Part shown: positions 1-64,000 of the stretch, one piece after another
Position numbering within the stretch: position 1 is the first letter of the stretch
How the letters are laid out: every line of letters starts with the position of its first letter
Source of the DNA: Nitrospirota bacterium
GTDB taxonomy: Bacteria; Nitrospirota; Nitrospiria; Nitrospirales; Nitrospiraceae
DNA length: 64,000 nt
NCBI GenBank assembly: GCA_963703955.1
Contig: CAVPGK010000001.1
Location: 1-64,000 of the forward strand
Direction of reading: 5' to 3'
Program-made: the position numbers and the translations under genes
The notes under the pieces: generated by a model
Databases searched by the model: none
Told to the model about the DNA's origin: nothing
What the model saw: the letters and a program-made list of their open reading frames with translations, nothing else

Positions 1-535
1 ACCCCGCCGGGGCCGCATCGAGGAAGACGATGCCCTGCCCCTGTCCGCTGTCGACCGGCTTGAGGACGAGCCGTCGGGCCGCCGCCTGCTCCCGGGCCAG
101 CCACTCCCGCGCGCTCGACGGGGGTCGCACTCCGTCCAGATAGTGCACCGTCCCGCGATCGAGGAGCGCATGGACCGCCGGGCAGCGGAAGCCGTGCAGC
201 GCCATCACGCGCGCGAAGGCGAGCTTGTTGCCGATGATGGCGTTGAAGGTGCCATTCACCCGGTCGATCCTGAAGTGGACCGCGACGTCTGACAGGTACA
301 GCGCCGGCACGTGGGCGTCGAGGTCGTAGACGATGTACGACCTGGCGCCGAAGCCGCTCCGCCAGGCCCGCAAGCGCTTGGCGAGTGGCAGGGGCACGCC
401 CGGCCGCAGCTCTTCGCCCAGGATCCGCGCCGTCCGCGACAGCCAGCTCATCGTCGCCTTGATGCGCGGTGTGCGCCGACGAACGGGGGCGATGCGGTAG
501 TCGGCGAACGACCGGCCGCTCATGACTGCCGACAT
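1..535 (-). CDS. ATP-grasp fold protein (sugar-transfer-associated type), 3' end runs off the window
   Basis: Open minus frame from ATG 535 to the edge, hand-translated: ...IIGNKLAFARVMALHGFRCP...RLVLKPVDSGQGQGIVFL, matching the ATP-grasp (D/N)K...KP..G..G.G pattern. Confidence 0.6.
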   Translation of the reverse strand, partial: MSAVMSGRSFADYRIAPVRRRTPRIKATMSWLSRTARILGEELRPGVPLPLAKRLRAWRSGFGARSYIVYDLDAHVPALYLSDVAVHFRIDRVNGTFNAIIGNKLAFARVMALHGFRCPAVHALLDRGTVHYLDGVRPPSSAREWLAREQAAARRLVLKPVDSGQGQGIVFLDAAPAG

Positions 536-721
536 GGTACGCCAGCGAGACGCGCGGTGGGCCGTCGTTTCGGCGCTCCGTTCGCACTACCTTCCGGCCT
601 GGGGAATATTCCGAGCAAGGAACCACACCCCAGGCCCCTCGACGCGGCTCCGACGAGCGGACTCACGATGGCGCCGGGCTTAGCGGTCCGTGCTCCTGCC
701 ACCGCGCCGCAAGCCGCAGTC

Positions 722-931
722 ATTAAAGGCTGGCACGACCTCATCGGCGAGCTCACCCATGCCGATGCCATCTGCGATCGCCTCATCCATACCGCGTACG
801 TCATCGAGCTCCAGGGACCCTCGCTGCGAGAAACGCGCGCCCGGGCGCAGCAGAGCGGCCCCAGCGGAGGCGTGCCGGAGCCCCCAACGTCGGACGTGTC
901 CAAGGCCGCCGGCCCTCGAAAACGGTCATGA
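722..931 (+). pseudogene. istB: IS21-family IstB helper ATPase, C-terminal fragment only
   Basis: IKGWHDLIGELTHADAICDRLIHTAYVIELQGPSLRE matches the IstB C-terminus (W...IGD...ADAILDRL.H....L.G.S.R); no upstream Walker A or istA. Confidence 0.75.
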
Positions 932-1228
932 GCGGGCCGCGAGCGCGCCTCCCACCGACGCCACTGCGTGCGCCCCTCCCCTTGCCGTCCACCCCCAACC
1001 TCCGCGCGCTGGACCGTCGCTGGAGCCGCAGGCACACTTTTCTGAATGCAGCCACAGCACGCACGCGCCCTCGGCGGAGGCGGACAAAGCGAGGGTGAGG
1101 CCGAGGAGCGAGATCATCGCCGTGGAGGCGGGGGCAGGACATCGCGGGCCGGCGAGGCCGGCCGTTCGAGCCCGCGATGAATCAGCCTACCGGGATGGGC
1201 CGTTCACCCCTTAAACGGCCCGTTGCCA
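722..1228 (+). mobile_element. IS21-family remnant with probable right end
   Basis: istB fragment followed by repeated GGCCGTT/AACGGCC motifs (1159-1224) ending in ...CCCGTTGCCA at 1228; IS21 ends are TG...CA with multiple subterminal repeats. Confidence 0.55.
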
Positions 1229-1286
1229 TCATATTGCCATCGCAGTGGCCGGAAGAGGGCTATTCGTGGCCGTTAGCCGGCCCGGG

Positions 1287-2032
1287 TCAGTGCGAGAGCC
1301 GGCGCCTGATCTCGGCGCCGTCTCCGTGCCCATCGAGGGCGCCGAGAAGCTCGGTAAATGCGCGGAGGATAAGGTCTGGACGGGCAGAGGCGGGCTCCGG
1401 CAACCCCTGCCCCTGGCATCGACCCACACCCCGCGTAGCCCTAGCCGCTGGGGCGCGGTCACGTCCCATTCGAGGTTGTCGCCGACCATCCAGGCCTCGG
1501 ACGGACGGGATCCGAGGGCGTCGAGGACGTGCCGGTACACGGACTCGTCCGGCTTGCCCACGCCGAACTCCCCTTCGATCAAGATCACGTCGAAGAACCG
1601 GGCGAGATCGTATTGCTCGACCTTCCGGCGCTGCTGCGTCCGGTCACCATTGGTCACGAGAGCGAGCGAGAGGCCGCGCCTCCGGAGCCGGTCCAGCGTC
1701 TCCAGCACGCCCGGGAAGAGCGCCATGCGTCGCCAGCGCCGCGCGGCGTAGTCGTCGGCGATGTCCCGACCCAGCGCATCCGGCGCTCCGACGTCCGTGA
1801 GCGCCCGCTCCGCGATCTTTCGCCAGGCGCCGAGCATGTCGATGCGCTCGCGCGCATGCCGCCCCGGATTGCTCCAGAACCAGCGCCGCGCCTCGAGAAC
1901 GGCGGAGAAGAGCGACGCCGCGTCGACGCCAGCGGGACCGGCCACGGCGGAGCACGCCTCGCGCCAGGATTCGTCCACGCCGCCCGTGTAGTCGAGCAGC
2001 GTGTCGTCGAGATCGACCAGCAGGGTCTTCAC
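1287..2032 (-). CDS. HAD-superfamily hydrolase (YjjG-like), frameshift near 1410
   Basis: DLDDT motif I, VTNG motif II, KP and MVGDNLEWD motifs; the natural C-terminus GLPEPASARPDLILRAFTEL lies in the neighbouring frame (ORF 1287-1469). Confidence 0.85.
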
Positions 2033-2041
2033 GGCCCGGTC

Positions 2042-2119
2042 GGCGTCGACGGCGAGGCTCTCATCTGGCCTCGGCTTCCTGGCGTCGGCGGCGAGGCTCT
2101 CATCCGGCTGCGGCTTCCT
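2042..2119. repeat. 39-bp tandem duplication spanning the nuclease stop codon
   Basis: ggcgtcgacggcgaggctctcatctggcctcggcttcct (2042-2080) followed by ggcgtcggcggcgaggctctcatccggctgcggcttcct (2081-2119). Confidence 0.85.
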
Positions 2120-3053
2120 GAGGCGTGGCGCTCTCGGCGAAGGGGGGAAGCTCGGGGCGGCACAGTCCGCGGAAGTTGCACCACCGACAGATCCTGAGAT
2201 CCTCGGTCTTCTCGAAGTCCCCCTCCTCCGCGCGGTTTCGCTCGGGGTCCTTCAAGTAGGCCTTCATGGACCTCACGGACAACCGGATATGCTGTCTCAC
2301 GCGCTCCAGGCTGGCCTCGTCCCAGGGATGACTCGCGACCGTTCCCTCGCGAAGGTTCACTTCGAGCAGATCCACGCGGGGCAGATCGACCCGCAGCACC
2401 TCGAGAGCGTACAGGGCGTAGCCGCCGAGCTGGAGGGAGGCGCCGTCGCCATTGCCACCCGTCTTCCAGTCGATGAGCTGCAGGCGATCCTGCTGGTTCC
2501 AGTAGCCGAAGTCGGGCGCCGTGAAGACCGTGGTCCCCTCCCAGGGGAAGGAGCCGATGTCCTCGAGCAGGATGAAGCGATCCGTGGACACGCGCTTGAT
2601 GTCCGCCAGGAGCGGCAGCCGGTGGAAATTCCGGAGACAGCGGATGACGTGATCCCGGAGGGCCTGCCACTCGCTACCGCGCACCGGGACGCCGTACTCG
2701 TGCTCGAAGAGGCCTGTCCGCTTCGGACTCTCGCGGTAGACGCGGTCGCGAGAGCCCTTCCACTCCTCGCGCATCTGGCGCACCGTGTCCTCGATGAGCG
2801 ACGCCGCCGAAAGCGCGTGCCCCGCGCGGAGCGCCAGCAGCGATCGCTCGACGGCTTCGTGGACCAGCCGCCCGGCCCACATCTGGCGGGTGCCGAGCTG
2901 CTTCAGCACGTAGCACGCCCGCGCTCGCTCGTCGGCGCTGGCGTCCCATCCGCCCCACGCCCCGTAGTAGTGGTAGAAGTACCGGCGCCGGCATTCCTGG
3001 AAGACGTTGTCGCGCGTGCGCGACCAGGAAAACTCGTTCGCGTGATCGGCCAC
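2100..3053 (-). CDS. Stand-alone PD-(D/E)XK nuclease, Cas4/AddB-like with Fe-S cysteines
   Basis: N-terminal FSWS...ECRRRYFY, APDF...IDWKTG, QLGGYALY, C-terminal CRWCNFRGLC. Confidence 0.85.
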   Translation of the reverse strand: MADHANEFSWSRTRDNVFQECRRRYFYHYYGAWGGWDASADERARACYVLKQLGTRQMWAGRLVHEAVERSLLALRAGHALSAASLIEDTVRQMREEWKGSRDRVYRESPKRTGLFEHEYGVPVRGSEWQALRDHVIRCLRNFHRLPLLADIKRVSTDRFILLEDIGSFPWEGTTVFTAPDFGYWNQQDRLQLIDWKTGGNGDGASLQLGGYALYALEVLRVDLPRVDLLEVNLREGTVASHPWDEASLERVRQHIRLSVRSMKAYLKDPERNRAEEGDFEKTEDLRICRWCNFRGLCRPELPPFAESATPQEAAAG

Positions 3054-3184
3054 CGGTAGAGCATAGCAGCAAAGCCGCCGCGCATGTCACGGTGCGACAC
3101 GGCCCTTTGCGGCTCCGAGTCGGGTGTGATAGGCTCCGCGCGTTCAGCGGTTCGACATTCCACCACGAATCAGGAGGAGAGCGC

Positions 3185-4042
3185 ATGACTCGGCCCACCA
3201 CCACGGGTTTGACGCGACGCGAGATTCTCCAGGTCGGCGGCGCCACCTTCGCCGGCTACGCCCTGGCTGCCGATACGGTCCTCGCCCAGGTCGTCAAGAC
3301 GGATACCGATGGGCTGACCGCCGGCGACGCTCAAGTCAAGATCGGCGACTACAACATGCCCGTCTACCAGGCGCGTCCGTCTTCGGGCAGCAATTTCCCG
3401 ATCATCCTCGTGCTCTCCGAGATCTGGGGCGTCCACGAATGGGTCAAGGACTGCACGCGGCGGTTCGCCAAGCAGGGCTACTGCGCGGTGGCGCCGGAGC
3501 TGTTCCAGCGCGAGGGCGGCGTCGGCCACATCCCGGACATCCAGGCCATCCTCAAGATCGTGCTCGCGGTGCCGCGCAAGCAGGTGCTCGGCGACGTCGC
3601 GGCAGCGGGCGACTGGGCGAAGAAGCAGCCCGGCGTGAAGGCCGACCGGGTCGGCGTGACCGGGCTGGTGCTGGGGCGGCTCGACCGTGTACCAGGTGGC
3701 CGCCACCAATCCGGACATCAAGGCCTCCGTCGCGTGGTACGGACCGCCCGCGCGCCCGTATCCCGACTCGCCGAACCCGGTGACGGGGTTCGACGTCGCC
3801 AAGGACATCAAGGCGCCGTTCCTCGGCCTGTACGGAGAGAAGGATCAGAACCCCTCGCCCGGCCGACGCGACCAAGTTCGGCGATCTGCTCAAGCAGACG
3901 AACAAGAACGTCGAGGTCGTGATCTACCCCGATGCCGAGCCACGGCTTCTTCGCCGACTACCGTCCCTCGTACAACGCCACCGCGGCCGCCGACGCCTGG
4001 AAGCGCTGCACCGCCTTCTTCGACAAGTGGCTCAAGGCCTGA
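3185..4042 (+). CDS. Dienelactone hydrolase family protein with Tat-like signal; about 3 frameshifts (~3665, ~3860, ~3938)
   Basis: RBS AGGAGGAG; TRREILQ twin-Arg; EIWGVHEW; G-W-C-W-G-G nucleophile motif, HGFFADYRPSY and AWKR recoverable across frames. Confidence 0.8.
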
Positions 4043-4072
4043 CGAGAACTTCGCGACAAGGAGGCCAGGGCG

Positions 4073-4264
4073 ATGCCGTTCGTGAACATCCGGATCTACG
4101 AGGGCTGGGGCAAGGAGCGGAAGGACGAGATCGCCAGGCGCGTGACGGAGGCGATCACGGACGTCACCAAGCTCCCGAAGGAGGCGGTCTGGGTCGTGGT
4201 CGAGGAGGTCGATCCCCCTGACTGGTACGTGGCCGGGAAGCCCGGGGAGCGGATGAAGAAGTGA
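4073..4264 (+). CDS. 4-oxalocrotonate tautomerase family protein
   Basis: 63 aa, catalytic Pro1 (MPFVNIRI), W.VAG C-terminal motif, RBS AGGAGG. Confidence 0.9.
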   Translation: MPFVNIRIYEGWGKERKDEIARRVTEAITDVTKLPKEAVWVVVEEVDPPDWYVAGKPGERMKK

Positions 4265-5148
4265 CCGTCTCGATCCGGGACCCGCGGTTCGCCAAGATCG
4301 TCGGGCCCGACGTGCAGTTCGAGCAGATCGCGAGCGGATGCCTGTTCACGGAGGGGCCGCTCTGGCATCCGAGCGAGCACTACCTCCTGTGGAGCGACAT
4401 GCCCGGCGATCATCTCCGGCGCTGGTCGCCGAGAGACGGCGTCAGCACGTTTCGCAAGCCTTGCAACATGTCGAACGGGCTCACCTGGGACCGGCAGGGG
4501 CGCCTCCTCGCCTGCGAGCACGCGTCGAGCCAGGTGAGCCGCACCGAGCCCGACGGCCGCCTCACGCCGATCGCCACGCACTATCAAGGCAAGCAGCTCA
4601 ACAGTCCCAACGACATCGTCTGTGCCGCCGACGGCGGCATCTACTTCTCCGATCCACCGTACGGCCGCGCGAAGTTCTACGGGGTTCCGCGGGAGCAGGA
4701 GTTGCCGTTTCAGGGCGTGTACCGTGCGGGTCACGACCCGAAGAGCCCGACGCTCCTCGTCGATGATTTCGATCGCCCCAACGGTCTCTGCTTCTCCCTG
4801 GACGGCCGTCGCCTCTTCGTGAACGACACCGCGAAGAAGCACATCCGCGTCTTCGACGTCGGGGCGAACGGCGCGCTCTCGGGCGGCCGCGTGTGGGCCG
4901 AGACGGTGGGCGAAGGCGCGGGGGCGCCCGACGGCATGAAGATCGACTCGACGGGCAACGTGTACTGCTGCGGCCCCGGAGGGATTCATGTCTTCGACCC
5001 CGAGGCCGTCTGCCTCGGTGTCATCCACGTGCCCGAGCACACCGCCAACTTCGCCTGGGGTGACGCCGACTACCGGAGTCTCTACATCACGGCGTCGACG
5101 TCGGTCTACCGCATTCGCGTGGTCGTCCCCGGCCTGCCGGCGCTCTGA
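4261..5148 (+). CDS. SMP-30/gluconolactonase/LRE family protein
   Basis: FTEGPLW, SNG, LNSPND, PNGLCFS, PDGMKID motifs. Confidence 0.9.
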   Translation: MTVSIRDPRFAKIVGPDVQFEQIASGCLFTEGPLWHPSEHYLLWSDMPGDHLRRWSPRDGVSTFRKPCNMSNGLTWDRQGRLLACEHASSQVSRTEPDGRLTPIATHYQGKQLNSPNDIVCAADGGIYFSDPPYGRAKFYGVPREQELPFQGVYRAGHDPKSPTLLVDDFDRPNGLCFSLDGRRLFVNDTAKKHIRVFDVGANGALSGGRVWAETVGEGAGAPDGMKIDSTGNVYCCGPGGIHVFDPEAVCLGVIHVPEHTANFAWGDADYRSLYITASTSVYRIRVVVPGLPAL

Positions 5149-5176
5149 GACGCTCACCGGATTCAAGGAGGAGTCC

Positions 5177-6367
5177 ATGATCATTCGAATCCTGACCGTG
5201 CTGCTCGCGCTGGTGGCGGCGGTCCCGTCCGCGGCCCTCGCCCAGAAGTCGATCAAGGTGGGCATGCCCATGCCGTTGTCGGGTCCCGCCGCCCTCTTCG
5301 GCGACCCCGCCTCGAAGGGCGCCCAGATGTTCGTGGAGGAGATCAACGCCAAGGGCGGCGTGCTCGGCCGGAAGTTCGAGCTGATCGTCCGCGACTCCAA
5401 GGCCGACGCGAACGAGGCCGTCCGCGTCGCTCGCGAGATGATCCTCAAGGACAATGTGGACTTCCTCGTGGGGACCTTGACCTCGGCCGAGGGGCCGGCG
5501 GTGTCCGTCGTCGCCAAGGAGAACAAGATCGTCTTCATCGCGCCGATCCCGAAGACCGACCAGCTCACCGCCCCCGACAAGCTCCACCCCTACGTCTTCC
5601 GGGTCGCCTCCACCACCACCATCGAGGGGCGCAGCGCGGCGGAGATCGTGGCCAAGTGGCCGGTGACGAAGGTCGCCACGGTCAGCTTCGACTACGCCTA
5701 CGGCCAGGACGTCACCAAGGCGTTCGTCGAGCACCTCAAGAAGATCAAGCCGAGCGTCGTGATCGTGGACCAGCAGTGGCCGAAGCTGGGCGAGCAGGAC
5801 TACAACCCGTTCATCAACGCCCAGATGGGGAAGAAGCCCGAGGCCGTGTTCTCCTCGATCTGGGGCGGGTTCTTCGTCACCTACTCGAAGCAGGCCAAGG
5901 CGCTCGGGTTCTTCGACGCCATCAAGTACAACTTCATCGGCGTGGGCGAGGCGGCAACGCCAGAGACCACCAAATCCATGGGCGCGGACTACCCGGTCGG
6001 GATCTGGGGCAATTCCTACGACGCCTTCTACTGGGACACCGCGTCTCCCGCGCACCGCGACTACACCGCGCGGCTGTCGAAGTTCCTCAAGGAGGAGTAC
6101 CCGTCCTCCTGGGCCATCCAGGGCTACATCGGGATGCAGTTCCTCGCCGAGGCCATCAAGAAGGCCGGCAGCACGGACGCGGACAAGGTGTCGAAGGCGC
6201 TGATCGGACTGTCGGTCGACACGCCGGTGGGCAAGCTGACGATCCGGGAGAAGGATCACCAGGCCAATCGCGGCCAGCTCTACGGCAAGACGGCGATGGA
6301 CCCGAAGTATCCGTTCGCCATCATGAAGCCGGCCGAGTACGTGGACCCCACGAGATTCATGGACTAG
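5177..6367 (+). CDS. Branched-chain amino acid-type ABC substrate-binding protein
   Basis: Signal peptide, PLSGPAA...EINAKGGVLGR, DYAYG; RBS AGGAGGAG. Confidence 0.9.
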   Translation: MIIRILTVLLALVAAVPSAALAQKSIKVGMPMPLSGPAALFGDPASKGAQMFVEEINAKGGVLGRKFELIVRDSKADANEAVRVAREMILKDNVDFLVGTLTSAEGPAVSVVAKENKIVFIAPIPKTDQLTAPDKLHPYVFRVASTTTIEGRSAAEIVAKWPVTKVATVSFDYAYGQDVTKAFVEHLKKIKPSVVIVDQQWPKLGEQDYNPFINAQMGKKPEAVFSSIWGGFFVTYSKQAKALGFFDAIKYNFIGVGEAATPETTKSMGADYPVGIWGNSYDAFYWDTASPAHRDYTARLSKFLKEEYPSSWAIQGYIGMQFLAEAIKKAGSTDADKVSKALIGLSVDTPVGKLTIREKDHQANRGQLYGKTAMDPKYPFAIMKPAEYVDPTRFMD

Positions 6368-6511
6368 ACAACTCGGAGGGGGGCTTCGCCCCCCTTCCGA
6401 TACCTCCCCCCAGGATTCGATTGCGCGGGCAAAGCCCGCGCTCGAAGCGGAACATCGGAAGGTCGGCGATCGTTCAAGGGCTTCAGCCTGATTTCTCCGA
6501 CAGGCTCCTAG
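6368..6511. repeat. Multi-hairpin intergenic repeat/MITE-like element bounded by CTAG
   Basis: Hairpins tcggaggggggc-ttc-gccccccttccga (6373-6400) and gcgcgggc-aaa-gcccgcgc (6423-6441); CTAG at 6364-6367 and 6508-6511; ends ...CCGACAGGCTCCTAG. Confidence 0.55.
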
Positions 6512-6671
6512 CGACGCGCGGCTACGGCAGCCAGCCGTCGGACCGGCGGCGCGGGACGGTGGAAGCGCGGCGGCCTCGGCATTTCACGCGGGACCCGAGG
6601 TGAGGATGATGGCTGCCGCCTTCCCTCGACCGGGTCCCGACATCCAGGTGTGATCACTCCGGCCCGACTCG

Positions 6672-7556
6672 ATGCCCGATCCCGCCTTCCTCTTCGCCCA
6701 GGCGCTCAGCGGCCTCACGGCCGCGATGTTCCTGTTCCTGATCGCCTCCGGGCTGTCCTTGATCTTCGGCGTGCTCCGGGTGCTCAACTTCGCCCACGGG
6801 TCCTTCTACATGCTGGGCGCGTACACCGCCTACCAGTTCGTGCAGTGGCTCGGGCCCGGACCGGGAACGTTCTGGATCGCCGCGCTCGGGGCCGCGCTCG
6901 CCATCGCGCTGCTCGGCGGACTCGTGGAGCGATTGCTCTTTCACCGCCTGTACGCCACGGAGGAGCTCTACCAGCTCCTGTTCACCTATGCGCTCGTCCT
7001 CATCCTGAGCGACGTCGCGAAGATCCTGTGGGGCACGCAGCAGAAGTCGGTGAGCCGACCGCGCGGCCTCACCGGTTCGGTGAACGTCTTCGGCGCCACC
7101 GTCCCCTCCTACAATCTGTTCATCCTCCTGCTGGGACCGGCGATCGCGCTCACGTTCTGGTTCGTGCTCCAGCGGACGCGCGCGGGCCGCTTCATTCGCG
7201 CGGCCGCGCTCGACCGCGAGACGCTGGGCGCGCTCGGCGTCAACGTGGACGCCCTCTACACGGGCGTCTTCGTCGTCGCCTCGTTTCTCGGAGGCCTGGG
7301 GGGCGCCCTCATCACCCCGATGCGCGCCGTGGTGCCCGGCATGGACACGGACGTGATCGTCGACGCGTTCGTCGTGGTGGTGATCGGCGGGCTCGGCTCC
7401 TTCTGGGGCACCTTCCTGGGCGCGCTGATCTACGGCCAGGTCCTCTCCTTCGGCATCCTGTTCTTCCCCCGATTCTCGATCTTCGCCATCTTCGCCCTCA
7501 TGGCGGCCGTGCTCATCCTGCGGCCCTGGGGCCTGCTCGGGCGACCGCTCCGGTGA
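6672..7556 (+). CDS. livH: LivH-like ABC permease
   Basis: GLSLIFGVLRVLNFAHG, VVIGGLGS..G motifs. Confidence 0.9.
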   Translation: MPDPAFLFAQALSGLTAAMFLFLIASGLSLIFGVLRVLNFAHGSFYMLGAYTAYQFVQWLGPGPGTFWIAALGAALAIALLGGLVERLLFHRLYATEELYQLLFTYALVLILSDVAKILWGTQQKSVSRPRGLTGSVNVFGATVPSYNLFILLLGPAIALTFWFVLQRTRAGRFIRAAALDRETLGALGVNVDALYTGVFVVASFLGGLGGALITPMRAVVPGMDTDVIVDAFVVVVIGGLGSFWGTFLGALIYGQVLSFGILFFPRFSIFAIFALMAAVLILRPWGLLGRPLR

Positions 7557-7620
7557 GCGCGAACGTTCGCGCCGAGAGCGCTGCCAAACGCCGCCGGCCA
7601 GGATGGTCCTGGGGTCACCG

Positions 7621-8593
7621 ATGATCGGTCGCGTGCCCTGGGCGCTCCTCGTGTTCCTCGCCGGCTTTTTCGTGCCGTCGCTCGGCTCGCGCTTTTACAC
7701 CTTCGTCGCGAACGACGTGCTCATCTGGGCGCTCTTCGCCACCAGCTTGAACTTGCTCGTCGGCTATACCGGCCTTGTGTCCTTCGGCCACGCGGCCTAC
7801 TTCGGGATCGGCGCCTACACCACCGGCATCCTCATGAAGAGCGTCGGGGCGTCCTTCCTCCTGGCCCTGCCGGCGGCCGGCGTCTTCTCCGGGCTCTGCG
7901 CGCTCTTCTTCGGGTTCTTCTGCGTACGGCTCACGCGCATCTACTTCGCGATGCTCACGCTGGCCTTCGCCCAGATCACCTGGGCGATCTGCTTCAAGTG
8001 GAACGAGGTCACGGGAGGCGAGCAGGGAATGCCCGAGATCCCCTACCCGGGCTTCGAATGGGTCGAGCGGGCGGCCGCCGTGCTGCCCGCGATCGGCGGG
8101 TACCGCACGTCCGACTACTACTACTTCACGTGCCTGATCGTGGTGGGCGCGTGCCTGTGGGTCTTGAGGCGCATCGTCGGGTCCCCGTTCGGGCGGATGC
8201 TGACGACGATCCGCGAAAACGCCGAGCGGGCGGAATTCATCGGGGTCAACGTCCGCCGCTACGAGCTGGCGGCATTCGTCGTCGCGGGGTCGTTCGCAGG
8301 GCTGGCGGGTGGGCTGTTCGGCATCTTCAACCGCGGCGTGTTCCCCGACTTCGCGTACTGGACCAAGTCGTCCGAGGTCCTCATCATGACGCTGCTGGGC
8401 GGCATGGGGACCTTCTACGGGCCGTCGGTGGGCGCGCTGGCGCTCATCTGCCTCAACCAGCAGATCGTCTCCTACACGCAATACTGGCCCCTGATCCTCG
8501 GGACGATCCTGGTCCTCCTGCTCTTCGTGTTCCCGGGGGGACTCGCCGGCGCGGCGGCGACCCTCTGGAGGCGTCTAGCTCGAAGGCACGCCC

Positions 8594-8601
<8 letters not shown>
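7621..8601 (+). CDS. livM: LivM-like ABC permease
   Basis: NLLVGYTGLVSFGHAAYFGIGAY, YFAMLTLAF, TGGEQG, LGGMGTFYGP. Confidence 0.9.
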
Positions 8602-9328
<727 letters not shown>

Positions 9329-9332
<4 letters not shown>

Positions 9333-9418
9333 CGGCGACGCCGATCCTGACGATCGAGGACATCCACACGTTCTACGGGCTCTCCCAGGTGCTCTTCGGC
9401 GTTTCCCTCGAGGTGGCG
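9329..9418 (+). pseudogene. livF: LivF-like ABC ATPase, first ~30 codons only, broken at the junction
   Basis: GTG overlapping the livG stop; ILTIEDIHTFYGLSQVLFGVSLEV is a typical LivF start. Confidence 0.75.
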
Positions 9419-10138
9419 GCGCAAGAGAAGGGACTTGTCGATATCCGCGTCCATAACCTCCGGGACTACACGAGGGATCGCCATCAGGTCGCGGATGATG
9501 TCCCATACGGGGGAGGCGCGGGGATGGTGATGAAGGCCGAGCCGGTGTTCCGGGCCGTGGACGCTCTGCGTGAGGCGTGCCGTGAAGACTCTGGTATGTC
9601 GGACCTTCGCATGGTACTCCCGTCGCCGCAAGGCCGTCCCTTTAGCCAGCAAATGGCTGAAGAGTTTAAAAATGACCGTCGCAGGCTGGTGTTTCTCTGC
9701 GGGCATTACGAAGGTTTCGACGAGCGCATTCGACTGGGGTTACACGCGGAAGAAGTGTCGATTGGCGACTATGTCGTCACGGGGGGAGAACTACCGGCTC
9801 TCGTGATGATCGATGCGGCTGCCCGACTGATCCCGGGCGTCCTCGGGGATCCTGACTCGGCCCGGCAGGACTCCTTTGCGGACACCCTATTAGACTATCC
9901 GCACTATACGCGACCTCCGGAGGTACGGGGACTCTCAGTCCCGGACGTGCTGCTGTCTGGAAACCACGAGGCGATTAGACAGTGGCGCCGGAAGGAAGCA
10001 TTCCGTAGCACCTACCTGAAGCGTCCCGATCTCTTGCGGGATCGGCTCCTGAACGACGAGGATAGACGGTTGTTGGATGAGGTTGTTCGTGAACTGAAAG
10101 GGCAGACGTCCGTGTTGTGCGGGGAGGAGGGGTACTGA
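9419..10138 (+). CDS. trmD: tRNA (guanine37-N1)-methyltransferase lacking its first ~24 residues
   Basis: [52 protein letters not shown]. Confidence 0.95.
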
Positions 10139-10139
10139 C

Positions 10140-10571
10140 ATGAATCGGCTGGAGCGAATCCGACGATCGTTGACCAAGAAAACACCGCCGAAATTCGAGA
10201 TCGGCGACACCGTCCGGGTTCACGTCAAAGTGGTCGAGGGAGAAAAGGAACGCATTCAGGTGTACGAAGGTCTGGTGATCAGCCGCAAGGGCGGACATAA
10301 CAGCGAAACCTTCACGGTCAGAAAGGTCTCGTATGGCGTCGGGGTGGAGCGTATCTTCCCGGTTCATTCGCCGATCGTCTCGCGCGTCGATGTCGTTCGG
10401 CAGGGCAAGGTCCGTCGGGCGAAGCTGTACTATCTCCGCGAGAAGAAGGGCAAAATGGCGAAAGTCGGTGAGCGAGAGTTTTCACCCGATTTGAAGGCGC
10501 AAGGCGATTCCGCGCGCAAGGCTAAGCCGGTCGAAGCCAAGGCTGCCGAAGCGGTTCCGGCTGGGACCTGA
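10140..10571 (+). CDS. rplS: 50S ribosomal protein L19
   Basis: [36 protein letters not shown]. Confidence 0.97.
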
Positions 10572-10648
10572 CGTAGAAAAGTTGAGGCTAAGCGTGTCGT
10601 GCCCACCCTTTGACCTTCACCTGAACGTTAGCCTCTTGGAAAACGGTC

Positions 10649-11281
10649 GTGGAGCCGACCGACTTCTTTGAAACAGAAGCCCAGAGGTGCGGGTACCAGT
10701 TCGTGGCTGGTCTGGATGAGGCCGGCCGGGGCCCGCTGGCTGGTCCTGTGGTCGCGGCCGTCGTCGTTCTTCCACGCCGGTGCACGCTCCGGGGCCTCAA
10801 CGATTCAAAGCAGGTCGCCGAGGCTGAACGCGAGCGGCTCTATATCGAGATATCCAAACGCGCTCTCGGCATCGGGATCGCTTACGCCACCGAGCGGGAG
10901 ATCGACACTCTGAATATCGTGCAGGCCACTCGGTTGGCCATGAGTCGAGCAATCCAGGCGCTTCCCCGATCGCCGGACATCTTGTTGATCGATGCGTTGA
11001 CCCTTCCGTCGGTTCGACTCCCTCAACGGCCGATCATCAAGGGTGATGGGTTCTCGGTGTCCATCGCAGCGGCGTCCATTCTGGCCAAGGTGAGCCGAGA
11101 CCGCCTGATGTGTGAGTATCACCGGCTCTATCCTCACTATAATTTCCGGTCCCACAAAGGGTACGCGACGCCTGAACATCTGCGTCTCCTCGCCCGGTAT
11201 GGTCCTTCTGATATTCACCGGCAGACCTTTCGCCCTGTGCTCGACGTCCGAACAGACGACGAGTGGGAGATGATGACGTGA
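10649..11281 (+). CDS. rnhB: Ribonuclease HII
   Basis: GLDEAGRGPLAGPV, DSK, IKGD...SIAAASILAKV.RD, HKGY. Confidence 0.96.
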   Translation: MEPTDFFETEAQRCGYQFVAGLDEAGRGPLAGPVVAAVVVLPRRCTLRGLNDSKQVAEAERERLYIEISKRALGIGIAYATEREIDTLNIVQATRLAMSRAIQALPRSPDILLIDALTLPSVRLPQRPIIKGDGFSVSIAAASILAKVSRDRLMCEYHRLYPHYNFRSHKGYATPEHLRLLARYGPSDIHRQTFRPVLDVRTDDEWEMMT

Positions 11282-11664
11282 ATCTCGTCACCCGGACGTT
11301 CGGCCAGATCGGCGAAGCGGAAGCGGAGCGATACCTGCGGCGAAAGGGCTATCGCATCCTCGAACGCAATGTCCGGTCGTCCTTCGGAGAATTGGATCTG
11401 GTGGCGCAGCGGGACCACGTCTTGGTATTCGTCGAGGTCAAGGCCCGACGGACTGCCACCTATGGCGGCGCGCCGTACGCCGTCACGGGACGGAAGCAAG
11501 CCAAGCTAGTCAAGCTCGCGGCGCACTATCTTGCTCAACACGGCCTGAGGAAGCAGGTCTGTCGTTTCGACGTCGTGCTCTGTACGGAAGGCGCGACGGG
11601 GCAGTTGGACATTGAGCATATCGAGCATGCCTTTGAAGTACCGGGAGAGGAGTTACAATGGTGA
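11278..11664 (+). CDS. yraN: YraN/UPF0102 family putative endonuclease
   Basis: GE..A..YL..KGY.ILERN, GELDLVA, FVEVKAR, RFDV. Confidence 0.92.
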   Translation: MNLVTRTFGQIGEAEAERYLRRKGYRILERNVRSSFGELDLVAQRDHVLVFVEVKARRTATYGGAPYAVTGRKQAKLVKLAAHYLAQHGLRKQVCRFDVVLCTEGATGQLDIEHIEHAFEVPGEELQW

Positions 11665-11770
11665 GGGAGAAGATTTCGAGGAGGGGCCAGGTCGGCCCGT
11701 TGCTGCAGGAGCGAATTCGTAACACTGAATGTGGAGAAGGAGAGAGGAAACCGCAGGGCCGACTGGGGTA

Positions 11771-12439
11771 ATGATCCAGCTTTTCCATGTCTCCAAGTAT
11801 TATGACCGACGGCCGGCTCTCATCGATGTCACCCTCCAGGTCGAGAAGGGAGAGTTTGTCTTGCTCATGGGACCCAGCGGGGCCGGCAAGACCACCTTGC
11901 TGAAATTGCTATTTTGTTCGGAATCGCCGGATGAAGGCCAGATCCTGATCCAGAATCGGAATATCGCGCGGCTGCGGGCATCGGAGGTTCCCTATCTCCG
12001 GCGGAGAATGGGATTTGTCTTCCAAGATTTTCGGTTGCTGCCCAAGAAAACCGTGTTCGATAATGTGGCAATGCCGCTTCTGGTTCAAGGCGCATCCCGG
12101 TACGACACGCGCCGAAAGGTGATGGAGGCCTTAAAGGCGGTCGGGGTTGAACATCGAAAAGAAAGCCGCCCCGCAGCCCTGTCGGCAGGGGAACAGCAAC
12201 GTGTCTGCATTGCTCGGGCAATCGTCAACGGGCCGATCATGCTGCTGGCAGATGAGCCGACCGGCAACATGGATCCGGCGTTGGCCGAAGAGATCATGTC
12301 GCTGTTCAAGGTGATCAACGCTCGAGGGACGACCGTCCTGATCGCGACCCACAACCGACAGGTCGTCGATCAGGTCAAGCGGCGGGTGGTCACGCTGTAT
12401 CAAGGGAAGCTGGTCTCTGATGAAGGGCCCGGGCAATGA
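11771..12439 (+). CDS. ftsE: Cell division ATP-binding protein FtsE
   Basis: GPSGAGKTT, VFQDFRLL, GEQQRV.IARA, LADEPTGN.D; upstream of ftsX. Confidence 0.95.
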   Translation: MIQLFHVSKYYDRRPALIDVTLQVEKGEFVLLMGPSGAGKTTLLKLLFCSESPDEGQILIQNRNIARLRASEVPYLRRRMGFVFQDFRLLPKKTVFDNVAMPLLVQGASRYDTRRKVMEALKAVGVEHRKESRPAALSAGEQQRVCIARAIVNGPIMLLADEPTGNMDPALAEEIMSLFKVINARGTTVLIATHNRQVVDQVKRRVVTLYQGKLVSDEGPGQ

Positions 12440-13338
12440 GGCGGATCATTTATCTTGTCAAAGAAGCGTTGGCGAACATCCGTCTGAATCGGACGACTAC
12501 GATCATCGCGGTCGCGACGACGGCCTTCACCCTGGCGTGTTTCGGTGTGTTCCTTCTGCTGTATGTGAACCTGCGGGGGATCGCTCGATCGCTGCAGGAG
12601 GACATTAAAGTGATGGTGTACCTGAGCGATGATCTGTCGGCGGATGCGCTGTCGGATCTCCAGCAGCGCCTGAAAGGCGAGCGAGAGGTGGCAGCCATCT
12701 CTTATCTGTCGAAGGACCAAGCGCTGGCTGATTTTCGCGAGCAGTTCCCTTCCGAGCATCATTTGTTGCAGGGGTTAGGTGAAAATCCCTTGCCGGCCTC
12801 CCTCGTGGTCACGGTAGCCCCCCAATTCCGATCATCCGAATCGGTCCGGCGGTGGGCGGAACGGTTGAAAACCGTACCAGGTGTGGCGCAGGTCCAGTAC
12901 AATCAGGATTGGATCGAGAGTTTGGGGGCGATCGTCGGGTATATTGAATTGGCCTCAGTGGCGGTCGGCACGGTGCTGTCGGCGGCCTCGATCACGATCA
13001 TTGCGAATACGATCCGCCTGGCCCTGTATGCTCGGCGCGCGGAGATTGAAATCATGCGGCTGATCGGCGCGACCGGCGCCTTCATCAAGATCCCCTACCT
13101 CTTAGAGGGGGCGATCCTGGGGGCCGTAGGGGGAGCCTTGTCCCTGTCTTTACTGAAGGCTGGGTTTGAATTCTTTAAACTGCAGCTTGGGTCGCCGGGG
13201 CGGTTGTTGGGAGTCGGAACCGGGTTCAGCTTTTTCCCGGGCCATATGTCGTTTCTGATCGTGCTCGCTGGCCTGGTGCTGGGCTCAGTCGGGAGTTTTG
13301 TCTCGCTCTTTGCGTTCGAAAGGGCCCGATCGCGATGA
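12436..13338 (+). CDS. ftsX: Cell division permease FtsX
   Basis: NPLPAS, IANTIRL...RRAEIEIMRLIGAT..FI..P. Confidence 0.95.
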   Translation: MRRIIYLVKEALANIRLNRTTTIIAVATTAFTLACFGVFLLLYVNLRGIARSLQEDIKVMVYLSDDLSADALSDLQQRLKGEREVAAISYLSKDQALADFREQFPSEHHLLQGLGENPLPASLVVTVAPQFRSSESVRRWAERLKTVPGVAQVQYNQDWIESLGAIVGYIELASVAVGTVLSAASITIIANTIRLALYARRAEIEIMRLIGATGAFIKIPYLLEGAILGAVGGALSLSLLKAGFEFFKLQLGSPGRLLGVGTGFSFFPGHMSFLIVLAGLVLGSVGSFVSLFAFERARSR

Positions 13339-14549
13339 CCGCGACGCAGGGTCTGTTCGCCGGCGCGATCGTAATCGGAATCCTGCTTGGCGCTGGATCG
13401 GCATCTTCCGTGTGGGCGACGAAGGACCGGAGCGATCCGCTTTCCAAGAAAATCGAAAAAGAGCGTCGGGCGCTGGAGAGGATTAAGGATGAGATCGAAG
13501 AAAAAAAGAAACATGTTCAGGAGACCGAGAAGAAAAAGGAGTCGGTGCTTCAGGCCATTCAGGACCTCGATGGCCGCCTGATGCAGAGTCGACAGGAACG
13601 GCAGAATATCAATCGCAAGTTGAAGGTAAAAGACCGAGAAATTGAGGAGATCAATGCACAGTTAAGCGCGCTCTATCAGGGCATTGGCCAGCGCCGCCGG
13701 TCGATTCTGGCTCGGATGCGGGTGCAGTACATGGAAGGGCGGTTCGGGTATCTCAAGGCGCTCTTGGCATCGAGCAACTACGAAAGCCTTCAGCGACGCT
13801 TTCAGTACCTTTCGGCGGTCTCCGAACGGGAGTATGATTTAATCCAATCGTACCAAGAAGATGCGAGCCGACTGGAAAAGATGGAGCGCCAGCGGGCCAA
13901 CGTTCGGAACGAGATGATGGTCTTCAAGCTGAACACGGAGAAAAAACTCGCAGAGATCCAGGGGCTTAAACGGCAGAAAAACGTGTATCTTACCAGGATC
14001 ATCCAGGAGAAAGAATCGTATGACCGGGCGGTGGCGGAGTTGGAACGCTCGGCGTCTCGCGTCGACGGTTTGCTGAAGGAGCTCGAGCAGAGACGAAGGG
14101 CCACTGCCATGATACCGAAAAGGGATGGCGGCGTCGGGCGACCCCAGCCGTTCAAGGGCGTGTTGCAATGGCCGGCCAACGGCGAGGTGGTGTCCTTCTT
14201 CGGCAGGCAGAAGCATCCCACCTTCGAAACGTATGTGCAACGCAAAGGCATCGAAATTCGGACGGAAGAGGGCAGCGCGATCCGAGCGGTGATGGCGGGG
14301 ACGGTGGTCTACGCGGATTGGTTGAAGGGGTATGGGCTCGTGCTGATCTTGGATCATCTCAACGGGTTTTTCTCCCTCTATGCTCACGCGTCCACATTGC
14401 TGGTGAAGGTTGGAGAATATGTGACCACGAGCCATGTGATCGGCGAAACAGGAGATACGGGACTGACCGGCGAAAATACTCTATACTTTGAATTGCGCGA
14501 GGGAGCGGAGCCGGTCGATCCGCTTTTGTGGCTGGCGAAACGCCGATAG
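13335..14549 (+). CDS. envC: EnvC-like murein hydrolase activator (coiled coil + degenerate M23)
   Basis: Long coiled coil; WP..G...FG, KGIEI, ADWLKGYG, LYFELR. Confidence 0.9.
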   Translation: MTATQGLFAGAIVIGILLGAGSASSVWATKDRSDPLSKKIEKERRALERIKDEIEEKKKHVQETEKKKESVLQAIQDLDGRLMQSRQERQNINRKLKVKDREIEEINAQLSALYQGIGQRRRSILARMRVQYMEGRFGYLKALLASSNYESLQRRFQYLSAVSEREYDLIQSYQEDASRLEKMERQRANVRNEMMVFKLNTEKKLAEIQGLKRQKNVYLTRIIQEKESYDRAVAELERSASRVDGLLKELEQRRRATAMIPKRDGGVGRPQPFKGVLQWPANGEVVSFFGRQKHPTFETYVQRKGIEIRTEEGSAIRAVMAGTVVYADWLKGYGLVLILDHLNGFFSLYAHASTLLVKVGEYVTTSHVIGETGDTGLTGENTLYFELREGAEPVDPLLWLAKRR

Positions 14550-14553
14550 GCTA

Positions 14554-14677
14554 CAGGATGCTGAAAAAGGTCCCGAACTTCGTTCTCGCCTCAAAGAATC
14601 CTCAACCTAGCCCAGAGGCTACGCCTCCGGTTTTTTTCCGGCTGCAGCCTCATTGGATGGCCTTTGTGAGCATCCTG
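14554..14677 (+). mobile_element. MITE-like repeat, copy 1
   Basis: TIRs CAGGATGCTGAAAAAGG / CCTTTGTGAGCATCCTG; alignable with 25515-25638 and 29156-29254. Confidence 0.8.
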
Positions 14678-14730
14678 TTGAACTGGAACCTCTTCGACCC
14701 GACAATTCTCGTGGAAAGGATGTAATGGTT

Positions 14731-16080
14731 ATGGAACAGGAACGGCGGCGCGGATCGTGGTATCTGGGATCCCTCATCGTCATCACCCTGATCGTCGGTT
14801 TCGTGATCGGGAAGGGATGGGAACGCACGGTGCAGGCGACCGAGACCTACGAGGAATTGAAAACGTTCTCGGAGGTCCTGACTCAGATTCAGAAACATTA
14901 CGTAGAGGAGGCTAAGGTCAAGGATCTCGTCCAAGGGGCGATCCGGGGCATGCTGTCGACGTTAGACCCGCACTCGGCCTACATGACGCCCGAAATGTAC
15001 AAGGAGATTCAGGTTGAGACGAAGGGCGAGTTTGGAGGGGTAGGGATTCAGATCGGTATCAAGGACAATCGCCTCGCTGTGATTGCGCCGATTGAAGGCA
15101 CACCCGCGCAGAAAGCGGGGATTCGGGCGGGGGACTTCATTACCAAGGTCAATGATGAGACCACCAAAGATCTCACCCTCATGGAAGCCGTCCAGAAGAT
15201 GCGCGGGGCGAAGGGCACCAAGGTCAACCTCACGATTCAGCGAGAAGGCGTCACCGATCCGCTCGTGTTTACCCTCATCCGCGATACCATTCGCATCGAG
15301 AGCGTGCGCTCCAAATCAATGGACAACAATATCGCATATATTCGACTCACGCAGTTTCAGGAGTCAACGGGTAAGGATCTGAGTAAGGCCCTGAAACAGT
15401 TTCGTGAACAGAAAGCGACCTCAACGATCCTTGACCTCCGTAATAATCCGGGAGGTCTTCTGACGTCCGCGGTCGAGGTCTCTGAGCAATTCGTGGGGTC
15501 CGGGAAGCTGATCGTCTCGATCAAGAGCCGGGATGGAAAAAAGGACGAGTATATGTCCCGGGCGAAGGATCAGTTGGAAGACCATCCGATGATCGTGTTG
15601 GTGAATGAAGGCTCGGCGAGCGCGTCGGAGATCGTGGCTGGCGCTCTTCAAGATTGGGGAAGAGCCGTCATCATCGGCACGACAACCTTTGGAAAAGGGT
15701 CGGTCCAGACGATCCTACCTTTGGGCGACGGGTCTGGACTGCGGCTGACCACCGCCAAATATTACACGCCCAAGGGGCGATCGATCCAATCGACCGGGAT
15801 TACACCTGACATCGTGGTGAAGCCCCAGCAAGTCGCAGTCGCCAAGGCCGATGAGAAGGAAAAGGACAAGGGCAAAGAGGGCGAAGGTCGGGCGACGAAA
15901 CCTAAAGAAACCGCGCCGCAATCATCGCCGCCTAAGCCAGGCGATGAGCCCGCTCCTAAGAGCAATGGTGCCATGATAGAACCTCTCGGAGAAGGACCGA
16001 TTGAAGAGGATGCACAACTTCAGAAGGCGGTGGAATTGCTGAAGACGTGGAAGATCTTCAAGGAACTGCGTCCGTTGTAA
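14731..16080 (+). CDS. ctpA: Carboxyl-terminal processing protease (S41)
   Basis: LDPHS, PDZ, DLRNNPGG, SASASEIVAGALQD, TFGKGSVQ. Confidence 0.95.
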   Translation: MEQERRRGSWYLGSLIVITLIVGFVIGKGWERTVQATETYEELKTFSEVLTQIQKHYVEEAKVKDLVQGAIRGMLSTLDPHSAYMTPEMYKEIQVETKGEFGGVGIQIGIKDNRLAVIAPIEGTPAQKAGIRAGDFITKVNDETTKDLTLMEAVQKMRGAKGTKVNLTIQREGVTDPLVFTLIRDTIRIESVRSKSMDNNIAYIRLTQFQESTGKDLSKALKQFREQKATSTILDLRNNPGGLLTSAVEVSEQFVGSGKLIVSIKSRDGKKDEYMSRAKDQLEDHPMIVLVNEGSASASEIVAGALQDWGRAVIIGTTTFGKGSVQTILPLGDGSGLRLTTAKYYTPKGRSIQSTGITPDIVVKPQQVAVAKADEKEKDKGKEGEGRATKPKETAPQSSPPKPGDEPAPKSNGAMIEPLGEGPIEEDAQLQKAVELLKTWKIFKELRPL

Positions 16081-16229
16081 GTCTATCCTGCTTCGCAGAA
16101 GATAGAGAAGGGTGGTCGGGTGAGTGCCGTGTGTTGTGCACAGAGCCGGCTGGACCATCCTTCTGCTTTCTTCGAAGGTCCGACCGCCCCTGTATCAGGG
16201 AAAACTGAGATATTGCGACAGCTACAGGA

Positions 16230-16709
16230 TCAAGGCGTGGATTTCATAGCGTCAATGGCGGCGAGCAATTCCTCATCCGATGCGGTCACCCCTGGTAGAG
16301 TGCGCAAGAGGTGAGAACGTACCAGCAGTTCAAGGTCAGACACGGTGTGGATCCCGAGTTTGAAGTACAGGTGCTGGACAACGGTTTCCGACAGGCCCGG
16401 GAGTTTCGTCCAGGCTGCAATCTCGGGGGGAAGCGGAGTCTTCAGTCTTTCAAAGGCTTGGATCGTTCCGGTCTTGAGGAATTCTTCGATCTTGGCGGCA
16501 AGATCGCGGCCGATCCAGGGAAGTTCCCGTAGAGCTCCACGGTGGGCGACCACGCCCACATCTTCGTCGAGGCGGAGGAGGGTATCCGCCCCGCGCCGAT
16601 AGGCCTTAATCCGGTGAGGATTCTCCCTTCTGGCTTCCAGAAGATCGGCGATCGATTGAAGCAGCGCAGCCAGGGATCGGTTCCCGTGGATCGGCCCATC
16701 AGAGTGCAT
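16230..16709 (-). CDS. Stand-alone PolX N-terminal helix-hairpin-helix domain protein
   Basis: IADLLEA..ENPHRIKAYRRGA, LPWIG..LAAKIEEF..TG, LPGL...V..LY..LGI; no polymerase or PHP domains. Confidence 0.75.
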   Translation of the reverse strand: MHSDGPIHGNRSLAALLQSIADLLEARRENPHRIKAYRRGADTLLRLDEDVGVVAHRGALRELPWIGRDLAAKIEEFLKTGTIQAFERLKTPLPPEIAAWTKLPGLSETVVQHLYFKLGIHTVSDLELLVRSHLLRTLPGVTASDEELLAAIDAMKSTP

Positions 16710-16778
16710 GTACTCCTCGCTTCCGATGCTACTATAAAATGAGAAGCCGATGAGGTCCAGGCGTGCCTGAGCTGTTTA

Positions 16779-16808
16779 TTGACAAGCGATTCAATCGTCC
16801 CCTAGGAT
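16779..16808 (+). promoter_or_regulatory. Sigma70-like promoter for thiSGE with a palindrome in the spacer
   Basis: TTGACA-18-TAGGAT; CGATTcAATCG in the spacer. Confidence 0.6.
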
Positions 16809-16866
16809 GACTCGAGCAGTGAAATGGCAAGGAGCCTGAGATGGCGAAGGAAGTTGAGCCCCACCA

Positions 16867-17064
16867 ATGCAGATCCAGCTCAACGGTGAGCCTCGAATGA
16901 TGACCGGTGAGGGCACGGTCGCTGACCTGCTCCGTGAGCTGGAGATTCGTCCCGACCGTGTTGCCGTGGAGATCAATTTGGAGATTGTGGACCGTCAGGA
17001 GTTCGACCGGCGCGTGCTGCGAGAAGGAGATCGGGTCGAAGTCATCAGTTTCATCGGTGGCGGG
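16867..17064 (+). CDS. thiS: Sulfur carrier protein ThiS (66-aa core; the frame as given reads on to 17223)
   Basis: MQIQLNGE...VAVEINLEIV...EGDRVEVISFIGGG; upstream of thiG. Confidence 0.9.
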
Positions 17065-17076
17065 GTAGAGGGGAGG

Positions 17077-17257
17077 GGGGGTGGCGCAAGGCTGCCGCGT
17101 GTGCTCCGGAGCGCGCACATTTTCACCCACCCGCCCAGGCGCGCCAAGACGTGCCCCTTCCCGGGCAGAATGTGCTCGCTTCGGGAAGGGGCGCGTCTTG
17201 GCGCGCCTGGGGTGGGTGGGTGAAATGGCCGCAGTGGCGGCAGCCTCGCACCACCCC
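17077..17257. repeat. Nested long inverted repeat (REPIN-like)
   Basis: Inner ~43-bp arms 17121-17163 / 17182-17225; outer ~21-bp arms ggggtggcgcaaggctgccgc / gcggcagcctcgcaccacccc. Confidence 0.9.
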
Positions 17258-17321
17258 GCTAAGAAGGTGATAGTGAATAAGAGTCAATAAATCGTCTGAT
17301 GTGTTGTTGAACAGGTGAAAT

Positions 17322-18107
17322 ATGCATCAAAATGAACAGAATGATCGGTTGACGATAGCGGGACGTGAGTTCAAATCGCGATTGTGGGTCGGGACCGGTA
17401 AGTACAAGGATTTTGTCGAGACGAAGAAGGCTATCGAAGCGTCAGGCGCGGATGTGGTCACGGTGGCGGTCCGCCGTGTTAATATCATCGATCGATCGAA
17501 AGAAAACCTCCTCGACTATCTGGATCCGAAACGGCACATCATTTTGCCGAATACGGCCGGGTGTTATTCGGTCGAAGATGCCCTGCGCTATGCGCGTCTG
17601 GCTCGTGCCGCCGGTGTGTCGGACCTTATCAAGCTCGAAGTGCTCGGCGACGAACGAACGTTATTTCCGGATACCGTCGGTCTGCTCGAAGCGGCAAAGA
17701 TCCTGGTCAAGGAAGGCTTTGTCGTCCTGCCGTACACGAACGACGATCCGATCGTCGCGCAGAAGCTCGTCGATATCGGGTGTCCAGCCGTGATGCCACT
17801 GGCTGCGCCGATCGGCTCAGGCCTGGGCATTCGCAATCCGTATAACCTCAAGATAATCTTGGAAACCGTCAAGGTTCCTGTGATCGTCGATGCCGGAGTC
17901 GGCACCGCATCGGATGCAGCGCTTGCCATGGAGTACGGGTGTGACGCGGTCCTGATGAATACGGCTATTGCAGGGGCCAAGGATCCGATCGCCATGGCCG
18001 AGGCGATGAAGTACGCGGTCGAGGCCGGGCGGTTAGCCTACAAAGCCGGCCGCATTCCAAGAAAGTTGTATGCGACGGCGAGCAGCCCGATCGAAGGTAT
18101 GCTCTAG
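17322..18107 (+). CDS. thiG: Thiazole synthase
   Basis: [36 protein letters not shown]. Confidence 0.97.
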
Positions 18108-18179
18108 CTGTTCGCTAATTCCCCGGTTGTCAGTTTTGAGTTATGAGTTACACTCAGTACTCAAGACTCTCATTGAAGA

Positions 18180-18812
18180 ATGCCGCGCGTTGATTTTCCC
18201 CTGTATCTGGTGACGGATCGGACTCAGACTCTTGACCGACCGCTGGTTCAGGTGATCGATCAGGCATTGCGTGCGGGACTTCGGGCCGTTCAGCTTCGCG
18301 AGAAGGACCTCGATACTCGTTCGGTGTTACGGCTCGCCGAGGATCTGCTCTGCCTTACGCGTGCCGGCAAGTCGTTGTTGCTCATCAATGATCGGGTAGA
18401 TCTCGTGCTTGCGCTTGGGGCCGACGGAGTCCACTTGCCTGCCGGCAGCATGCCGGTGGCGGTGGCTCGTCGGCTGCTCGGGCCCGACCGGTTCATCGGA
18501 GTCTCCGGGCATTCCGCTGATGAGGTCCTGGCAGCCGGCTCAGAGGGCGCTGATTTTGCGGTTCTGGGTCCTATTTACGATACACCGTCAAAGCGCGCGT
18601 ACGGTCCGCCCATCGGTCTTCGCCCGCTTGAAGAAGCGAGTCGACGAACCACGATTCCGATTTTAGCCATCGGGGGCATTACACTATCACGCATCGGCGA
18701 AGTTCGGCGAGCCGGAGCCTTCGGCGTGGCGGTGGTATCGTCGATCTTGTCTGCGCGTGACGTGGAATCCTCGACTCGACGCCTGGCGGAGGCGCTCGCC
18801 GGCTCGGAATGA
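18180..18812 (+). CDS. thiE: Thiamine-phosphate synthase
   Basis: LYLVTD, QLREK, INDR.D, DGVHL, TPSK, AIGGI. Confidence 0.93.
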   Translation: MPRVDFPLYLVTDRTQTLDRPLVQVIDQALRAGLRAVQLREKDLDTRSVLRLAEDLLCLTRAGKSLLLINDRVDLVLALGADGVHLPAGSMPVAVARRLLGPDRFIGVSGHSADEVLAAGSEGADFAVLGPIYDTPSKRAYGPPIGLRPLEEASRRTTIPILAIGGITLSRIGEVRRAGAFGVAVVSSILSARDVESSTRRLAEALAGSE

Positions 18813-18864
18813 CCAAAACAATGTGCGTGACGTTGTCGCTGGGACGTCGGGAGTCGCCGTCTAG

Positions 18865-18894
18865 TTGACCCCTCAGAAGAGTCGGTGATAAGAT
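18865..18894 (+). promoter_or_regulatory. Sigma70-like promoter for arc
   Basis: TTGACC-18-TAAGAT with an extended -10 TG. Confidence 0.5.
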
Positions 18895-18949
18895 TTGCTC
18901 AGGGTGCATGGGATCGCTTCTCAGCTTTGTACCTCAAGAGAATTGTGTG

Positions 18950-20719
18950 ATGGCGGATTCAAAGCGGAATCCCAGTCGACTCAGCTCTCTCCGTGACTCT
19001 GTCAAAAAAATTACCGAACGCTTGTCAGACGGAGATTCGGATGCCGTGAAAAAAAACGACGAATACAACCGAGAGAATGAAAAGCTCCTCATCCAAATCC
19101 AATCGATGCAGGAAGAAATCCGCCAACTGCATCACTCGCGATACCAGCTTGAGCAGGCCTCCAAGCAGAATGAAAAACTTGCCGCGACCTTGCAGGAAGC
19201 GAAAGCGCAGATCGAGGCGCTTCGGGCGGAAGTGGATAAGCTCACCGCTCCTCCGTCTACGTACGCGATTTTTTCCAGTCTAAACAGCGATGCGACGGCG
19301 AATGTGTATGTCGCCGGGCGCAAGATGAAAGTGAATGTCCACCCCTCGATTAAGGCCAAGGAACTTCGGAAGGGACAGGAGGTCATCCTCAACGAAGCCT
19401 TCAACGTGATTGAGAGTCGAGGATTTGACGGGCAGGGTGAAGTCGTTCGGTTAAAGGATACGCTCGAGGGAAAACGCGCCCTGGTCACCCTGCATTTTGA
19501 CGAAGAAAAGGTGGCTGAGTTGGCGGAGCCGCTGACGCAGCAACGACTCAGCGTCGGAGACCACCTCCTGTATGATCCGCGGTCCGGATATGTCGTTGAG
19601 AAGCTGCCGAAGTCGGAAGCCGAGGAACTGGTCTTGGAGGAAGTTCCCGATGTCGATTATGACCACATCGGCGGTTTAGCCAAAGAGATCGAACAGGTTC
19701 GCGATGCCGTCGAGTTGCCCTTCCTGCATCCCCAGCTCTTTGCCGACCATAGATTGAGCCCGCCCAAGGGGGTGCTGCTGTACGGTCCTCCCGGGTGCGG
19801 GAAAACCTTGATTGCCAAGGCCGTGGCTAATTCCATCGCAAAGAAGCTCGGGCATCTCACCGGGAAAGAGATGCGAAGCTTCTTCCTTCATGTCAAAGGG
19901 CCGGAGCTGCTCAATAAGTATGTGGGGGAGTCTGAGCGCCAGGTCAGGGAGGTGTTCAAGAAGGCCAAGGAGCGCGCGGCCGACGGGTATCCGGTCATTG
20001 TCTTTTTCGATGAGATGGACGCCTTGTTTCGAACGCGCGGATCCGGCATTTCCTCGGATGTGGAATCGACGATCGTCCCTCAGTTCCTCTCGGAAATCGA
20101 CGGCGTCGAGCGGCTTCGCAATGTGATTGTGATTGGAGCCAGCAATCGCCAGGATCTCATCGACCCGGCCGTCCTTCGCGCCGGTCGATTGGACGTCAAA
20201 ATCAAGATTTCTCGGCCCGATATGATCGGGGCGCGGGAAATCTTCTCCAAGTACGTGTTGCCTGACCTGCCGTATGCGGACGAAGAGCTGCAGCGTCATG
20301 GGGGTGACCGCCGCGCATTGGTCGACCGCTTGGTCGGGCTGACCGTGGATGCCATGTACGCGAACAGCGAAGAAAACAAGTTCTTGGAAGTGACGTATGC
20401 TAACGGGGAAAAGGAAATTCTGTACTTCAAGGATTTCGCCAGCGGGGCGTTGATCGAGGGCATCGTGGCGCGGGCCAAGAAGTATTCGGTGAAACGGACA
20501 ATTGCCAATGAAGCAAAGGGATTGAAGAGCGAGGACTTCATTCGGGCGATCCGGGAGGAATTCAAAGAGCACGAGGATCTGCCGAATACGACGAATCCGG
20601 ATGACTGGGCGAAGATCGCCGGCAAGAAGGGCGAAAAAATCGTCCATGTGAGAACGATCACTGCCGGATCGACGGAATCCCGACAGATCGAAACGATCAC
20701 CACCGGTCATTATTTCTGA
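18950..20719 (+). CDS. arc: Proteasome AAA+ ATPase ARC/Mpa
   Basis: Coiled coil + OB domains, GPPGCGKT, KGPELLNKYVGE, FFDEMD, LPNTTNPDDWA, C-terminal GHYF (HbYX). Confidence 0.97.
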   Translation: MADSKRNPSRLSSLRDSVKKITERLSDGDSDAVKKNDEYNRENEKLLIQIQSMQEEIRQLHHSRYQLEQASKQNEKLAATLQEAKAQIEALRAEVDKLTAPPSTYAIFSSLNSDATANVYVAGRKMKVNVHPSIKAKELRKGQEVILNEAFNVIESRGFDGQGEVVRLKDTLEGKRALVTLHFDEEKVAELAEPLTQQRLSVGDHLLYDPRSGYVVEKLPKSEAEELVLEEVPDVDYDHIGGLAKEIEQVRDAVELPFLHPQLFADHRLSPPKGVLLYGPPGCGKTLIAKAVANSIAKKLGHLTGKEMRSFFLHVKGPELLNKYVGESERQVREVFKKAKERAADGYPVIVFFDEMDALFRTRGSGISSDVESTIVPQFLSEIDGVERLRNVIVIGASNRQDLIDPAVLRAGRLDVKIKISRPDMIGAREIFSKYVLPDLPYADEELQRHGGDRRALVDRLVGLTVDAMYANSEENKFLEVTYANGEKEILYFKDFASGALIEGIVARAKKYSVKRTIANEAKGLKSEDFIRAIREEFKEHEDLPNTTNPDDWAKIAGKKGEKIVHVRTITAGSTESRQIETITTGHYF

Positions 20720-20862
20720 CGACGGAAAGAAGCTGGAGGACACGATTAACTGGTGGCTTCTCACCACGACTCCCCTCGAAGAGCGTGTTACGAGGAATAG
20801 CGAGCAGTACGTGAGTTCGCGTTGCCGAGTCGGTGAGGCAGCCGTTTACGACGCGGTAATCC

Positions 20863-20894
20863 GAACGCCGCTGGAGGTCTTTTTCAGCAGCCTG
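20863..20894 (-). mobile_element. Terminal fragment of the MITE family
   Basis: gaacgccgctggaggtctttttcagcagcctg matches the end of the copy at 29223-29254. Confidence 0.65.
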
Positions 20895-20908
20895 ATGGTG
20901 GACGTCCA

Positions 20909-22390
20909 GTGATTACACAACGCGTTCTTGGTACGGAAACGGAGTTTGGTATCGCCGCCCGCGATACGGAAGCCACCGATCCGGTTTCCAATTCCCTCCA
21001 ACTGATCGGACATTGCCCTTCACTGCCGTCTCCTCAAGCCATTTGGGACTACGAGAATGAAAACCCGCTGCTCGACATCCGCGGCTTTGAAGCAGAAGGC
21101 GAGCGTGAGCGTCCAGGCCCGGACTACAATCGACTGTTGAACAAGGTGCTCTCCAACGGCGGCCGTCTCTACGTCGACGGGGCCCATCCTGAATATTCTA
21201 CGCCAGAGTGCGCCAACCCCCGAGAATTGGTGGCCTTCGAACGCGCCGGCGAGCGCATTCTTGCCGAATGTTTGCGGGCCATGAATCGGGCGCGAGGCGG
21301 GGAAAAGTTCTCTCTTTACAAGAATAATACCGACGGGAAGGGCAACAGCTACGGCTACCATGAGAATTATTTGCTGAGCCGTTCCGTTCCATTCGACCGG
21401 ATCGTGCGTGTCCTGACCCCTTTCTTGGTGACCCGCCAGATCTACGCCGGGTCGGGTAAAGTCGGGGCCGAAAATCAGACCACCCCAGCGGCCTACCAGA
21501 TCTCCCAGCGCGCCGACTTTTTTGAATGCCTGGTGGATCTGAACACGATGGTCAAACGACCGATCATCAATACTCGCGATGAACCCCATGCCGATCCTGC
21601 AAAATACCGACGGTTCCATGTCATCGTGGGTGATGCCAATATGACCGAGCTTTCAACCTATCTCAAGCTGGGCGCCACCGCGATCATCTTGGACCTCCTC
21701 GAAGACGGGGTGGAATTACCGAACGTCGAATTGGAAGATCCGGTCAGAGCGATCAAGGATGTGTCTCGAGACCTGGACGTCAACAAAACGCTGAAACTAG
21801 CCGATGGTAACATCACATCCGCGATCGGTATCCAACGGGTCTATTTGAAAGCCGCGATGGACTTCTTTGCCTGCCATGAGTTGAACCAGATCACCAAGGA
21901 TATTCTCGTGCGCTGGGAGGAGGTCTTGGACAAGCTCGAGCGGGACCCCATGTTATTGGTTCGTGACCTCGATTGGGTGGCGAAACGGCATATGATCTGC
22001 TCCTACATGGAGCGGAAAGGGTGTGGGTGGGACGATCCTCGTATATCCTTGTTGGACCTTCAGTATCACGATGTTCGGCCGGAGAAGGGACTGTATTACA
22101 CCTTGGAACGGAGCAATTTGGTCGATCGGTTGCTGCAGGACACCGAAATTGGCAAGGCCGAGCATACGGCTCCACTGGGCACTCGGGCGTATTTTAGAGG
22201 GAATTGTCTCAAGAAATTTGGACGGAACATGTACGGGGCCAGTTGGACGTCAGTGCTGTTCGACGTGGGAAACACCACGATCAAGAAGATCCCCTTGATG
22301 GATCCTCTACGCGGCACCGAATCTCTGACGCGTGAGCTGTTGGAGGCATCCGACTCGGCGGAATCATTGCTTGCCAAATTGACCGCCTAA
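20909..22390 (+). CDS. dop: Depupylase/deamidase Dop
   Basis: GTETEFGI, WDYENENPL, NGGRLYVDGAHPEYSTPEC, KNNTDGKGNSYGYHENY, RDEPHAD. Confidence 0.93.
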   Translation: MITQRVLGTETEFGIAARDTEATDPVSNSLQLIGHCPSLPSPQAIWDYENENPLLDIRGFEAEGERERPGPDYNRLLNKVLSNGGRLYVDGAHPEYSTPECANPRELVAFERAGERILAECLRAMNRARGGEKFSLYKNNTDGKGNSYGYHENYLLSRSVPFDRIVRVLTPFLVTRQIYAGSGKVGAENQTTPAAYQISQRADFFECLVDLNTMVKRPIINTRDEPHADPAKYRRFHVIVGDANMTELSTYLKLGATAIILDLLEDGVELPNVELEDPVRAIKDVSRDLDVNKTLKLADGNITSAIGIQRVYLKAAMDFFACHELNQITKDILVRWEEVLDKLERDPMLLVRDLDWVAKRHMICSYMERKGCGWDDPRISLLDLQYHDVRPEKGLYYTLERSNLVDRLLQDTEIGKAEHTAPLGTRAYFRGNCLKKFGRNMYGASWTSVLFDVGNTTIKKIPLMDPLRGTESLTRELLEASDSAESLLAKLTA

Positions 22391-22482
22391 ACGTTACCCG
22401 CCGCTGCTGACCTCTGGGGCCGAGAGCCTGGGACGGTGCGCATCTGCCTCACCGGCGGAGCCAAGACCAAGGGAGAGACGAC

Positions 22483-23313
22483 GTGTCGACCTTTTCAGTG
22501 TTTCCTGATGATGGTGGATCGAGTTTCTTCGACTATTTGGTACGCCAACGCCCTGATCTGATGCCATCGGCCCGCGAGTGGCTGCCGCGCTCGACATCCC
22601 AAGGAGGCGAGGAACGACGCTGGTCTCAGATACCGACGCCCCCGCACGGTACCACCGTGCTGGCGATCAAGTATCAAGGGGGAGTGGTCATCAGCGGCGA
22701 TCGGCGAGCGACCGAAGGCTTTCAGATCGCCGGCCGTGAAATGGAAAAGGTCTTCAAAATCGATGCTTATTCTGCGATGGCGATAGCCGGAACGGCGGGA
22801 CCCGCGATCGAGATGGCGAAGCTCTTTCAGACGGAACTCGAGCACTACGAAAAGCTGGAAGGTATCCAGCTGTCATGCGAAGGCAAGGCCAACAAACTGG
22901 GCCAGATGGTGAAAGCCAACCTACCGATGGTCTTTCAAGGGCTGATTGTGATTCCCATCTTCGTCGGGTACGATCACCGGCGGGGGGAGGGGCGAATCTT
23001 TAAGTACGACGTCACGGGAGGCCGCTATGAGGAATCCGAATATCATTCCATTGGCTCTGGTGGAAAGGATGCGCGCAATACCATTCGGGAGCACTACCGG
23101 AAACACCTGTCGGAGGAGGAGGCGGTAAAACTCGCTTTGCTCGCACTCTATAACGCAGCCGAAGAGGACGTAGGAACCGGAGGGCCCGACCTGATCCGGG
23201 GCATTTATCCGACCGTAAAGATCGTCACCGAATCAGGGATTGCGAATGTCGATGACCCGAGAATCAAGGCGGTCTATACGGCTCTAATCGAAACCCGCGG
23301 GAAGGAGATCTAG
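22483..23313 (+). CDS. prcB: 20S proteasome beta subunit with propeptide
   Basis: SSFFDYL..QRPDL propeptide, PHG|TT catalytic Thr, GDRRAT, GSGG. Confidence 0.96.
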   Translation: MSTFSVFPDDGGSSFFDYLVRQRPDLMPSAREWLPRSTSQGGEERRWSQIPTPPHGTTVLAIKYQGGVVISGDRRATEGFQIAGREMEKVFKIDAYSAMAIAGTAGPAIEMAKLFQTELEHYEKLEGIQLSCEGKANKLGQMVKANLPMVFQGLIVIPIFVGYDHRRGEGRIFKYDVTGGRYEESEYHSIGSGGKDARNTIREHYRKHLSEEEAVKLALLALYNAAEEDVGTGGPDLIRGIYPTVKIVTESGIANVDDPRIKAVYTALIETRGKEI

Positions 23314-23315
23314 TC

Positions 23316-23999
23316 ATGCCGTTGCCCTACTACGTCTCTCCGGAACAGATGATGCAGGATAAGGCAGAGTATGCCAAGAAGGGCATCTCCAAGGGGAGGT
23401 CGATCATCTCCATGGAGTATCAGGACGGCGTCCTGCTCGTCGCCGATAATCCCAGCGCATCCCTGTACAAGATTTCTGAAATCTACGATAACATCGCATT
23501 TTCGGGCGCGGGCAAATACAGCGAGTTTGAAAACCTTCGGAAGGCGGGCATTCGGCACGCGGACTTGAAAGGGTTCATGTACAGCAGAGAAGATGTCACC
23601 GCTCGTTCCTTGGCTAACGGCTATTCCCAGAGCGTCGGCACGATTTTCAGCCAGGAACTCAAACCGTTGGAAGTCGAGATTCTCGTGGTCGAAGTTGGGG
23701 AGCTAGGTCGGCCGAACGAAATGTATCGTATTTCGTTCGATGGCAGTATCTTCGATGAACGCGGCTTCGCGGCGATTGGCGGACGGGCCGAGGCGCTGCA
23801 GGTCTATTTGAAGGAGCGGTACAAGAGCGAGACGCCGACGTTGAAGGCGGCGCTGGCTCTCTGCATGGGAGCCCTGGAGAATGTGACGAACCAGAAGCTC
23901 CCCCTAGAGGGACTTGAAGTCGCCGCTCTGGATCGGACGCGTCCAGGCCGAAAATTCCGTCGCATCGCGGTCTCAGAGGCTCGCCAACTCCTCACCTAG
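23316..23999 (+). CDS. prcA: 20S proteasome alpha subunit
   Basis: PYYVSPEQMMQDKAEYA.KGI..GRS, KISEIYD, LEVA.LDR. Confidence 0.96.
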   Translation: MPLPYYVSPEQMMQDKAEYAKKGISKGRSIISMEYQDGVLLVADNPSASLYKISEIYDNIAFSGAGKYSEFENLRKAGIRHADLKGFMYSREDVTARSLANGYSQSVGTIFSQELKPLEVEILVVEVGELGRPNEMYRISFDGSIFDERGFAAIGGRAEALQVYLKERYKSETPTLKAALALCMGALENVTNQKLPLEGLEVAALDRTRPGRKFRRIAVSEARQLLT

Positions 24000-24133
24000 C
24001 CCCGCCGTTCCACGACATCTCCATAAGAGAGCCGCTTCCGTTGCGATCGGACCCGCGCCGCTAGGTGTCAGGTTGAAGAAAGCGGGAGGCCGGTGTATGC
24101 TGAAAGCAATTGCGGTTGGAATTCCGTTTTTCC

Positions 24134-25510
24134 ATGAAACACCGTATTTTCGGCCTCGAGAACGAGTACGGGCTGATTTTCTCGCCCAACGGGCGAATTT
24201 ACCTTCCGATGGAGAAGGTGCTTGGCTACATCTTCGAAGGCCTCATTCCCAATAGCTGGCCATCCAACGCCTTCCTGGTCAATGGAGCGAGATTCTACCA
24301 GGACACCGGCTGTCATCCTGAGTATTCCACCCCAGAATGCGACAATATTCTTGACCTTGTGATCCACGACAAGGCGGGCGAACGCCTGCTGGAGGCGTGT
24401 TTGCCGGCTGCCGAAGAACGTCTGCGGGAAGAAGGCCTCTCGGGCGAGATCTATATTTTTAAGAACAATACCGATTCTTTGGGGAACACCTATGGGTGCC
24501 ATGAAAACTTTCTCATGCGGCGGGATGTGGACTTTTGGAAGGTCACGGAGCAACTCATCCCGTTTTTCGTGACCCGGCAGATCTATTCAGGTTCCGGCAA
24601 GGTGCTGAAAGTCTCGGGCAAGCCGCAGTTTTTCATTTCGCAACGGGCGCAGCATATCCATGAAAAGACATCCTCCTCGACTACGTCTTCGCGGAGCATC
24701 ATCAATACCAGGGACGAGCCGCACGCGGATGCCGAAAGATACCGCCGGCTTCACATCATCGTCGGCGACTCAAATATGTCCGAGTATGCCACCTATCTGA
24801 AAGTCGGGGTGGCTGCTCTGGTCTTGTCGATGATTGAAGATGGGTTCACGCTGACGGGCATGGAATTGGAAGACCCAGTCAAGGCCATTCGCGAGGTGTC
24901 GCGGGATCCGACCCTGAAGAAAAAAGTGAAGCTAGATGACGGACGGCAATTGAGCGCGATCGAAATCCAGCGGACCTATTTGGACCGAGCCCATGACTAC
25001 CTCTGTACCCAATCCCACGATCCGGTCCTGGATGACGTGCTGGACAAGTGGTCGAGCATCCTGGACCGTCTGGAAGAGGACCCCATGCAGGTGGTCCGGG
25101 AGGTCGATTGGGTGAGCAAGAAGCTCCTCATCCAGTCCTTCGTCGACAAGAAAGGGTGTGGCTGGGACGATCCTAGAATTTTCTTGATGGATCTCCAGTA
25201 CCACGATGTGAAGCGTACCCGAGGGCTTTATTATCTGATGGAGTCCAAGGGTATGATCGAAAGAATCGTGGATGAAGAGGCGGTCCAGCGCGCCATGTCG
25301 GTTCCGCCGCAAACCACCAGGGCTAAAGTCCGCGGCGACTTCATCCGCTTTGCGCGGGCGAAAAACCGCTCCTACACCGTGGACTGGACGTACCTGAAAC
25401 TCAACGGGTACTGGGAAGAGACGATCCTGTGCATGGACCCATTCAGCGCGGTGAATCGTCGGGTGGAAGAGTTGGTTGCACAGGTTTCAGGCCCGCGCTT
25501 GTATCGATAA
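24134..25510 (+). CDS. pafA: Pup-protein ligase
   Basis: RIFGLENEYG, NGARFYQDTGCHPEY, KNNTDSLGNTYGCHENF, TSSSTTSSRSIINTRDEPHAD, VDW...DPF. Confidence 0.95.
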   Translation: MKHRIFGLENEYGLIFSPNGRIYLPMEKVLGYIFEGLIPNSWPSNAFLVNGARFYQDTGCHPEYSTPECDNILDLVIHDKAGERLLEACLPAAEERLREEGLSGEIYIFKNNTDSLGNTYGCHENFLMRRDVDFWKVTEQLIPFFVTRQIYSGSGKVLKVSGKPQFFISQRAQHIHEKTSSSTTSSRSIINTRDEPHADAERYRRLHIIVGDSNMSEYATYLKVGVAALVLSMIEDGFTLTGMELEDPVKAIREVSRDPTLKKKVKLDDGRQLSAIEIQRTYLDRAHDYLCTQSHDPVLDDVLDKWSSILDRLEEDPMQVVREVDWVSKKLLIQSFVDKKGCGWDDPRIFLMDLQYHDVKRTRGLYYLMESKGMIERIVDEEAVQRAMSVPPQTTRAKVRGDFIRFARAKNRSYTVDWTYLKLNGYWEETILCMDPFSAVNRRVEELVAQVSGPRLYR

Positions 25511-25514
25511 GGTT

Positions 25515-25638
25515 CAGGTACTGAAAAAGGCTCCCAACTTTGTTCTCGGGTCGAAAAAATCTTCAACGTACCCCAGAGGGTACGCCTCCGGTTTTTTCTC
25601 CCCTGCGGCCGCGTTGGATGGCCTTTTTGAGTATCCTG
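25515..25638 (+). mobile_element. MITE-like repeat, copy 2
   Basis: CAGGTACTGAAAAAGG ... CCTTTTTGAGTATCCTG; colinear with copy 1. Confidence 0.8.
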
Positions 25639-25675
25639 TAGTCAGATTCCCTATGCGAATGAAGGTCGACAGGAT

Positions 25676-26575
25676 TTGCTGGCCATTGTGGCGGTCGTGT
25701 TGGTGACCAGTGTCTTTCCGGTCGACCTGCTCACCAGCGCGCCGCCGGAGCGCCCCGGAAACGACGGCCAGCTCAGCGGGAATCAAGGGCAGGTGTTGGT
25801 CGTCAAGATCCCCGTCATGGAGCGGGCGACGGCTGTCGTCGGCCGGTTTCTGAACCGCCGAATTCCCTTTTTCATAAGCGAGACGTCCTCCAACCGGGCC
25901 GAGTACATCGGCCTGGTGGGGATCGATCTGCAAGATGCTCCCGGGACTCATGAGCTGACCGTGGAAGTCGAATCACCGAACGACCCGCGACGCTTGAGCT
26001 ACAATGTGTTGGTCATCAAAGAGAAGCATCCGGTCCAGCACTTGACGCTTCCAAGAGACAAGGTCGATCTCGATGAAGAAAGCCTGGTGCGGGTCAAGGC
26101 GGAACAGGAGCTGGTCCGGACGGCGTTGGAAACGATTTCCGAGGAACGGTTTTGGAAGGGCAACTTCATACAACCGGTGCAAGGACCGACGACAGGAGCC
26201 TTCGGGCGGCTACGGGTCATCAACGGTCAGTCCCGCAACCCGCATAATGGCGAGGATATCGCCGCGCCTCTCGGAGCCAACGTCGTGGCCATGAATGATG
26301 GCGTGGTGCGACTCACGGTGGATCACTTCTTTTCCGGCAAGGGTGTGTTTCTAGACCATGGCCTCGGCATGCACTCCATGTATTTTCACCTCTCGGAAGT
26401 CACGGTGGAGGATGGGGAGGCCGTCAAGCGAGGGCAGGTGATCGGTAAGGTCGGCGCCTCAGGCCGGGCGTCCGGTCCTCATCTGCACTGGGGCGTCCGC
26501 CTCAACGGGGCGAGGGTGGACCCCCTGGCTTTGATCAAGCTGTCCTTGAACAATCAGAACCTATCCACCCAGTAG
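25676..26575 (+). CDS. M23 family metallopeptidase (start uncertain; possible indel near 25675)
   Basis: HNGED (HxxxD), YFHL, GPHLHW (HxH). Confidence 0.9.
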   Translation: MLAIVAVVLVTSVFPVDLLTSAPPERPGNDGQLSGNQGQVLVVKIPVMERATAVVGRFLNRRIPFFISETSSNRAEYIGLVGIDLQDAPGTHELTVEVESPNDPRRLSYNVLVIKEKHPVQHLTLPRDKVDLDEESLVRVKAEQELVRTALETISEERFWKGNFIQPVQGPTTGAFGRLRVINGQSRNPHNGEDIAAPLGANVVAMNDGVVRLTVDHFFSGKGVFLDHGLGMHSMYFHLSEVTVEDGEAVKRGQVIGKVGASGRASGPHLHWGVRLNGARVDPLALIKLSLNNQNLSTQ

Positions 26576-26663
26576 TTCATCCTAAGCTCGTTACTGGACA
26601 TTTCCTGCCTGTCGGTGTAGCCTCTTTCCGTATTCTTCCTACGTACCTCAACTCAGTTGCCCT

Positions 26664-27248
26664 ATGGGTACCGGGTCGGGTCTGATCGTCGGATTGACTC
26701 GCGTGCGTGCGTGCGGCGCAATCGCCGGACTCCTCATCCTCTCAGCAATCACCGCTTGTACAGCAATTCCAAGCAAGTTCGTCAAGCAGGCGGAGCCAGG
26801 CGTCACGCTGACCCAACTCACGAAGCACCCCGAGGCGTACACAGGCAAGGTCGTGATCTTAGGTGGAGCCATTATCGAGAAGCGGGAAGATGAGGGGCAG
26901 ATCTGGCTGCTGGTCAGGAACCGCCCCCTCGACGCGGATTACGTCCCGCATATCGCCGCCTCCTTGGGAGGTTCCGAAGACGGAAACTATTGGGTCGTCG
27001 TCACGCAGCAGGGCCTGCCCAAGACCTATGCGAGCTGGGCGCGGCTGACTGTGGTCGGCCGGGTCACCGATCAACGAGCGGCGGATCCCGGGACGATCGT
27101 CGAATCGGGACCGGTCCTCATGGCGATGTATCTCCACGGCTGGGACGCCGGGATGGGTGGCTATGGCCTACGCGAGAGCAGTTGGGAGGCAACCTACCCT
27201 CCCAACACGATTCTCTCGGCGCCGAAACCGGTGCTGAAGAAGGAATAA
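26664..27248 (+). CDS. Slp family outer-membrane lipoprotein
   Basis: Lipobox ITAC, PEAYTGKVVILGG.II, RPLD...P, LTVVGRV. Confidence 0.75.
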   Translation: MGTGSGLIVGLTRVRACGAIAGLLILSAITACTAIPSKFVKQAEPGVTLTQLTKHPEAYTGKVVILGGAIIEKREDEGQIWLLVRNRPLDADYVPHIAASLGGSEDGNYWVVVTQQGLPKTYASWARLTVVGRVTDQRAADPGTIVESGPVLMAMYLHGWDAGMGGYGLRESSWEATYPPNTILSAPKPVLKKE

Positions 27249-27476
27249 GAACCGCTTGGCGGCGCGATTGTCTCCCTTCCTCCCAGTCAATGGTGATTGC
27301 AAGACCCCGTATCGTATCTTCTGACTCCGAGTGGTCGACCGGGATAGACTGCGGGCTGATAGCTGGATAGACTGCAGGATTCGCTGTATATCCCGGCGGA
27401 CGGAACAGGACGACAAATTGAATAAGTATTGGATTTCGAAGTAGACTTTTGCTTGAGCAGATCGCTTAAGCTGCCG

Positions 27477-27520
27477 TGCTATGCTGCGCGGATAGTCTGC
27501 AGCAGACTTAACAGTTATGC
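27477..27520 (+). promoter_or_regulatory. attI-like integration site with an upstream extended -10 promoter
   Basis: TGcTATGCT (27477-27485), palindrome AGTCTGC-a-GCAGACT (27494-27508), core GTTATGC (27514-27520). Confidence 0.5.
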
Positions 27521-29062
27521 GTCAAAAATTGCCGCCCATCCCTATGAGCACGAGGCGAATACTCACCATCGGTCTTGAGGTAGCCTCGCCTGATACACAG
27601 CATGCGAGTTTTCGCTCAAAGACATCGCTTCTCGATTGGGACATCGTACTTTTCAAGCCGCGGATCGACGAGTTCTTCAGCTACGGCGACTATTACCAGG
27701 GGAAGGAAAGCCTTAGCGATAGTGCCTCATTCCAACTTAAAGAGTGCTGTGAACACTGGCGCCGGGAGATCAAGCAGGCTGTTGAAGCGGGGAAGACGGT
27801 AGTCGTCTTCTGCCGGAACTTCAGGAGGTCTTCGTCGACACGGGCCAGCGGTCCTACTCCGGTACCGGTCGCAACCAAAAGACCACACGTCACGTCGCGG
27901 AGTATGACAACTATCAGGCCATACCAGCCGCTCTATCACCGGTGACGGCCACCGGCACTACCATGAAACTGTCTGCGCGTGGCGCAGAGGTGCTTGCTCC
28001 GTATTGGTCCGAGTTTGAGAGCGACTCGCAGTACAAAGTTCTACTCGCGGACCCCAAGGTCCCCGCATGCATCGTCACTCGCACGGGTGAGAAACGGTAG
28101 GCGCACTCTACCGGAGCAAGTGATCGGCGGGCACGCTGCTTCTTCTCCCTGACATCGTAGTTCTACCCTGACAACTTCATCAAACAACGCGGAGAGAAAG
28201 CGAGCTGGACACCGCCGCCGAGCAGTTCGCGGGGCGAATGCTGGCAACGGCGGTCGCGCTAGATAAAGCGCTTCGTAGTGCTGGCGAGATCACCCCGGAA
28301 CCGCCATGGGCTACCGAGTCACAGTTTGCACTCGGACCGGAGAGTGCGCTACGCGTCCAGCTACTCGAAGCCGAGCGGAAGGTCGAGGAGGCGCAGAAGC
28401 ACAAGGAGCAGCTTGGAGAACAACTTCGGTCCGCGGGAGCGTATCGAGCCCTCCTTTTCGAGAAGGGCAAGCCACTGGAGAACGCAATAATTGAGGCGCT
28501 CCGATTGCTGGGCTTCACTGCTGCCCCGTTCAAGGAGTCAGACTCGGAGTTCGATGTCGTCTTTGAGTCCGATGAGGGTCGCCTCATTGGTGAGGCCGAA
28601 GGGAAGGATAGCAAAGCTGTCAAAGTAGACAAGCTGCGGCAACTGGCAATGAACATTCATGAGGACCTTCAGCGCGAGAGCGTTACGAAGCCCGCGAAGG
28701 CAGTGTTGTTCGGTAATGGCTTTCGTCTTCAGGCCCTGAACGAACGGAGCGACCCGTTCACCGAGAAGTGCCTCAGCGCGGCAGCAACTTCCTCCACTGC
28801 ACTGGTTTTTACTCCTGACCTCTTCTGGCCAGTGCAATACCTTGTGAGCCACGCTGACGCTGAGTATGCGCGAGCCTGCCGCCAAGCGATGCTTTCGTCT
28901 ACAGGCCGGGTCACGTTCCCGCCACCACCCGCGATGGAACGGCCCGACGAAGAAACGCTAGTCGAGAAAGCGCGGTGACGCATAACCCCTCGCTCAACCG
29001 GACCGCCAACGGCGTGATCCCTTTCAGGGCACCACGCCGTTGGTGGCCGGTTACCTCGAACG
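27515..29062 (+). mobile_element. Integron gene cassette (~1.55 kb), single, no intI in the window
   Basis: Starts G|TTATGC and ends in an attC whose R'' GCATAAC is the exact reverse complement of that core site. Confidence 0.85.
27544..28978 (+). pseudogene. Cassette ORF (~480 aa if repaired): unknown N-terminal domain, coiled coil, C-terminal restriction-endonuclease-like domain; several frameshifts at 27810-28220
   Basis: LENAIIEALRLLGF...SEFDVVF...IGEAEGK...DKLRQL resembles an Mrr-like PD-(D/E)XK motif; protein-like sequence continues across ORFs 27517-27945 and 28238-28978. Confidence 0.65.
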
Positions 29063-29068
29063 TTAGAC
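28980..29068 (+). other. attC recombination site (89 bp)
   Basis: R'' GCATAAC, L'' GCTCAACC, stem ccggAccgccaacggcgtg / cacgccgttggtggccgg, L' GGTTACC, R' GTTAGAC; begins 1 bp after the ORF stop. Confidence 0.9.
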
Positions 29069-29155
29069 TGCTGTGCAACTGTCCGCGGAGTAATGGCTTC
29101 CACCCCTTATTACAACCTCCCACCCCAAGCGCGCCAAAACGCGGTCTTTCGAACT

Positions 29156-29254
29156 AAGGCCGCAGGGGAGTCAAAACCGGAGGCGTAGCCTCTGGGCTAC
29201 GTTGAGGATTTTGACGACCCGAGAACGCCGCTGGGGGCCTTTTTCAGCATCCTG
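29156..29254 (-). mobile_element. MITE-like repeat, copy 3 (inverted, one end replaced by a REP-like unit)
   Basis: Reverse complement caggatgctgaaaaaggcccccagcggcgttctcgggtcgtcaaaatcctcaacgtagcccagaggctacgcctccggttttgactcccctgcggcc aligns to copies 1 and 2. Confidence 0.8.
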
Positions 29255-29257
29255 CGC

Positions 29258-30679
29258 CTAGAGGTTTGTCTCGCAGCTCGTTGGCACCTTGTTCAGGACC
29301 GTGGCGGTGGCGCGGGAAAGCGCTTCGTCGGTGTCGTGGTTCAGGGCGTAGATGCGGAATTGGATGAGGCGGGTCGGCAAGAGGTCCAAGAATTCTTCCA
29401 GCGACTCGGTGGACACGGTGCGAGTGCCCGGATCATAAACAAACAGCGGGATGGCGCGCGTGTCCTTCGGGTCCGGGCGCGGGTCCAACGGTGCCATATC
29501 CACCGTGAAGGGCACCGTTCGGATACGCTCCGGGAGTTCCTTCTGAATCTGTTTTTCAAACAGCTCGCGACTCGGAAAATCCATCCCTCGCTCCTGTCCT
29601 TTCTCTTTCAGCACCGTGGTGTAGGCCATCTTCCATTTGACGTCGCGTCCGAGGATCCGTGACCATTCCTGCCCGAGTCGCCGCCGGGCGGCCTGGCGGG
29701 AGTGCTTCCAGCCCCGGACCTCTTCCAGCAATGACCAGTCGGTGAGGCCAATATACCGGTCCATCTTCTTTCGCGGATCGTGCGGGAAGACGAGTCGCAT
29801 CGTCTCGCCGAAAATCTCTCGTAAGTGAATATCGATCGCCCGCGTGGTGCGATGATAATACACGTTGGAGTACAGGTACATGCGCGTGTTCAGGAACATT
29901 TGGAGGGCCGGCAAGCCGGTCTTGTGAATGGTGAAGCCACGGTCGGTCACGAGAGTGTAATGGATCAGCCGCGTGGGGTCCACCGGCCCGACCGCCACTC
30001 CGCACATGTAAGAGTCGCGCAGCACGTAGTCCAGGTTGTCCCCCGTGTAGCTTCCGGAGATGACCGGCTGCAGGAAATTCAGCCATCGCGGCATCCGTGA
30101 ATTGTCTTTCCCCTTATCTTTCAGGATGAGATGGGCAATCTGGTTGGGGTCGAGCTCTTCCCCTTTCGCGAATGGGCCCGACGGGCTGCGCCGGATCTTG
30201 CGAATGATCGGGGCAAGATATTCGCGAATAATAATCTGGCCCAATCGTTCATGGGTAAGGCCGTAGGCATTCAAGAAATTATCGTCGAAGAAGTGGCAGA
30301 AGGGGCCGTGGCCGATGTCATGAACGAGCGCGGTCACCCGAAGCAATTCCTCGACGTAATGCGCCGAGGGAAGATCGCGGATGATCTTGTGCAAAAACGG
30401 GTAAAGATGGCGCGCGAAACGGCCGGCCACGTGCATAGCTCCCACCGAGTGGACGAACCGGCTGTGCTCCGCCGATGGGTAGACCCAGCGCGCGCTTTGC
30501 AATTGGTAGATGGATCGAAGCCGTTGGACCCAGGGTGAGTCGATGAGATCCTTTTCCGTCTGTTCAGAGCGATCGGGGGAGGAATACGGAACCGTGAATG
30601 AAACGTAGCCGTGAATCGGATCCGCGATCAGGGCCGATCCGTCATAGAGCGCCGTGCCGGGGAAACGGGTTGGTTTCAT
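29258..30679 (-). CDS. HD-domain phosphohydrolase (dNTPase/SAMHD1-like)
   Basis: DPIHGY, QRLR.IYQL, AEHSRFVHS.G, HDIGHGPF.H, DNLDY..RD, VYYH. Confidence 0.9.
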   Translation of the reverse strand: MKPTRFPGTALYDGSALIADPIHGYVSFTVPYSSPDRSEQTEKDLIDSPWVQRLRSIYQLQSARWVYPSAEHSRFVHSVGAMHVAGRFARHLYPFLHKIIRDLPSAHYVEELLRVTALVHDIGHGPFCHFFDDNFLNAYGLTHERLGQIIIREYLAPIIRKIRRSPSGPFAKGEELDPNQIAHLILKDKGKDNSRMPRWLNFLQPVISGSYTGDNLDYVLRDSYMCGVAVGPVDPTRLIHYTLVTDRGFTIHKTGLPALQMFLNTRMYLYSNVYYHRTTRAIDIHLREIFGETMRLVFPHDPRKKMDRYIGLTDWSLLEEVRGWKHSRQAARRRLGQEWSRILGRDVKWKMAYTTVLKEKGQERGMDFPSRELFEKQIQKELPERIRTVPFTVDMAPLDPRPDPKDTRAIPLFVYDPGTRTVSTESLEEFLDLLPTRLIQFRIYALNHDTDEALSRATATVLNKVPTSCETNL

Positions 30680-30843
30680 GTGACGACGTACGTCGGGCCG
30701 GCGGTAAGCAGGACGGCTTGGCGATTGGTACGATGAGGCCTCATCACCGACCATGGGCATGCGCGCGGGCTCGAATGCTTCGTCATTTTGCCGGGACGCC
30801 TCACATCCGGCAACGCGAAGGTGGCTTTGTCGTCCATCTTATC

Positions 30844-31329
30844 TTAGGAGGATTCGTGTGGCAACCGCGCCGCCGCCGGTTCGTGTCTGATCCGTCTGCG
30901 ATATTGTGAGATCAGGACATAGGCGATCGGATAGCTGATCAGCGTGCCCAGCACACTCAGCACAATGCCTCCGGCGACAAAAGGAATGAGGTAGGGCATG
31001 ATGCGCTGGTAGAGCGATGTCGCGTCGATCGGTTCCCACTGAAAGGGCGGCATCTCGGACATCCCGGGAAGCTGAAAGCCCGTCCACAGCGTCGCGCCCA
31101 GGATGGGGACGAGCGTCCAGGGATTATTGAGAAAGGCTCCGGCCAACAGAGCGATCACATTCAAACGAAAGGCCCACGCGCAGAAGAACACCATCAGGGT
31201 ATGCAAGCCGTAGGTCGGCGAAAACGCGATGAAGACCCCGACCGCAAACGCTAGGGCGGTCCGGTGAGGCGATTCGTTCAAATGCAGGAGTTGCTTCAGG
31301 TGTGATCGAATATTCGCAACCGAAACCAT
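30844..31329 (-). CDS. DUF2062 family membrane protein
   Basis: SPHRTALAFAVGVFIAF.P..G, NNPWT. Confidence 0.85.
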   Translation of the reverse strand: MVSVANIRSHLKQLLHLNESPHRTALAFAVGVFIAFSPTYGLHTLMVFFCAWAFRLNVIALLAGAFLNNPWTLVPILGATLWTGFQLPGMSEMPPFQWEPIDATSLYQRIMPYLIPFVAGGIVLSVLGTLISYPIAYVLISQYRRRIRHEPAAARLPHESS

Positions 31330-31347
31330 ACCGCGCCTCGAAGCCGG

Positions 31348-32412
31348 CTAGGCCTTCTGAAAATGTCGATAACTGAGAACGGGTAGAGGCCGGCTTGTGC
31401 CCGTCCGAGTGCGGACTCGCCTCCCGAACGATTGAGGCCGGATGATGCCGATGCGGGAAAACCGAGACCCCGTCCGTTGAGCCAGGCGATCCAGCGCGCC
31501 TTCCTGCTTCGGCGAGACCGTGAAGAGCAGTTCGTAATCCTCTCCACCCTTTAAGGCGAATTCCTCGGCGTCGAGGCCACGGGTCACGGCGTACCGCCGG
31601 CAGGCCGAGGACAGCGGCAATGACGAGAGGTCGATCTCGGCGCCGACTCCGCTCTGATCACAGAGGTGGACGAGATCGCCGGAGAGCCCATCGGAGAGGT
31701 CAATCGCGGCAGTGGCCAGGCGGCGGCGACTCAGCCACTGAGCCTCCTCGACGCGTGGAGTGGGGCGCAGGTGACGGCCGGTTAGGTAGCGGACGTCACG
31801 AGGCGGAAGATGGTCTCGGCGCATCCTCATGCTTGATCGATTCCTTCGCCTCGTGGCGAGCAAATTCAGTCCCGCCAACGAGTCACCCAAGGTACCGGTC
31901 ACATAAAGAAGATCGCCGACGCAGGCCCCGTCCCGCCGAATCGCTCGGCCGGACGGGACGCTGCCCATCATGGCGATGCTGAGAAAGAGGTCACTCCGAG
32001 CGGCCGAGGTATCCCCGCCGATCAATTCGACCCCGTACTTTCGACACGCCTTCATGAGGCCGCGGTACATGCTCACAAGCTCTGACTGAGTCCGTGATGC
32101 CGGACTCGCAATCGCAACGACCAGATATTCCGGTGTCCCGCCCATGGCGGCGATATCGCTCAGGTTGGCGACGGCAGCTTTGTATCCTACATCCTCGAAG
32201 GTCGCCGTGGCCAAATCAAAATGAATGTGTTCGATCAGGATGTCCGTGGTGACAAGCAAGCTGCGCCGGGGAGAGAATCTGATGATGGCGGCGTCATCGC
32301 CGATGCCGCGTGCAATTCCTCGCCCCGTCCGGCCGAATCGGCGCCCCAGTTCCTCGATGAACCGAAACTCGTCAACACGGCGCAAGGAGCGAGGCTGAGA
32401 CCGAAGGGGCAT
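31348..32412 (-). CDS. thiL: Thiamine-monophosphate kinase
   Basis: EF.FI, GIGDDAA, HF, NLSDIAAMGG.P, GGDT, DLSDGL..D, GGEDYELLF. Confidence 0.96.
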   Translation of the reverse strand: MPLRSQPRSLRRVDEFRFIEELGRRFGRTGRGIARGIGDDAAIIRFSPRRSLLVTTDILIEHIHFDLATATFEDVGYKAAVANLSDIAAMGGTPEYLVVAIASPASRTQSELVSMYRGLMKACRKYGVELIGGDTSAARSDLFLSIAMMGSVPSGRAIRRDGACVGDLLYVTGTLGDSLAGLNLLATRRRNRSSMRMRRDHLPPRDVRYLTGRHLRPTPRVEEAQWLSRRRLATAAIDLSDGLSGDLVHLCDQSGVGAEIDLSSLPLSSACRRYAVTRGLDAEEFALKGGEDYELLFTVSPKQEGALDRLAQRTGSRFSRIGIIRPQSFGRRVRTRTGTSRPLPVLSYRHFQKA

Positions 32413-32413
32413 C

Positions 32414-34930
32414 TCAGCGCCCGGGAGGGAACGGGGGCGAGACCGAGAGGGCCGGCGCCAGGGGATGAGACCGAGGCGCTCGTCTGATCTTCTCCAACGA
32501 GCGGGTCTTCTGCCGGCTCGTCTTGACTCGACGAGGTGGCCGACGAGCGGCCGGTTTGGCTCTAGCGCGAACGACCGGGTTCCGCCGCAGACCGGCCTTG
32601 AGCACGTCGTCCATCGTATCGGCGAAGACGAGATGAACCCCCCGCAGTAGGTGCTTGGGGATTTCCTCGAGATCTTTCGCGTTTCGTTTCGGCAGGATGA
32701 CCGTTGACAGCTTGGCCCGTTTCGCCGCGAGGATTTTCTCTTTGAGACCGCCGATCGGCAGCACCCGGCCGCGCAGCGTGACCTCTCCGGTCATCGCCAC
32801 ATCCTTGCGGACCGGCACGGAGGAGAGAATGGAGGCGATGGCCGTGGCCATGGTAATACCGGCCGAAGGCCCATCCTTGGGAATGGCCCCGGCCGGAACA
32901 TGGATATGAATATCCATCTTGGAAAAGAGGTCCGGATTGATGTCCAGGAGTTTCTCACGAGAGCGGACGTAGCTGAGAGCGGCCTGAGCCGATTCTTTCA
33001 TCACGTCACCGAGATGTCCGGTGAGCGTGAGCTGTCCCTTGCCCTTCATCGTGGTCGCTTCGATATGGAGGACATCACCTCCGCTCTCGGTCCACGCAAG
33101 CCCCGTGGCCACCCCGATCTCATCCTTTTCCTGCTCGGCCTCAGGCAAGAACTTGGGGACGCCGAGAAATTTGTGCAGGTTGGCGGGTGTGATGACGTAG
33201 CACTGCACCTTTCCTTCCGCCACCTTCTTGGCCACCTTCCGCATCATGTTAGCGATCTCGCGTTCCAGATTCCGGACGCCAGCTTCTCTCGTATAGTGGG
33301 AGACGGTTTGTCGTAAGGCGGGCTCGGTAATGCGAATGTGATCGTCCGTGATCCCGTGCTCCTTCAATTGCCGAGGAATCAAATATCGCTCAGCGATCCC
33401 CAACTTCTCCTCTTCCGTGTAGCCGGGGATTTCGATGATCTCCATGCGGTCTCGCAGGGCGGAAAGAATGGGGTCCATGAGATTCGCGGTGGTGATGAAC
33501 ATGACCTCCGTCAAGTCGAACGGCACGCCCAGATAGTGGTCGCTGAACATGTGATTCTGCTCGGGGTCCAGCACTTCCAGCAGAGCGGCGGACGGATCTC
33601 CTCGGAAATCCTGGCCGACCTTGTCGACCTCATCCATCATGAAGACGGGATTGTTCGTGCCGGCCTGTTTGATGCCTTGAATGATTCGGCCGGGAAGCGC
33701 GCCCACGTATGTGCGCCGGTGCCCGCGGATCTCGGCTTCATCCCGCACACCGCCCAAGCTGATCCGCACGAATTCCCGTCCCAAGGCCCGGGCGATTGAC
33801 TTTCCCAAAGAGGTCTTTCCCACGCCGGGCGGGCCGACAAAGCAAAGGATCGGCCCTTTCATTTTCTCTTTGAGCTTCCGAACGGCCAGGTATTCGAGAA
33901 TCCGTTCCTTGACCTTTTCCAGGTCATAATGGTCTTCGTCGAGCACCTTGCCGGCGGCCTTGATGTCCAGGTTGTCTTTCGACTTCTTGCTCCACGGCAG
34001 CTCAACCATCCATTCCAAGTACGTCCGCACCGTGGCCGACTCGGCCGTATCCGGATGCATCTTCTCAAGTCGTTTGAGCTGCTTCTCGCACTCCTTCAGC
34101 ACCTTTTCCGGCATCTTGGCGTCTTTGATCCGCTTGCGGAATTCGGCGACCTCTTCGGCCCGTTCGTCCAGCTCTCCCAGTTCCTTTTGAATCGGCTTGA
34201 GCTGCTCGCGCAAGAAATATTCCCGTTGCGTCTTGTCCATCTCACCCTTGGCCTGGGCCTGAATCTTTTGCTGCATGGATAGGACATCGACTTCTTTTGA
34301 CAGAATCTCGCTGACGCGTTTGAGGCGGACGATGGGATCGTCGACCTCGAGAACGTCCTGAGAAGCCTCGACCTTCAGTCCCAGGTTGGAGACGATCATG
34401 TCCGCCAGACGCCCGGGATCCTCGAGATTCTCGATGACCACCATGACGTCCGGCATCAAGACCTTCCCCAGGCCGACGATCTTCTCGAGTTGTTCCTTGA
34501 CCGTCCGCATCACAGCCTCGGCTTCGAGGGAAGCACCGGACGGTTTGGCCTCAACAATCTTTGTGATCCGAACCGAGTAGTAGGGGTCGGTCTGGATGTA
34601 TTCCTCCACCTTCCCCTTCGCGATGCCTTGGACAAGAATCTTGATCCGTTCGTCCGGCAGTTTCAGCATTCGCATGATGATTCCGATGGTACCGACCGTG
34701 TGGATGTCATTCGGGGTAGGGGCTTCGACATCCAGCGCTTTCTGGGTGGAGAGGAAAATCATGCGATTGCCCGCCAGAGCCGCCTCAATGGCCTTAATCG
34801 ACATGTCCCGGCCCACGAACAGAGGCAGGACCATGTACGGAAAGACGACAATATCCCGAACCGGCAACAAGGGCAGTTGGTCCGGAATCTCCATGTTCTG
34901 AATATCGCGTTCACTCGGTTCTGAAGGCAT
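32414..34930 (-). CDS. lon: ATP-dependent protease Lon
   Basis: [34 protein letters not shown]. Confidence 0.98.
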
Positions 34931-35021
34931 TCGGGATGTTCCTCGTCACAGGTTATTCGTGAGACGTGAATCGTGGGGAGAAGATGGACGCGTCACGTTC
35001 CACGATGAGTGATGGCGATGG

Positions 35022-35915
35022 TCAGGCGCCGAACGACCCATTGCGTCGGTACAACTGTTTCAAGTAGTGCGAGAAGGGCGGACCGAGCGAGGGGTTTTTC
35101 AACGCGAATTCGACCGTCGCTTTGAGAAAACCGAGCTTCTCTCCGGCATCATGCCGCTGTCCTTGGATTTCAAGAGCAAACATTGGCGTGTTCCGAGCCA
35201 GGCGCCGAAGGGCATCGGTCAGTTGGATCTCTCCGTTTTTCCCGGGGGGAATCTTGCGAAGAATCGGAAAGATCTCGGGAGACAGCACATACCGGCCAAT
35301 CACGGCGTAGAGGGACGGTGCATCGGCCGGCGCAGGTTTTTCGACAAGATCACGGACACGATGTAGGCCGGGAGCGACTCGCCGATTGGCCACGATTCCG
35401 TATCGGCTGACCTCACTCCGCCGAACTTTCTTGACGCCGACCACGGGCCCATTCCGAGCTTCATAAACCTGAATGAGCTGTGCGAGGCCCGGGACGCGGG
35501 CATCAATCACTTCGTCTCCTAGGATCACCGCGAACGGCTCATCACCGATCAAATGCCGGGCCGACAGCACGGCGTGCCCCAGGCCCAGCGCCTCGGACTG
35601 GCGAACGTAGCAAAAATTCGCCAATTCGGAGATCCGCCTGACCTCCTTCAACATGCTGTCTTTCTTATTGCCCTTGAGATTCTCTTCGAGTTCGAAGGAA
35701 CGGTCGAAGTGATCCTCGATGGCTCGCTTCCCGCGACCGGTAATGATGATAATATCTTCAATGCCGGAAGCGACGGCTTCTTCCACCGCGTACTGGATCA
35801 ATGGCTTGTCCACCAGCGGCAGCATTTCCTTCGGAGACGCCTTGGTGGCGGGGAGAAAACGGGTACCGAGACCGGCGGCAGGGATGATGGCTTTACGAAG
35901 CGGCGCCGACGACAT
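35022..35915 (-). CDS. galU: UTP-glucose-1-phosphate uridylyltransferase
   Basis: KAIIPAAGLGTRFLPATKASPKEMLP, GLGHAV, VEKP, GEIQLTDA. Confidence 0.96.
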   Translation of the reverse strand: MSSAPLRKAIIPAAGLGTRFLPATKASPKEMLPLVDKPLIQYAVEEAVASGIEDIIIITGRGKRAIEDHFDRSFELEENLKGNKKDSMLKEVRRISELANFCYVRQSEALGLGHAVLSARHLIGDEPFAVILGDEVIDARVPGLAQLIQVYEARNGPVVGVKKVRRSEVSRYGIVANRRVAPGLHRVRDLVEKPAPADAPSLYAVIGRYVLSPEIFPILRKIPPGKNGEIQLTDALRRLARNTPMFALEIQGQRHDAGEKLGFLKATVEFALKNPSLGPPFSHYLKQLYRRNGSFGA

Positions 35916-36008
35916 ATTTCCGATACTATGTGATGGGTGCACGGAAAGTCAAGAACGCGCGAGTCCTCCCACAGGACCGAGCGTCGCAATTCATCTAAAG
36001 AAATTTTC

Positions 36009-36037
36009 TTTACATTGATGGCAACGACTCATATAAT
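36009..36037 (+). promoter_or_regulatory. Sigma70-like promoter for the bamA/LPS cluster
   Basis: TTTACA-17-TATAAT. Confidence 0.65.
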
Positions 36038-36265
36038 TCCTCAGCTTTTTCCGATTGTTTCATGAAAAAATGGTCGCGGGTGACTTGCATCGCGTAGGCG
36101 ACGCTCTCCCAGGGAGTGGACGCCGCGTCGAGAGCCTGTCTTAGGTGCTATGATTCACGGTCAACCTGATGCGGGCCTGGTTGCACGCGCTCCTCTCGTG
36201 GTTTTCCAAGCCTTGGATTCGATCTCCGGACGGCCTGGTCAGCGGTTCTTGAAAGAAAGGCCGCG

Positions 36266-38575
36266 GTGACCAGCCGACCGGGGATTCGAGCGGTCCTTCT
36301 TTTCTCGATGATGGCTGTGGCCCTATCCGGTGCGCTCCGGGACCCGTTGTATGCCCAGGAAGGAGGGCAGAGGGTCGCCTCGATCGAACTCCGCGGGATC
36401 AAGCGAATCGAAGATGCCGCGATTCGGGGCCGGTTGACGCTCAAGGTCAGTGATCCCTACACGGCCGAGGCGATCCGAGCCCAGATCCGGTTGATCTACG
36501 AAATGGGTTTCTTCGAAGATGTTCGCATCGAGACCGAACAGGTTGCGGGCGGTGTCGCGGTGATCTTCGTCATTCGAGAGAAACCATTCATCACGGAGAT
36601 CGTGTTCGACGGGAACGACAATCTCACTGAAGACAAGCTGAAGGAAAAAATCACGATCCGAAGCCAGTCCTTCCTGGACCAGCAGCAGGCCAAAGAGAGC
36701 GCCGAGAAAATCCGGTTGGCCTACCAGGAAGACGGCTACTATAACGCCCAGGTGATTCCGATCATTTTGAGCCTGGATGAGGATCGAAAGCGCCTGACGT
36801 TCTTCATCAAGGAAATGGAGAGGGCTAAGGTCAAGACGGTCAACTTCGACGGGATGACGGTCGCGACCAAGAAAGAGTTGTTCAAAGTGATGGCCACCCG
36901 TGAGTGGGTCACTATCTGGGGGACGCTGATCGGGAAAGGACTCCCTTCGCTTTTCACGGACGCCGGCATCCTCAAGCGGGAAGAGCTGGCCAACGATGCC
37001 GAGCGGATCAGGGAAGTCCTTCTGAATAAGGGGTATCTCAACGTGCAGGTGAGCCTGCCGACAGTCGAACTCTCCGAGGATAAGCAGTGGTTCACGGTGT
37101 CCTTCACGATCGTCGAAGGAGAGCCCTATACCATCGGCGAAGTCGGATTTCGAGGCAACACCATCTTTGAGGACGCTGAGCTTCAGGCCAACATGAAAAT
37201 TAAGCCGGGGGATACGTTTCAACGAGCCAAGATTCGGGATGAAATAACGCGTCTTAGCGAAATGTACGGGGCCAGGGGATACGCGTTTACCGACGTCAAT
37301 CCCGCCGTGACTCCGGATGCGCAGACGAAGACGGCCTCCATCGTCTTTCATATCAAGGAAGGGGAACTCATCCGGATTCGGGAGATCCACATCACCGGCA
37401 ATGATAAGACCAGGGACAATGTCATCCGCCGCGAGCTTCGCGTGAATGAGCAGGAAGTTATCGACACAGTGGCCATGAAACGAAGCTTCCAACGCTTGAA
37501 CAATCTGAACTTCTTCGAGACCGTTGAGATTCTGCCTAAGCAGGTGGAGCCGGACAAGGTGGATCTGGACGTCAAGGTGAAGGAAAAATCAACCGGGTCA
37601 TTCAGCATCGGCGGCGGATTCAGCACTCTAGACCGTTTCGTGGCGATCGCGGATATCACCGAAGGGAATCTGCTAGGGCTCGGGTATCTGGTCCGGGTGC
37701 GAGGGCAGTTGGGACAGCGGCGATCATTAGGGTTGATCTCGTTCCGCAATCCTTACCTCTATGATTCGCTGACCTCCCTGCAGGCGGACATTTTCAGAAC
37801 GCTGACCAATTACATCACCTACTTCGAAGATAAAGCCGGTGCGAGCGTCTCGTTGGGCCGATGGTTTTCGGAATACGTCTCCGGAAGCTTCGCCTTGGTC
37901 GCGGAACAGATCGAGATCAGCAACCCGCAGCCTGATGCTCCTCAATTCATTCTCGATCAAGTTGGCAACCAATCGACGACCGGCTTTCGCACCAGCCTTG
38001 CCAGGGATACCCGGGACTTCTATCTCGATCCGCGAACCGGGATGCGGAATGCGATCAATTTCGACTATGGGACGCCGGCGCTGGGGGGGACCAACAACTT
38101 CTACAAGGTCGCGCTGGATTCTATTAAATATACACCGCTTGGCTTCTGGGACCTGCGCCATTCGATTCGCGGCCGTTTCGGGTTTGCCGAAGGTGTGCGT
38201 GGAAAGCCCCTTCCCATTACCGAGCGATTCTTCGTCGGCGGAATCAACACCATGCGCGGATTCGTGTTCGGGCGGGCCGGTCCGGTCACAGCGAGTGGGT
38301 CACTGGAGGGCGCGGTCAGCCAGATCATCATCAATAATGATCTTATTTTTCCCATTTCGGCCGAGGCCAAATTGAACGGCGTGATCTTCTTCGATTACGG
38401 CAAGGGGTTCGATGATGGAGAGCCGCTGAGTCTGAAGCTTCGATCGGCGGCTGGAATCGAGGCTCGATGGATTTCACCGTTCGGTCCGCTCCGTGTCGCG
38501 TATGGAATCAATTTAGACCCCAATCCGGGAGAACGGAAGGGCGTGTTTGAATTCTCGGTCGGGTCTCTGTTCTAG
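36266..38575 (+). CDS. bamA: Outer membrane protein assembly factor BamA
   Basis: POTRA repeats, GN.KT.D.VIRRE, MRGF, SPFGPL, C-terminal F. Confidence 0.96.
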   Translation: MTSRPGIRAVLLFSMMAVALSGALRDPLYAQEGGQRVASIELRGIKRIEDAAIRGRLTLKVSDPYTAEAIRAQIRLIYEMGFFEDVRIETEQVAGGVAVIFVIREKPFITEIVFDGNDNLTEDKLKEKITIRSQSFLDQQQAKESAEKIRLAYQEDGYYNAQVIPIILSLDEDRKRLTFFIKEMERAKVKTVNFDGMTVATKKELFKVMATREWVTIWGTLIGKGLPSLFTDAGILKREELANDAERIREVLLNKGYLNVQVSLPTVELSEDKQWFTVSFTIVEGEPYTIGEVGFRGNTIFEDAELQANMKIKPGDTFQRAKIRDEITRLSEMYGARGYAFTDVNPAVTPDAQTKTASIVFHIKEGELIRIREIHITGNDKTRDNVIRRELRVNEQEVIDTVAMKRSFQRLNNLNFFETVEILPKQVEPDKVDLDVKVKEKSTGSFSIGGGFSTLDRFVAIADITEGNLLGLGYLVRVRGQLGQRRSLGLISFRNPYLYDSLTSLQADIFRTLTNYITYFEDKAGASVSLGRWFSEYVSGSFALVAEQIEISNPQPDAPQFILDQVGNQSTTGFRTSLARDTRDFYLDPRTGMRNAINFDYGTPALGGTNNFYKVALDSIKYTPLGFWDLRHSIRGRFGFAEGVRGKPLPITERFFVGGINTMRGFVFGRAGPVTASGSLEGAVSQIIINNDLIFPISAEAKLNGVIFFDYGKGFDDGEPLSLKLRSAAGIEARWISPFGPLRVAYGINLDPNPGERKGVFEFSVGSLF

Positions 38576-38650
38576 ACACAGCCGTCAGTGTTCTGTTTTC
38601 AGCACATCGCTGACCGCGAAAAGCCGACGGCTGAAGGAGAGACAATAGCA

Positions 38651-39298
38651 ATGAAGGTAGGGAGGAAAGAGTCCCAGGGTCGAAGAGACCCGGCATCGGG
38701 GATCCGGATCACTGGAATCAGCCTATCGCTGATCTTCTGGGGGTGCGCCGCCTCACCGGCGCAGCCGTCTTCGGCCCAGCAGACGAATCAGCAGCCAGAC
38801 CCTGTCCCCGTGCAGCGGCCGGTGTCCCCCTCCGTCCCATCGACGGGGTTACGCATGGGCGTCGTGGATCTGCAGAAGGTGCTCGTCGAAACCGAAGCCG
38901 GGAAAAAGGCCAGGGAATCACTCAGCACGTTTATGAAGAACCGCCAGGCCGTCGTCGAGCTTGAAGAGAAAGAGCTCAAACGGATGGAAGAAGATCTCGT
39001 GAAACAAGCTAGTGTGCTCAGCGCCGCGGCGAAAAAAGACCGAGAAGATCAGTTGCGTCGCCGGGTCATGGAGTTTCAGCAGCGCGCCAACGATCTTAAT
39101 CGTGAAGTTCAGGAGAAGCAGAAGGAGGTGCTCGAAGACTTCCGCGAGAGAGCCGAACGGGTGGTCGGGAGGGTAGCGCAGCAACTGGGATTGGCGGTGG
39201 TGATGGAAAAAGGGCGCGGCGGTCCAACGGTCTACGCCGACACATCCTTGGATATTTCCGCGAAAGTCATCGAGGAGTTCAACAAAGCCACTCAATGA
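38651..39298 (+). CDS. skp: OmpH/Skp family chaperone, possible lipoprotein
   Basis: FWGC lipobox-like, Pro/Gln linker, GVVDLQKV, DIS.KVI. Confidence 0.85.
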   Translation: MKVGRKESQGRRDPASGIRITGISLSLIFWGCAASPAQPSSAQQTNQQPDPVPVQRPVSPSVPSTGLRMGVVDLQKVLVETEAGKKARESLSTFMKNRQAVVELEEKELKRMEEDLVKQASVLSAAAKKDREDQLRRRVMEFQQRANDLNREVQEKQKEVLEDFRERAERVVGRVAQQLGLAVVMEKGRGGPTVYADTSLDISAKVIEEFNKATQ

Positions 39299-39385
39299 GG
39301 ACGCGATAGGAATCAGCGTTCAGCTCGGAACTGAAGGCAGATTGCGCAAGGCTGAAACCTAAGAGCTGAGCCGAAAGGAGAGGGG

Positions 39386-39925
39386 ATGAGGAAACGGGTT
39401 TTCACGGTGGTGATAGCGGTTGGCGCAACCCTGGCATCGGTGGGCGAGGGCGGAGCCGCAGAGGCGCTCAAGGTCGGGGTGATCGATCAACAACAGGTAT
39501 TGGAACGGACGGTGGCCGGGAAACGCGCGCTCGAAGGACTCAAGGAATTTTCCGCCAGTCGGCAGCGGATCGTCTCGGCGGATGACGAGGAACTCAAGCG
39601 TCTGGAAAAAGAATTGAAGGATCAAGAAAGCTCCCTGAGCGAAACGGCGAAACGAGAAAAGCAGGAGGGATTCCGGACGAAGTTCGAAAACTATCAGCGC
39701 CGGCTCCAGGAATTCAATCGGGAGATCCAGGGCAAACAGAAGCAGCTCGCCGATGAGTACCAAAAGAAAATCGATCAGGCAGCCGCCAGCGTTGGTGAAA
39801 AAAACGGCTATGCGGCGGTCCTGGACAAAGGCAGTAATGCCTCGCTTCGCATCGTGATCTACTACAATCAAGCGATTGACCTGACGGAGCAAGTGATCAA
39901 GGAATTCGATCGTCAGAACAAATAA
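39386..39925 (+). CDS. skp: OmpH/Skp family chaperone
   Basis: Signal peptide, KVGVID.Q.V, coiled coil, DLTEQVI. Confidence 0.9.
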   Translation: MRKRVFTVVIAVGATLASVGEGGAAEALKVGVIDQQQVLERTVAGKRALEGLKEFSASRQRIVSADDEELKRLEKELKDQESSLSETAKREKQEGFRTKFENYQRRLQEFNREIQGKQKQLADEYQKKIDQAAASVGEKNGYAAVLDKGSNASLRIVIYYNQAIDLTEQVIKEFDRQNK

Positions 39926-39934
39926 CCGCCCTGG

Positions 39935-40160
39935 GCAAAGAGCCGGTCTCGGCCGGCTCAGGCCACGGGAAGACGCCGCGTCTCGGCAAGGTTGGGGAGG
40001 TAAGGACCAGAAGAATACGGAAACCGGTTGCCCGGGAAAGGTATGCTCTTGGGACTGGAGCCTGTCTTGATAGGCTTGGGCCGTTGGAAGAAGGCGCGCC
40101 CTGCCTGGGGCTGGGTGAAGTGGGCGGGTGAAAGAACGCCTGGGGCGGCCGGGTGAAACA
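39935..40160. repeat. Cluster of degenerate REP-like units
   Basis: agccgg-tctcgg-ccggct, cgcg-tctcgg, agcctg-tcttga-taggct and three GGGTGAA tails, related to the 17121-17225 arms. Confidence 0.65.
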
Positions 40161-40192
40161 CGAGCGTGCAAGCGAACAAGGAGGCGGGACTC

Positions 40193-40639
40193 ATGTCGGC
40201 CATGGAAAACAATGAAATCCGGGCAACGCTTCCCCATCGGTACCCGTTTCTCCTCGTCGATCGAGTCCGAGAGCTCGAACCCGGCCGGCGGATCGTGGGG
40301 ATGAAGAATGTCACGTTCAACGAACCGTTTTTTCAGGGACACTTCCCGGATCGACCCATTATGCCCGGCGTCTTAATTCTGGAGGCCATGGCGCAAGTGG
40401 GCGGGGTGCTGGCCTTCAAGTCGATGCCCCCGTGCGGCAACCCCGTGGTTTATCTCACCGGAGTGGACAAGGCGAAATTTCGGAAACCCGTGGTGCCGGG
40501 CGATCAATTGCGGTTCGAGGTGGAAGTGCTCAAGCAGCGGCCTCCATTCTGGAAGATGCAGGGCAAAGCCTACGTGGAATCCGATCTGGTGTGCGAGGCG
40601 GAGATCACGGCGATGGTGACAGAGGAGAAAGCCGGGTAA
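40193..40639 (+). CDS. fabZ: 3-hydroxyacyl-ACP dehydratase
   Basis: LPHRYPFLLVDR, NEPFFQGHFP..PIMPGVLILEAMAQ. Confidence 0.97.
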   Translation: MSAMENNEIRATLPHRYPFLLVDRVRELEPGRRIVGMKNVTFNEPFFQGHFPDRPIMPGVLILEAMAQVGGVLAFKSMPPCGNPVVYLTGVDKAKFRKPVVPGDQLRFEVEVLKQRPPFWKMQGKAYVESDLVCEAEITAMVTEEKAG

Positions 40640-40700
40640 CATGAATCGTCGCCCCCACGGTCTGAGCATGAGGGTTCATCGGCGACGAAGGGGAGGGAAC

Positions 40701-41507
40701 GTGCAGATTCATCCGACGGCAATCGTGCATCCCAAGGCTGAGCTGGGCCAAGATGTGGTCATCGGTCCCTATTCGGTGGTCGGTGAACATGTCACCATCG
40801 GTCGCGGGACCCAGCTCATGTCCCATGTCAATGTCGACGGCTGGACGGAAATCGGAGAGCGATGTCAGATCTATCCCTATGCCTCCGTCGGAACCCCGCC
40901 ACAGCATCTACAGTATAAAGGCGAGCCCACTCAGGTGGTGATCGGAGACGACACGATCCTGCGCGAGTACGTGACGGTGAATCGCGGGACGTCGTTCGGA
41001 GGCGGCGTGACATCGATCGGCCATCATGGGTTCTTGATGGCATATGTGCATGTGGCACATGATTGCCGTCTCGGCACCCACCTCATCATGGCCAACGCCG
41101 CGACGCTGGCCGGCCATATCACAGTCGGAGATCATGCGATCATCGGCGGCCTGGTCGGCATCCATCAATACGTGCGCATCGGCTCGCATGTGATGATCGG
41201 CGGCTGTTCGGCGGTCGGGAGCGATGTGCCCCCGTTCATGCTCGCGGCAGGCGGCCATCGCGCTCGGCTCTATGGGTTGAATTCCATCGGTCTCAAGCGG
41301 CATGGGTTCTCCAATGAACGCATCTCCGTGCTCAAGCGCGCCTACGAGGTGCTGTTCCGGTCGGAACTGTTGATGGCCGAGGCGGTCAAGCGCGCGCAGG
41401 AAGAATTCAAAGAAAGCGCGGACGTGCTGGAGCTCATCGCCTTTTTCGAGGGCTCCAAGCGCGGCATTTGCCGGTCGGTCAGGCGGGACGTCGAGGACGA
41501 AGACTAG
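40701..41507 (+). CDS. lpxA: UDP-N-acetylglucosamine acyltransferase
   Basis: IHPTAIV hexapeptide repeats, REYVTVNRGT, HVAHDC, LAGH, HQY. Confidence 0.96.
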   Translation: MQIHPTAIVHPKAELGQDVVIGPYSVVGEHVTIGRGTQLMSHVNVDGWTEIGERCQIYPYASVGTPPQHLQYKGEPTQVVIGDDTILREYVTVNRGTSFGGGVTSIGHHGFLMAYVHVAHDCRLGTHLIMANAATLAGHITVGDHAIIGGLVGIHQYVRIGSHVMIGGCSAVGSDVPPFMLAAGGHRARLYGLNSIGLKRHGFSNERISVLKRAYEVLFRSELLMAEAVKRAQEEFKESADVLELIAFFEGSKRGICRSVRRDVEDED

Positions 41508-42365
41508 ATGCCCGGCGCGCGTACAGGGTCCGAGTCGGGCGCGAGCGGCGAGCGGATCGGCCTCATCGCCGGCAATGGCCGTTTTCCCATTATTTTTGCC
41601 GAGAATGCCCGGCGCCTGGGCTTCGCGGTCTCGGCCGTCGCGCACATCGGTGAGACAACTCCGGAGTTGGAGCAACACGTCGAGCGTATCCACTGGATTA
41701 AGGTCGGCCAGTTCAATAAATTGATCAAGGCCTTGAAAGGAGACGGGGTGCGTCAGGCGGTCATGCTCGGTGGCATCAAGAAAACTCATGTGTTCACCAC
41801 AGTGAGCCCGGACCTTCGTGCCCTTGCCATCTTCAGTCGGCTCCGGGAATGGAAGGACGACGCCATTCTCCGCGAGGTGGCGGCTGAATTGGAAAGCGAG
41901 GGCATTCGGATACGCGAATCCACGTTTGGGCTCAGAGGCATCCTGGTCGAGAAAGGAGCCGTTACCAAGCGCGCACCCGGGAAGAAGGAATGGGAAGACA
42001 TTCGGTTCGGATGGGCTGTGGCAAAGGAAATCGGCCGCCAGGACATCGGGCAATGTGTCGTGATCAAGGACAAGGTGGTCGTGGCGGTCGAAGCGGTGGA
42101 AGGGACGGATGAGGCCATCCGTCGAGGCGGCGCTCTGGCTCGCAACCGGGCGGTGGTCGTCAAACGGAGTAAACCACACCAGGATCTCCGATTCGATTTG
42201 CCCGCAGTAGGTCCCGCGACCATCGCGACCATGGAGTCGGTCAAGGCCTCGGTCTTGGCGGTCGAAGCCGACCGCACGGTGCTCCTGGACCGGGAGGAGA
42301 CGATCCGGAAAGCAGAACGTGCGGGGATCGTGATCGTGGGACTCACGGACAGTGATGAACGATGA
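41508..42365 (+). CDS. lpxI: UDP-2,3-diacylglucosamine hydrolase LpxI (DUF1009)
   Basis: GLIAGNGRFP, DIGQ, AVEAVEGTD, KPHQDLRFDLP.VG. Confidence 0.92.
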   Translation: MPGARTGSESGASGERIGLIAGNGRFPIIFAENARRLGFAVSAVAHIGETTPELEQHVERIHWIKVGQFNKLIKALKGDGVRQAVMLGGIKKTHVFTTVSPDLRALAIFSRLREWKDDAILREVAAELESEGIRIRESTFGLRGILVEKGAVTKRAPGKKEWEDIRFGWAVAKEIGRQDIGQCVVIKDKVVVAVEAVEGTDEAIRRGGALARNRAVVVKRSKPHQDLRFDLPAVGPATIATMESVKASVLAVEADRTVLLDREETIRKAERAGIVIVGLTDSDER

Positions 42366-42415
42366 ATAACACGCTGAGTCATTGGGAACGAGAATAAACC
42401 CCATCACTGATTCCT

Positions 42416-43366
42416 ATGAAACGAGTACGGGTCGGTGTCATCGGAGTCGGTCATCTGGGGCAACATCATGCCCGCCTCTATGCCGGGCTCCCGAGCGTCG
42501 CGCTCGTCGGGGTTTGCGATATCGACGGGAAACGGGCGCACTCGGTTGCCGAACGATACGGCACCACGGCCCATGAGGAGGCGTCGGCGCTGTTGCGTGA
42601 AGTCGATGCGGTGAGCATCGCTGTCCCGACGTCCGCGCACCATGCCGTGGTGAAAGCCTGCCTCGAGGCCGGCGTGCACGTCCTGGTCGAGAAGCCGATC
42701 ACCGTGACTCCGGAGGAAGCGTTTGACCTGGTCGAGGTGGCCAAGAAGGGGGGCCGCGTGCTTCAGGTCGGGCACATCGAACGTTTTAACCCCGCGATCC
42801 GATCCGTCCGTCCGCACATCGCCAAGCCGGCCTTCATCGAATGCCACCGTCTGAGCCCGTTCGGAGAACGGGGAACGGATGTGGATGTAGTACTCGACCT
42901 GATGATTCACGATCTGGACATGGTCCTGTCGTTTCATCCAGGATCTGTTGAAGAGGTCCGCGCCGCGGGTGTACCGGTTCTCTCGTCGACGATCGATATC
43001 GCCAACGCCCGCATTGCCTTCAGCGGCGGATGCGTGGCGAATATGACCGCGAGCAGGGTTTCCACCACGCGGATGCGCAAGCTGCGATTGTTTCAGCGGG
43101 ACGCGTATATCTCCGTGGATTATCAGGCGCGGCAGGGCGCGATTTTGCGGCGTCGGACCGGACGCGGAGGGCGACCTGAGATCGAGATTGAGCCGGTGCG
43201 CACCGTGGATGAAGAGCCGCTCAAGTTGGAACTGGAGGCATTTCTCCATGCGGCCGCCACGGGAACGCCGCCTCTTGTCACGGGAGAAGATGGTGCGGCG
43301 GCGCTGGAGCTCGCCCACCGTGTGTTGGAAGCGATCGGAATCTTCGTCCGGCGACACACGGAATAA
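42416..43366 (+). CDS. Gfo/Idh/MocA oxidoreductase, GnnA-like
   Basis: GVGHLGQHH, EKP, VGHIERFNP, DLMIHDLD, TASRVS; located between lpxA/lpxI and lpxB. Confidence 0.85.
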   Translation: MKRVRVGVIGVGHLGQHHARLYAGLPSVALVGVCDIDGKRAHSVAERYGTTAHEEASALLREVDAVSIAVPTSAHHAVVKACLEAGVHVLVEKPITVTPEEAFDLVEVAKKGGRVLQVGHIERFNPAIRSVRPHIAKPAFIECHRLSPFGERGTDVDVVLDLMIHDLDMVLSFHPGSVEEVRAAGVPVLSSTIDIANARIAFSGGCVANMTASRVSTTRMRKLRLFQRDAYISVDYQARQGAILRRRTGRGGRPEIEIEPVRTVDEEPLKLELEAFLHAAATGTPPLVTGEDGAAALELAHRVLEAIGIFVRRHTE

Positions 43367-43432
43367 GGACACGTACAAAGCAAAAAGGCAAGGGCACAAT
43401 GGTCTCCTCACTTTTACCTTTTGACTGGTAAG

Positions 43433-44563
43433 ATGCCACGCATTCTGCTCGTGACCGGCGAAGCCTCCGGAGACCTGCATGGCGCGAACCTCGCGCGGGA
43501 ACTGAAGATCCTCCGTCCGGATGTAGAATTGCTGGGAGTCGGGGGTTCGAAGATGGAGACAGCGGGTGTGACCCTGCTTCTCGGAATCGGGCGGCTGGAT
43601 ATGATCGGCTTCCCGGGCCCGGCTCAGCTCCGGATGGCCGTTCACAATTATTTGGTGATCACCCGTTTCCTTCGCGACACGCCCCTTGACGCTGTCGTCT
43701 TCATCGATCATCCCGGGCTGAATCTGCGATTGGCGCGTCGAGCCAAACGGGAGGGACATCGCGTCGTCTATTACATCGCTCCACAGGTCTGGGCGTGGCG
43801 ACCGGGTCGTATGCGTCTGATTTCCCGCGTCGTGGATCGGATGATTGTGATTCTTCCGTTTGAAGAGGCGCTGTTTCGAAACGCCGGCGTGCCGTGCGAC
43901 TTTGTCGGGCATCCGCTGCTGGATGCCGTGGCGCCGTCCTATGACCGGGCAGAACTTCGGAAGCGCTTCGGGTTGGAGGAAACGGCGTTGCTGTTGGGGC
44001 TTTTGCCGGGGAGCCGTGAACGGGAGGTCCGCTCCTTGCTGCCCACTCTGCTCGATGCCACGGCAGGTTTGACCCACCAGCATCCGGGCTTACAGCCGCT
44101 TGTCGCCCAGGCTGCTTCCATCAGAGACGGTCTCATCGAAGAACTCTCAGCCGGGAGCAGTGTGAAGCCGCGGATCATCAAAGACCAGCCGAACGAGGTG
44201 ATAGCCGTGTCCGATCTGCTGCTTGTCGCCTCAGGAACGGCGACACTGCAGGCTGCGGTCATCGGCACTCCTATGATCATCGCCTATCGTGTTAATTGGT
44301 TGACCTATTGGATTGCCCGAATGTTGATCCGGATCAAGTGCATCGGTCTCGTCAATATCGTGGCGGGTCATCCAATCGTCCCCGAATTAATCCAGAACGA
44401 CGTCACCGCTGAACGGCTCACGAAAGAGGCCACCCGCCTCCTGCGGGACAGCGCGGCCTCCCGCCAGATGCGGGAAGCCCTGCGCGCGGTTCGGGAATCA
44501 TTGGGATCCGCGGGGGCATCCAGGCGGGCAGCGACGGTTGTGCTGGCGGAGTGCCAGACATGA
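43433..44563 (+). CDS. lpxB: Lipid-A-disaccharide synthase
   Basis: GEASGDLHG, ID.PG.N, PQVWAWR, LPFE, VGHPL, LPGSR..E, SGTATL. Confidence 0.96.
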   Translation: MPRILLVTGEASGDLHGANLARELKILRPDVELLGVGGSKMETAGVTLLLGIGRLDMIGFPGPAQLRMAVHNYLVITRFLRDTPLDAVVFIDHPGLNLRLARRAKREGHRVVYYIAPQVWAWRPGRMRLISRVVDRMIVILPFEEALFRNAGVPCDFVGHPLLDAVAPSYDRAELRKRFGLEETALLLGLLPGSREREVRSLLPTLLDATAGLTHQHPGLQPLVAQAASIRDGLIEELSAGSSVKPRIIKDQPNEVIAVSDLLLVASGTATLQAAVIGTPMIIAYRVNWLTYWIARMLIRIKCIGLVNIVAGHPIVPELIQNDVTAERLTKEATRLLRDSAASRQMREALRAVRESLGSAGASRRAATVVLAECQT

Positions 44564-46299
44564 AGTTGTATGTGCGGCTCCTTCGCTATCTGTGGCGCTA
44601 CCGTGTTCGTCTGGTGGCCGCGTTCGTCTGTTCCGCATTGGTCGCGGGGCTCACCGGGGCCTACGCATGGCTGGTCAGGCCGGTGCTGGACGGCATCTTC
44701 ATCAGCAAGGACGAGGCTCTGTTGGTCCTGCTGCCGGTTGCGATTCTAGCGGTCGCTGTGCTCAAGGGCGCCTTCAGCTATGGGCAGAACTATCTGATGA
44801 ACTACGTGGGCAATCACGTCATCACCGATATCCGCCAAGAATTGTACCTGCAACTCATGCGACTGCCGGTCAGGTTTCACGATGCCAACACCTCAGGCCG
44901 TCTGGTGTCGCGCGTGATCAACGACGTGAACCTGATGGCCAACGCGGTCGCCGGGGTCTTGAAGGACCTGTTCCAACAGGGTTTGACCTTTCTCGCGATG
45001 GTGGGCGTGATCTTTTATCAGAGTTGGAAGCTGGCGGCCGTCTCCGCTATTGTGGTCCCGCTCTCATTCTTTACCATGGTTCAGATGGGGCAGCGCCTCC
45101 GGAAGCTCGCGACGCATGGGCAGGAGAAAATCGGCGACATGGCGTCTGCGCTTCAGGAGTCGCTTGCGGGTATCCGGATCGTGAAGGCGTTCGGGCGCGA
45201 AGAGGCCGAAGCCATGCGCTTTCGAAACAGCAATCAGGCCTTTCTTGGGGCGACGATGAAGTCGATCCAGGTCTCCTCCTTGGCCTCCTCGCACATGGAA
45301 ATCATTGGAGTGTTGGGTGTGGCGGCCATCATCTGGTACGGCGGCTGGCTCGTGATCCAAGGCGTCATGACGCCTGGCTCGTTCTTCTCATTTCTCGCGG
45401 CGATGTTCATGGCCTATACACCCATCCGTCGTCTCGCCGGTGCGAACAATACGATCCAGCAGGCTCTGTCTGCGGCCGAGCGAGTCTTTGGCATCTTGGA
45501 TATGGAAAGCGAGCAAGACCGGAGCGAGAGGCTCAAAGACCTACCCCCGCTCACCCGTTCGTTAGAGTTCCGGGGGGTGAGCTTTCAGTATGAGGGGAGC
45601 GATCTCCCGGCGCTCAACGGCGTCGATCTGTACGTCCGGGCGGGTGAAATGGTTGCGCTGGTCGGCAGCAGCGGGAGCGGCAAAACGACCATGGTCAGTC
45701 TCGTCCCGCGATTTTACGATGCGACCGAAGGCGTGATCCTCGTCGATGGCCAGGATGTTCGGGAGTGTACGCTTCGATCGCTCAGGGCCCAGATCGGCAT
45801 TGTCTCACAGGAAACGGTCCTGTTCGACGATATGGTAAAACATAATATCGCATACGGCCGGTCTGACGCGACGGCCGGTCAGATCGAAGAGGCGGCCAAG
45901 GCTGCCTATGCGCATGAATTCATCAAGCGACTGCCCGACGGGTACGAGACGGTCATCGGAGAAAACGGCGTGAAACTGTCTGGAGGAGAGCGCCAACGGT
46001 TGGCCATCGCACGAGCCATTCTACGGGACCCTCCCTTGCTCATTCTGGATGAGGCAACCTCCGCGCTGGACTCCGAGTCTGAACGGATCGTCCAGTTGGC
46101 CTTGTCCAATTTGATGAAGCATCGCACGACCCTGGTGATTGCGCATCGACTATCCACGGTGCAAAACGCTGACCGGATCGTGGTATTGGATCGAGGGCGC
46201 ATCGTGGAAATCGGCTCGCATGAAGACCTGCTCAGGCGGGGGGGGCCCTATAAGCGCCTGCATGCCATGCAGTTCCAGTCTGAGGATGTGGCGCCGTGA
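44560..46299 (+). CDS. msbA: Lipid A flippase MsbA
   Basis: ABC TMD + NBD (GSSGSGKT, LSGGERQR, DEATSALD) in the lipid A cluster. Confidence 0.92.
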   Translation: MKLYVRLLRYLWRYRVRLVAAFVCSALVAGLTGAYAWLVRPVLDGIFISKDEALLVLLPVAILAVAVLKGAFSYGQNYLMNYVGNHVITDIRQELYLQLMRLPVRFHDANTSGRLVSRVINDVNLMANAVAGVLKDLFQQGLTFLAMVGVIFYQSWKLAAVSAIVVPLSFFTMVQMGQRLRKLATHGQEKIGDMASALQESLAGIRIVKAFGREEAEAMRFRNSNQAFLGATMKSIQVSSLASSHMEIIGVLGVAAIIWYGGWLVIQGVMTPGSFFSFLAAMFMAYTPIRRLAGANNTIQQALSAAERVFGILDMESEQDRSERLKDLPPLTRSLEFRGVSFQYEGSDLPALNGVDLYVRAGEMVALVGSSGSGKTTMVSLVPRFYDATEGVILVDGQDVRECTLRSLRAQIGIVSQETVLFDDMVKHNIAYGRSDATAGQIEEAAKAAYAHEFIKRLPDGYETVIGENGVKLSGGERQRLAIARAILRDPPLLILDEATSALDSESERIVQLALSNLMKHRTTLVIAHRLSTVQNADRIVVLDRGRIVEIGSHEDLLRRGGPYKRLHAMQFQSEDVAP

Positions 46300-46388
46300 A
46301 CGCTTAGTCCGTATCGTCCGTTGGCCCGCTGCCCGAGTCAAGCACCCGACTGACAGACCGAACGAGCGGACCGCAACGCTTGTGAGAA

Positions 46389-47038
46389 ATGACCAACTGG
46401 CTGAAACAGGCGCTGATTCCCACGCTGGGAGCAGGAGTGATTCGGCTTCTTGGGCTGTCCATGCGGATTAGCATCCAAGGAGTGGAAGCCGTCGATGAAC
46501 TCTACAAACAGGGCAGACCGATCATCTTTGCGTTTTGGCATAGCCGCCAGTTGATGATGCCGCTCGCCTACCGAGGCAAGGGGGCGTACGTGCTCATCAG
46601 CCAGCACCGGGACGGAGAACTGATTCAACGAATCATCGCCCGGTTCGGTCTTCAATCGGTCAGAGGGTCAACAACTCGGGGAGGTGGTCCGGCATTCCGA
46701 CGCCTTATCGAGCTGGGGGGCGCCGGCCAGGACCTCGTCGTCACGCCTGACGGGCCCAAAGGTCCTCGCCAGGTGGCCAAGGAAGGTGTCATTCGACTGG
46801 CAAGGGCGACTCGTCTGCCGATCGTGCCGGTCACGTTCAGCTGCTCAAAAAAAAAGTCTTTGCGAGCTGGGATCGCTTTCAGATGCCCTATCCCTTTGGG
46901 CGAGGGTTGTTCTTGTGCGGACCGCCGATCTGGGTCTCGTCTGACGCCACCGATGCGGAGATGGAGGCGAAGCGGGTCGAGCTGGAGACATCGCTCAACC
47001 GGATCACCGCTGACGCGGATAAAGCGGTGACGTCGTAG
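46389..47038 (+). CDS. DUF374/LpxJ-like acyltransferase; needs a -1 shift at the A9G run 46847-46856
   Basis: FWH, ISQHRDGE, VRGS, TPDGPKGP; the -1 frame gives KKKVFASWDRFQMPYPFGRG...* (TAG 47036-47038). Confidence 0.85.
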
Positions 47039-47112
47039 CGATCAGCAATCAGCGTTCGGTTTTCTTGGACCGACTGCTGATGGCTGAATGCGACGTGTCG
47101 AGACCTTCTATC

Positions 47113-48495
47113 ATGTGGTATCTGATCTACAATGTCCTGCTGATCGCAGCCTCTCCGGTCATTCTTCTTATCTTGCTTGCCAAACGACGTTGCCGACGCG
47201 GTTTGCCCCAACGCATGGGGTTTCTTCCTCATGATTCCAGAGTCGACCACACGAAGCTGCCGGTTATCTGGGTGCATGCGGTTTCATTGGGCGAGGTAGT
47301 GGCCGCCGTTCCGCTCGTTCGGGAACTCCATGCGCGCGAGCCAGGCTATCGGATCGTCGTGACGACCGTCACCGAAACCGGACGTGAAGCCGTGGAGCAA
47401 CGTCTCGCTGGGGTCGCGGAACATCGGTACGCGCCGTTGGATTTTCCATGGGTCGTGGCCAAGGTGATCGGTCATCTTGAGCCGGCTCTGTTTCTTTTTG
47501 TCGAAACGGAGTTGTGGCCGAATCTCCTGCGTGCGCTCTCAAGACGCCGGGTGCCGTCGCTTCTCGTGAACGGACGGCTCTCGTCAAGCTCGTTTCGCGG
47601 CTATCGGATGATCCGTCCGCTAATCAGCCAGGCTCTCCAGACCGTGACCTATTGTTTGATGCAGTCGGATCGTGACGCGTCACGGATTAGGAGCCTTGGA
47701 GCTCCGGCCGAACGAGTGCTCCGAACCGGCAACATCAAATTCGATCAACCATTACCCGTCTCGACGGGTGATGCGACCCTATCGAAGGACGCCATACTTG
47801 CGGCGGATGAAGAATTAATCGTAGCGGGCAGCACGCATCCGGGTGAGGAGGAAGAGATCATCTCGTGTTATGAGCGGCTTCAACGTGACTTTCCGTCCCT
47901 CGTGCTCCTGTTGGCGCCACGGCACATTGAACGAGCGTTGCAGGTTGAGTCGACCATCAAGGCCCGAGGGTTACCCGCCGTCCGGCGAAGCGCGTTGGGC
48001 GTGACCGATCCGAAGAGCGGATCCGTTTCGGCCGGGAGAGACCGTCCGCGAGTGGTGCTGCTTGATACCCGCGGGGAGTTGGCGGCCGTCTATCGCCATG
48101 CGGCGCTGGCGTTTGTGGGTGGGACTCTGGTTCCGATCGGTGGACACAATCTGCTCGAGCCGGCCCTGTGGGGGATTCCGGTATTTTTCGGTCCCCACAC
48201 GGATCATTGCTTCGAGGTCGCGGAGCTTCTCCTGGGGGCGGGAGGCGGGCGGCGCGTGAATAATGGTCAGGAATTAGCGGCGGAAATGGCCGCTCTGCTC
48301 CACGATCGTCCTGTCCTAGAGCGCATGGGGGCCGCCGCCAGGGCGGTCGTGATGGAAAATCGGGGCGCGCTCGAGCAGACCCTTGCCACGATCGGACACG
48401 TTCTCCACCACCCCAATATGAGCGGATCGGCGCGTGATCATGGCGCTCCTGCCGCGCGGACCGCCAGGAGGACAATTGACTCATTGGTTCATTGA
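47113..48495 (+). CDS. waaA: Kdo transferase
   Basis: WVHAVSLGE, ETELWPN, GNIKFD, GSTH.GEE, APRH.ER, GGHNLLEP. Confidence 0.96.
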   Translation: MWYLIYNVLLIAASPVILLILLAKRRCRRGLPQRMGFLPHDSRVDHTKLPVIWVHAVSLGEVVAAVPLVRELHAREPGYRIVVTTVTETGREAVEQRLAGVAEHRYAPLDFPWVVAKVIGHLEPALFLFVETELWPNLLRALSRRRVPSLLVNGRLSSSSFRGYRMIRPLISQALQTVTYCLMQSDRDASRIRSLGAPAERVLRTGNIKFDQPLPVSTGDATLSKDAILAADEELIVAGSTHPGEEEEIISCYERLQRDFPSLVLLLAPRHIERALQVESTIKARGLPAVRRSALGVTDPKSGSVSAGRDRPRVVLLDTRGELAAVYRHAALAFVGGTLVPIGGHNLLEPALWGIPVFFGPHTDHCFEVAELLLGAGGGRRVNNGQELAAEMAALLHDRPVLERMGAAARAVVMENRGALEQTLATIGHVLHHPNMSGSARDHGAPAARTARRTIDSLVH

Positions 48496-48512
48496 ATCCG
48501 CGCACGTCACCA

Positions 48513-49580
48513 ATGAGTCATGACCTGATGGAACAGGGGAGCAAGGCGTGGATGCGAGGACCGCTTCACATCGCGGCGGTTCCTTACGGCCTTCTGATCC
48601 GGACCCGCAACCGGCTCTATGACTGGGGCTGGACACGTCAGTACACACTTCCCTGCCGAGTGGTGAGTGTCGGCAACTTGACGGTCGGCGGGACCGGCAA
48701 GACACCAGTGGTGATCTGGATCGCGGAATACCTCCTGGCGCGCGGTTTTCGAGTCGGTGTACTCAGTCGGGGGTACCGTCGCCACAGCGGGGTCCCGCAG
48801 CTCATGGTGTCCGACGGCCGAGCGCTTCTGGCCGACCCCATGGAGGCGGGAGACGAACCTTACTTGATTGCCGCGCGTTGTCGTCGCGCTGTGGTGGCAG
48901 TGGGAGCCGATCGCTATCGGCTCGGTCGATGGGTGCTGGAGCAATTTCCCCTGGATTACGTCCTCTTGGACGACGGGTTTCAGCATCGGTCCCTGAGGCG
49001 AGATGTGGACTTGCTGCTGGTGGACGCATCGGACGCCACCGGCCTTCACGCACTTCTGCCGGCGGGACGTCTCCGAGAGCCGCTCTCATCGGTGTCGAGA
49101 GCCTCCGCAATTATCCTGACACGAGCCGAGACGGATCATGATGTCGCAGCGATCCGCGCACTGCTCGGAGCAGCGGCCGGAGCCGACGTGATCTTGATCC
49201 GGACCCGGTTTGATGCGGATGGCTATGTGGAGGCGGGGAGTGGAGCCCTAAGAGGCCTGAAAGAGGCCGTCGGCAAGAGAGCCCTGATCTTCAGCGGAAT
49301 CGGCAACGCGGCGTCCTTTCGGCGTCTATTGATACGTCACGGCGTGAAGGTTGAGGAAGAGATCGTTTTCCCAGACCATCATGCGTACAGCAGGGCTGAC
49401 ATGGATCATGTGCGGAAGCGAGCCACCCGCTGTCGCGCGGACCTGCTAGTCACCACCGAGAAGGACGCCGTCAAGATTACCTCCTTTCTCGGTACGAAGG
49501 AACCTGTGTGGGCCGTGCGGCTTGGTACTGAGATCGTAGAGGGGCGCGAGCGTCTCGAAAAACTAATTCTGGAGGTATAG
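48513..49580 (+). CDS. lpxK: Tetraacyldisaccharide 4'-kinase
   Basis: [43 protein letters not shown]. Confidence 0.96.
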
Positions 49581-49688
49581 GGACCAGTGGTAAAGGTCTA
49601 GAGGAGGGAGAGACTGCAACAAAAGCTAGGTGGCTACTCTTCCGCTTTTCCTTTTAGCCCTTCCCTCTTGTTCAGTATTCCGCAGACC

Positions 49689-51431
49689 ATGCAGAAGCAA
49701 TTCGTCAAGCGGCTGCTCGTTCGGGGTCCTAATTGGATAGGCGATGCCGTAATGAGTGAGCCGGGATTGACCGCGGTGCGGGACCTGTTTCCCGCCGCAC
49801 ACATTTCTCTCCTGGTGAAACCGGCCATCGCGGAACTCCTGAAAGGCCATCCCGCTTGTGATGATCTCGTGATCTATGAGTCCCGGGGGCGACATGCCGG
49901 GCTGGCGGGAAAATGGAAATTGGTGAGCGAATTGAGACGCCACCGGTTTGACCTGGCGATTCTGTTTCAGAATGCGTTCGAGGCCGCCTTCCTGACGATG
50001 CTCGCGGGAATTCCCCGCCGCTACGGGTATGCCACTGACGGAAGAGGGTGGTTGCTTACGGATGCCATTGGGGTACCGGATCGAGCCACCGTGGACCACC
50101 AGGTCCGCTATTATGTCGACCTGTTGCGCCCGCTGGGCTTGACGCAGACGGCAAGATCTCCCCGGTTGTTTCTTTCAGATGACGAGAGGGTCGTCATAGA
50201 GCGGCGACTCGCCGAAGCAGGCGTCGCACCTTCCGAATGGCTCATCGGGCTCAACCCGGGTTCCATATATGGAGGCGCCAAGCGGTGGCTGCCCGAGCGA
50301 TTCGCCGAGACGGCGGACCGGCTTGCCCGAACTCACGGCGGACGCGTCGTGATCGTCGGGGCGCGGGGGGAAGAGGCCCTGGGGCGGGCCATTGCGGACG
50401 CGATGCAGGTAAGGCCGATCGTCCTGTCGGGACAGACTTCCATCCGGGAACTCATGGCGGTGATTCGACGATGTCGCGTGTTCCTCACCAATGATACGGG
50501 GCCCATGCATATTGCCGCAGCCTTCGACGTGCCGGTCGTGGCCGTGTTCGGCCCGACGGATTGGCGCACGACCTCGCCGTTCGGAGGCGGGCATCGTGTC
50601 GTACGTCAGCCGGTCGAGTGCGCGCCATGCTTGTTGCGCGAATGTCCCATCGATCATCGCTGCATGACAGGCGTGTCGGTGGATCTGGTCTATGATGCGG
50701 CGGTCCGGCAATTACAAACGATTTACTCTGAACGTGGAATGATGAATGCCGAGGCTCCCCGTCAGAGTTCTCATCACGCGCCGCGCGTGTCATTGAAGGG
50801 CGTCACGATTTTCTTGGATCGAGACGGGACGATCAATCGGGATACCGGTTATGTCCGGACACCGGACCAACTCGAACTGTTTCCCGGCGTCGTAGAGGCG
50901 CTCGCTCGAGCGAACCAGGCCGGCGCGTGCGTGGTGCTGATCACCAACCAATCCGGCATTGCGCGCGGATTCCTGACGCTCGATGCCCTCAAGGCCATTC
51001 ACTTCAATCTCTGTGCCCAGCTCGAAGCGGGGGGAGCGCGGCTTGATGCGATCTACTATTGCCCGCACCATCCGGATGAAGAGTGTTCCTGCAGGAAGCC
51101 GCGGACCGGCATGGTCAGGCGGGCGGTGGCCGATCTTGCGATCGATCTCTCAAAGTCGTATGTGGTGGGCGACCAGACCCGTGATGTAGAATTGGCCAGG
51201 CAAATCGGCGCGCGCAGCGTGCGGGTGGCAACCGGACCGACCATGCAGACGACGCAGGTGCATGAAGGCGCGTCGGCGGATTACGTCGCGCCTGGGCTGA
51301 GTGAGGCTGTGGATTGGATCATTCATGATGTCGAAAGTGCCGTCGGCCGTCAGGGATCAGGCCGCTCCACTCTTCCCTCCCCCTCTAAGGGAGAGAGCTA
51401 TGAAGGCGGAGAGCTACCTGCTGAGGTCTAA
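49689..51431 (+). CDS. waaF: Heptosyltransferase II (GT9) fused to heptose-1,7-bisphosphate phosphatase GmhB
   Basis: NWIGDAVM, NPGS.YG.AKRW, NDTGPMH; then FLDRDGT, TNQSG, CPHHP...CSCRKP. Confidence 0.92.
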   Translation: MQKQFVKRLLVRGPNWIGDAVMSEPGLTAVRDLFPAAHISLLVKPAIAELLKGHPACDDLVIYESRGRHAGLAGKWKLVSELRRHRFDLAILFQNAFEAAFLTMLAGIPRRYGYATDGRGWLLTDAIGVPDRATVDHQVRYYVDLLRPLGLTQTARSPRLFLSDDERVVIERRLAEAGVAPSEWLIGLNPGSIYGGAKRWLPERFAETADRLARTHGGRVVIVGARGEEALGRAIADAMQVRPIVLSGQTSIRELMAVIRRCRVFLTNDTGPMHIAAAFDVPVVAVFGPTDWRTTSPFGGGHRVVRQPVECAPCLLRECPIDHRCMTGVSVDLVYDAAVRQLQTIYSERGMMNAEAPRQSSHHAPRVSLKGVTIFLDRDGTINRDTGYVRTPDQLELFPGVVEALARANQAGACVVLITNQSGIARGFLTLDALKAIHFNLCAQLEAGGARLDAIYYCPHHPDEECSCRKPRTGMVRRAVADLAIDLSKSYVVGDQTRDVELARQIGARSVRVATGPTMQTTQVHEGASADYVAPGLSEAVDWIIHDVESAVGRQGSGRSTLPSPSKGESYEGGELPAEV

Positions 51432-51460
51432 GAGGGCGTTATTGAGGCCCGCGCGTTGCC

Positions 51461-52492
51461 ATGTCCGACTACCGTCGAATATTGATCATCAAGCCCAGTT
51501 CGCTAGGGGATGTAGTGCACGCGCTCCCCACGCTGGCGGCGCTAAGGACCGCATTCCCTCGCGCGCACATTGCCTGGCTCGTGAAACGACAATGGGCGGG
51601 GCTGCTTGAACGGGCCGAGGGATTGGACCGGATCTGGCCGGTTGAGCCCGGCCTGTTGGGGTGGCTGTCTCTCGTTCCACGGCTCAGGGCAGAGAGGTTT
51701 GACCTCACGGTGGATCTGCAAGGCCTCTTTCGCAGTGGAGCGATTGCATGGATGACCGGATGTCCCACCCGCATCGGATTCGCCAACGGACGAGAGGGCA
51801 GCCCCTTCTTCTATACTTCCCGCGTGCCCATAAAGACGGAGGATATGCATGCCGTGGATCGCTACCTGCTCGTGGCTCGCGCTCTCGGGGCGAGCGATGG
51901 CTGGTCACCTGAGTTCTGCATTCGCCTTCTGTCGAATGACCGTGAGGAGGTCGCCCGATTGCTCGCGCGACACGGGGTTCACGCGGGCGCCTCGTGGGTT
52001 GCCGTCAATGTGTCGGCACGGTGGCCGACTAAGCGGTGGTCGCTGGAGCGCTTTGCGGCGGTGACCGATCAACTCCAAGAGGAAGGTCTCGGGCCGGTCG
52101 TGCTGATCGGCGGGCCGGATGAACGCGCGGACGCTCAGGTGGTCGCCTCGGGGATGCGCACGGTACCCGTGAATCTGACCGGAGAAACGACGCCGGGTCT
52201 GCTGCCGGCCTTGCTCGCCTCGGCGTCGGTGTTGCTCACGAACGATTCGGGCCCCATGCATGTCGCGGCAGCCGTCGGGACCCCGGTTGTCGCACTCTTC
52301 GGTCCGACGAGCCCGATTCGAACCGGACCCTACGGTGCAGGCCACCGCGTGCTGGCAAGCGGAATTGCGTGCAGTCCGTGCTTCAGCCGCGTCTGTCGAA
52401 ATAACGTCCAGCTCGAGTGCCTAACCAGCATTTCTCCCGACACGGTCCTGAAAGCGGTGCGTGAACGGCTAGCGATGCGGGCGGTCACCTGA
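51461..52492 (+). CDS. GT9 heptosyltransferase (WaaC-like)
   Basis: KPSSLGDVVHALP, DLQGL.RS, NDSGPMH. Confidence 0.88.
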   Translation: MSDYRRILIIKPSSLGDVVHALPTLAALRTAFPRAHIAWLVKRQWAGLLERAEGLDRIWPVEPGLLGWLSLVPRLRAERFDLTVDLQGLFRSGAIAWMTGCPTRIGFANGREGSPFFYTSRVPIKTEDMHAVDRYLLVARALGASDGWSPEFCIRLLSNDREEVARLLARHGVHAGASWVAVNVSARWPTKRWSLERFAAVTDQLQEEGLGPVVLIGGPDERADAQVVASGMRTVPVNLTGETTPGLLPALLASASVLLTNDSGPMHVAAAVGTPVVALFGPTSPIRTGPYGAGHRVLASGIACSPCFSRVCRNNVQLECLTSISPDTVLKAVRERLAMRAVT

Positions 52493-52792
52493 TTCTCCGT
52501 GAAGATTCCGATTGCCGAATCCAAGACATCGAAGGGAGAACTGTCCCTTCTCCTCAAAACGGAAGGATTGCGCACGCATGAGCATGAGGTTCGTCTCCTG
52601 TCGGAGCCTTAAGGTCCCATCTACTATGGCTATCGTACGTGCTTCTGGCGGGCGGATCTGGATAGTCTTGACCGTCCCCCAGCTTCGTGTGCCGTCGGGT
52701 CGCGTGATCGAACAGACTTACACGAATTCCTTCGGCCCGGATATGGATTTGTCTGAGAAGGCGTGGGATATGACTGCCGCAGGTGCGCAAAG

Positions 52793-53809
52793 ATGAAGAT
52801 CGCATTGGTCAGGCCGGACGGAATCGGGGACGAGATCTTGTGTCTCCCCGTGGCGTCGGCGATCCGCCGGTTGATGCCGGACGCGCGGATTACGTTCGTA
52901 TCCAGCGCCAACGCGGCGCCGCTGTTTGATCACCATCCCGATGTGGACGGGGTGCTCACGGTCACCGGCAAGGAACGATTTCGAGAGCTCGTAGCTCTGT
53001 TTCACCAGGGGTTCGACGCAGCTATCTTTTTAAAGCCTTTTCGTCGGCTCATGCTGGCCGCCTGGGTCGCGCGGATTCCGTTAAGGGTGGCGACCGGGTA
53101 TCGGTGGTACAGCTTTCTGGCCAACAGACGCGTCTATCAACATCGAAGCGATTTCTCCAGGCATGAGACGGAATATAACCTCGGCCTTTTGTCGGGATTG
53201 GGGCTTGACGGCGGCTCACCGGTTCGCCCGATCTTGGTCGTGACGAATGAAGAGCGGCGAGAGGCTGAAGCACGCATGAGTGATCTCCCTTCCAAGCGTG
53301 TGGTCGTGCACCCGGGCGGGTTTGCGGCGAGACGCTGGCGGGGCGAGCACTACTGGACGCTCGCGGATCGGCTCGTTCGCGCCGGATATGGTGTGGTGAT
53401 CACCGGGAGCGCTGCCGAACGCGAACGATTCCACAGTGAAGCGACGGGGTCAGGCCTGCTTCCCGGCATCCTCGACTTGATGGGGACATTGACCGTGCGG
53501 GAGCTGATGGCAGTGATCGGGAACAGTCACGCGCTCGTCTCGGGTGCCACAGGTCCCGCCCACATGGCCGCGGCCTTAGGAGTCCCCACCGTCAGTTTGT
53601 TCGATCCTCGCCGGAATAATCTGCCGACTCGATGGCAGCCGATTGGAAGGGGAATCGTCTTGCGCCCGGATGTTCCGACCTGCGAGAAGTGTATCTACGA
53701 AGCCTGCCCATACTGGGACTGCCTTGATCGGATCACAGCGGACGACCTCGCGCGGAGGGTTGAGCAGGTGGTGAGTGGGGTGGAACGGATCACGGTGTGT
53801 CATGTCTAA
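52793..53809 (+). CDS. GT9 family glycosyltransferase
   Basis: RPDGIGD, VHPG, TGPAHMAAALG.P. Confidence 0.85.
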   Translation: MKIALVRPDGIGDEILCLPVASAIRRLMPDARITFVSSANAAPLFDHHPDVDGVLTVTGKERFRELVALFHQGFDAAIFLKPFRRLMLAAWVARIPLRVATGYRWYSFLANRRVYQHRSDFSRHETEYNLGLLSGLGLDGGSPVRPILVVTNEERREAEARMSDLPSKRVVVHPGGFAARRWRGEHYWTLADRLVRAGYGVVITGSAAERERFHSEATGSGLLPGILDLMGTLTVRELMAVIGNSHALVSGATGPAHMAAALGVPTVSLFDPRRNNLPTRWQPIGRGIVLRPDVPTCEKCIYEACPYWDCLDRITADDLARRVEQVVSGVERITVCHV

Positions 53810-54587
53810 ACTTTCCGTTTATGTGATTGCGTACAACGATGAGCCGAACATCCGCGCCTGTCTGGAGAGTGTGGCCTGGGCCGATGAGATCATCGTCGTG
53901 GATTCATGGAGCACCGATGGCACGGAGAAAATCAGCCGTGAGTACACGGAGAAGGTCTTCCAGCACGAGTTTCATGGGTTCGGGCGGCTGAGGAATGAGG
54001 CGGTGGCCCATGCGTCCCATGAATGGGTCTTCAGCTTGGACACCGACGAGCGCGCCACGCCGGAGATTCGAGAGGAAATCCATCAAGTCATGGATGCAGA
54101 CGAGAGTGCGGACGCCTTCTTGGTGCCGCGCCGGAACTATTTTCTCGGCCGGTGGATCCGCCATTGCGGCTGGTATCCGGACTATCGCCAACCGCAGCTC
54201 TTTCGAAAGGGGCGTCTGCGCTATCGCGAAGAACTGGTTCACGAAGGGTTTGAGGTGGACGGACGGATCGGGTATTTCAAGGAGCACGTCCTGCAGTACC
54301 CGTTTCGGGATATCGATCACTACCTGACCAAGATGGACCGGTATTCGGACCTGATGGCTCGCCGAATGGTCGAGCAAGGTCGGCGGTTTCGGCCGCACCA
54401 GCTCGTGACCCATCCCTGCTTCACCTTCGCCAAAATGTACGTCGGCAGGGCCGGATGGCGGGACGGTATGCCCGGTCTGATTCTCTCGGGGTTGTATGCG
54501 TACTACACGTTCATCAAGTATGCAAAGTTCTGGGAACTTGCAGGCAAGGAAAAGGGAAAAAGTAAAAAGCCAGAAGACCTTTTGTGA
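53802..54587 (+). CDS. GT2 glycosyltransferase (WaaE/KdtX-like)
   Basis: DSWSTD, LDTDE, GWYPDY, VHE. Confidence 0.88.
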   Translation: MSKLSVYVIAYNDEPNIRACLESVAWADEIIVVDSWSTDGTEKISREYTEKVFQHEFHGFGRLRNEAVAHASHEWVFSLDTDERATPEIREEIHQVMDADESADAFLVPRRNYFLGRWIRHCGWYPDYRQPQLFRKGRLRYREELVHEGFEVDGRIGYFKEHVLQYPFRDIDHYLTKMDRYSDLMARRMVEQGRRFRPHQLVTHPCFTFAKMYVGRAGWRDGMPGLILSGLYAYYTFIKYAKFWELAGKEKGKSKKPEDLL

Positions 54588-54590
54588 AAC

Positions 54591-55436
54591 ATGAAGATCA
54601 GCGGGTTCACCATCTGTCGGAACGCCGTCCGGTTCGACTATCCGATCGTCGAGGCCATCCGATCCGCCTTGCCCATCGTCGATGAGTTCATCGTCAACGT
54701 GGGGCAGTCGGATGACGGGACCTTGGACCTCATTCGCTCGATCGGGTCCGACAAGATTCGCGTCGTCGAGTCGGTCTGGGATGATTCGATGAAAAAAGAT
54801 GGGCTCTTGTTCTCTCACGAGACCAATATCGCCCTTGCACGCTGCGCCGGCGATTGGGCTCTCTATCTGCAGGCGGACGAGGTGCTTCACGAGGCGGAAC
54901 ACGATCGTCTCCTCCGGTCCCTCCGCGACCGTGTGACCGATCCGGAGGTGCTTGGATTCACTTTTCGGTACCTGCATTTCTACGGCGACTACCGATCCTG
55001 CAATCCCTGGTTCTATCATCGCGCTGTCCGGGTCATTCGAAACGACGGCCGAGTGGAATCCTGCGGCGATGCGGTGGGGTTCTGGCTGAAGGCCGACCGC
55101 GGGTTCCTTCAAACGGTCCACCAGGGGCGTGTGAAACCGTCCGGCGCAACGATCTATCATTACGGTTGGGTGAAACCTCCTCGGGTGTTGCTGGACAAAT
55201 TTCGATATCAGGTGGCGCGTCAACATGGCGATCAGCCGGGAGCCGAGCAGGCGCGCATGTTGGCTCGTGACGAGTATGATTTTGAGGAGTACGACATCAT
55301 GAAGAATTTCACCGGTACGCATCCGGCCGTCATGACCGCCCGGGTCCACCAGTATCCGGTGCTGAAGCCGAGCCGCAATCGTTGGTTGGAGCCTGCATTT
55401 TATCGCGCCATCTTGAAGAAGGGATTTAGGGGCTAG
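54591..55436 (+). CDS. GT2-like glycosyltransferase
   Basis: KISGFTI.RNA...DYP, SDDGT, LQADE, YHYGWV. Confidence 0.8.
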   Translation: MKISGFTICRNAVRFDYPIVEAIRSALPIVDEFIVNVGQSDDGTLDLIRSIGSDKIRVVESVWDDSMKKDGLLFSHETNIALARCAGDWALYLQADEVLHEAEHDRLLRSLRDRVTDPEVLGFTFRYLHFYGDYRSCNPWFYHRAVRVIRNDGRVESCGDAVGFWLKADRGFLQTVHQGRVKPSGATIYHYGWVKPPRVLLDKFRYQVARQHGDQPGAEQARMLARDEYDFEEYDIMKNFTGTHPAVMTARVHQYPVLKPSRNRWLEPAFYRAILKKGFRG

Positions 55437-55506
55437 GAACGTGAATCGCTACACGTGAGCCGTGCAAAGATAAAAGCCCGGCTCACAAAAAAACCAATAA
55501 CGATCC

Positions 55507-56331
55507 ATGACCATTGCAGCCATTGTGATCACCAAGAACGAAGAGCGCAACATCGGTGCGTGTCTTCGTTCGCTTCGATGGGTGCATGATCTCATTGTCA
55601 TCGATGCCTGCAGCACCGACCGGACGGTGGAGATCGTTCGAGAATACACGCCGCGCGTATTCATTCGGAGCTGGCCAGGGTTCGGGCCGCAAAAGAACTA
55701 CGGCCTCGATCAGGCCACCGCAGATTGGGTGCTCATCGTGGACGCGGACGAGCGGGTGACAGATGCCCTCCGGGCTGAAATCCAGCAGGTCATCGAGGCC
55801 GATCGCCCGGCGGACCTCGTCGGCTATGAAGTACCCAGGCGGAACTTCTTCTACGGGCGCTGGATCGAAGGCGGCGGTATGTATCCCGACTATCAGTTAC
55901 GGCTGTTCCGGCGGACCGCGGGTCGATATGATGACGTGTTGCTGCATGAACGGTTACAACTGCGTGGACGGATCGCACGGCTGAAATACGCACTCGATCA
56001 TCACAGCATGCCGAGCATCGGCGCACATGTGAAAAAAATGATGCGTTACACGACGCTGGGCGCGCAGGAGAAGATGAAAGTCCGGTCACGTGTGACAACG
56101 ATGGACCTGGCCGGCAATCATCTGGGGACGATTCTAAGGACCTTTTTCATGCGAGGCGGGTATCGGGATGGCATCCACGGCGTTATCGTCGCCTTATTCG
56201 CGGGTATGCACACGTTCGTCAAATACGCCAAGGCATGGGAAATGGTGCGGCAACAGCATCTTCATGGGGATGGGAAAGGGGCGGTCGGCTGGTGCTTGAG
56301 ACAAGCAGTAGGAAGAGGCAAGCCACATTGA
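55507..56331 (+). CDS. GT2 glycosyltransferase (WaaE/KdtX-like)
   Basis: ITKNEE, STD.T, VDADE, YPDYQLRLF. Confidence 0.88.
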   Translation: MTIAAIVITKNEERNIGACLRSLRWVHDLIVIDACSTDRTVEIVREYTPRVFIRSWPGFGPQKNYGLDQATADWVLIVDADERVTDALRAEIQQVIEADRPADLVGYEVPRRNFFYGRWIEGGGMYPDYQLRLFRRTAGRYDDVLLHERLQLRGRIARLKYALDHHSMPSIGAHVKKMMRYTTLGAQEKMKVRSRVTTMDLAGNHLGTILRTFFMRGGYRDGIHGVIVALFAGMHTFVKYAKAWEMVRQQHLHGDGKGAVGWCLRQAVGRGKPH

Positions 56332-56380
56332 TAACGGCAGCTTTCTATTATTAACAATCGACCGTTAACGGAACGAACAG

Positions 56381-57514
56381 ATGCGGATTGGAATAGATGC
56401 AAATCCTATGCTTAGAAACCGGGGCGGTGTAGGATGGCATGCGTACCATCTGCTGCACGCCCTTCTGGATTTGAAAGAAAACATCGAATTTGTGTGCTAT
56501 ATCGAGCCCGGAGCGCTTCGACGTCGGGGGAGCGAGCGGATTGAAGACTGGGAGCTTGATCCGCGCCTAACGTGGACGGAGGTCGGCCGGTTTACCAGGC
56601 GGTGGCGGGGGGCCCTGGATCGCCTGGATTTATACCATGGCATGAATTTCAGAATGCGGACCGCGGGCCGATACGGCGGTGTCGTGACGATTCATGACCT
56701 CTGGCTGGACAGGAATCCTCAGTACTCGACCAAGCTATTCGGACAACGCGGATCCTTTCACCGGACCAGGCGGACGGCCTGGCGGGCTCGGAAGGTGATC
56801 ACGGTCTCCGAGCACTCTGCGAATGATATCGTCTCGCTCTATGGTGTGCCCCGCGAGCGGATCACCGTGATCTACAACGGGGTCTCCGACCAATTCCGGC
56901 CGACCATCCAGCCTTACGCCCTGTCGGAGGTCCGTGCGCGCCTCAGAATATCCACGGACCGGTTCATCTTGTTCGCGGGAGGGGCGGATCCCAGAAAGAA
57001 TCATCAGACGCTGATCCGAGCCTTTGCGCGTGTGGGAGAACTGATCTCGTCTTACAGCCTGATCATGGTCGGAGAAGCGATCCATCGTTTCGGCGACATC
57101 TATGAGACAGCGCGTACGTTCGGATTGGAGGACCGAGTGGTGTGCACGGGATTGCTGTCTTTCGAAGACTTGCGGCTGCTGTACTCGCATGCCGATGTTT
57201 TTGTGTTTCCTTCCGTGTACGAAGGATTCGGGATGCCGGTGCTGGAGGCGATGGCCTGCGGAGCGCCCGTGATCACTTCCAACACCACGGCATTGCCCGA
57301 GGTGGCCGGCGATGCCGCCGTATTGGTAAATCCGGAGAGAGTTGAAGAAATGGCCGACGCAATCGTCCGGGTGTTGGAAGACCAGGGACTTCGTGAATCG
57401 TTGCGCGCCAAGGGTTTTCAGCGCGCCAAACAGTTCACGTGGGAACGGGCTGCGCGCCGGACGTTGGCAGTCTACCGGGAAGTCTGCTCACAGACACCGG
57501 AATTATCTAGATGA
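56381..57514 (+). CDS. GT4 (group 1) glycosyltransferase
   Basis: [24 protein letters not shown]. Confidence 0.92.
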
Positions 57515-57561
57515 AGACGTGGACAGCCGCTCTCGACTGACGAGTCACGTTGTAGTGCCTC

Positions 57562-58596
57562 ATGGACAACATTCTCGTCATTAAACTTCGGTACATCGGT
57601 GATGTGCTGCTGGCGACACCTGTCCTGAGGGCGCTGAGGAAAGCGTTTCCTCAGGCCCGATTGACCATGGCTGTCAATCGTGGGACCGAAGAGGTTTTGA
57701 AGGGAAATCCCGATCTGACTGAGGTGCTGGCGGTTGACCGGAGCGGAGTGGGCGCCGATCTTCGATTCCTGCGCGAGATCCGCCGGCAACGATTCGACTG
57801 TGTGATTGATCTCACCGATGGGGACCGATCGGCGATGATGGCCTGGGCCAGTGGCGCGCCCGTTCGGATCGGATTCAATGCAGAGCATCGGTGGCGCGGG
57901 TTGCTCTACACCCTCATCGTCACGGCATCATCTGTCCATCGCGTCGAGCGGGATCTTGCGGCGGTTCGTGCGCTGGGCATCGAGCCGCAGACGGACCTTC
58001 CGGTCTTGAACCTTTCTCCCCAAGAGGAACACGAGGCGGCCGTATTGCTGGAAGAAATCGGGGCGGAGAGCACGAACGGCGTTGATGGTCGGCGGCTGGT
58101 GCTCCTGCATCCGGGTGCCCGGTATTGGTTCAAGGCGTGGCCCGCTGAGCGATTTGCCGAGCTGGCCGATCGCCTAACCGACGTCTGGCGTTGTCAGATC
58201 CTCGTGGGTGGAGCCGACCAGGACGGTGATATGGTCGACAGGATTCGAATGCATGCTCGATGCGACCTGAAAATCTTGGCCGGGCGGGCCGACTTGCGTC
58301 AGTTTGCGGCGATCGTAAAGCGATGCGCCGTCTTCATCGGGAACGACACCGGCGCCATGCACATCGCGGCGGCGATGGGGACTCCCATCGTTGCGCTGTT
58401 CGGGCCTTCCCATCCCGCCGAGTGGGGGCCACGTGGGCGGGATATTGCAGTGCTGCACAAGGGACTGGACTGCCGGCCATGTTTCCACCCGACGTGCCGG
58501 CGGGGCGAGGACAACTGCATGAGGCAGATCTCCGTCGAGGAGGTGTTCGCGGCCGCGCGCCGCTTTCTTGTAAGGCAGGCTGAAGTTAGGGTGTAG
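57562..58596 (+). CDS. GT9 heptosyltransferase III-like (RfaQ/WaaQ-like)
   Basis: KLRYIGDVLL, GDRSA, HPGARYWFKAWP, DTGAMH. Confidence 0.85.
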   Translation: MDNILVIKLRYIGDVLLATPVLRALRKAFPQARLTMAVNRGTEEVLKGNPDLTEVLAVDRSGVGADLRFLREIRRQRFDCVIDLTDGDRSAMMAWASGAPVRIGFNAEHRWRGLLYTLIVTASSVHRVERDLAAVRALGIEPQTDLPVLNLSPQEEHEAAVLLEEIGAESTNGVDGRRLVLLHPGARYWFKAWPAERFAELADRLTDVWRCQILVGGADQDGDMVDRIRMHARCDLKILAGRADLRQFAAIVKRCAVFIGNDTGAMHIAAAMGTPIVALFGPSHPAEWGPRGRDIAVLHKGLDCRPCFHPTCRRGEDNCMRQISVEEVFAAARRFLVRQAEVRV

Positions 58597-58665
58597 AAGG
58601 TGAGCTGACGACGAGATCACTTGTCTTGCTCTCACGCTCAACTTCAACCTCGGGCTAAGAGAATT

Positions 58666-59559
58666 ATGACCATTCTCGTGTCAGTCGTGATTCCGGTGTT
58701 TAACGGCGCGTCGTTTGTCGGGAAAGCCGTTGCCAGTGTCCGGAACCAGAGCGTGCGGGACGTGGAGATTATCGCGGTGGACGACGGATCGACGGACGGC
58801 ACGCAGGCCGTCTTGTCGGACCTCCAACAGACAGAAGGGATTCTTTGGTTTCAGCAGGATCATGGCGGTCCGGCTCGCTCGCGAAACCGAGGGATCGAGG
58901 CGGCGCGCGGGGAGTACGTCGCGCTTTTGGACTGCGATGATGTCTGGCTGCCCGGCAAGCTGGATGCGCAGCTCTCGATGATGCGTGATCGACAGGATGT
59001 GGGAGTGGTCCACACGGATTATGAAGTGGTCGATGAGCGCGGCGAGGTCCTGGAGCGTGTTCGGGCTGGCCGGAGCTCCGAGCCCCTCGTCCAGGCTTTT
59101 GTTGGCGGGCACGCGGCGTTGCCGTCGACCTTGCTGATGCGGAGCAACCTGTTACAGAAAGTGGGGGCATTGAACGCCGATCTGTACGGCTCCGAGGATT
59201 CCGACCTGACCATTCGCCTCTACGCGGCCACCCGGTTTGAATGCATCGACCGTGTACTGGTCCAAAAGCTCCAGCGTGGTCATGGATACCGGGATATGGC
59301 GTTCGACGAGATCACCCACCGGCAAAAAGTGCTGTCCAGCCGAGAACGCTTTCTGAACGGTTTGGAGGTCATGCAGCCGTTGCGTGCGGACCGGCGCGCG
59401 GCGTTGGACCGTGAGTGGGCGAATTTTTTTCTGTCGCGGGGAAGCTTTGCGGAGCGCGCGGGGCATGGCGCCGAAGCGCGTCATTTCTATCGGCAGGCGA
59501 TCCGGAAGGATCCCTTCCGATTGCGTGGATACACTCGTTGGCTGCGGGCACTGATCTGA
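58666..59559 (+). CDS. GT2 glycosyltransferase
   Basis: VSVVIP, DDGSTD, LDCDD, SEDSD. Confidence 0.9.
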   Translation: MTILVSVVIPVFNGASFVGKAVASVRNQSVRDVEIIAVDDGSTDGTQAVLSDLQQTEGILWFQQDHGGPARSRNRGIEAARGEYVALLDCDDVWLPGKLDAQLSMMRDRQDVGVVHTDYEVVDERGEVLERVRAGRSSEPLVQAFVGGHAALPSTLLMRSNLLQKVGALNADLYGSEDSDLTIRLYAATRFECIDRVLVQKLQRGHGYRDMAFDEITHRQKVLSSRERFLNGLEVMQPLRADRRAALDREWANFFLSRGSFAERAGHGAEARHFYRQAIRKDPFRLRGYTRWLRALI

Positions 59560-60053
59560 TGGGCGCAATCATTCTCGATATCGGGTGCGGCGCGCAAAAA
59601 CAGCGCGGCGCCATCGGCCTAGACCGACGGCGAATGAAGGGTGTCGATGTGGTCTGTGATATCGAACAGGGGTTGCCGTTTCGTAAGGCCAGCATCTCCG
59701 CGGCCTACCTGGTTCATACCATTGAGCATATCCGGAATCTCAATGCGTTCATGGAAGACTTGTACCGCGTCTGTTCACCGGGGGCAAAGGTCTATGTTAA
59801 GACTCCGTACTACACTTCACGCGAAGCCTTTGTCGATCCAACGCATGTGCGATTCATGACCGAAGATACATTCAAGTATTTCGCCTTCCCGAACTTCTAC
59901 GAGTTGCGGTGTAATTTCCGGACGGTGTCCATCGACTATACGATGCGCAAGCCCTTCAATAGGCTTCCGGCGCACTTTCAGAAACGCGCTCGGCGGTATC
60001 TCTGGAACGTGTGCATCGAAATGGACGTGATCCTCGAAGCGGTCCGGTTATGA
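59559..60053 (+). CDS. Small SAM-dependent methyltransferase-like protein
   Basis: LDIGCG, HTIEH, DPTH. Confidence 0.8.
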   Translation: MGAIILDIGCGAQKQRGAIGLDRRRMKGVDVVCDIEQGLPFRKASISAAYLVHTIEHIRNLNAFMEDLYRVCSPGAKVYVKTPYYTSREAFVDPTHVRFMTEDTFKYFAFPNFYELRCNFRTVSIDYTMRKPFNRLPAHFQKRARRYLWNVCIEMDVILEAVRL

Positions 60054-61033
60054 CGGCGCAGGCGCAACAGTCCGCCGGAGGCACACCTCGACCTTCGCCA
60101 CGGGTGAGCGTCGTAATCCCGCTTTACAATTGTGAAAAACACATCGGCGAGACGATCGAAGGGGTGCTCGCGCAGACGTTTCGCGATTTTGAGATCGTCG
60201 TGGTCGATGACGGATCAACCGACGGCTCCGCCGCCATTGCTCGGAGCTATGGCGATGCCGTTCGCTATGCGTATCAGCAGAATTCCGGGGTTTCCGCAGC
60301 CACCAATCGAGGGGTCGCGCTCGCGAGGGGCGAGCTCATTGCATTCTTGGATAACGATGATGTCTGGCTGCCTGAGAAGCTTGAACGACAGATAGCCTTC
60401 CTCCACACGCATCCTCACTGCGGTCTGGTGAACTGTGACATGCAGTACATCTCCGAGTCCGGGATCAGACTGGATCGCTATCTTCGAGGAGTCAACCCCG
60501 ATGAACCCTATGTGCGTCTCTTTCAAAGGGGCTTTGTCATCATGTGCTCGGCTGTCATGATTCGGCGGTGGGTGTTTGAGCAGACGGGAGGGTTCGACGA
60601 ATCCTTTGTCGCAGCCGGCCTTCAAGAAATGGAGTGGATGTCTCGCGTCGTAGATTGTGTTGAAGTCGGGTGCCTCCCGGAAACCCTGGTGCTGTATCGA
60701 GATCACGGTTCGAGAATTGCGCGTGAACCGGCGACATGGAATGAGGGGCGCTATTTAGCCCGACTATGGGAGCGGCACCACATGGACCCGGAAAAACGGC
60801 ACTTTCTCGCCGGTGAACGCGTTGCGTTCCTGTCGAACCTCGGTCACAATGAGGTTCGCGCCGGTCGGGTCGTGGAGGGTCGAAAGCATTTACGCGAATC
60901 GCTCGCGCTGAGTCGGCGTCATCTGGTCAACCCGAAAATGGTCATGCGGTCGCTACTTCGATTGGCTCGCTCGTATATCAGACCTTATGTGAAGAAGGTC
61001 GGACATATTGCCCAGACTGGGAGCATGAAATGA
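60050..61033 (+). CDS. GT2 glycosyltransferase
   Basis: VSVVIPLYN, DDGSTD, FLDNDD. Confidence 0.9.
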   Translation: MTAQAQQSAGGTPRPSPRVSVVIPLYNCEKHIGETIEGVLAQTFRDFEIVVVDDGSTDGSAAIARSYGDAVRYAYQQNSGVSAATNRGVALARGELIAFLDNDDVWLPEKLERQIAFLHTHPHCGLVNCDMQYISESGIRLDRYLRGVNPDEPYVRLFQRGFVIMCSAVMIRRWVFEQTGGFDESFVAAGLQEMEWMSRVVDCVEVGCLPETLVLYRDHGSRIAREPATWNEGRYLARLWERHHMDPEKRHFLAGERVAFLSNLGHNEVRAGRVVEGRKHLRESLALSRRHLVNPKMVMRSLLRLARSYIRPYVKKVGHIAQTGSMK

Positions 61034-61881
61034 AGCCGAGTTTGGCGTCTCCCCAACGGACGCCCGAGGATCTCTATCTCGACCTCCTCAAAAAGTGTCT
61101 GACCCGTTACGAATTCGGGGAGCAGTTTGAGCTCTATGGGCCTCAAAGAGGGAGCTTGAAGCGAGCTCTGTTCCACCCTATTCGCCGCTTGCTTGCTTCT
61201 TTACAATTGGCGCTTGTCCGGAAAAAGTCCTTTGATCCACAGGCGCGTGCCGAGGGCCGTGATTGGCCGCTGGAAGCTGAGACCATGATTGGTCTGAAGC
61301 GACTCGACAATCTCCAATCCTGCATCACAGGTCTTTTGCGTCGGCAAGTGCCCGGCGATCTCATTGAAACCGGCGTCTGGCGCGGGGGCGCATCAATTTT
61401 CATGCGAGCGGTTCTCAAGGCTTATGGTGACACCGCGCGAACGGTGTGGGTTGCCGATTCATTTCAAGGTCTTCCCCCACCTGATCCCGATCGGTATCCC
61501 GCGGATGCCGGAGATCGACTCTGGACCTTCACACAACTTGCGATTCCTCTGGAGCAGGTGAAAGCCAACTTCGCGAAGTATGGGCTCTTGGATGATCAAG
61601 TCCGTTTTCTCGTCGGGTGGTTTCGTGAGACGCTTCCACACGTTCCCGCTGACCGGTTTGCCCTTCTGCGTTTGGATGGCGATCTGTATGAGTCCACGAT
61701 AGATGCGCTGCGGAATCTGTTTCCCAAGCTGTCAGTTGGGGGGTATGTCGTGGTCGATGACTATGGAGCGATCCCGGCTTGCAAGGCGGCCGTTGACGAC
61801 TTCCGGGCTCAACACAACATCACTGATAAGATCGAGCACATTGATTGGACAGGAGTATTTTGGCAGCGCTCCACACCATAA
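61030..61881 (+). CDS. TylF/MycF (macrocin-type) sugar O-methyltransferase
   Basis: TMIG..RL, ETGVWRGG, DSFQGLP, GWF.ETL, RLDGDLYEST, DDY. Confidence 0.92.
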   Translation: MKPSLASPQRTPEDLYLDLLKKCLTRYEFGEQFELYGPQRGSLKRALFHPIRRLLASLQLALVRKKSFDPQARAEGRDWPLEAETMIGLKRLDNLQSCITGLLRRQVPGDLIETGVWRGGASIFMRAVLKAYGDTARTVWVADSFQGLPPPDPDRYPADAGDRLWTFTQLAIPLEQVKANFAKYGLLDDQVRFLVGWFRETLPHVPADRFALLRLDGDLYESTIDALRNLFPKLSVGGYVVVDDYGAIPACKAAVDDFRAQHNITDKIEHIDWTGVFWQRSTP

Positions 61882-61911
61882 CGTCGGTATGAACCATAGT
61901 AACGGATGTCC

Positions 61912-62610
61912 ATGAAGCCAAAAGACCTTTTCCGCCGACTCCGGTACTGGAAGCAACAGTGGATTGTGCGACAATTCGCTCAACTGTATTACGGATCGCC
62001 GCTTCGCGAAGACCTCAGCAAGGGAACCACGTGGCGAGATGGCATCACCACATGGCTGGGGGTGCCATGTGAGAAATGTCCGCTCGATCTCTGGATTTAC
62101 CAGGAATTGATCGTACGTACCAAGCCCGATGTCATCGTCGAATGTGGGGTCAACTATGGAGGGAGTACTCTCTATTATGCCTCCCTTCTGGATCTGGTAA
62201 AGCAGGGAGAAATCATCGGAATCGACATCACCTTCCGGCATGTGTATCCTCAGGTCAAAGGGCATCCTCGCGTCTCTCTGCATGAGCGGAGTTCGACCGA
62301 TCCGGCTATCGTGGACCTCGTCAAACAACGCGTGTCCGGCCGGCGGACGATGGTCATCTTGGACTCCGATCACAGTTTGGCGCATGTGCGGGAAGAATTG
62401 ACGTGCTACGCCGATCTCGTGACGCCGGGGTGCTATCTCGTGGTTGAGGATACGAACGTGAACGGCCATCCGGTTTTCCCGGAGCATGGAGCAGGCCCTT
62501 TTGAGGCGGTAGAGGAATTTTTGAGCACACGAAAAGATTTCATGATCGACCGGGACCAGCACAAATATCTGATGACCTTCCAGCCCAATGGCTATCTCAA
62601 ACGGCTTTGA
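61912..62610 (+). CDS. CmcI/rhamnosyl O-methyltransferase family protein
   Basis: WLG....K.P.DLW.YQE, E.G...GGS, ILDSDH...HV, VVEDT, PNGYL. Confidence 0.88.
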   Translation: MKPKDLFRRLRYWKQQWIVRQFAQLYYGSPLREDLSKGTTWRDGITTWLGVPCEKCPLDLWIYQELIVRTKPDVIVECGVNYGGSTLYYASLLDLVKQGEIIGIDITFRHVYPQVKGHPRVSLHERSSTDPAIVDLVKQRVSGRRTMVILDSDHSLAHVREELTCYADLVTPGCYLVVEDTNVNGHPVFPEHGAGPFEAVEEFLSTRKDFMIDRDQHKYLMTFQPNGYLKRL

Positions 62611-63532
62611 CGGATCGTCACATGCGACGATCATTCCCGCTGTCAGTGTCATCATTCCGCTGTACAACGCGCGCCGGGTCATTCGAGAAACAGTCGAGAG
62701 CGTGCTGCATCAGACATGGACGGACTATGAGATCGTTGTCGTGGATGATGGATCTACGGACGGATCGTCCCAAATAATTCGGCAATTTGAGAAGAATCTT
62801 CGATATGTGCGGCAGGACAACGGCGGTGTGGCCAAGGCGCGCAATCGTGGCATTGCTGAATCGAAAGGCCGGTATGTCGCGTTGCTGGACCATGACGACC
62901 TGTGGCATTCCACAAAACTTCAGAAGCAGGTGACGGTATTGGAGCACCGCCCTGAAGTCGGGTTGGTGGTGACCGATGTCGCCCACATTGATCGCACAGG
63001 GCGGCCCATGGAGATCGTCGGTCCGGGGTATAATCCCTCCGAGATTTTTGCCAGGCTCTTCGTGCGTGGCTACGTTCCGACGCCGTCGGCAGCGATGATT
63101 CGCCGGGCAGTCTTCGATGCGGTGGGAGGATTTGACGAGACCTTCCATTCCGCCGGCCTGGACGATCATGAATTCTGGACCCGAGTCGCCGCCCATTGCG
63201 ATATCGCCAGCATCCCCGAAGCGCTGACCTTTCACCGGAATCTGACGACCAAGCCACCGCACATCGCTCTTGAGCATCGTGCCTTGCTCATCTCGACACT
63301 TATGAAACGGTTCGGGACGGATCCGAAAAAACGGCAATATCTCTTGCGGGAACATGCTTCGTATTGTGCCGACCAGGGCAAGCAACTCATCCGCAATGGG
63401 CATCGCCGGGAAGGTCGAACACATCTGATTCACGGATTGTTCTTGAGTCTCGGTGAGGCGCGGAGTCCGAAGACGGCTTGGCGGTGCTTGTCCAGAATCG
63501 CCAAGTCCTATGTGAGGTCGGGCTCACTGTGA
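62588..63532 (+). CDS. GT2 glycosyltransferase (start uncertain)
   Basis: VSVIIPLYN, DDGSTD, LDHDD. Confidence 0.88.
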   Translation: MAISNGFDGSSHATIIPAVSVIIPLYNARRVIRETVESVLHQTWTDYEIVVVDDGSTDGSSQIIRQFEKNLRYVRQDNGGVAKARNRGIAESKGRYVALLDHDDLWHSTKLQKQVTVLEHRPEVGLVVTDVAHIDRTGRPMEIVGPGYNPSEIFARLFVRGYVPTPSAAMIRRAVFDAVGGFDETFHSAGLDDHEFWTRVAAHCDIASIPEALTFHRNLTTKPPHIALEHRALLISTLMKRFGTDPKKRQYLLREHASYCADQGKQLIRNGHRREGRTHLIHGLFLSLGEARSPKTAWRCLSRIAKSYVRSGSL

Positions 63533-64000
63533 TCGAACAGGCAGACACAGGGCCAGTCAATCAGTGTCCTGTGACCGAGGCCAACGGATTCCCGTACAAG
63601 GCAGAATTGGTTCTTCCTCTGCTTGTCGCGGTATCGTGCGCGATCGGCGCCGTTGTCGCATTGGCGACGGCGTGTGATGTCGCTGTCTTCGTGTTGGGGG
63701 CTCGCCCGGCAACGAAGCTTGCCGATCCTCCACGAATCTCAAAACTCATTCTTGTATTCCTAATCTTCCTGAGCCTAGGCCTGTTTCTTGGGACAGCGGC
63801 CTGGCGCACTTGGCAGCGCGCTTCCGTGCAACGGATGATTGCTTCGACGTGGTCGATGAGTTTCACGCTTCTCTGGAGCCTGCTCGTCCTGTATGTAGTA
63901 TTGCTGTATTATCCGCTCCCATACCACTCCCATCATATCGACAAGCTACTACTCGCCAGCGTCGTGATCCTTCTCTGGAGTGTCACCTTCATTCTGCGGC
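63529..64000 (+). CDS. Polytopic membrane protein, 3' end runs off the window
   Basis: GTGA overlap with the previous stop; open frame with several hydrophobic segments. Confidence 0.55.
   Translation, partial: MIEQADTGPVNQCPVTEANGFPYKAELVLPLLVAVSCAIGAVVALATACDVAVFVLGARPATKLADPPRISKLILVFLIFLSLGLFLGTAAWRTWQRASVQRMIASTWSMSFTLLWSLLVLYVVLLYYPLPYHSHHIDKLLLASVVILLWSVTFILR

What the first reader, a model, noticed from the sequence alone, without database searches (positions are those of the whole stretch)
27515..29068. Lone integron cassette with a textbook attC and no integrase, inside a housekeeping region
Seen: GTTATGC at 27514, one ORF filling the interval, then 1 bp after its stop an 89-bp imperfect palindrome GCATAAC-ccctc-GCTCAACC...GGTTACC-tcgaac-GTTAGAC with unpaired bases at the positions expected for attC extrahelical bases. 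The R'' box is the exact reverse complement of the upstream core site, as expected if a circular cassette recombined in at G|TT. Known: this is IntI-type cassette architecture. No tyrosine recombinase ORF or second attC was seen in the window. Inference: a trans-acting integrase uses this site as a one-cassette satellite platform.
Basis: partly seen in the sequence, partly recalled or inferred. Interest (0 to 1): 0.75.

Follow-up and report, generated by a model that had tools for sequence, protein, structure and literature searches.

The report
Orphan integron dock holding one cassette
This is a real integron gene cassette sitting in a real integron docking site whose neighbouring integrase gene is gone; such orphan docks are common in this bacterial family and likely still swap cassettes now and then when an integrase turns up from elsewhere.

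Summary
The attC (28980-29068) is real: fold z = -5, and it is the only window hit (E 8e-12) of a covariance model built without it. Its R'' box is the exact complement of GTTATGC at 27514. 'One ORF' is wrong: a 478-aa gene (predicted glutamine-amidotransferase-like domain plus PD-(D/E)xK nuclease) is broken by four indels and a stop, possibly assembly errors. In two relatives it directly follows an intact, co-oriented integron integrase; 88 of 90 platform hits have only fragments or none. So this is an orphan dock of an inverted-integrase integron, not a lone attG insertion. Two pairs of matching integrase-less docks carry different cassettes, supporting exchange in trans for the class. No integrase was found in this 82%-complete genome, so present activity here is unproven. 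Unexplained: the 30 bases after attC are an inverted copy of this dock's own attI arm. The scan noted such docks before, in this genome and in other Nitrospira.

The parts
27320..27514 (+). attI platform: the spacer that follows the intI stop codon in complete co-oriented integrons. TGA at 27322-27324 aligns with that stop; no coding remnant of intI is detectable. Contains repeated GGATAG(A/T)CTGC motifs (27342, 27365, 27490), a hairpin (27365-27393) and conserved promoter-like hexamers (27418, 27442, 27477).
27499..27520 (+). attI core and crossover G|TT (G at 27514); the bases after G belong to the cassette
   Evidence: column conservation 0.92 against a mean of 0.80 in 24 copies; sequence diverges right after G|TTRRRY
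27515..29062 (+). integrated gene cassette, 1548 bp
   Evidence: R'' is the exact reverse complement of the upstream core; the predicted circle pairs all 7 R-box bases
27544..28978 (+). cassette gene of a 478-aa unnamed family, broken by four indels and one stop at about 27810-28215; predicted class-I glutamine-amidotransferase-like domain, coiled coil and PD-(D/E)xK nuclease domain
28980..29068 (+). attC site
29062..29092 (-). imperfect inverted copy of this dock's own attI arm (27484-27512), 24 of 29 identical; unexplained
   Evidence: the junction is also seen in one run contig (X1 record 1)
29108..29255 (.). REP-like dispersed repeat of this family; downstream boundary, not part of the integron
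26664..27248 (+). left flank: Slp-family lipoprotein gene
   Evidence: Pfam PF03843
29258..30760 (-). right flank: HD-domain phosphohydrolase gene
   Evidence: Pfam PF01966; matched in 130 of 151 family genomes

Best explanation
This is the attI docking region of an integron whose integrase gene pointed towards its cassettes and is now absent here, holding one cassette that IntI most likely inserted at G|TT and that a visiting or distant IntI likely can still exchange occasionally. Shown: the attC, the cassette boundaries, the homology of 27320-27514 to the intI-attI spacer of complete integrons, the absence of intI here, and different cassettes at matching integrase-less docks in relatives. 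Inferred: insertion by attI x attC recombination; loss of intI by deletion; transcription of the promoterless cassette gene from a Pc inside the platform; exchange in trans; an anti-phage nuclease role for the intact gene family.
For: The platform is found in 46 of 151 family genomes and always ends at a conserved core followed by variable sequence. G340:C2 has an intact 406-aa IntI (TIGR02249 455.7 bits, cut-off 265) ending where the platform begins; G346:C54 has a 317-aa IntI (457.8 bits), the platform and 6 co-oriented attC hits. Of 90 platform hits, 2 have a complete or near-complete intI, 20 have fragments of varied length and 68 have none by HMM. One locus seems to show deletion in place: G083:C442 keeps a 5'-truncated intI, while G044:C2 and G069:C97 share part of that upstream flank and have none. 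Matching integrase-less docks differ in cargo. G023:C1 has 1 attC hit and G067:C2 has 5; they share 1390 bp upstream (86%) and the same terminal flank. G044:C2 and G069:C97 share flanks at 87-94% and hold unrelated single inserts, best E 0.67. G023, G067 and G044 each have an IntI over the cut-off elsewhere; G340 holds a complete integron and a second, orphan copy. IntI over cut-off occurs in 10 of 46 platform genomes against 7 of 105 others, Fisher p = 0.011, kin not independent. The same gene family is the first cassette behind the same platform at another locus (L141), with the same core but a different attC. In 14 relatives Slp lies next to the HD gene, 12 of them within about 100 bp, against about 2 kb here.
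Against: No IntI in this assembly: best TIGR02249 score 62 bits, only a 23-residue C-terminal remnant on C16; the assembly is 82% complete. 36 of 46 platform genomes have no IntI over the cut-off. No empty or differently loaded version of this exact dock was found (no same-genus genome; 0 hits). The cassette gene is broken, which fits a frozen relic if the lesions are real. The G023/G067 dock's upstream flank also occurs twice in G102, so it is probably on a mobile element and may have been reloaded in other hosts. No promoter passes the consensus scan. IntI of other lineages acting on this attI was not tested.
Confidence: 0.6

Rival explanations
1. Frozen relic: a complete co-oriented integron once sat between slp and the HD gene, captured this cassette with its own IntI, then lost intI and has been inert since.
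For: No IntI in the genome; broken cassette gene; other docks in this genome are cut by IS110 or degraded; 20 of 90 platform hits carry intI fragments of varied length, as decay would give. Stable arrays after intI loss are described in Xanthomonas (10.1101/2025.06.18.660453, passages).
Against: The attI core and attC are intact while intI is gone without trace. Matching integrase-less docks in relatives differ in cargo. The gene breaks may be assembly errors: 6 of 64 conserved genes, including what appear from their sequence to be ATP synthase beta and UvrB, also look broken in this assembly.
Confidence: 0.27
2. Mobile mini-integron: the platform, with or without a cassette, moves as an integrase-less unit through IntI recombination at secondary or inverted sites, and arrived here without intI ever being adjacent.
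For: Several copies per genome. The G000 C10 and C21 copies are sisters (100/100; end branches 0.022 and 0.041) that begin at the same point just before the intI stop in unrelated flanks. G145:C4 has three platform-plus-gene units in tandem. The same M23/Slp-HD gap holds a platform in G013 (same direction, other cassettes) and in G063 and G081 (opposite direction), none sister to this copy in the free tree. The inverted attI arm after attC could be a recombination scar.
Against: 5' ends vary widely, from most of intI to none. No shared junction or target duplication was seen at 27249-27320. The AU test does not reject a G000+G013 clade (p = 0.14). The inverted arm was not seen after any of 84 other attC sites.
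Confidence: 0.1
3. Lone cassette inserted at a chance genomic GWT site (attG) by a passing IntI, the SALIN route of Loot et al.
For: Single attC, no integrase, housekeeping neighbourhood; the route is documented (10.1101/2022.09.11.507474, passages).
Against: The insertion point is the end of a 200-bp element homologous to the intI-attI spacer of complete integrons. In the 12 relatives with an Slp-HD gap of about 100 bp or less there is no room for it.
Confidence: 0.03

Closest known systems
SALIN / CALIN (single or clustered attC lacking integrase; Loot et al. 10.1101/2022.09.11.507474; Cury et al. PMC4889954; Neron et al. PMC9024848)
   Same: attC-bounded cassette with no intI nearby. IntegronFinder-type rules would call it a SALIN. 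Two CALINs are reported in Ca. Nitrospira inopinata. Mobilisation of CALIN cassettes by outside IntI is already proposed.
   Different: It keeps a recognisable attI and promoter-like platform, which those tools do not detect outside class 1-3 integrons. It is therefore a potential insertion dock, not an attG insertion.
Inverted-integrase (co-oriented, 'reverse') chromosomal integrons, as in Treponema (Wu et al. PMC3607928) and archaeal integrons with attI downstream of intI (Ghaly et al. PMC9668308)
   Same: attI lies 3' of intI and cassettes read the same way. 10 of 13 extended full-intI loci from this family have co-oriented downstream attC hits, 2 are classical and 1 has none. G340 and G346 carry this very platform.
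   Different: intI is absent here. In this lineage the integrase-less form is the rule (88 of 90 hits) and occurs at several loci per genome.
PD-(D/E)xK restriction-like nucleases (FokI cleavage domain, N.BspD6I), for the cassette protein
   Same: The predicted C-terminal domain of an intact homologue aligns to FokI at Z 11.7, rmsd 3.1, 143 residues; D338, E351, E353 and K355 are invariant in 50 homologues.
   Different: It is fused to a glutamine-amidotransferase-like fold (Z up to 9.3, near the common range) through a coiled coil. There is no significant Pfam, NCBIfam, PADLOC or PDB sequence match. Activity is untested.

Membership tests
Integron gene cassette | attC with R''/L''/L'/R' boxes, 5- and 6-bp spacers, bottom-strand hairpin with extrahelical bases | tested here: met
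   R'' GCATAAC departs from RYYYAAC (recalled consensus) at one position, a variant also seen in relatives' sites
Integron gene cassette | Covariance-model hit for attC | tested here: met
   own model from 25 sites of other genomes, E 8.4e-12, sole hit in the window; IntegronFinder's own model was not available
Integron gene cassette | R'' complementary to the upstream core site; gene co-oriented and ending next to attC | tested here: met
   7 of 7 complementary; stop 1 bp before R''; gene broken internally
Integron gene cassette | Excision or integration by IntI | not testable with these tools
   needs a recombination assay
Complete integron (incl. inverted-integrase type) | Adjacent intI gene | tested here: not met
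Complete integron (incl. inverted-integrase type) | attI site | tested here: met
   by homology to the intI-adjacent site of G340 and G346; function not assayed
Complete integron (incl. inverted-integrase type) | Pc promoter | tested here: inconclusive
   conserved hexamers (0.76-0.92 against a mean of 0.80) but no hit in the sigma-70 scan
SALIN (Loot et al.) | Single attC and no integrase nearby | tested here: met
SALIN (Loot et al.) | No other att integration site nearby (insertion at attG) | tested here: not met
   an attI platform is directly upstream; definition
CALIN | At least two attC sites | tested here: not met
   one hit in the window with filters off; definition
PD-(D/E)xK nuclease (cassette protein) | Restriction-endonuclease fold with conserved acidic and lysine residues | tested here: met
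   predicted model of homologue P0001, pLDDT 85; FokI Z 11.7
PD-(D/E)xK nuclease (cassette protein) | Nuclease or anti-phage activity | not testable with these tools
   no PADLOC match below E 0.025

The most novel reading that the evidence does not exclude
In this family the promoter-attI module has become an integrase-less mobile mini-integron that seeds many expression docks around the chromosome, all served by one occasional IntI; the inverted attI arm after this attC is the scar of how such a unit is joined in, leaving a symmetric empty site usable in both directions.
Probability: 0.13. Interest if true: 0.72.

Novelty: new variant of a known kind. Interest (0 to 1): 0.42.

Why it matters
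Single attC sites without an integrase are usually read as false positives, decayed leftovers or random attG insertions, because attI cannot be detected outside clinical integrons. Here a family-specific attI profile shows that many of them in this family, which appears to be the nitrifying Nitrospiraceae, are full docking sites. That makes an open question, whether integrase-less arrays stay active in trans, testable with a matched IntI (G340) and attI pair, and with matching docks that differ in cargo. This single locus, with one possibly dead gene, matters little by itself.

Tried and rejected
Rfam and tRNA scans of the window found nothing. My first attC heuristic was too strict and missed most sites; it was rewritten and then replaced by the covariance model. 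Exact-pattern scans of metagenomes for the downstream junction and for the attI gave 0 hits, as did a viral scan, so no empty site was found. Sequencing runs: no RNA holder listed; four DNA runs held small shares and none covered 27810-28215, so the gene lesions could not be checked. I first read the bases after attC as a truncated second cassette with an RBS and ATG; the supposed ORF runs into a REP-like repeat from about 29108 and the first 45 bases have no match in 150 other genomes, so this is unsupported. The platform HMM rebuilt without this copy does not detect the inverted arm; it is short and resembles only the local copy. A single-sequence fold of the C-terminal domain failed (pLDDT 38). 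Foldseek gave nothing at E <= 0.001. The Atlas did not answer. The G346 row in alignment A3 was taken on the wrong strand and is ignored. My model finds an attC directly after the homologous gene in only 3 of 35 distant loci, and before it in one more; others show only core-like remnants by eye, so the family is not always a cassette. Paper searches listed no paper on orphan attI docks in Nitrospira; 'orphan attI', 'isolated attI' and 'attI site lacking' had 0 occurrences in the 10 papers listed. The library is partial and no supplements were read.

Full report
Observation. The bottom strand folds at -26.2 kcal/mol, z -4.99, better than all 200 shuffles. In the predicted circle all seven R-box bases pair. 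I aligned 25 attC sites from other genomes. Their stem shows compensatory changes in 49 cells against 14 in shuffles, though the sites were picked for complementarity. A covariance model built from them hits this site alone in 64 kb, E 8.4e-12, and 8 dispersed sites in the genome, 6 of them strongly. One public DNA contig matches 28894-29105 exactly and so bridges the attC's right junction; it may come from the same campaign as the assembly.

The ORF claim fails. The interval holds pieces in three frames. Homologues are mostly about 478 aa, up to 89% identical over the C-terminal piece (993 hits among 7994 candidates scored). Against them the window gene has four indels and one stop within about 410 bp. 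Whether these are real is open: 6 of 64 conserved genes also look broken in this assembly, and no run covered the stretch. A model of an intact homologue (pLDDT 85) has an N-terminal glutamine-amidotransferase-like fold, a coiled coil and a C-terminal domain matching the FokI nuclease (Z 11.7, rmsd 3.1, 143 residues) with invariant D338, E351, E353 and K355. No family library names it. A sensor-nuclease defence role is my inference; integron cassettes encoding phage defence are reported (10.1101/2024.07.02.601686 and 10.1101/2024.07.02.601719, search listing only).

A search of relatives showed matches to 27317-27524 that stop at the G|TT. This ~200-bp element occurs in 46 of 151 family genomes. 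A relative's copy finds it in 45 of 159 family genomes but only 2 of 141 from the other families of the order. Copies share a core ending in G|TTRRRY and then diverge completely. Several are preceded directly by the last codons of an integron integrase on the same strand. G340:C2 has an intact 406-aa IntI whose stop aligns with TGA at 27322-27324, then the platform. G346:C54 has a 317-aa IntI, the platform and six attC hits. So the element is the intI-attI spacer of an inverted-integrase integron, the layout known from Treponema (PMC3607928, abstract and passages; PMC4889954, passages) and from archaea (PMC9668308, passages). Co-oriented cassettes are the majority layout in this family: 10 of 13 extended full-intI loci. 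Of 90 platform hits examined, 2 have a complete or near-complete intI, 20 have fragments and 68 have none by HMM; one of the 68 had only 55 bp of upstream sequence, and some are partial copies.

The locus. I examined 40 genomes around the HD gene, 27 with flanks fetched for the purpose (some cut short by contig ends) and 13 with about 1.5 kb or less. None has the cassette gene there. 14 have slp next to the HD gene, 12 within about 100 bp. Three have a platform in the gap: G013 in the same direction with a different array (2 attC hits), G063 and G081 in the opposite direction. These are not sisters of the window's copy in the free tree, but a G000+G013 clade is not rejected (p-AU 0.14). Repeated arrival at a neutral gap between convergent genes is likely, not proven.

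Is there exchange in trans? For the class, probably. G023:C1 and G067:C2 share 1390 bp upstream, an intI-less dock and the terminal flank, yet hold 1 and at least 5 attC sites with no shared insert. G044:C2 and G069:C97 share both flanks and hold unrelated single inserts. Precise gain or loss of cassettes needs IntI (established knowledge). G023, G067 and G044 encode one elsewhere, and G340 has a complete integron plus an orphan copy. The G023/G067 flank recurs twice in G102, so that dock probably rides a mobile element. IntI over cut-off is in 10 of 46 platform genomes against 7 of 105 others (p 0.011, kin not independent); most platform genomes lack it. The same gene family is the first cassette of the same platform at another locus (L141), with the same core but another attC body. 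For this genome there is no IntI: the best hits are other tyrosine recombinases and a 23-residue remnant on C16, in an assembly 82% complete. Its other docks lie on C10, C21, C26 and C11, some cut by IS110 at the crossover. Present activity here is therefore unproven.

Unexplained. Bases 29062-29092 are an inverted copy of the dock's own attI arm (27484-27512), 24 of 29 identical. None of 5000 shuffles with the core held fixed reached the score of 13. The best of 48 first-cassette starts scored 5.5. The same bases scored at most 8 against 63 other platform arms, and 84 other attC flanks scored at most 7.5 against any arm. The comparison was made after I noticed the similarity. The empty site would be a ~60-bp imperfect palindrome centred on the crossover. 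A local inverted duplication or an attC recombination with an inverted attI could explain it; I cannot choose between them.

Verdict. This is a real cassette in a real attI dock with no integrase. It works like an integron platform, but it is not a complete integron, not a CALIN (one attC) and not a pure attG SALIN (10.1101/2022.09.11.507474, passages). CALINs in Nitrospira are on record (PMC9024848, passages) and trans mobilisation has been proposed. Seven paper searches listed nothing on family-wide orphan attI docks; supplements were not read and may list this type of locus. Earlier notes of this scan describe such docks in this genome and in other Nitrospira; I had reached the reading before seeing them. 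New variant of a known kind, interest 0.42.

Noticed in passing
G000:C10:187305-188367 and G000:C26:14504-15702; a related copy at C6:157967-159155: An IS110-like element (family name recalled from its N-terminal sequence; 99.8% identical copies on C10 and C26) sits at the attI crossover on C10, with GTT core sites and attC-bounded cassettes directly behind its end on both C10 and C26. Earlier scan notes report the same.
   Followed up: partly
G000:C16:93786-93540: A 23-residue intI C-terminal remnant followed by an attI of a different lineage (like that of G081's complete integrons) and a first gene: a second kind of orphan dock in this genome.
   Followed up: partly
L185:3235-6147 (G145:C4): Three platform-plus-gene units in tandem at about 0.9-kb spacing, only the last with a clear attC.
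   Followed up: partly
L146, L155 (archaeal Methanotrichaceae records), L134, L137, L144: The cassette gene family has core-site-like boundaries in archaea and Proteobacteria, suggesting cross-domain spread as a cassette.
   Followed up: partly
window 18908-25510: A Pup-proteasome-type gene cluster (ARC-like ATPase, Dop/PafA-like genes, proteasome beta and alpha subunits), named from recall of the sequences; conserved next to this locus in relatives.
   Followed up: no
window 29108-29255 and 25521-25610: REP-like dispersed repeats of this family, in opposite orientations on either side of the M23-slp-cassette block.
   Followed up: no
G000 whole assembly (C12:1895, C12:171927, C17:268006, C2:11740, C16:87669, C16:90385): 6 of 64 conserved genes show frameshifts or stops, so broken genes in this assembly need read-level checking.
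   Followed up: partly
L073, L080, L082 (sequence after intI): In another IntI lineage the sequence just after the intI stop is an inverted repeat of the attI arm about 120 bp downstream; repeated motifs bound the spacer in several lineages and may be accessory IntI sites.
   Followed up: no
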